From Zygophlyctis sp. KS116 (Eukaryota; Fungi; Chytridiomycota), in NCBI GenBank assembly GCA_054661495.1, contig BAAFSQ010000116.1, positions 1 through 29,409 of the forward strand: DNA of 29,409 bases, given 5' to 3'. This document shows positions 1 to 29,409 of the stretch, in pieces (position 1 is the stretch's first letter; every line of letters starts with the position of its first letter). The notes beneath the pieces were generated by a model. The model was given only the letters and a program-made list of their open reading frames with translations, was not told the DNA's origin and did no database searches. The position numbers were made by a program, and so were the translations under genes.

Positions 1-872
1 ATGCAAGACTCATTTGTATCTTTTGAAAACCTCAATACCATTAACCACTCATCCGCTTGGATACCAAGAGTTTTTTCACATTTGAGAAGGAAATCAGAGT
101 CTATACCAACAGATATTGATAGTAGCGGACTTCATATGTTAACTTCATTTGCTCCATGGGGCTCTACTCCTACTGATATGAATATGGAAAGTAGAACCTT
201 GGCAGGCCGAAGTGATATTTGTAGGAAAAAATCCAATTCAGCAGATCCGATTATCATTGATAATAGTTGTATTGATGAAATTCCAGAGACTTTTCTTCAG
301 AGGAGTTCTTCACAAAAATCGGTGCATTCAAGATCAGTTTCTCTACCAACTACTTTTAAAGATTATTTACCAGACTTCTTGAATAATTTCATGTCTACGC
401 ATCCTGAAGATTTGGAAAATAATTCTAACAAGCATATATTTAAACTGGGAAACTCTCATTCTATTTATTTTGAAGGAACTGGGATAAAAATGTATACTGT
501 TTACATTATTGAAATGGAATTGATTAAATCAGATTCATCTAATCAAACTTTTAAGATTAAGAAGAGATTTTCGGAATTTAAGGATTTACATGATAATTTA
601 ATCAAGATTTATGGGGTAAAATTACCATCATTTCCAAAAAAGTCATTACTTGGTAAGTTTGGAAGTTTAAATGATTAGGGAGATTTTCTAGTATTGTCAT
701 TCAATCTAGAATGAACAAATTCATTCAACTTTTGGAATTTATTCTAAGAAATCCTATCTTGAAAGAGTCTACATTATTTTTGCATTTCTTAGGATTTAAT
801 CAAGAAAATTCACTGGAAGATTTTCGGTCAGATTGTTCAAATGAAACGTATACTACAGCTATGCAGCTATAA
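1..872 (+). CDS. PX (phox homology) domain protein; may be 5'-truncated; one 26-nt intron (653-678)
   Basis: YTVYIIE...FKIKKRFSEFKDLHDNL...LPSFPKK is a PX signature. Removing gtaagt...attag (653-678) gives LGRFSSIVIQSRMNKFIQLLEFILRNP...FLHFL, the PX C-terminal helices. Stop TAA at 870-872. Confidence 0.85.
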
Positions 873-1831
873 ATTCTTCTTCGTCTTCTTCATCATCATC
901 TTCAGCAGTCACGGTTGACGCTGTTACGTCTATTTCAATTTCAGTTTTAGGTAAATCTGTCGCAGGCATCACCCCATCTGACCCATTAGTATTTTCGCTA
1001 ACGGCCAGTTTGGAATAATAATTATCAAGATCTAGTGTAAAAAATGAAAATCTTGTTACATGCATTCTTTGAAGTTTTCAAGTTTTCTCCTCCTGATGAT
1101 GTAATTTCGACATGTACCGATACACTTGCACCAGATTCTTTTGAGAATTTCAAATCTTGTGCTTCTTCTCCTTCAAAGTCTTGAGTTTGAGACTTATTCT
1201 TTAACAAGTTTTCAAATTTAATTCTAGTGATTAGATTAATGACTTACTCTGGTAGAATGATTGAGTCTGTTAATTTTAGTAAATCCACAATCGGTTTACA
1301 TTCATTCATAAAGTTCATGAATCTTTCTGAATTTTCCTTTGATGCTTCATTCTTTTGATCTAAAAAAAGTTCCCCGCTGCAATAATCGCAAATGGGAATT
1401 TTATCTGCATTAGTCTCGAGAGTCAACATATCAAGTGCATTAAATTCCCTATTGCATGGCGTACAAACAAATGGAAGATTATTCATTTGATCTTGAACCT
1501 TTTTTTCGATAATCTTTCCAATTTTGTAGATTTTGTATTTGATTGCATTGATCGCATGTGGGAAATCAATAAAATAGTATGATTTTGAAGTCTTTGATCT
1601 CTTTTTAAAATCGTTTTCCAATGCTTCCCATCTTGATTCAACTTTAATGATCCCATCGGCTTTTAACTTGTAACAAACTCTATTAACTTCCTTTGTTTTA
1701 TCCTTTAGCGCTGTCGCTAATTCTTCATCAGAGAGAATGTTATTCTTGATGAGTAGATCAAAGATGACAACTGATTTGGGATCATAGAAACATCTCACAG
1801 TTTGCGATAATAACTTGTGAACTATTTCCAT
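859..1831 (-). CDS. TFA1: TFIIE alpha subunit; two introns of 24 and 28 nt
   Basis: N-terminal winged helix (LSDEELATAL...YYFIDF..AINAIKYKI), zinc ribbon CTPC...CDYC and acidic C-terminus EDDDEEDEEEF. GT-AG introns join the three ORF-track pieces. Confidence 0.9.
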
Positions 1832-2056
1832 TCCTAGGGTATTACAAACAAGTTTTATGGCTAATGATTCAAAAATTGAGGAATTTATTTGGTTGATCTT
1901 AAAATCCCTTAAACGATAAATTGCATTCTATGGATCTGGAGTCATTTTGCAAACTCCAGGAATATCAGCATCGTCATCCTGCGTTCGCACTGTAGGAAAA
2001 AAATTTAGCCATTTAATTTAACAATAAGCCTGCAGAAATATTTCGGACATGAATAA

Positions 2057-2764
2057 TCAATTACAAACGGTTGACACTAAATGCTCCATCTTAATAATAT
2101 TTCCCAATGCATTAAGTGTCCAATCTCTAGACATATTGAGTCTCTGTTGGGTGATCTTGATCAATTTAACTGAAATATACTTTAACTGTTGGAAACTTTG
2201 TATTTCCTCATCTTCTATCAGCTGATTAAAACTCTGTCTAAGAGCTGCTAGTGATAAGTTCCCTGCATTTATCGAAAGTTTCATACGATCGTCAGAATTA
2301 TGAAAAATGTTTTTACTTGGAAGAAGAGAGTCTAGAGACAAACGTTTTGAATATCTACTTGAATCCATGAATAAGAAATCTAAGTGATTATAAAGCAATG
2401 AAAAGTCCTCATTTATATTCCATAACTGTTTGACGTTTCCCTTGATCTCTTCCCTAGAGTTTTTTAAAGCATCTATAGATATTTGGTCTGAAAACAACGA
2501 TCCGAATTCGATTATATGAGCGGAATACAATTCAAATTCCTTTAATTTAGACCGACAGTATCTTTCTCCGGACTTTAAAGACTCGAGTAATTGGTATTTC
2601 AATTCATCAACCTCTTCTGATCCATGAATCATCTTTGCCGTACATCCATCATTGAAATTTGGGCTTTTCATAGAAGCAAGTGAGGAATAGCCACTATCAC
2701 AGATTGTGGAGCCATTAATATGATTGATCGTCTTTGTCTTTCTTTGCTTTTGAAGTTTGGGCAT
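2057..2764 (-). CDS. Uncharacterised all-helical protein, dispersed intronless paralog A of the 15-19 kb family
   Basis: First ATG at 2764. Shares QLWNINEDFSLLYNHLDFLF, SINAG..LAALR and ITQQRLNMSRDW..ALGNI with the tandem genes. Confidence 0.75.
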   Translation of the reverse strand: MPKLQKQRKTKTINHINGSTICDSGYSSLASMKSPNFNDGCTAKMIHGSEEVDELKYQLLESLKSGERYCRSKLKEFELYSAHIIEFGSLFSDQISIDALKNSREEIKGNVKQLWNINEDFSLLYNHLDFLFMDSSRYSKRLSLDSLLPSKNIFHNSDDRMKLSINAGNLSLAALRQSFNQLIEDEEIQSFQQLKYISVKLIKITQQRLNMSRDWTLNALGNIIKMEHLVSTVCN

Positions 2765-2948
2765 TATATTTTTATTTATGTTTGACTCAATCAAGAAAGG
2801 AAGAATTTAGATAAACATGCCGTCACTTATGGATCGAAAAACGGCAGCAAATCGGACACATTGTTTACCCGGAAGATCTATTTATAGCTTTTTAAGCTTT
2901 CAATTGTAATGAATATCTCGGACATTAAACATGTCTTAAATATTCTTT

Positions 2949-5900
2949 CTAATCAGTAAAAATCCCTTCCCATCCTGCTGCAGGAATCTCCCTTTTTCCA
3001 TCAATGTAAAGTCTGCATCTATCAACAAATGCACGAGATGGTTTATCGTCTGTTAAAGCAATAGCCTTTTTAAAGTGCATGACCGCAGACTGCCAGTTTC
3101 TGGATCTATATTCAGACAATCCAAGTTCATAGCAAATTAGAGTCTTATTATATTAGAAAAATTAAGCTTACAGTCATAGTATCATGTGATATTTCATTCT
3201 CTACACGGCCTAATATCTCAAATGCCGTTATTGGTTTTGTGATTCCACGGACTGCGATAGAATCTATTTCACGTGCATGGAACTGTTCTTTGATTGTTTG
3301 TCTGGTTTCTTCATCGGTCAAAATGGGAATTCCATATAATTTTGTCAGTTGCGTGAGTTTTTCAGATGCTCTGATTGATTCTAGAAAATTAAAGATTCTA
3401 GAGTTATACCTCCAATAACAGAATATTCAAACTGCACACCTGCACCAACCATTCCGCATAGCTCGGTTGTAGTGTTAATTCCAAATCCAACCTTTATAGC
3501 AGGAAATCCTTCCGTTTCTAGTTTAATTGACAAATCAAAAGAAGCTGCTCTGACTTAATATTAATAATGGGATTTTGTATTTACTGTCTAATGCTGCTTG
3601 AACAGCTTGTTCTGCGTGATTCATCGATTGAATAGGGGCGCCAAAAATGGCATTTGTCATGTTCCCCTTAAACTTTTCAATAATTCCTTATATTCAATCA
3701 AACAAGATTACCATTATGTTTATGGACAAATTCCAACGCCAGAGCGTAAAAAGAATTTAAAACGTAAACCAATTGCGCGGGTTCAAGTGCTTCTTTAATT
3801 GCACCAACTACTTTTTAAAAACCTATAATTTTACAATTTGTAATTGTCGCTGAAAGATAAGATATTCGTTGATTATTTCCGAGAAGTTTTGATCGACTTT
3901 CTAAAGATATAACATTTTCAACCTTGCCCGGAGTCATATATCTGCTCAAGGCCTCATAGATTATTCTCTCATCATTGATGATCTCTAAAAATAAAACCAC
4001 TTCAGGATTCTTTGAGTCATTTGCAGCACCAAGATTTTTTAAGCGAGTGATGCTATAGTGAATAAAATAGGAATTTCCATGCATAGTAAATTTAACATTT
4101 TTTCCAACAGATGCAGCTTTGCCTTTGTATATTTTGGCTATTTCACCAGAAATTGTCGGATTTTCACCTCCTAACCAATATTGATAAGACGTCAGTTTCA
4201 TGGATTTAATATTTTCATCCGAAATGTTTAGAAGTTCACCCTGGATAATGCTATTCTAAGAATCAATTCCTTGATCAAAATACCAATCTTCCATCTACGT
4301 CAAGCGAAATTGTAATCAAGTCAGAGCTATTCAAGCATGACAATAAATGGTCTCTCGCTTTAGTTACGCCGTCAAGGGATTCCTGCATATCTTTAAATAC
4401 CTTTGATTTTTCAATAGTAACAGCAGCTGAATATGAATAATAAATATGAAATACCTAATGCTGAGAACGAAAATAGTTGTTGCTCATCCTCCTTATTAAA
4501 AGAATTGGTTGCAGGTAGCTTATTAATCACTTGGGTAACACCAATGACCTCGTTCAAACTATTTCGCATAGGAACACAAAGTATATTTCTAGTGCGAAAA
4601 CCAGTTTTAATATCAACAGTTCGGTTAAAGCGGCTATCACTATAAGCTATTTTTGAACTTAATTCTAAAGATCCTACCGTCTGAAATATTAAGAACTTCT
4701 CCTGTCATTGCAACATGTCCTGCTATTCCAAGCCTCATCGGGAATCTAATTTCTGATGCACCTCTAGCCATGCGAGACCAAAGCTCTTCCTTTTCTTTAT
4801 CTATCAAGAACATCGCCGATCGCTCAGCATTGACAAGATCCTGAGCGGTTTTCATTATAACATTTATGAGATCTATTGTTAATTATAACCTAGGTGTACC
4901 TCCCATATCAAGTTCGTTTGACATCATTGAAGCTGTATTTAAAAACATTTTTATATCATCAGTTTTCTTGAGAGCACTTTGCTTAACATTTGAATGATTA
5001 AAAAGCAAAGTTCCCATACTTGCAATGGCTTTGACTACAAATTCATCCTCTACTGTAAAGAAGGGATTTCCCGCCTTTTTATTTATAACTTCAATGATTC
5101 CACAAACACGCATACCATCTCCAAATATAGGAGTAGACAAGATACAATCAACATCAATTTTATCTTTAAATTGTACTTCACACCCCTCTGTGTAGTATTC
5201 TGAAGTTTTTATATTATAAACATTAATTGGTTGACATTTGTTTAATGCAACATATCCAAATAATAATTCAAATGGAACTGTTACATTAATTTTTTGCCAA
5301 GTGCTAGATCTAACAGAAAGCTTTTCAGAATTAGCATCCATAAAGTACACCGTTGCATGTAATGCATCAGTAGAATCCAATATACATTGCAAAAGCAATG
5401 ACATTGATTTTGTCACGTCAACTTCAATAGCTATTTCTTGCATTGTCTGTAACATTGTTTGTAGTCGTTTACATCTTAAAGATAAAAATTCAACTGCAAA
5501 GGCATTTGTGTATTGATTTGAATTGCCTAGTTGTTTTTGAATCAATTCTGTGTCGATATGAGAGTTTAATAATTTGATATAAATATTGGGATTGAAGATG
5601 TTATTATTTGCCATCTGGCTCCTATCAGAATCATTGTTTTGATCAATATTTCTATTTGTAAAAATATCAAGCATACTTTCCATTTGATCCTTTTCCCGCT
5701 CCTCTAGTCTTTTTTTTAGACTGATATCTATGAGCCAACTCACCTGGAACCACCTATACTTATCTATCAAAACTTACATGCAGCTTATCTGTCTCTCCGA
5801 CGATTTTTAGATTCAACATCGTACAAATATAATCTACCTGTTTGGAAGAGCATTTAGCCAATATTCCTCTCAACATTTGATTTCTTTGTCCATCATTCAT

Positions 5901-6155
5901 TCCCGAAAAGGCAGCCCATGATGATTGAATTGAAGAATGCACAGAATGTTCTGAATTGTCTAAACTTAAATGTGGAGTAGCTGATTCTATCGGCTTTTTA
6001 AAAATATGGAATTGAGATTCAATCGGCGGAGCATTTTTGCTTTGGGATTTCTTGGCTATTGGAGGAATGGCACAAGTTGTAAATTTTGATTCTGGGTATG
6101 GCGACAAATTAAGAGTTTTCTGGGGAATGATCTCCCTATCTCTATCTGATTTCAT
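2949..6155 (-). CDS. Tandem GAF-GAF-(PAS-like)-class III nucleotidyl cyclase-like protein, probable pseudo-cyclase; 11 introns of 24-31 nt
   Basis: GAF motifs CILSTPI..GIIEVINKK..FT.EDE and AERSAMFLID..ELWS..GIAGHVA.TGE.LNI.DAYSDSRFN. Cyclase motifs AIFGAP, VGFGINT, EYSVIG and REIDSIAVRGITKP. TPR-like tail ending GWEGIFTD; TAG at 2949-2951. Confidence 0.85.
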
Positions 6156-6262
6156 ATCCGGAAATTTAAAAAAATCCGTCCGAAACTCATATCAATGTTT
6201 AACCGTTAAATATTCATTATACCTTGCCCACATCCATATTTTGTTATCAGTTAACTCATAAT

Positions 6263-7311
6263 ATGATTGCTCTGGGAATGGAAGGCTCAGCCAATAAATT
6301 GGGAATTGGAATCATTAAGCATTCGGATAATGGCCAAGTAGAAATTCTTGCAAATCAAAGAGTAACTTATGTTCCCCCTCCAGGACATGGATTCTTGCCA
6401 AAAGATACTGCAGCTCATCATCGGAAACATATATTACAACTTATCAAAGACTCATTGACTGAAGCATCAATTTCTCCAAAAGATATTGATTGCATTTGCT
6501 TTACAAAAGGGCCTGGAATGGCTAATCCGTTACTAGTAGTTGCTCAAGTTGCTCGCACACTCTCTTTACTTTGGAAAAAGCCATTAGTAGGAGTCAATCA
6601 TTGCATTGGACATATAGAAATGGGTCGCTTAATTACAGGGGCGGAAAATCCAGTTGTATTATATGTTTCTGGAGGAAATACTCAAATAATCGCTTATTCT
6701 AATCATCGCTATAGAATATTTGGTGAAACTATTGATATTGCAATCGGAAATTGTTTAGATAGATTTGCAAGAATCATCCAACTCTCAAATGATCCATCTC
6801 CTGGATATAATATTGAGCAATTTGCGAAATTGTAAGTTTTGTAATATTTAATCTTAGAGGTAAAAAATTCATTGAACTCCCTTATGTTGTAAAGGGAATG
6901 GATGTTTCTTTTTCCGGAATACTTAGTAGCATTGAAAATTTAGCAAAAGGAATGTTAACAAGAGGAGAATGTACAAAAGAAGATTTATGTTTTTCCTTGC
7001 AAGAAACAATGTTTGCAATGTTGGTTGAAATAACTGAAAGAGCCATGGCATATGCCAAAGCATCCCAAGTTCTTATTGTTGGTGGTGTTGGGTGTAATGT
7101 TAGACTGCAGGAAATGATGGGACTCATGGTTAAAGATCGGGGAGGATATCTATTTGCTACAGATGAAAGATTTTGTATTGATAATGGATTAATGATTGCT
7201 CAAGCAGGACTGCTAGAATACAAATCTACTGGAAAGGGAACTCCGATAGAAGAAAGCAACGTTACTCAGAGATTTAGAACTGATGAAGTTTATATATCAT
7301 GGAGAGATTAA
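6263..7311 (+). CDS. KAE1: tRNA N6-threonylcarbamoyltransferase Kae1/OSGEP (KEOPS); 26-nt intron 6832-6857
   Basis: [40 protein letters not shown] and TQRFRTDEV...WRD. Confidence 0.97.
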
Positions 7312-7346
7312 ACGATTGTTTTGAGGTTTTGAGTTGAAGCCCTTAG

Positions 7347-7559
7347 ATGTCTAAACGTAAATCGTCCATTGATGATAACCTGTTAGCGGATGATGCCAAA
7401 AAGCTTAGAATTGTAGATGTACAGCATCCGAAACTTCCTTCATCATTTGTAATTTCTACAATGTCAGACTCTGCTCTTCAGGAAAAACTGTATGTGGAAA
7501 ATCATTACAGAGACATAAATTCTACTCTGGCTCTCCTCAATCACAAAAGAAAAAGTTAA
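7347..7559 (+). CDS. 70-aa microprotein, possibly FAM104/VCF-like
   Basis: ATG-initiated ORF that fills the whole gap. Basic N-terminus (MSKRK..KKLR) and C-terminal helix HYRDINSTLALLNHKR. Confidence 0.55.
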   Translation: MSKRKSSIDDNLLADDAKKLRIVDVQHPKLPSSFVISTMSDSALQEKLYVENHYRDINSTLALLNHKRKS

Positions 7560-9054
7560 AAGAATGAATCTGATTCAGTAAAAGTATCAGTCTTATCGTT
7601 GTACTGAAAGACGGTTAATTTTGTACCATAAGGATGTGGTTTTAAACAAAATAATGCATGTAGTGGCACTTGCAATACTGTCATTTCAACAAGTGGAATT
7701 CCACAAAAGTATGCCAAAAGAGTCCGCTAATTTTAATTGGATTGCTAAAATACCGTTACTGCTTGATGGGTTACCAATAATATATCTGATTCCATTCTTT
7801 CAAGCTCTACAATGATTGGCTGCAAACGATCAATCACATCTGCATAGCATTCACCACCCGGTCCTGGAAATCTAGAGATTAATTTATTCTTTGCACGAGT
7901 TGCAAATTCAGAAGGGTATTGTTCTTGTGCTTCCTGATATGATAGTGATTCACAATTTCCTGCATAAATTTCATTTAATGTTCTAATGTGCTGTATATTG
8001 TATTTTTGTGGGTCAAAATAAGCTACAGATTCTATAGTTCTACGCAATGTTGATGTTAAAACAGTAAATTGAGGTTCTGAATTTTCCCCAGAAAAAGGAT
8101 GACGTTCTTGAATGAATTTGTTCATTGCAAAAGCATATTTTCTCCCTAAAGGAGTCAATGGTGGATCTCCACCTATGCGATTTTCCAGATTGTATTCAGA
8201 CTCTCCATGTCTAGTAATCCATATTACACCTAAAATTTAAGATTTCATTGTATGAAATTACGATCATGAATATTTAATTGCATCAAATAAAATGCTGCTT
8301 GACTAGGAAGATATCCATGTATACGATTACTAATCATCTTTTGTCCCACATTTATCAATTTTATATAACTTAATCCTGCAGCCTCTTCTTCTTCTCCGAT
8401 AGTTTTATAAACCTTTTCATAATTCTTAATTCTCTCGTTAAAGTCTGCTATAGCCAAATCTGGGTCCATACGTGAATAGTCTGGTCCTTGCAATTTCAGT
8501 TTAATATTTTTTTCCAACAAATCATGATCTGTGCATATAGATTCAATAAAGAAAGCTTCAATATTCTTATGTTGTGCGACTCTTTTTAGAAGTTGCTGTC
8601 TTCTCTCCACTGTTGAATTTGTAGCATCATGAATGGCAACTTTACCCCCATTCTGCAACCATACAAAAACATCATCAAGAGTTTCCATTGCAGCCTGATT
8701 TCTAATTTCAACACTTTCAGCATTCATCGGATCAAAGAATCTAGCAGAGTGAGAGGTCTCTGGTTCCGCAGGAATAATTCCAGATGCAGCAGAAGAAGCC
8801 GAACCAGGCCGATCAGGAATATCCTTTTCCTTTTTCAATCTTCGACGATTCCCTACATTAAAAACTCTAGTCAAGTATCCAGACCAATTTAAATATTTAG
8901 ATAATTTTCTAGTGATATAAGATTTCCCCCTATTTTAAGACTGTTAAACTCACCTAGCAGGCAATCCAACCATAAATATTACATACTTTGGACCCAACTC
9001 ATTTCTTTGCTCAAATATCTTTTTAGTGCATAACGATCTATTGCGATCAATCAT
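7556..9054 (-). CDS. Bifunctional 6-phosphofructo-2-kinase/fructose-2,6-bisphosphatase; 3 introns
   Basis: Spliced P-loop MVGLPARGKS, VFNVGNRRR, HDATNST, histidine-phosphatase motif WITRHGES, LNEIYAG and LVTHQAV. Confidence 0.93.
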
Positions 9055-9060
9055 AAGTTT

Positions 9061-9750
9061 TTAATAAAAAGAAACTGCGTGCAAAATCCTTGCATTAGTT
9101 TCTCTTTCTACTTGATTTAAAATAGATTCCATATCTGCATCAATATCTTGAGAGTTATTAATCTAATTTTAATTTTAAAAAAAAGTAATACCAGATCAGC
9201 AAGCCTATGTATAATTTTACCTCCAACTTGGGCTTCGGCATGATTATCTTTAATTTCAATATTTATAACATGAACACTTTTAGTCCCTTCTCCCTCCCTA
9301 TTAATCAAATCTAGATTATTAAAAAAGATAATCTTGAAATACCTTCACAAACTGCATCAAACACCCGTTCTTCACAAGTTATAACAATATCAAAATGTGA
9401 TTTAGTCTCTTGAAACCTTTCTGGAGCCTTTTTGATTTTTCTATTTCTGTCCAACATTTTTAAAATTCCATTATTATTGTAAAGATCGGCATTTTGATTT
9501 TTTAACTCATTATACATATCGTCATAAGGCTTTCCAAAGGGATAACTAAACTCTCAGTAGTATTAAATTACACATTTGGTTTATCCGGAGATGGGCCAGG
9601 TAATCGCACAGCAGTTCCAGTTCCAGCAGATTCAACATTAAATCCACTTTTCCTAAATTATAAGTAAAAACAAATGTACTCTAAAACACAGTGCGCCTCC
9701 ATTGATCTATTATTATTTGATGCACAAACTACACAGAATGTTTTTGGCAT
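9061..9750 (-). CDS. SSU72: RNA polymerase II CTD phosphatase Ssu72; 4 introns
   Basis: [13 protein letters not shown] (CX5R), [19 protein letters not shown] and [11 protein letters not shown]. Stop TAA at 9061-9063. Confidence 0.95.
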
Positions 9751-9875
9751 ATCTGTTACTTCTTAGGCGAAAGGGTAAACTATGTTGTGTCGATGGTTAT
9801 GTGTTGTGTTTCACCGTTTTAAAACGCACATCCTGAAACAGTGTGGCGCCAACTTAAAAAAGTAAACAGCAAAGA

Positions 9876-11438
9876 ATGAAATTACTTTTAATAATTGCAT
9901 TTGCATCGGATGCATATAATCTTTTTCATTTAGTGAACGCTGCAGAGCCAAGTTCAAGTCTGTTTCACACTCCGGATTCTACAAATTCAGAAAATACTCA
10001 TGGGATTTTTAGAAATATTCAAGATCGACCAGAACAAGGTCTGAGGCCTCTTAATCCAAGGTTAAATCCCAATCCAGAAGATGGTTTTAGAACTCCAAAT
10101 AATCGTCCGAATCTAGCAGGTGTTGACAGAGATATGCTTTTTCTCCCTAGCTTTGGCAGTCATGGTGAAACTTCTAGTATGGACAGTAGTTCACCAGAGA
10201 TCTTGCGAGGAAATTCATGGCTTTATCCTAATGGACAAGAAAATCAAATCTTAAGAAATCTACGATTTGAGTCTCCTGTTGGAGATAGGAATGGTGCAAT
10301 TGGACATGTTAATCCAAATATACTACTACCTGGTATTTTGGATGGGGATGGGCAGATAAGATTAAGACCCCGTCCTCAAAATTTGGGGTTTCTAGGAAAT
10401 CAAAATCATTTAAGATTTCCAATTCATGCTAATGCAGATCAAGTTTTAAGAACTCCTATCAGAACAGAAAATGGCAATAATGCAGAACCTGGTTTAAGAA
10501 GTCCGGTGAATCAAGGTATTAATGATGGTCAGGCTGCTCTTCAAGATAATGGAATTAATTTAAGACCCCGTCCTCAAAATCTGGATTTTTTAGGAAATCA
10601 AAATCTTCCACGAGATAATCGACCAATCAATGCTATTCCAGAACAAAGGCATCGGGGCTTTAGACTAAATTTCAGATCCCGTCCTCAAAATCAACATCCT
10701 CAAAGAATCAACCAACCAATTCATGTCAATCTAGAACAAGGTCTTCCTATTAGGAGAGGAAACGACATTAATGCAGAACAAGGTTTTAGAACTCCAGTGA
10801 ATCAAAGAGTTGATGACATTAATGCAGAACAAGGTTTTAGAACACCAGTGGATCAAAGAGTTGATGACATTAATGCAGAACAAGGTTTTAGAACACCAGT
10901 GGATCAAATAGTGAATGATGGCCAAGCTGCTCTTCAAGATTCGAGGCCCAATGCTAATCCAGAACAAAGGCATCGGGGCCTTAGACTAAATTTCAGATCC
11001 CGTCCTCAAAATCAACGTTTATCAGAAAATCTGAATCAACCGCCTCAAAGAATCAACCAACCAATTCATGTCAATCCAGAACAAGATCTTCCTATTGGAA
11101 GAGGAAACGACATTAATGCAGAACAAGGTTTTAGAACTCCTCCATTCAATAATCAGTTAAGTCCTTTTGAAGTTCCAGTTTTGGCAAGGAGACCAGCCCA
11201 ACCAATTCAATTACCGAATATAGAATCTCAAAGAGCACAAGGAGAGTCTGTGCTTCAACCAGGTCGACGTGAAAGAAATCCATTTAGAGGAATATTTGGT
11301 TATTTGGGGCGTCCATCAGCCGGAAGAGTCAATCAACATGGGAATATTAATCCAGAAGCAGGAAATAATCTACCAGCTATTCGCAATCCATCGACTCCTA
11401 GAACTCCTCGAACTCCGATCCTACCTTTTAGATTTTAA
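9876..11438 (+). CDS. Intronless, putatively secreted, disordered N/Q/P/R-rich repeat protein (effector-like)
   Basis: 520-aa ORF with hydrophobic N-terminus MKLLLIIAFA...VNA, no Cys, no Lys after residue 2, and in-frame internal repeats. Confidence 0.75.
   Translation: MKLLLIIAFASDAYNLFHLVNAAEPSSSLFHTPDSTNSENTHGIFRNIQDRPEQGLRPLNPRLNPNPEDGFRTPNNRPNLAGVDRDMLFLPSFGSHGETSSMDSSSPEILRGNSWLYPNGQENQILRNLRFESPVGDRNGAIGHVNPNILLPGILDGDGQIRLRPRPQNLGFLGNQNHLRFPIHANADQVLRTPIRTENGNNAEPGLRSPVNQGINDGQAALQDNGINLRPRPQNLDFLGNQNLPRDNRPINAIPEQRHRGFRLNFRSRPQNQHPQRINQPIHVNLEQGLPIRRGNDINAEQGFRTPVNQRVDDINAEQGFRTPVDQRVDDINAEQGFRTPVDQIVNDGQAALQDSRPNANPEQRHRGLRLNFRSRPQNQRLSENLNQPPQRINQPIHVNPEQDLPIGRGNDINAEQGFRTPPFNNQLSPFEVPVLARRPAQPIQLPNIESQRAQGESVLQPGRRERNPFRGIFGYLGRPSAGRVNQHGNINPEAGNNLPAIRNPSTPRTPRTPILPFRF
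10638..11140 (+). repeat. Coding repeats: 51-nt unit (DINAEQGFRTPVxQRVD) in ~3 copies at 10764-10908, nested in a larger duplication (~10638-10795 vs ~10959-11140)
   Basis: gacattaatgcagaacaaggttttagaac occurs 4 times. ccagaacaaaggcatcggggc...cgtcctcaaaatcaac occurs twice. Confidence 0.9.
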
Positions 11439-11442
11439 GAAA

Positions 11443-12285
11443 ATGACAAAATCTTTAAAAACTTTGCAGGACTTTAATTCTTTTATCAACTCCCCAACTC
11501 CATTATCCATTGTTTATTTTACAGCTGTGTGGTGTGGTCCATGTCAGGCAATTAAACCTTATGTTGAGAAGCTGGCACAAGAAAGCACAAATCTGGCTAT
11601 CGGTAAAGTAGATGTAGACAAAAATTCGGTAGCTTGATAATATACTTACTTAAAGGAAACTGCTGCCCATCAAGGAGTTTCTTCAATGCCGACGTTTCAA
11701 TTCTTCAAAGGCGGAAAGAAGGTTGCGCAAGTTGTTGGTGCGAATCCTGAAGCATTGATTCAAGCTATTGCACAATTCAGTGTCGAAAGTGACCCTGTGG
11801 AAAAGGATTCTGATGCTCCAAATGGTCAAGTCAATCTAAAAAGTTGTATTGCGCAGGTGGATTGTCTCAATCAGCAAGCGACTAATACCATCAAGCAGAT
11901 GATGGAAGGAAAAGGATGGCTTGAATCTGATGTGGACGAGCAACTTATGATTTCTATCTCATTTAATCAGGCAGTAAAGTTGCATACTTTGAAAATTACC
12001 AATACTAAAGAGCATTCTGATCAGGCTCCAAAAACTATAAAGACATTTATTAATCAGCCGGCTCTTCCCTCATTTGAACAAGGAGAATCTGGGCCTAATG
12101 TTGAAATGTTGGTCAAATCTGGAGATGTAATTCCTCTAAAATACGTGCGGTATCAGTCTGTTCATCAATTAACGCTATTTGTTTTAGATAATCAGACAGA
12201 TGCTGAGACAACTATCATAGACTCATTAGTATGCTATGGGACTCCAGTTGAGACTACAAACATGAAAGAATGGAATAAGGAATAG
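11443..12285 (+). CDS. TXNL1: Thioredoxin-like protein 1 (Trx + PITH domain); one 27-nt intron
   Basis: FTAVWCGPC and SMPTFQFFK; PITH motifs LESDVDEQL, APKTIKTFIN and PLKYVRYQSV. Confidence 0.92.
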
Positions 12286-13675
12286 CTAAATAAACTTTCT
12301 TGGTTCTCTTTTTCTAACTAAAGCCAATAAGCCGTATACTATAATAGCTGCTCCGATAATTGATCCGGTGTATTTTACCCATGACCACGCGCTGTTGCTT
12401 TCAGAGAAGAAATGTCCAATATGACTAGTTGTTTGGTGATGAGCTTCCTCAATCATATTGTGTGCCTCTGTAATTCTTTCATGAACATCTCCCAAACCTT
12501 GCTTGATCGCAACGGCCCCACTGTTTATCGAATTAGAAAACTTATCAATCTTATCGATTAAAGTATTCACTTTAGCAGACAAAGCCTCCACCTTTTCTTC
12601 CAAATGTCTAAAGTCTGATTTTGAAGAATCAGTGCCTGAAGAGGTTGATTTTTGCGAACCATCTTTATAATTATTATTCAAATGTTCCAATTGTGATATT
12701 ATATGAAACTGAGTTTCCAAAATATGCTGAACAGTCTCTCCAGTTACTGCATCACCATAAGATTCACTTTCAGTCTTTTCTTTTTCTACTTGATCTACAA
12801 TATGTTGAATATGTTCAATTTTCTAAATAATTAAATTAAAAAGAAAAACCTTTTTTTCCTCACTAGTCAACTCTTTTTTTTGATGATCTAAATGCTTTTT
12901 TGCAGGAGGATTTATCTGATAAACATCTAGAGAAAATAAATCATGATCATCCGCTAAATTAAAACTGTTAGCACTTATTCCTATATACTGACCACTTATT
13001 GGAGTTTTCAATTTTAAATTTGCTTCAAAGCATTTGATAAAATTCTTTCCATGATGAAGCGCATCAGTAAAAACACTTAACTTGTGTGATAAAATCATAA
13101 TTCTTAAATGAAATTTGTCAGGAGTATTCCTATAATTACTAAAACATCCACCAAGAACATTTGAAGTTTTTGATATATAGTCTAAAAAATCTGAAGCTTT
13201 TCTAGTCCCATCATTTTCAACTCCAAAAATATAAGGATCTTTTCTAGTAATGGCCTTATCTGAAGTACTTAGTATAACACCAAAACCTTCATTTAAAATA
13301 ATTTCAAAGAATACCATTAAAATCCTCATTTCTTCCATAATATAATTCATTTTCAGTCTTTAGAGCATTTGAAATCCAAATCCCGAATCCATTTCCTCCA
13401 ACAAATCCTCTTCCGGACACGGTAATAGCAACATCAATGATTACATTATCATATGATAAATCATTTGCAGAGAACAAGAATCCATGTTTATTCGGGATAC
13501 TAGGAGATACTCTAATAAACCTGTCAGAGAAGGAAATGTCACCGCCAGAATTAAAACCGAGTGCAGTTCCATTAAATGGATATTTTAGAGAGAGTTTATA
13601 ATCATGTTTAAGAGACTCTGGAAAGGTTGAGCCTGCAAGAAAATGCGCAAAATAGCCAAGAATAATCAATAACAT
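12286..13675 (-). CDS. L-type lectin cargo receptor (ERGIC-53/Emp47/VIP36 family); 2 introns
   Basis: Signal peptide, GGNGFGIW, YIGISA...DDHDL, coiled coil, TM helix and C-terminal RKFI (KKFF-like). Confidence 0.85.
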
Positions 13676-13796
13676 TTACAGATTCTAAAGTTGCGAAGAC
13701 GAAATTCTTGCGATCGCACGAGACTAGGCGCACGGCTATGCTGACGGCTATGATGATGCCTGTGGTCGGTTGAGTGGTTTTACATTTTCAAAAATA
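13676..13796. promoter_or_regulatory. 121-nt divergent promoter region (lectin / ZnT)
   Basis: Lies between head-to-head ATGs. CpG-rich, with palindrome TGCGATCGCA and direct repeat ACGGCTATG(C/A)TGA x2. Confidence 0.55.
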
Positions 13797-15122
13797 ATGA
13801 AGAGAGAGAACAGACTCATATTCTTGGCTATATTTACCTTTTCTTACTTTTTGATAGAACTATTTGTAGGCTATGCTGCTGGTTCAATTGCTTTAATTGC
13901 AGATTCATTTCATATGCTCTCGGATGTTGCGTCAATTGTTGTTGCTTATTATGCTATAAAGTTGGCTGCTAGATCCACTGCAGGGCCTAGATATACTTAT
14001 GGATTACAAAGAGCAGAAGTTTTGGGAGCTCTGATGAATTCGGTTTCTTTAATTACTCTATGCATCACTATATTATTAGAGGCAATTCAAAGATTTTTTG
14101 AGCCGGTTAGAATAGAACGGCCTATTCTGGTTATAGCGGTTGGATCGGTTGGTCTTTTATTTAATTTAGTGGGAATGGGATTATTTCATGAACATGCGCA
14201 TCATGGACATTCTCACGGACATTCTCATGAGCACAGTCATCATGGACATTCTCATGAAGAACATGCTCATGATGGACATGCTCATGAAAAACATAGTCAT
14301 GTTAATAGTCCACACTCAAACTCACATTCTACTGCTGTAGATGATGATTTAGATGAGGCTTTTGGTACTCATGAGAGAGAAAGTTCGGCTGGATTGGAAT
14401 TATTTCCTACTACAGTTTTAGGAGCTGAAATTATTTCTTATGCTGAGAGAATGTCTACAGATCCTCTTGTAGATATGGAGAAACAGACGCTTGGAACTTT
14501 AAAAGATAATAAGAAGGAAGGGCATTTAAATGATCATGGAGTGTTTTTACATATCTTGGGAGATGCTTTAGGATCTTTGGGTGTCATAATATCTTCTGTA
14601 ATAATATTATTGGCAAAGGATGATTGGAAATATTATGCTGATCCTGTTATATCAGTTTTAATAACTCTAATGATTCTTATTAGTACAATTCCATTGGTAA
14701 AATCTGCTGCTTTTATACTTTTACAAGGTGATTTATATATTTTAAACAGAATAGGAGTTCCAACAAGTATTGAGATTGAAAATCTTAAATCAGAAATATG
14801 TCAGATTCCTGGCGTAGTTGGAATTCATGAATTACATATTTGGCAACTTTCTGATACTAAAGCAGTTGGCTCTGTTCATGTTATACTAAAAGAGCCAAAG
14901 ACTGGGGAACAAGTTTTGAGATCACACAGGGAAATTTCTGAAAATATCAAGAAAACTTTACATGGACATGGTATTCATTCAACTACTGTACAAACTGAAT
15001 ATGAAGATAAATCCGTTAAATTTCCTGAAGAGGAAGAACAATCTCCGGATGAGTATACATGTCTTTTGACTTGTCAATCTAACTCTTGTCAAACTCAGGT
15101 TTGCTGTCCTCAGAATAAATGA
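13797..15122 (+). CDS. CDF family zinc transporter (ZnT1/Zrc1/Cot1-like); in-frame 27-nt intron 14728-14754
   Basis: SIALIADSFHMLSD, TYGLQRAEVLGA, His-rich loop, GVFLHILGDALGS, HELHIWQL and GIHSTTVQ. Confidence 0.93.
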   Translation: MKRENRLIFLAIFTFSYFLIELFVGYAAGSIALIADSFHMLSDVASIVVAYYAIKLAARSTAGPRYTYGLQRAEVLGALMNSVSLITLCITILLEAIQRFFEPVRIERPILVIAVGSVGLLFNLVGMGLFHEHAHHGHSHGHSHEHSHHGHSHEEHAHDGHAHEKHSHVNSPHSNSHSTAVDDDLDEAFGTHERESSAGLELFPTTVLGAEIISYAERMSTDPLVDMEKQTLGTLKDNKKEGHLNDHGVFLHILGDALGSLGVIISSVIILLAKDDWKYYADPVISVLITLMILISTIPLVKSAAFILLQGDLYILNRIGVPTSIEIENLKSEICQIPGVVGIHELHIWQLSDTKAVGSVHVILKEPKTGEQVLRSHREISENIKKTLHGHGIHSTTVQTEYEDKSVKFPEEEEQSPDEYTCLLTCQSNSCQTQVCCPQNK

Positions 15123-15188
15123 TTTTTCATTAATTTAAAATTCTCTACTTTTTCTGAAATTTCTAAACAGTTTATTTATAATTTCCAG

Positions 15189-16061
15189 TCATTCATCGTC
15201 AGTCAATATAGTCAAGTTCAATTCTAGTTTAGTTTGGAACAATTCAATATCACTGATGGCGCACATAACCCATTGAGACACCAACTTTTGACGTTTTTGA
15301 GAGATTTCAATGAGTGTGCAAGATATCTCCTTTACTTGACTCTTAAATTCCAAAATTAGCTGATCGCTAATAGGCATCTTCTTGGCTATATTTTTCGTAA
15401 TCAGAATACACATTTCTTTCAGGTCTTGTGCCGCAACCTGTCCAGACGTTATGTTTTCACGATAAATCTCCCCATAATACATATCACCACCATCTTTCTT
15501 GGGCTTATTAATCATCCCATTCAGCTAAATTTAAAAAATAAATACAGACAATACCATCTTCTTCATTTGAGCAAGCACATCAATCCCTACAGCTGAGTCT
15601 ATTTTGAATGTCGTCAGAGGCTTTGCAAAATCTACAAGACTATCATAAAGAGAGTCTAGATCATTATATATCGGAAGAAAATCTTGATTAGCTTTCCAAA
15701 GCGGCTTCATTAAAACCTGAAATGAATCCCAAGAAACGACCATGTTATCATGGAATATGATTTGTTCACTTTGAAAGACTTGAATTTTATCCTCTAGATC
15801 TAGACAAGCGTCAAGAAGTGATGCAGAGTTCCGATGAATTTTATCAATTGTACCAAACCATTTCCTCTTGACCTGTATTAGCTGTGATAGTATATCATTC
15901 ATGACTATGACTAGCCCAGCATTAACATGGGTATTTTCTGTTCGGACAAAATCAACCTTGTCCGAAGAATTGTTTGTACTATTGCTGATGGGAGTATAAC
16001 TTCCTTGATTTAAATAAGAATCTGACATTTTGAATTTCCTCTTGGCTGATTTATCCTTCAT
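15189..16061 (-). CDS. Uncharacterised helical protein, paralog B; phase-0 intron 15525-15554
   Basis: Spliced ORF carrying PLWKANQDF..IYNDLDSLYDSL and EISQKRQKLVSQWVMCAISDIE. Confidence 0.8.
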
Positions 16062-16197
16062 TGGATTAAATTGTTTATGTTTGGATTGATGTTTATCACT
16101 GGACTAGCGCATCGAAGGCGGCATTAAATAAAGAATCATTTACTCACCTCAGCCATAAATCAAAAGTTGATCTATTTATTCAGAGCATATTATAAAT

Positions 16198-16941
16198 CTA
16201 AAAACTTGGATCTAATTTACAATCCAAGTAATCAAGATCAGTAATCGCAATTTTGACCCATTTCTTTGCCAGCAAAAGTCTTTTTTCACTAATATCTAAT
16301 AATTCTCTACTGACAATCTTTACACTCTCTCTAAATTCTACAACACCATCTTCAGATTCTTGCTGTAAGAGTCTAAAACAATTTTCCTTTAATACAGCAA
16401 TCACCGATTTTCCAGCAAAGAATGAGTTTGCTAAACTTTGATTTAGACTAGATACATCTAATTTAGCTTTAATTTCCAACTTATTATTATTTTCTTTTAA
16501 AATTACATTTTGAGTAGTGAGTCTTGAGATTTTATATGCGTGACTAATACGTACTAAATCATTGTACAAGGTTGATAAATCATTGTAAACAGCTGTAATT
16601 TCCTGATTTAAATTCCATAGAGGATCCATGATTGTTGTTAAAACTTTAGGAATTGATTTTAATACAAATCGATTCTCGCAATAATCCTGTAAACTGCATT
16701 CTAAATTACTAGAATACTCTAGTAAAATGATTGACAGATTAAATATCTTTTCAGACTTTTGCAAAAACTCTTTTTTCCTCTCTTTAACATGATTAGATAA
16801 TTTATCTAAACGATCCCATTCAGACTTTGATATTTGTCGATAACTCCTCAGATAGGCCCTGTTGGCGCTAGAGCTCAAATCAATTATAAAAGAGTTTGGA
16901 TCAGACGTTTTCCTTTTGAAAGATTCTAATGCATTTGCCAT
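16198..16941 (-). CDS. Uncharacterised helical protein, paralog C; probable in-frame phase-0 intron 16480-16506
   Basis: Carries PLWNLNQEI..VYNDLSTLYNDL and DISEKRLLLAKKWVKIAITDLD. Confidence 0.8.
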   Translation of the reverse strand: MANALESFKRKTSDPNSFIIDLSSSANRAYLRSYRQISKSEWDRLDKLSNHVKERKKEFLQKSEKIFNLSIILLEYSSNLECSLQDYCENRFVLKSIPKVLTTIMDPLWNLNQEITAVYNDLSTLYNDLVRISHAYKISRLTTQNVILKENNNKLEIKAKLDVSSLNQSLANSFFAGKSVIAVLKENCFRLLQQESEDGVVEFRESVKIVSRELLDISEKRLLLAKKWVKIAITDLDYLDCKLDPSF

Positions 16942-17290
16942 TTTAATTGTTTACAATCCTTTATCCAAGAATTGGATTCGTAAAGACTGCAGATCCGTCC
17001 AACGGACACGTTTCTTACCATCGCGATATGCGCAAGTAAAGATTGACATGGCAATCGTAATCATGACCCGGAACTAGACTTTATAACGACTATTATTCTT
17101 ACATCATCTTAAATCTCTACACAATAGCAAAAATTTACAACTTTTTATTGGATGAAAACCAAATGACTCCAGAAACCAATAGCTGGCTTACTTAAATCTT
17201 TGCGATTAATCAGATCCAAAGACTAGATTATGCTATTAATGAAATACTATTTAGAAACATGTAGAATAAAACCAAAGTGCAATAACAGAC

Positions 17291-18078
17291 TCAAAGATCT
17301 GCAAGTGCATCTTCTGCCTTAAACTTCATGATTTCTACATTTGTTGTAGCTGTATTAATCCATTTCTTACAATCTTCTTGATGTTTTTGACTCTGAGATA
17401 AAGTCACTAAAACTATTTTCTTAATTTCTTCCAATAAATCTGAAGATTGAGAGATATGCAAAGACTTTAAAGTCATTAGTCTTGAACAATGTTCTTTTAA
17501 AGTAGCTACCATAGCTTTTCCAGCCTTTACAGATTCAAAAATCCTTAAATTTCCATTCCTAATAAAATTAGGACAATCTTTTAATTCTTTCAACTAGAAA
17601 TTAATGATTAAAGTTTTACTCTTGTAATTTGATTTACAATTTCCCAATCCTTTTCTTGTTGTTTTTCTGAACTTGTAAAAGATCTTAATTCAGTATATAA
17701 AAAATCCAATTCTCCAAAAAGAGATAGCATTTGATCATTCAAGTCCCATAAAGGTTCTAAAACCAAATCTAGTACTTTCCAGATTAAATCCAATCGACCT
17801 GAAGGAATTTTATTTAATTCCAGAATTTTGATTATATTTTGACAATGCATTGTGTATTCTAGAATTCTAATAGCAAATTCTGAATTTAATTCCATTTTTG
17901 AATTCCAATATTCAAGTAGAGTGTCCAAACGGTCAATTATCATTTCTAGATATATCATCTTGTTATCCAATTCATCTTTTAAATCTAAATGTCCAGAATC
18001 GGACATGATAACATCTAATCCTGTACAGTCCTGGTCTTGTCTGATGGTCTGTCTTGATAATACACTTGTAATTCTCAT
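17291..18078 (-). CDS. Uncharacterised helical protein, paralog D; phase-0 intron 17594-17619
   Basis: First in-frame ATG at 18078. Carries PLWDLNDQM..LFGELDFLYTEL and SQSQKHQEDCKKWINTATTNVE. Confidence 0.78.
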
Positions 18079-18410
18079 TTCAATCTTTTTAGAAATATAA
18101 CAGGAATGATCAGCGGCTGAAACTGTGTCCGACTTGGATCTTTGGTCCGTCACATCGCGCGATTCTGTAGATGGTCTCAATGATCGGAATGCGCCGATTC
18201 AATGGTCCATCGTTGATCTGGTTGGATTAGTAATTTTTACCTTTTCTAATCTTGTCTCATCTTGTCTTTTCTGGATTGCCTAGATTTTTTCAAAATTTTC
18301 AAGATTTTTTCTAGATTGTCTCCCAGTTCACTTGTTTTGAAAAATAAATTTTATAATAATCTTATGAAATATTTTATTGAAAGACAAGTTTTCAAATCTA
18401 CTAGACACTT

Positions 18411-19108
18411 TTAAAAGAATAGTCCTGATTTGAGTTGTGCATCATGATAACCATCTAATGGCATGGATTCAACGCGAAATTGCAGAAGAGCAATGTCTGA
18501 AATATTACTTAATCCCCATTTTTTAAGGATTTTAAGTCGCTGATCAGATACAAATAATAGTTCCTTGCTATAATTTGTAATTTCAGTCTTGTATTTAGAC
18601 ATTACAGGTTCAGAAAAATATTCTAAACTTTCAGAGCGATATACAAGATCTTCAAGTTTTGAAATTAGTAATGACCATTCGGAAATACTAGTAGTACAAG
18701 ACTCTGGAGCGTCTATTAATTTCCTGGATTCGAATATTTTACTAGATTCCTAAAATTTAGAATTATTTTAAATACTAGATGGAATTCAATCAAGGGATAA
18801 GATGCAATATGAGTAGTAGTAGACTGAAGACCACATTCTACCAAACGACTATACAATAGATTTATATGATTGTAAATAATCATTAAATCTTCATTCATGG
18901 CTAATATACAGTTATTGTTTTTTAGAATCTGTGATATAGATCCCAAGTATGTTTTTAGAGGGATATTTCCCATGGCGATGACTTTCAGTCCATGCTCTAG
19001 AATTATTTTTGAGACTAGAAATGTTGCTTCTATATCTTGAATCTTGTTCATATTATCTTGGGCCTTGTCCTGTAAATGGTTTAGTTGATGCAATAGTTTA
19101 GTGCTCAT
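18411..19108 (-). CDS. Uncharacterised helical protein, paralog E; phase-0 intron 18750-18775
   Basis: Carries ILAMNEDLMIIYNHINLLYSRL and FVSDQRLKILKKWGLSNISDIA. Removing the intron joins the two ORF-track pieces. Confidence 0.75.
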
Positions 19109-19404
19109 TAAAGTTTTTTGGTTTTTAAATGTTTGGACACTTGCCGATCAGGCCGATCAGTCAATCTTTTCAAGTCGATCTTTGGCGTCTGGCATCGTCT
19201 TTCGGCTGATTGGTCAATCCGGGATTTGCGGATTTGAGTCGGTTCATCGGGTTTCAAGGCATCTGATCTCCTGGATCCATTCGATTCTCTGGAAATCAAA
19301 ATTTTTACAGCTGGATCTAGATCTCTGAATGCAGGAGAATTTATAGATTATCTTTGAAACAAAAATTTTATTATAATAATCTTTTAATCATTTGCCTACA
19401 AGAA

Positions 19405-20333
19405 CTAGTATGCTGATTTACCAACAACTCGAATATCCAATCTCTGTCCTACAAAGTTACCTCTACTAATTACTTTAATTAAACTTACGGTGGGTCATAA
19501 TGACAGACCATGTATCTAGTATTTCTGTTATCGGCATAAGCACAACCTAATCTAACAGAAGAAGGCCAAGCCAACTAGATCTTTAAAAATATTAATATTA
19601 CCTGTGTAAAGTGGCCATAAGCACTAAAATCTCCTTCTCCAATCTTTTCGTTATTATATAAGCTGTATTCATTGAACCATGCATCAACTGCAGAAAAACA
19701 GCTGGGATTACCATTTGTGTTTGAATAAAGATTTTCACCAGATTTAGAATGTTTGAGTCCGAAATTCACATCCGCTAAATGTATTGCCCAATTATTGGCA
19801 TCTCTTGCCAACTCACTACTCCAGGAATAGCTACTGATTTTTGTTTTATCAGTAATTTTTTCCAACATTCCTCGGTACTTGTTGTGCTGATTTAAGCAGC
19901 CCCAAGCCCAGTTATTCCTATCTGTTCCGGCATTGCCAGTGTTTCCGGCATTGCCAGTGTTTCCAGTGTTTCCAGTGTTTCCAGTAGTGCCAGTGTTTCC
20001 AGTAGTGCCAGTGTTTCCAGTACCACCAGTGTTTCCAGTACCACCAGTGTTTCCAGTACCACCAGTATTACTAGTAGTCCCATTGGTAGTAGTATTACCA
20101 CCAACTCCAGGATTAGTTGTGTTATTGGTAGAGTTTGTTGAAGGACCATTGTCTATGGGTATCAAATCAAAGATTTGAGTTGCATCATTATAATTCTTTT
20201 GGAATTTAGCTCTCGGGGAATCCCAAGTGGCAGTAGATAAAATCAGTCCTATCATAGACAACAGGAGACAAACAATAAATGATATTATATATGGTTTCCA
20301 TTTTAGATTAATATGCTGTTTTAGCTGCAGCAT
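19405..20333 (-). CDS. Membrane-anchored CAP/PR-1 (SCP) domain protein with Gly-X-Y stalk; 2 introns
   Basis: N-terminal TM helix; CLNQHNKYR, GENL, GHFTQLAW, LGCA and VCHYDPPGNF. TAG at 19405-19407. Confidence 0.9.
19920..20063 (-). repeat. 9-nt-period coding repeat giving 16 consecutive Gly-X-Y triplets (GNT/GGT/GTT/GNA)
   Basis: Arrays of ccagtgttt, ccagtagtg and ccagtacca on the + strand. Confidence 0.95.
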
Positions 20334-20399
20334 TTTATGTTCTTTCAGACGGCCAATAACGCCACCATTTCTATTTTTAGAGTTATTGCTTATAATAAT

Positions 20400-22915
20400 C
20401 TATTCGTCTATTTTTGCAACTTGATCATTCTTGCGCTTATGTTTCTGTCGTTCTTTTTTAGGGGGGCTTGAGCGTTCTTGAGATGGTTCCCGAATAAAAG
20501 GCTGAAGTTTCGGACTCGAAAGAGAAAATGCAGGGGGTTCCTGAGATCTGCTTTTAGATTCAAATTTATCTTGTTCTTTTGATGATATAGCATGCTCTAA
20601 TGATATTCCCTCTGGAAGATCAACTTTTTTTTTGATTATATACTTTTTGGGCTTTTTTGAGGTTTCGAGTTCTTCTAAATGCATATCTTTCGGGCTTTTC
20701 ATATCACCAGATTGAAGAGAAAGTTTCATTAAAGGTATATCATCCACTATGTTTTCACTAGCCCCAGAAATATAATACACATCATTTTGGAACTTGGCGT
20801 TATGAGGTTCAATTGTGGATTCCAAAATCTCATCCGGCTCTTCATCGTCTGAAAAGTAATCCTCTAATTTCAAATCGATTGAGAAATCTTCATAAATCCA
20901 TTTGTCTATATCAATCTCTGAAGGCTTTAAGACTAGATTTTGTGCATGGGGTAAAATAGGATTTAATTCTTCTTGGAATATAAATCGTGCATTGTAGTGA
21001 AGGAATAATAGTGCTTCTTTCCAAGAACTCATTTTTGAAGCTCTTTCTGAAAGTTCGCGCAATATAAATATGAACTGTGAAGCCTAGCTTTTATGAAAAT
21101 ACGAGTACTTACTCTCTGTTGTACTTCTAAATATTCAGATCCACAAAAATTCCGTAAATGATCAGTATATAGCTTGCAAATTGATTTAAAATCTATCTCA
21201 CTTTGTATAGCTCCAATCCAAAATGAAAACAATTTAAACGATGATTGAATAAATACCCCTTGAATTTCACATGTTAAATTAGCCAAATTTTCATTGGTCA
21301 GAATCAAAAAAGCATTCATAGAAGTGGGTACAAATTGGGGATATTCACCAATTATAAATCCAGCGGCGACAAAAATTTCAAGATTGAATATATCTTTTGT
21401 CTCTTGATCCAATAATTTCAGCTTAAAATTAGATATAATTCAAAAACTTACTAGTTGAGTTATAGCATATTCACGAATCTCTGGAACTCTTAAAGTGATA
21501 TCAATCATCAAATCCGACAATTTATGACCCAGCGCCAATCCTGATACCTTGGAGAGCTCTATAAGTATCTCAATAATCCATTCAAAATCTTTTGTGAGAG
21601 AAATAAGTTGTACCTTCTACGTATTCAAATGTATCTTTAGCAATTATTTCAAGGATACAGCATGCCGCATTTGTCCTGTAATCATTACTTTCTTCTACAG
21701 AGCTAGATCCCAATTCGTCTCTTGAAAGAAGAACATGAGCCATTAATTTCTGAGTTAAATCAAGAAAGTTTTCATGGATCACCATCCGTGGAATCAATCC
21801 CAGCGCACTCGATGAAACCGATAACTCTCCATTTTCCAAGGATCTAATAATACTATCAGTAAATAAGCTTGCGATCTCTGGTCTTATATCCAAAAGATCT
21901 TTTAATGTTGCTAAACCAAGAACATTCAGATTTACATCTTCTACTGAAAGAAGCATTTTTAGCTTTTTACAGATTAATTCAAGTAAAAATTCTGTTGAAT
22001 TCTCTACCTGTGATTCTTTTGTACCAATAAATCCACCAAGAATTACTGTCCTTATACATACATGCAATAAAGACAACGCATTCGTATTTTGAATTATATC
22101 AGATAAAATATCAGCTAATTTTCTTATTAAACGAGGCTCAATCAGCGTAAAAGAAACAAACTAGAAAATTACCAAAGAAAGTTATACCAATTTAACAATT
22201 TTCAATCGTATCCAGACAGATGTACTTGATTTCAACAATTGGAAGAATTTAGGAGCAAGAAACAGATAGGATTTTGGGTGCCTTGTTCCTAATTCCACAA
22301 TCACGTTAACAGCAGTTGAAACAACAGTAGGATCAGGATCATCAAGTTTATCTTTTAAAAGTGGAAACGCTTGTTGCAATGATTCTGGATAGTGAACAAA
22401 CATTCTAAATAAGACAAGAATTGATCTTTTCCTTATACCAGGGGATGAATGTTTTAACATACCAATAAGTTCCACGGTTAAATCTCTTGCCAGATCGTGA
22501 GAAACTATTTGTGCGAGTGAGTGCAAGGCAATGCAAGACTCTGCATACATATTTGAGCTCAAGTCCTTCTTGATCAAGTTAGTAGTGAGCATCAGAACCG
22601 GATTTGGCATGTTAAAAACAAATGTAGCGCATAAATAACCAATTCTCTAATTTGGGTAAATTTAATGATTACCTTTTTCTGCAAATCACTACAAGCCATT
22701 AGTTCCACCACATGAAAAGCTGCCCAACTCATATCAAATCCTAGCATATGGAGGTAGCTTAGCTTTGCAACTGCTTCTGCCTTGAGAGCCAAATCATCAG
22801 ATTTAATTTCAGTTTGTATTTCCCTTAAACATTTTGATATAAAATCCTGTTCTGTATGAGTTTTAGCACTTGATCGCAGTCCTCTGATTAGATCTGTAAG
22901 AGTTTTCTCAAACAT
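20400..22915 (-). CDS. APL5: AP-3 adaptor complex subunit delta; 5 introns
   Basis: MFEKTLTDLIRGLR, KLSYLHMLGFDMSWAAFHVVE, LMLTTNLIKKDL, ELNPI.PHAQ and a basic hinge region. Confidence 0.95.
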
Positions 22916-22972
22916 CAAAACGTGTGCGTTTAGCTTGCGGAGACTTCAAAATCACAGCAGTTGTTGCATTTA
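22916..22972. promoter_or_regulatory. 57-nt divergent promoter region (AP-3 delta / RMD1-like)
   Basis: Head-to-head ATGs at 22915 (-) and 22973 (+), with CpG-rich core CGTGTGCGTTTAGCTTGCGG. Confidence 0.55.
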
Positions 22973-24370
22973 ATGGCATCGTTTCCACCACCGACAGATA
23001 TGAATAGACGCTCTTACTCTGCAAATGCTCTATTACAGGAGAATGCAAACTCCACTACCCGCAACAAAACTAATCTAAGAAGCACCAAAAACACTGAGAA
23101 ACTCGTCATATTCCCATCTGTTCAACCAAAGAAGAATTTAAATGATTCTTTCAAGGCTGCAGATGCTGCTTTTAATGTTTTTGACACATTAAACGAAAAT
23201 CAAATGACAGATGCTGAGAAAATGTCAAAGGAGAATCGAAAGGATCATCCAAGAGTCAGTTCATACTGTTTAGGAAATGGTTTTAATTTAGATGAAATAT
23301 CAAGGTAAATATTTGCTCAAGAATACAAGCATTAAAATTTTCTTTGGCTCTGAAAGAAATGATCAAAGCATCATGCTTGGTTATCCAAATATTTACATTT
23401 TAGTTTTGTTACAAGCTCACATTCAGTTTTTGTAAAAACCTGGGACGAATGCCTCTACGTTGTCTATGAATATTATTTAAAGACAATATTATTTAGTCCG
23501 GAATTATCTCAAAATTCACGGGCTCAGACTTCAAATGTTTCTCAATCTTTGGAAAATTTGTATACTGAAAGAGAGTCAAGAACAGAGTATTTTGGTATAT
23601 TGCAATCTCAAGATGATCATTATCGTCCAGCAGATTGGGCGCATGGCATTCCGAAATGGATGTTAAGAGGAGAGATTTTCATATTTGACTATGGAGTCGT
23701 GGTGCTTTGGAATTTCACTGAAAGTGAAGAAAGGAAGGTTTTATCAACTTTACTGAATTTCTGTAATCGTCCAATCAATAATACGGATCTACCAATGGAA
23801 GATATGAATTATCAATATGATTTGTTTAGCAGTAATCCGCCAAGAATGTTTTCAGATATGATCACTCTAAAAAGCTCAAGTCCTCTAATTAAATTGACAA
23901 TTTCGCATGCACTGGCTCAATCAGTAAAACTTAGTTATTTTGAAGATGTCATGGATGCAACTATTGATAGCACTTATAAACTTCCAAAGATGATGGAAAA
24001 ATATGGCAAAGTTAATATGACTCGAAATGATATAATGAAACTAGTTGGGCATCTTTTTGGACTTAAGATGGATGTGAATCTCATATCGAACGTATTGGAT
24101 ACCCCAGAATTGTTCTATTCTGAGCCAGAGCTTAAGAATTTGTATAATGCAATCCGTGAGTATATGGAAATTTCTCAAAGAGCAACAGTTCTCAATACTA
24201 GAGCAGATATTGTATCGGATTTATTAGAGATGCTTTCCGATCACTTAAACTTAAATGAAATGACTTATATAACTTGGATAATCATCCTACTAATTTGTGC
24301 AGCTGTAATTATAGCTATTGGTGAAGTGTATGTAAAATATTTACGCCTCCTAGCTGGAATGGACGACTGA
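22973..24370 (+). CDS. RMD1: RMD1/DUF155 family protein; one 99-nt intron 23305-23403
   Basis: PRVSSYC, DECLY, EIFIFDYGVVVLWNFT, TISHALAQSVKL, NVLDTPELF and a C-terminal TM helix. Confidence 0.85.
23305..23403 (+). other. Atypically long intron folding as an extended hairpin; candidate intronic structured RNA
   Basis: Three nested inverted repeats: GTAAATATTTG/CAAATATTTAC, CAAGCAT/ATGCTTG and TTTCTTT/AAAGAAA. Confidence 0.55.
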
Positions 24371-24375
24371 TACGT

Positions 24376-27300
24376 TTATTTGACTCTAAGAACTCCTCTA
24401 ATTCGCATAATAAAAACTAAAAACTGATTTTGATATTCCTTGGGGATTAAAATAACAATTTACCGTGAAGTATTTCAAAGTTCTGTTGGTGCCATAAAAG
24501 TCTCCAAAACCCATGGACAGCTTCCCATCTCTAATATCATTGTGTTGCAACTCTGCAACTTGCATCATAATCTTTGTGAGAGCATGAAATTCAATAGAAA
24601 GCTTCCCTTGAACATTCAAATCCCCATGTTGACTGAGAAGCTGTTGCACTAAATTACCAAATGTTTCCTATTTTTACTGAAACTATCTTTACCTGTCTTG
24701 CCATCGCTAATCCAAAAAGAGCATCGCCCTATGTAATCAACGAAAAAATTAAATACAGCATGAGAAACTAAGTCCGAATCGAAATCCTCAAACATAATAT
24801 ATTGAAACGTATGTTGCAAAAGAAAATCTAGCTGATTGACCATGAACTGCACTTTTTCTGGGCCTTTTTATAAATAAACAATTTTGAAATACCAAACTTT
24901 GTTATTTCAAACCACGCATGAAAACCAATAAATACTATAGCATCAAAAGCACAACTCGAAACGGAAAATACTGTATGTTTGATTCCGTAAACCAAGGAGT
25001 GTAAAAGGTTCGAGAGCAAGGATATGTCCATTTCCGGAAGCTTATCAGGGAAGTATTCAAATATTTCGGATACGAGAGCTATAAATTCTTTGCATAGTGA
25101 TGGATACTATATCATTAGCCGTCAAAATACATACTTCTAACATTGTAGGTGTAATTAGCGGTATAATAAGTCCTATTCCATTAAACATCAACTGGTAGAG
25201 ATTTGATTCCCCAAATTTCACCTGCCGCTGCATCAAAATTTGAGATTTGTCTATGGTCAATTCATTTTAAGTACCAAGGCCCTCGAATTCTCCGGTAATC
25301 AAACTTGTTAACATCTCCAAGACAGTTGATAAATCTTCAAAGAGCTCTTCTTCGTCGCATTTTCGGGTTCCACGTTTTCGGACTACAGTAAAATAAAAAA
25401 ACACTTACATGTTTCATTTTTTGTGTAAACTGCTAAAAGCCTCGAAATTCCAGAATAAAATACAGTTTTTTGATCTGGAGCCAACATTTCAAACACCTTT
25501 ATATGAATTTCTTGATATATACCATATTAGCAGCCAGGTGGGCGAAAATTCGCAGAACGTAAATTTCAAACTCTGGAAAGTTATGGTAAAGATCCAATAA
25601 TTTGATAAATGAATCAAAATGCTTTGCGCAAGCTTCGAAAATGGGGCTGGAATTAATCTCGTCCGCTGCCATACTGAGCCCATCATACATTTCCAATATG
25701 CCAACAATTTTTTCCATGAAATTCTGTTCTTTATAAACTGAGTTGAAATCAGGTCGTCCTATGAGAGCTGATAATTGTAACTAGTATTTTAGCGAATTGA
25801 TAAACTGCCTTACGTCAATGGCTCCGCTTAAACTTGTAAAATATGTGGCCCGTAATTCTGGGTTACCTGCATGGGTAGCTATATCCGCTATTGTTTCCAC
25901 TAATAAACTCTGTACGTTTGATGGCATATTAGAGATATTGTGAAGGAAAAATGTGACGAGATGGTTGAATTTTTCTACCGTAAGCAAAAACAAATATTTT
26001 ACCAGAAGTAAGCATTTGGTTTCGAGTCAAATTATTGAGTGAAAAGCATTTAAGACACATAATCAACTGGACTTTATAAACAAAATATCATACCTGACTG
26101 ACAATATCAGCTTCACTCGACCATGTACCCAAATTCTTGTGAATTTTTTCAATTAAATAATCAAGAACTTGTGGGCCCTCCCCAGGAGTACCGAATGTTT
26201 GAACTAAGGATTGACTATCGTAAAATTTGAGATTATTACCTGATAAATGGATAATCAGCTGTATCCATCATTAGATAAGTCCTGGACCAACGCTTGATAA
26301 ACCAAAAAACGGTCTCAACAAGTGCTGGACTGCAAATATCAAACTAATGGATAAATAAACAACACTATATCTTACCTTTGGCGTACCAGGTTCCACTGCA
26401 AGGGTCTCCAATAGATGAAGAGAAACCTTTGACAGTGTGATGACGGGATCCTCCTGAAAGCCACCTTGAGATTTGGAATATTTAAGAATCGACATTGGAA
26501 TCATTGGAGTTTCACCTATCGGCGGATCAGCCATAAAATGGCCAGTTAGCATCAAAAGCCAATGGATCTGCTCAAACAATATTGGGAAACGAGCATCTAT
26601 ATATTAAACCTTCAAAAAACGATTTACCATAATTTCCCATATTTAAAAGCTGATCCAAAAGTTCCACACGCGGAGCAAGCAATTCCAGCAGCTTTCCAAT
26701 GGATACATGCGGATTCATTCGGGCGATGAGGGCGGAGTTGGTTAAACTTTCCATATACATGTCTTGATCTTTAAATCCATGTTCGTCTTCCTCATTTTTT
26801 AAAGCATTAGATTCAGCAAATCGAAGAATAAAATTGATATAATCAATCCACAATGCAGATGATATATTCGAGATTAGAGAAAGAAGATTTGACATGGAAA
26901 AAGTTTTGATTTCTTGATTAGTCGCCCTATTTTGACTATCCAGCAAGTCAATATCCTGAATCAGAGTAGCCCAAACATCTAAAATATCGTCTAAACTTTC
27001 TATTAAAGGATCGTCCTCTTCTGGTGAGCAGAAAGAAATCACTAAAAGACTTGTTTTTCCCAACTCTTCTAGCAATCTGCTAAAATCAGGAATAGGCCCA
27101 AACTTGTCCAAGTGATGATTATGCAAAAGACGGGTTGTTATTTGAGTGATTCCCAACAATTCATCTTCATCAGTCGCATCTCTAGAAACAGATTTCCTTA
27201 AAAACCTAATTTCTTTAATAATCAAATCTTACATTGAGATCAACTCCAAGAGAAACCGAACAAATGCCGGTAAAAAAGTAGAATTTTCATCAAAACTATC

Positions 27301-28184
27301 TCCTGAAATACATGCCAATTGAATCAAACATTGCCTACTTTTATCTTTATCCCCAGCCAATAATAGTTGATGACCTTTAAAAACCAACTGGATTATTTCA
27401 CCTTGAGCAATCTGATCAGTCCATTGCTTTGGTAGTCCTATAGACCAACTACTAACATCATCATCAGATTTACTTAAAAACTGATTTGAAACCAATTCAT
27501 CTAAAACATTACTACTTAAAACTTGCCATGTACAAATTCCCAAGATAAAACCTTTTCAATAATCATGTAACATGATCGTAATAAAATTCTTTGAGAATCA
27601 GAATATTGTTGTACGACATTGTGCATCAGACCCAATACTCTACTAAAAACCTGCAACAATTTCTCTTGAAATATTTTACGAGTCAAAAAATGAAATTCTC
27701 TAGGAAGACCAACATTAGATGCCTTATCAGAACTAAATTCATTTAGTAGAGCTGAAATTATTGTAAGAGATGTAGCTTTAGCATGATCATCTTGATCTAG
27801 TAAATTATATAATAATCCTAAAAACTCTAGTCTCTCCTGCTCTGAATCATCCATCCAAGATCTTTTAGAGATGAGTGCCACAACCTGAGCAATTTCTTCC
27901 CGTACATAATGAACCATATCAATCCGTATCAGTTTAATCAATGATAATCTAATTTCCTGAAGAATACCTCTTGACTCTATTGCATAATGATTCATGGCCC
28001 AAGATCCCAACCCAGACGCTGCATGAAACTGTTGTATTGGAACATTTTGCATTTCCAAGACTTGCAGATAAAATCTATACACTTGATTTTCTAATCTTAG
28101 CGCTGAAAGATAAGATTCTGCATCAACTCTCTTTGATGGATCCGAGAGAGAAGAGCATGCATTCTCAAAAGTTGTAAAATTCAT
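24376..28184 (-). CDS. XPO4: Exportin-4-like importin-beta family protein; ~14 tiny introns including one GC-AG
   Basis: N-terminal FENACS..RVDAESYL, EFSSDKASNVGLPREFH, LFEQIHWLLMLTGH, SPALVETVFWFIKRWSRTYL and C-terminal IRGVLRVK. TAA at 24376-24378. Confidence 0.85.
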
Positions 28185-28187
28185 TTT

Positions 28188-29031
28188 TTATTCCTTCCTA
28201 TACCACTCACAATCTACAACTCTATGAATATCCCATCTCTGTACAGGATCAACATTCAAGAGTCCATTAAGAATCTCTAATAACCCTGAATATTTTGAAT
28301 TAGAGTCATCAATACTAGTAAAACTAGACAACTTTAACAGTATAACTCCTAGTCCCCACATATCAATTTTCATACCTTCTAATCTATTACTATATTCCAC
28401 TTCAGGAGGAGAAAATCCTGGAGAACCTTTATAATCTCTTGAATCCAAGACCTTGATCCCTCTAGAACTTGATCCAAAATCCAATAATTTTACATGATTA
28501 GAAGCATTAATTAGAATATTTTCAAATTTTAGATCAAGATGACAAATTAAATTTAAATGCAAATATAGTAAACATGATACAATCTGTTTAAAGATTTTAT
28601 AAACAGAATTATGAGATAGAATAGGATTTTTAGACAAGAAATCAAATAAATCCTAAAATTACTTTTTTTAAATTTACCATTGAATCTTTCAAAGTAGAAG
28701 TTATTATATAAAAATTCCAATCATCTTCCAATAACTCTTTAAAATCTATAATATTTGGATGATTTAATTTAGAGAGTATAGAGACTTCCAATGGAACCAT
28801 TCCCAATTTAGAATCATTAGTCCAAGACAAGAGAGGAATCCTTGTTTTTTTTAGAATTTTACAAGCAAATTCCATTGAATCCGTCTTTCTAGAGACAAGA
28901 AAGACTGTAGCAGAGGCTCCAATCCCTAATTCCCTATTTAGAGAGTAATCGTCAAGTTTATTAAAGAGATTGTTTAGAGTAAATGGATTATGTAATTCAA
29001 ATTCAATACTAGAATTTATAGATTGAATCAT
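28188..29031 (-). CDS. Ser/Thr protein kinase, stand-alone PASK-like catalytic domain; one 25-nt intron
   Basis: LGIGASATV, ACKILKK.RI...W..DSKLGMVPLEV (PASK-type insert), MDLFDF after splicing, HLDLKFEN, DFG and DMWGLG. Confidence 0.85.
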
Positions 29032-29103
29032 GAGCTTATGTTTAGATAAAATTCTAGATCCCAACCGCTAAGATTGAGAACTCTAGAACTCTCTTTAGTA
29101 GTA

Positions 29104-29376
29104 TTACAGAGTCCAGATCAAGAGAATACAATTTATTCCTCTGATCCCATACACTACATATTCATCCATTTTAAATATCTCAGTCTCAGAATTCCAGGAT
29201 TTTGAGATTTTAGATAAAATTCCAGAAATATCACTAGCAACTCCAACTCCAGAATAGGAAATAGTAAAACCTTGTAAATCAGAGACAAGATATCCCTTTA
29301 CAATAGGATCTAAAGATCTAGAGTTTAAATTATGTAAATACATTGAATTTATTATTTCAGAAATTGAGAAATTCAT
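29104..29376 (-). CDS. Small roadblock-fold protein, LAMTOR5/HBXIP-like; probable in-frame 24-nt intron 29318-29341
   Basis: DPIVKGYLVSDLQGFTISYSG...DISGILSKI resembles, from memory, LAMTOR5 NPSIVGVLCTDSQGL...HAGVISVL. About 82 aa after splicing. Confidence 0.5.
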   Translation of the reverse strand: MNFSISEIINSMYLHNLNSRSLDPIVKGYLVSDLQGFTISYSGVGVASDISGILSKISKSWNSETEIFKMDEYVVYGIRGINCILLIWTL

Positions 29377-29409
29377 CTGATTTTGTGGTTGGTTCTGAGT
29401 AGCGGCTAA

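Follow-up and report, generated by a model that had tools for sequence, protein, structure and literature searches.

The 29,409-nucleotide stretch of DNA analysed here (the window) contains four intact genes within positions 15189–19108, all on the minus strand and in the order E, D, C, B. Together with copy A on the same contig and a sixth copy, F, on contig C165, these separate genes probably form a subfamily of short proteins that descended from the family DUF2408/UPF0662 (PF10303) and whose function would be soluble and adaptor-like. Compared at the level of sequence, each short protein corresponds to the first ∼230 residues of the long DUF2408 paralogs of the same genome. Rather than being a new system, the short genes represent a lineage-specific, shortened branch of a family that is already known.

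A short protein starts with a polar tail and continues with a long N-terminal helix and a single DUF2408 unit; block 3, which corresponds to the helix that opens the following unit, comes last. The DUF2408 unit consists of the block 1 helix “P-L-W...Y-N-x-L..L-Y”, a degenerate “RVDGKF” loop and the block 2 helix “G-K/Q...L-x-E-x-C”. The gene models and the genes on both sides of the array are listed in Table 1. The four minus-strand genes were found where the preliminary description had placed them, and the block sequences that it quoted occur verbatim in the translations. It had also put a phase-0 intron between blocks 1 and 2 of every gene. We predict introns of 26, 44, 27 and 30 nt there (E, D, C and B, respectively), and all of them are GT...AG.

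Table 1. Gene models of the array, copy A and the flanking genes in the window.
Feature	Position	Strand	Description
Gene E exon 1	18776..19108	-	111 aa, N-terminal helices and block 1; from ORF and sequence; E orthogroup supported in tree
Gene E intron	18750..18775	-	26 nt, GT..AG, phase 0; joins two frames; predicted from sequence
Gene E exon 2	18411..18749	-	112 aa and stop; degenerate block 2, block 3; C-half profile E 3.5e-36
Gene D exon 1	17638..18078	-	147 aa
Gene D intron	17594..17637	-	44 nt, phase 0; L009 copy identical
Gene D exon 2	17291..17593	-	100 aa and stop; IRNGNL...AGK...LKEHC unit and block 3
Gene C exon 1	16507..16941	-	145 aa
Gene C likely intron	16480..16506	-	27 nt, in-frame; 28 nt and frameshifting in L009
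Gene C exon 2	16198..16479	-	93 aa and stop; AGKSVIAVLKENC and block 3
Gene B exon 1	15555..16061	-	169 aa; alternative start ATG at 16028
Gene B intron	15525..15554	-	30 nt, phase 0, contains in-frame stop
Gene B exon 2	15189..15524	-	111 aa and stop; SGQVAAQDLKEMC and block 3
Gene A	2057..2764	-	fifth and most diverged copy on contig; single open frame, 13 kb from array
CAP-domain gene (PF00188)	19575..20333	-	Pfam; upstream slot anchor, non-member; synteny in L024, L025, L027
Cation-efflux / zinc-transporter gene (PF01545, PF16916)	13770..15122	+	Pfam; downstream slot anchor, convergent with B, non-member

Within the window, gene C is a single open frame through its intron. The same stretch is 28 nt long in L009, a lake-metagenome relative of 95.4% identity, so that only splicing preserves the frame of the L009 copy. 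The start of gene D was placed at the ATG at 18078 because, upstream of it, that relative carries an indel of 1 nt at 18168. Measured from the assigned start codons, the spacers between the array genes are 335, 352 and 139 nt. An Rfam search of the window gave no match. When a motif common to 12 upstream regions was sought, only AT-rich words recurred.

The comparison with L009 bears on whether the four units are genes at all. All their exons are free of stops and frameshifts in L009, and the sole frameshifting indel within a gene model lies in the predicted intron of C. Every unit retains its own ATG, its polar N-terminal tail and its in-frame stop there. The dN/dS against L009 was 0.32 overall and 0.21–0.49 per gene (0.07–0.35 for neighbouring genes); the array genes are therefore under purifying selection. 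The E-D and D-C spacers diverged by 0.05–0.07 per site, close to the rate at synonymous sites of the array genes, and the lengths of their indels are not divisible by three; the C-B spacer diverged less (0.022). From these data it is extremely improbable that the array is a single long gene whose several units are joined across long introns, or a row of decaying pseudogene copies, although the long DUF2408 proteins do consist of several units and the spacers are long for this compact genome. The introns of the array and of H14, a long paralog, measure 26–44 nt, roughly one-third to one-tenth of the spacers, and in relatives two to four of the units occur as whole genes.

The same comparison speaks to a self/non-self (incompatibility-type) or otherwise diversifying locus, which the preliminary description had raised together with a check of dN/dS and copy number. 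The paralogs are only 19–31% identical, copy number varies among relatives (two to four across the slots), and orthologs in the relative L024 are 41–47% identical whereas most neighbouring genes reach 62–81% (one is at about 50%). However, synonymous divergence from the sister strain L009 was 0.05–0.10 in the array and 0.06–0.13 in its flanks, in one strain pair, so that the array is not above its surroundings. With purifying dN/dS in every gene and no hypervariable segments found in the array against L009, a diversifying locus is very unlikely.

Collinear pairwise BLAST matches connect all members of the short family. We also built leave-one-out profiles, each omitting the whole orthogroup of the tested gene, and searched the 441 ORFs of the window. 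B was recovered at 1.5e-20 (N half) and 1.1e-14 (C half), C at 2e-17 and about 2e-19, D at 1.9e-9 and 4.2e-10, and E at 7.7e-10 and 5.5e-10. The most diverged copy, A, which is the fifth copy implied by the five spliced proteins of the preliminary description, was recovered at 3e-7 and 1.9e-6, and no further ORF of the 441 appeared at E ≤ 10. For searches and alignments B, D and E were taken exon by exon, and C, A and F as continuous open frames. A word-indexed protein search with C and with the family alignment matched only the orthologs of the sister strain.

Trees of the N half and of the C half were concordant. Both contain the well-supported orthogroups B, C, D, E and F, which are common to other organisms; the ortholog of A is P0046. 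The copies separated before the sampled relatives diverged. These trees, with the four long helices modelled for C, agree with the earlier view that these paralogs are old, have diverged strongly and encode a long bundle protein made up of helices. The motif G-K/Q...L-K-E-x-C persists in B, C and D, the three copies for which block 2 had been noted; it is partial in F and absent from A and E.

A profile of copies A–F was used in an exhaustive search of 1.84 billion representative proteins. It matched P0063 at E 2.6e-10 and P0005 at E 3e-8, both of which carry PF10303. Two other matches, P0071 and P0072, were rejected as TPR proteins whose “A-x-I-Y-N-N-L-G..Y” repeats mimic block 1. Within the genome, C and the long paralog G466 align collinearly over 163 residues (E 2.5e-8), and H14, another long paralog, is matched by B1, C and D1 at E 4e-9 to 5e-8. 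A six-frame genome search with the N-half profile found the long paralogs on C14 and C466 at 3e-11 and 1e-7. H14 has a 28-nt phase-0 intron at the position of the intron in the short genes, and the cysteine of block 2 is the one that is invariant or nearly invariant across DUF2408 alignments. The earlier reading, in which no named family was recognised, is not supported.

The Pfam model itself does not reach the short copies. PF10303 (gathering threshold 25 bits) gave no match to the exons of B–E, to A, to F or to distant orthologs even at E ≤ 1, and in a six-frame genome search it found only three long genes, on C53, C466 and C14. Pfam as a whole gave sub-threshold noise only on the short genes' exons and the distant orthologs. 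Alignment with hhalign to a broad fungal DUF2408 alignment was weak (N half, probability 56% at E 1e-4; C half, probability 5.7% at E 7e-3). The link to DUF2408 therefore rests on the long paralogs of this lineage, and it was settled by them and the exhaustive HMM search.

DUF2408 proteins have the same order of elements as the short proteins: an N-terminal helix, a “P-x-x...L..L” helix, a loop and a “G-Q/K...L..x-C” helix. Long and short forms are both polar and all-helical, with no membrane segment. They differ in size, the short proteins having about 210–250 residues and the long paralogs, as modelled or read, about 440–620. They also differ in unit number: each short member comprises one unit and the opening helix of another, whereas three matched stretches are found in G466 and P0063. 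Of the DUF2408 hallmark (“RVDGKF”, hairpin and “G-Q...L..LL..C”) the short members keep parts at most. The “RVDGKF...IP.GQ” hairpin is degenerate or lost in them, and only the D group has a recognisable “RVDGKF”, in the form IRNGNL or IKDGNL.

An AlphaFold2 model of C has helices at residues 39–88, 94–145, 163–193 and 197–243 (pLDDT 66, pTM 0.53). The model includes 9 residues from the likely intron, which fall within the low-confidence loop 145–160. With moderate confidence, the model suggests that the whole short protein is a single antiparallel four-helix bundle about 45–50 residues long. In an exhaustive structural search its best matches were generic four-helix bundles. It superposed on designed bundles, the FAT domain, the vinculin tail and the C-terminal domain of p130Cas at Z 15.3 to 12, with the designed bundles at 15.3, over 126–177 residues and with rmsd 2.1–3.2. 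Identity to these generic bundles is 5–14%, and Z values below about 13–14 are helical-bundle background. The natural bundles among them (FAT, vinculin tail, p130Cas) are protein-binding adaptor domains; the resemblance is a common arrangement and is not evidence of kinship or function.

The first DUF2408 unit of the long paralog G466 resembles three-helix-bundle repeats, namely the BAG domain, spectrin/plakin repeats and syntaxin Habc. Residues 100–189 of the G466 model gave Z 11.2–11.6 with AtBAG1, AtBAG4 and BAG1 (rmsd 1.9–3.4 over 81–93 residues) and Z about 10 with spectrin repeats, all below the helical background threshold. A DUF2408 profile also grazes the BAG1 sequence at E 0.41. We take this modelled BAG-type likeness as a lead only. 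Sequence searches of the PDB with both profiles gave nothing meaningful, and Foldseek against the PDB and ESM Atlas searches by shape and by features gave generic helical matches only.

These searches decide largely against a multi-component alpha-helical membrane-active system of the ClyA/Hbl/Nhe type, a pore-forming complex that the preliminary description had listed. The tripartite alpha-pore-forming toxins (Hbl, Nhe, AhlB, SmhB; ClyA family) are likewise helical and come from adjacent paralogous genes, and the array is tandem and encodes all-helical proteins of a few hundred residues. Hbl-, AhlB-, SmhB- and MakA-type chains do occur low in the Foldseek list for C, at E 0.13–0.5, and HBL and HlyE clusters occur in the Atlas feature list at 0.79–0.81. 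However, the Foldseek TM was about 0.26, and shuffled proteins score 0.8 in the Atlas one-third of the time, which makes these values background. Of the proposed AlphaFold and Foldseek check, run on C, the helical bundle stood and the toxin-like fold did not: plain four-helix bundles matched best in the exhaustive structural search, with ClyA/Hbl-type chains outside the top 50.

The sequences agree with this result. The highest 19-residue hydropathy was 1.41, which is under the usual membrane-segment level, and the N-terminus is not signal-peptide-like, just as the preliminary description had noted. The array proteins differ from the tripartite toxins in lacking a hydrophobic head or tongue segment and a secretion signal, and neither structure nor sequence gave a significant match. 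The genes also descend from an intracellular-type fungal family. A pore-forming function is highly improbable.

B–E occupy one conserved chromosomal slot, and which of the copies it contains differs between genomes. The slot lies between the CAP-domain gene and the zinc transporter, and the transporter anchor is syntenic in L009, L024, L026, L028 and L030. It holds E-D-C-B in the window and in L009. Two complete contigs of other relatives hold two copies each, D-C in L024 and E-D in L030, and the L024 slot has no room for B ahead of the transporter. Partial contigs are consistent with this picture: E-D adjoins the transporter in L028, B adjoins it in L026, and L025 reads CAP-E-D. Genomes have six short copies, of which four to five are clustered. 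In one relative an F-type gene is separated from a G466-type long gene by a single gene (HSP20), and the same neighbourhood is probably present in this genome. Orthogroups B–F recur in uncultured relatives, and the short subfamily is so far known only from environmental assemblies of such relatives.

The content of the slot also bears on a heteromeric reading, in which the paralogs would together build one obligate assembly (a filament, scaffold or coiled bundle) and each orthogroup would occupy a distinct position. In its favour, each orthogroup is old, distinct from the others and conserved in its own right, the genes form a cluster on a single strand, and the long amphipathic helices predicted for them would suit bundling. 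However, the differing subsets in L024 and L030 argue against an obligate four-part complex, and the sole contig read for a missing copy has B adjoining the transporter in a third relative. We consider an obligate heteromer unlikely.

Descent from DUF2408 remains the preferred reading, and it gives the short proteins a possible function. S. cerevisiae Cub1/YPL260W is said to be the characterised member of UPF0662/PF10303. The family is pan-fungal and has no known structure or molecular mechanism, and because of this we infer function by descent. In a literature search DUF2408, UPF0662, PF10303 and SPAC30C2.08 were not found, and the mentions of YPL260W were not mechanistic. Work in yeast and Candida ties Cub1-like proteins to stress, proteasome function and DNA damage (PMC11118716, a Candida paper that cites Firestone et al.), and the title of Firestone et al. 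adds the suppression of a copper-sensitive phenotype.

By this descent, the short proteins would be soluble cytosolic or nuclear protein-binding modules that act in the same pathway as the full-length Cub1-like proteins. They may be specialised adaptors, or they may use their single unit to compete or partner with the three-unit long forms. It is possible but doubtful that their dedicated role is to partner or antagonise the three-unit Cub1-like proteins, in mixed helical bundles with one another or with the long forms. If so, they would add a lineage-specific regulatory layer to a stress- and proteasome-linked pathway, and the conserved yet variable cluster would amount to the DUF2408 unit dissected by nature, through which the role of Cub1 could be approached. 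In other respects, the array is an ordinary example of genes being gained and lost within a family, in a fungal clade that has been little sampled. The retention of three long and six one-unit copies shows that the N-terminal helix, unit 1 and one further helix can stand alone, which makes the short form a small foldable fragment suited to structural and binding work.

The window contig, C116, belongs to a eukaryotic, AT-rich assembly of 12.7 Mb in 1175 contigs. Four genes, arranged E-D-C-B, lie on its minus strand at 15189-19108. Each is interrupted by a single predicted GT..AG intron of only 26-44 nt, in phase 0 between the protein motifs block 1 and block 2; phase and position agree with the preliminary description, whose quoted block sequences are found verbatim in the translations. 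Gene C is a single open frame through its predicted intron in the window genome. In the sister strain (lake-metagenome scaffold L009, 95.4% identical) the same stretch is 28 nt with a better TTTAG at its end, and therefore the frame there is kept only by splicing. For B, D and E, searches and alignments used the separate exons.

Features of the short genes, their long relatives and the flanking genes; for B-E, location and length are those of the intron, and E values are those with which half-gene profiles recovered the gene itself when its orthogroup was omitted
Feature	Location	Strand	Description	N half	C half
Gene E intron	18775-18750	minus	26 nt	7.7e-10	5.5e-10
Gene D intron	17637-17594	minus	44 nt	1.9e-9	4.2e-10
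Gene C intron	16506-16480	minus	27 nt	2e-17	2e-19
Gene B intron	15554-15525	minus	30 nt	1.5e-20	1.1e-14
Gene A	2764-2057	minus	short member	3e-7	1.9e-6
Gene F	contig C165		short member
G466	contig C466 (L004 26-1432, contig start)		468 aa, PF10303/DUF2408
H14	contig C14		long protein, PF10303/DUF2408
Third DUF2408 gene	C53:48423-49636 (L029 1424-2637)	minus	two ORFs, 202 + 183 aa
CAP-domain gene	19575-20333	minus	PF00188
Zinc-transporter gene	13770-15122	plus	cation-efflux

The tail of B exon 1 (window 15555-15610, …SAVGIDVLAQMKKM) is similar to block 2 in exon 2 of the same gene (SGQVAAQDLKEMC); the tail is also kept in the B ortholog of contig L026. It may be a small internal duplication of the B group only. 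In each of the long spacers, which are otherwise AT-rich, a relatively GC-rich block (window 18100-18230, 19150-19300 and 16990-17070) lies some 20-190 nt before the start codon of the following gene. We looked for a common motif across 12 upstream regions and found none; only AT-rich words recurred.

B-E are real genes. Compared with L009, their exons contain no stops or frameshifts and all exon indels are multiples of three; the sole frameshifting indel within a gene model lies in the C intron. The dN/dS values were 0.26, 0.44, 0.49 and 0.21 for B, C, D and E, respectively, and 0.32 for the array overall (42.5 synonymous and 56.5 non-synonymous changes). With intact exons and this ratio, a pseudogene reading fails. 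Neighbouring genes had values of 0.07-0.35, and therefore the array is constrained, if relaxed by local standards. The highest value among the neighbours checked, 0.35, is that of the zinc-transporter gene. Synonymous divergence of the array was not above that of the flanks; on this and the overall dN/dS, the self/non-self reading suggested earlier fails in the comparison with L009.

Paralogy of the short genes was upheld by two approaches. In pairwise BLAST, collinear matches linked every member to every other. To guard against circularity, half-gene profiles were built without a gene's entire orthogroup and searched against the 441 ORFs of the window. The omitted gene was recovered every time, with no other match at E <= 10. 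When the profiles were run against the entire assembly in six frames, six short members were found, namely A-E and F.

Every outside relative of the short genes was found in an environmental assembly (Logan, ENA, JGI) and is known from short contigs only. Trees built separately for the two halves (N and C) were concordant. Each of the five orthogroups B-F was supported and included sequences of other organisms, so the paralogs are old. Gene A stood alone on a long branch, and the short genes together formed one group against the long genes (support 84/95).

The slot between the CAP-domain gene and the zinc-transporter gene is conserved, and its content varies across genomes. The window and L009 have E-D-C-B, L024 has D-C with 66 nt from C to the transporter, and L030 and partial contig L028 have E-D followed by the transporter. 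Other partial contigs show CAP-E-D (L025), B adjoining the transporter (L026) and CAP-CAP-E (L027). An obligate four-subunit complex of B-E is less likely because gene content is this variable. D and C of the window share 41-47% identity with their L024 counterparts, and neighbouring genes mostly 62-81% (one about 50%); over this distance, D and C have diverged more than most neighbours. In the CAP-domain gene, which is tandemly duplicated in L027, an N-terminal hydrophobic segment is accompanied by a long repeat region rich in Gly/Thr/Asn ("GNTG(G/T)TGNTG"). The transporter has a long His-rich loop.

Pfam gave no match on any short member. However, a link to a named family, which the preliminary description had not recognised, was found. 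A search with C also picked up G466 and H14, long proteins encoded by this genome, both carrying PF10303 (DUF2408). BLAST aligned 163 collinear residues of C and G466 (E 2.5e-8) and matched B1, C and D1 to H14 (E 4e-9 to 5e-8). Genome-wide, the N-half profile matched both long genes (3e-11 and 1e-7). An exhaustive HMMER search of 1.84 billion representatives with A5, the alignment of the family, returned 29 proteins. Besides orthologs, these included the long PF10303 proteins P0063 (2.6e-10, residues 17-213 matching profile positions 32-194) and P0005 (3e-8), and two TPR proteins, which were rejected as false positives. All named proteins among the PF10303 matches are fungal. Matches named "UPF0662 protein" carry PF10303, as presumably does yeast Cub1 as a member of UniProt's UPF0662 family.

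H14 has a 28-nt, phase-0 intron at the site common to the short genes, between the block-1 helix and a "VDGKF...GQ...C" element. The cysteine of block 2 is the conserved cysteine of DUF2408 units, and the D group retains a variant of "RVDGKF" ("IRNGNL" or "IKDGNL"). A short protein thus corresponds to one DUF2408 unit, preceded by a polar tail and an N-terminal helix and followed by the opening helix of a second unit. Descent from DUF2408 is established at the level of sequence comparison. The match to the broad, Dikarya-dominated DUF2408 alignment was weak, and therefore the link runs via the lineage's own long paralogs. The third DUF2408 gene, on C53, is more canonical, with the best Pfam scores of the genome's DUF2408 genes; this gene is likely to be the true ortholog of the Cub1 type, G466 and H14 being long paralogs that have diverged.

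In L032, an F-type gene and a long gene of the G466 type (61% identity with G466) have one gene, HSP20, between them. Since C165 ends inside an HSP20 gene (L002 2404-2472) and C466 opens with G466, these contigs probably adjoin. This linkage is consistent with local duplication and truncation as the origin.

The AlphaFold2 model of C (10-row alignment; mean pLDDT 66, pTM 0.53) has four long helices (39-88, 94-145, 163-193 and 197-243). Its N-terminal tail and loop 145-160, which includes 9 intron-encoded residues, are disordered. An exhaustive structural search matched it to designed four-helix bundles (Z about 15) and to FAT, vinculin-tail and p130Cas bundles (Z about 12), a common arrangement by the tool's own calibration. 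In the G466 model (pLDDT 73), which is helical, small hairpins mark the "VDGKF" sites, and Foldseek found no match to this model in the PDB; the first unit is similar at background level (Z about 10-11.6) to three-helix bundles of BAG and spectrin type. PDB sequence searches with the family profiles found no related solved structure. No short member has a membrane-like hydrophobic window, in agreement with the reported lack of a TM segment. The short proteins are soluble and helical. With no such window and no Foldseek match of the C model below E 0.01, the reading as a pore-forming complex fails.

The observation in the preliminary description is confirmed and its interpretation partly supported. 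The array represents a subfamily, restricted to one clade, of short proteins with a single unit; the fungal family to which it belongs is known but uncharacterised. A Candida study, which cites Firestone et al. on Cub1, reports that the ortholog of Cub1 reacts to peroxide and influences the activity of the proteasome (PMC11118716). Knowledge of the Cub1-like pathway is thin. The short proteins would be intracellular protein-binding bundles acting in this pathway, and may do so independently or by pairing with one another or with the long forms.
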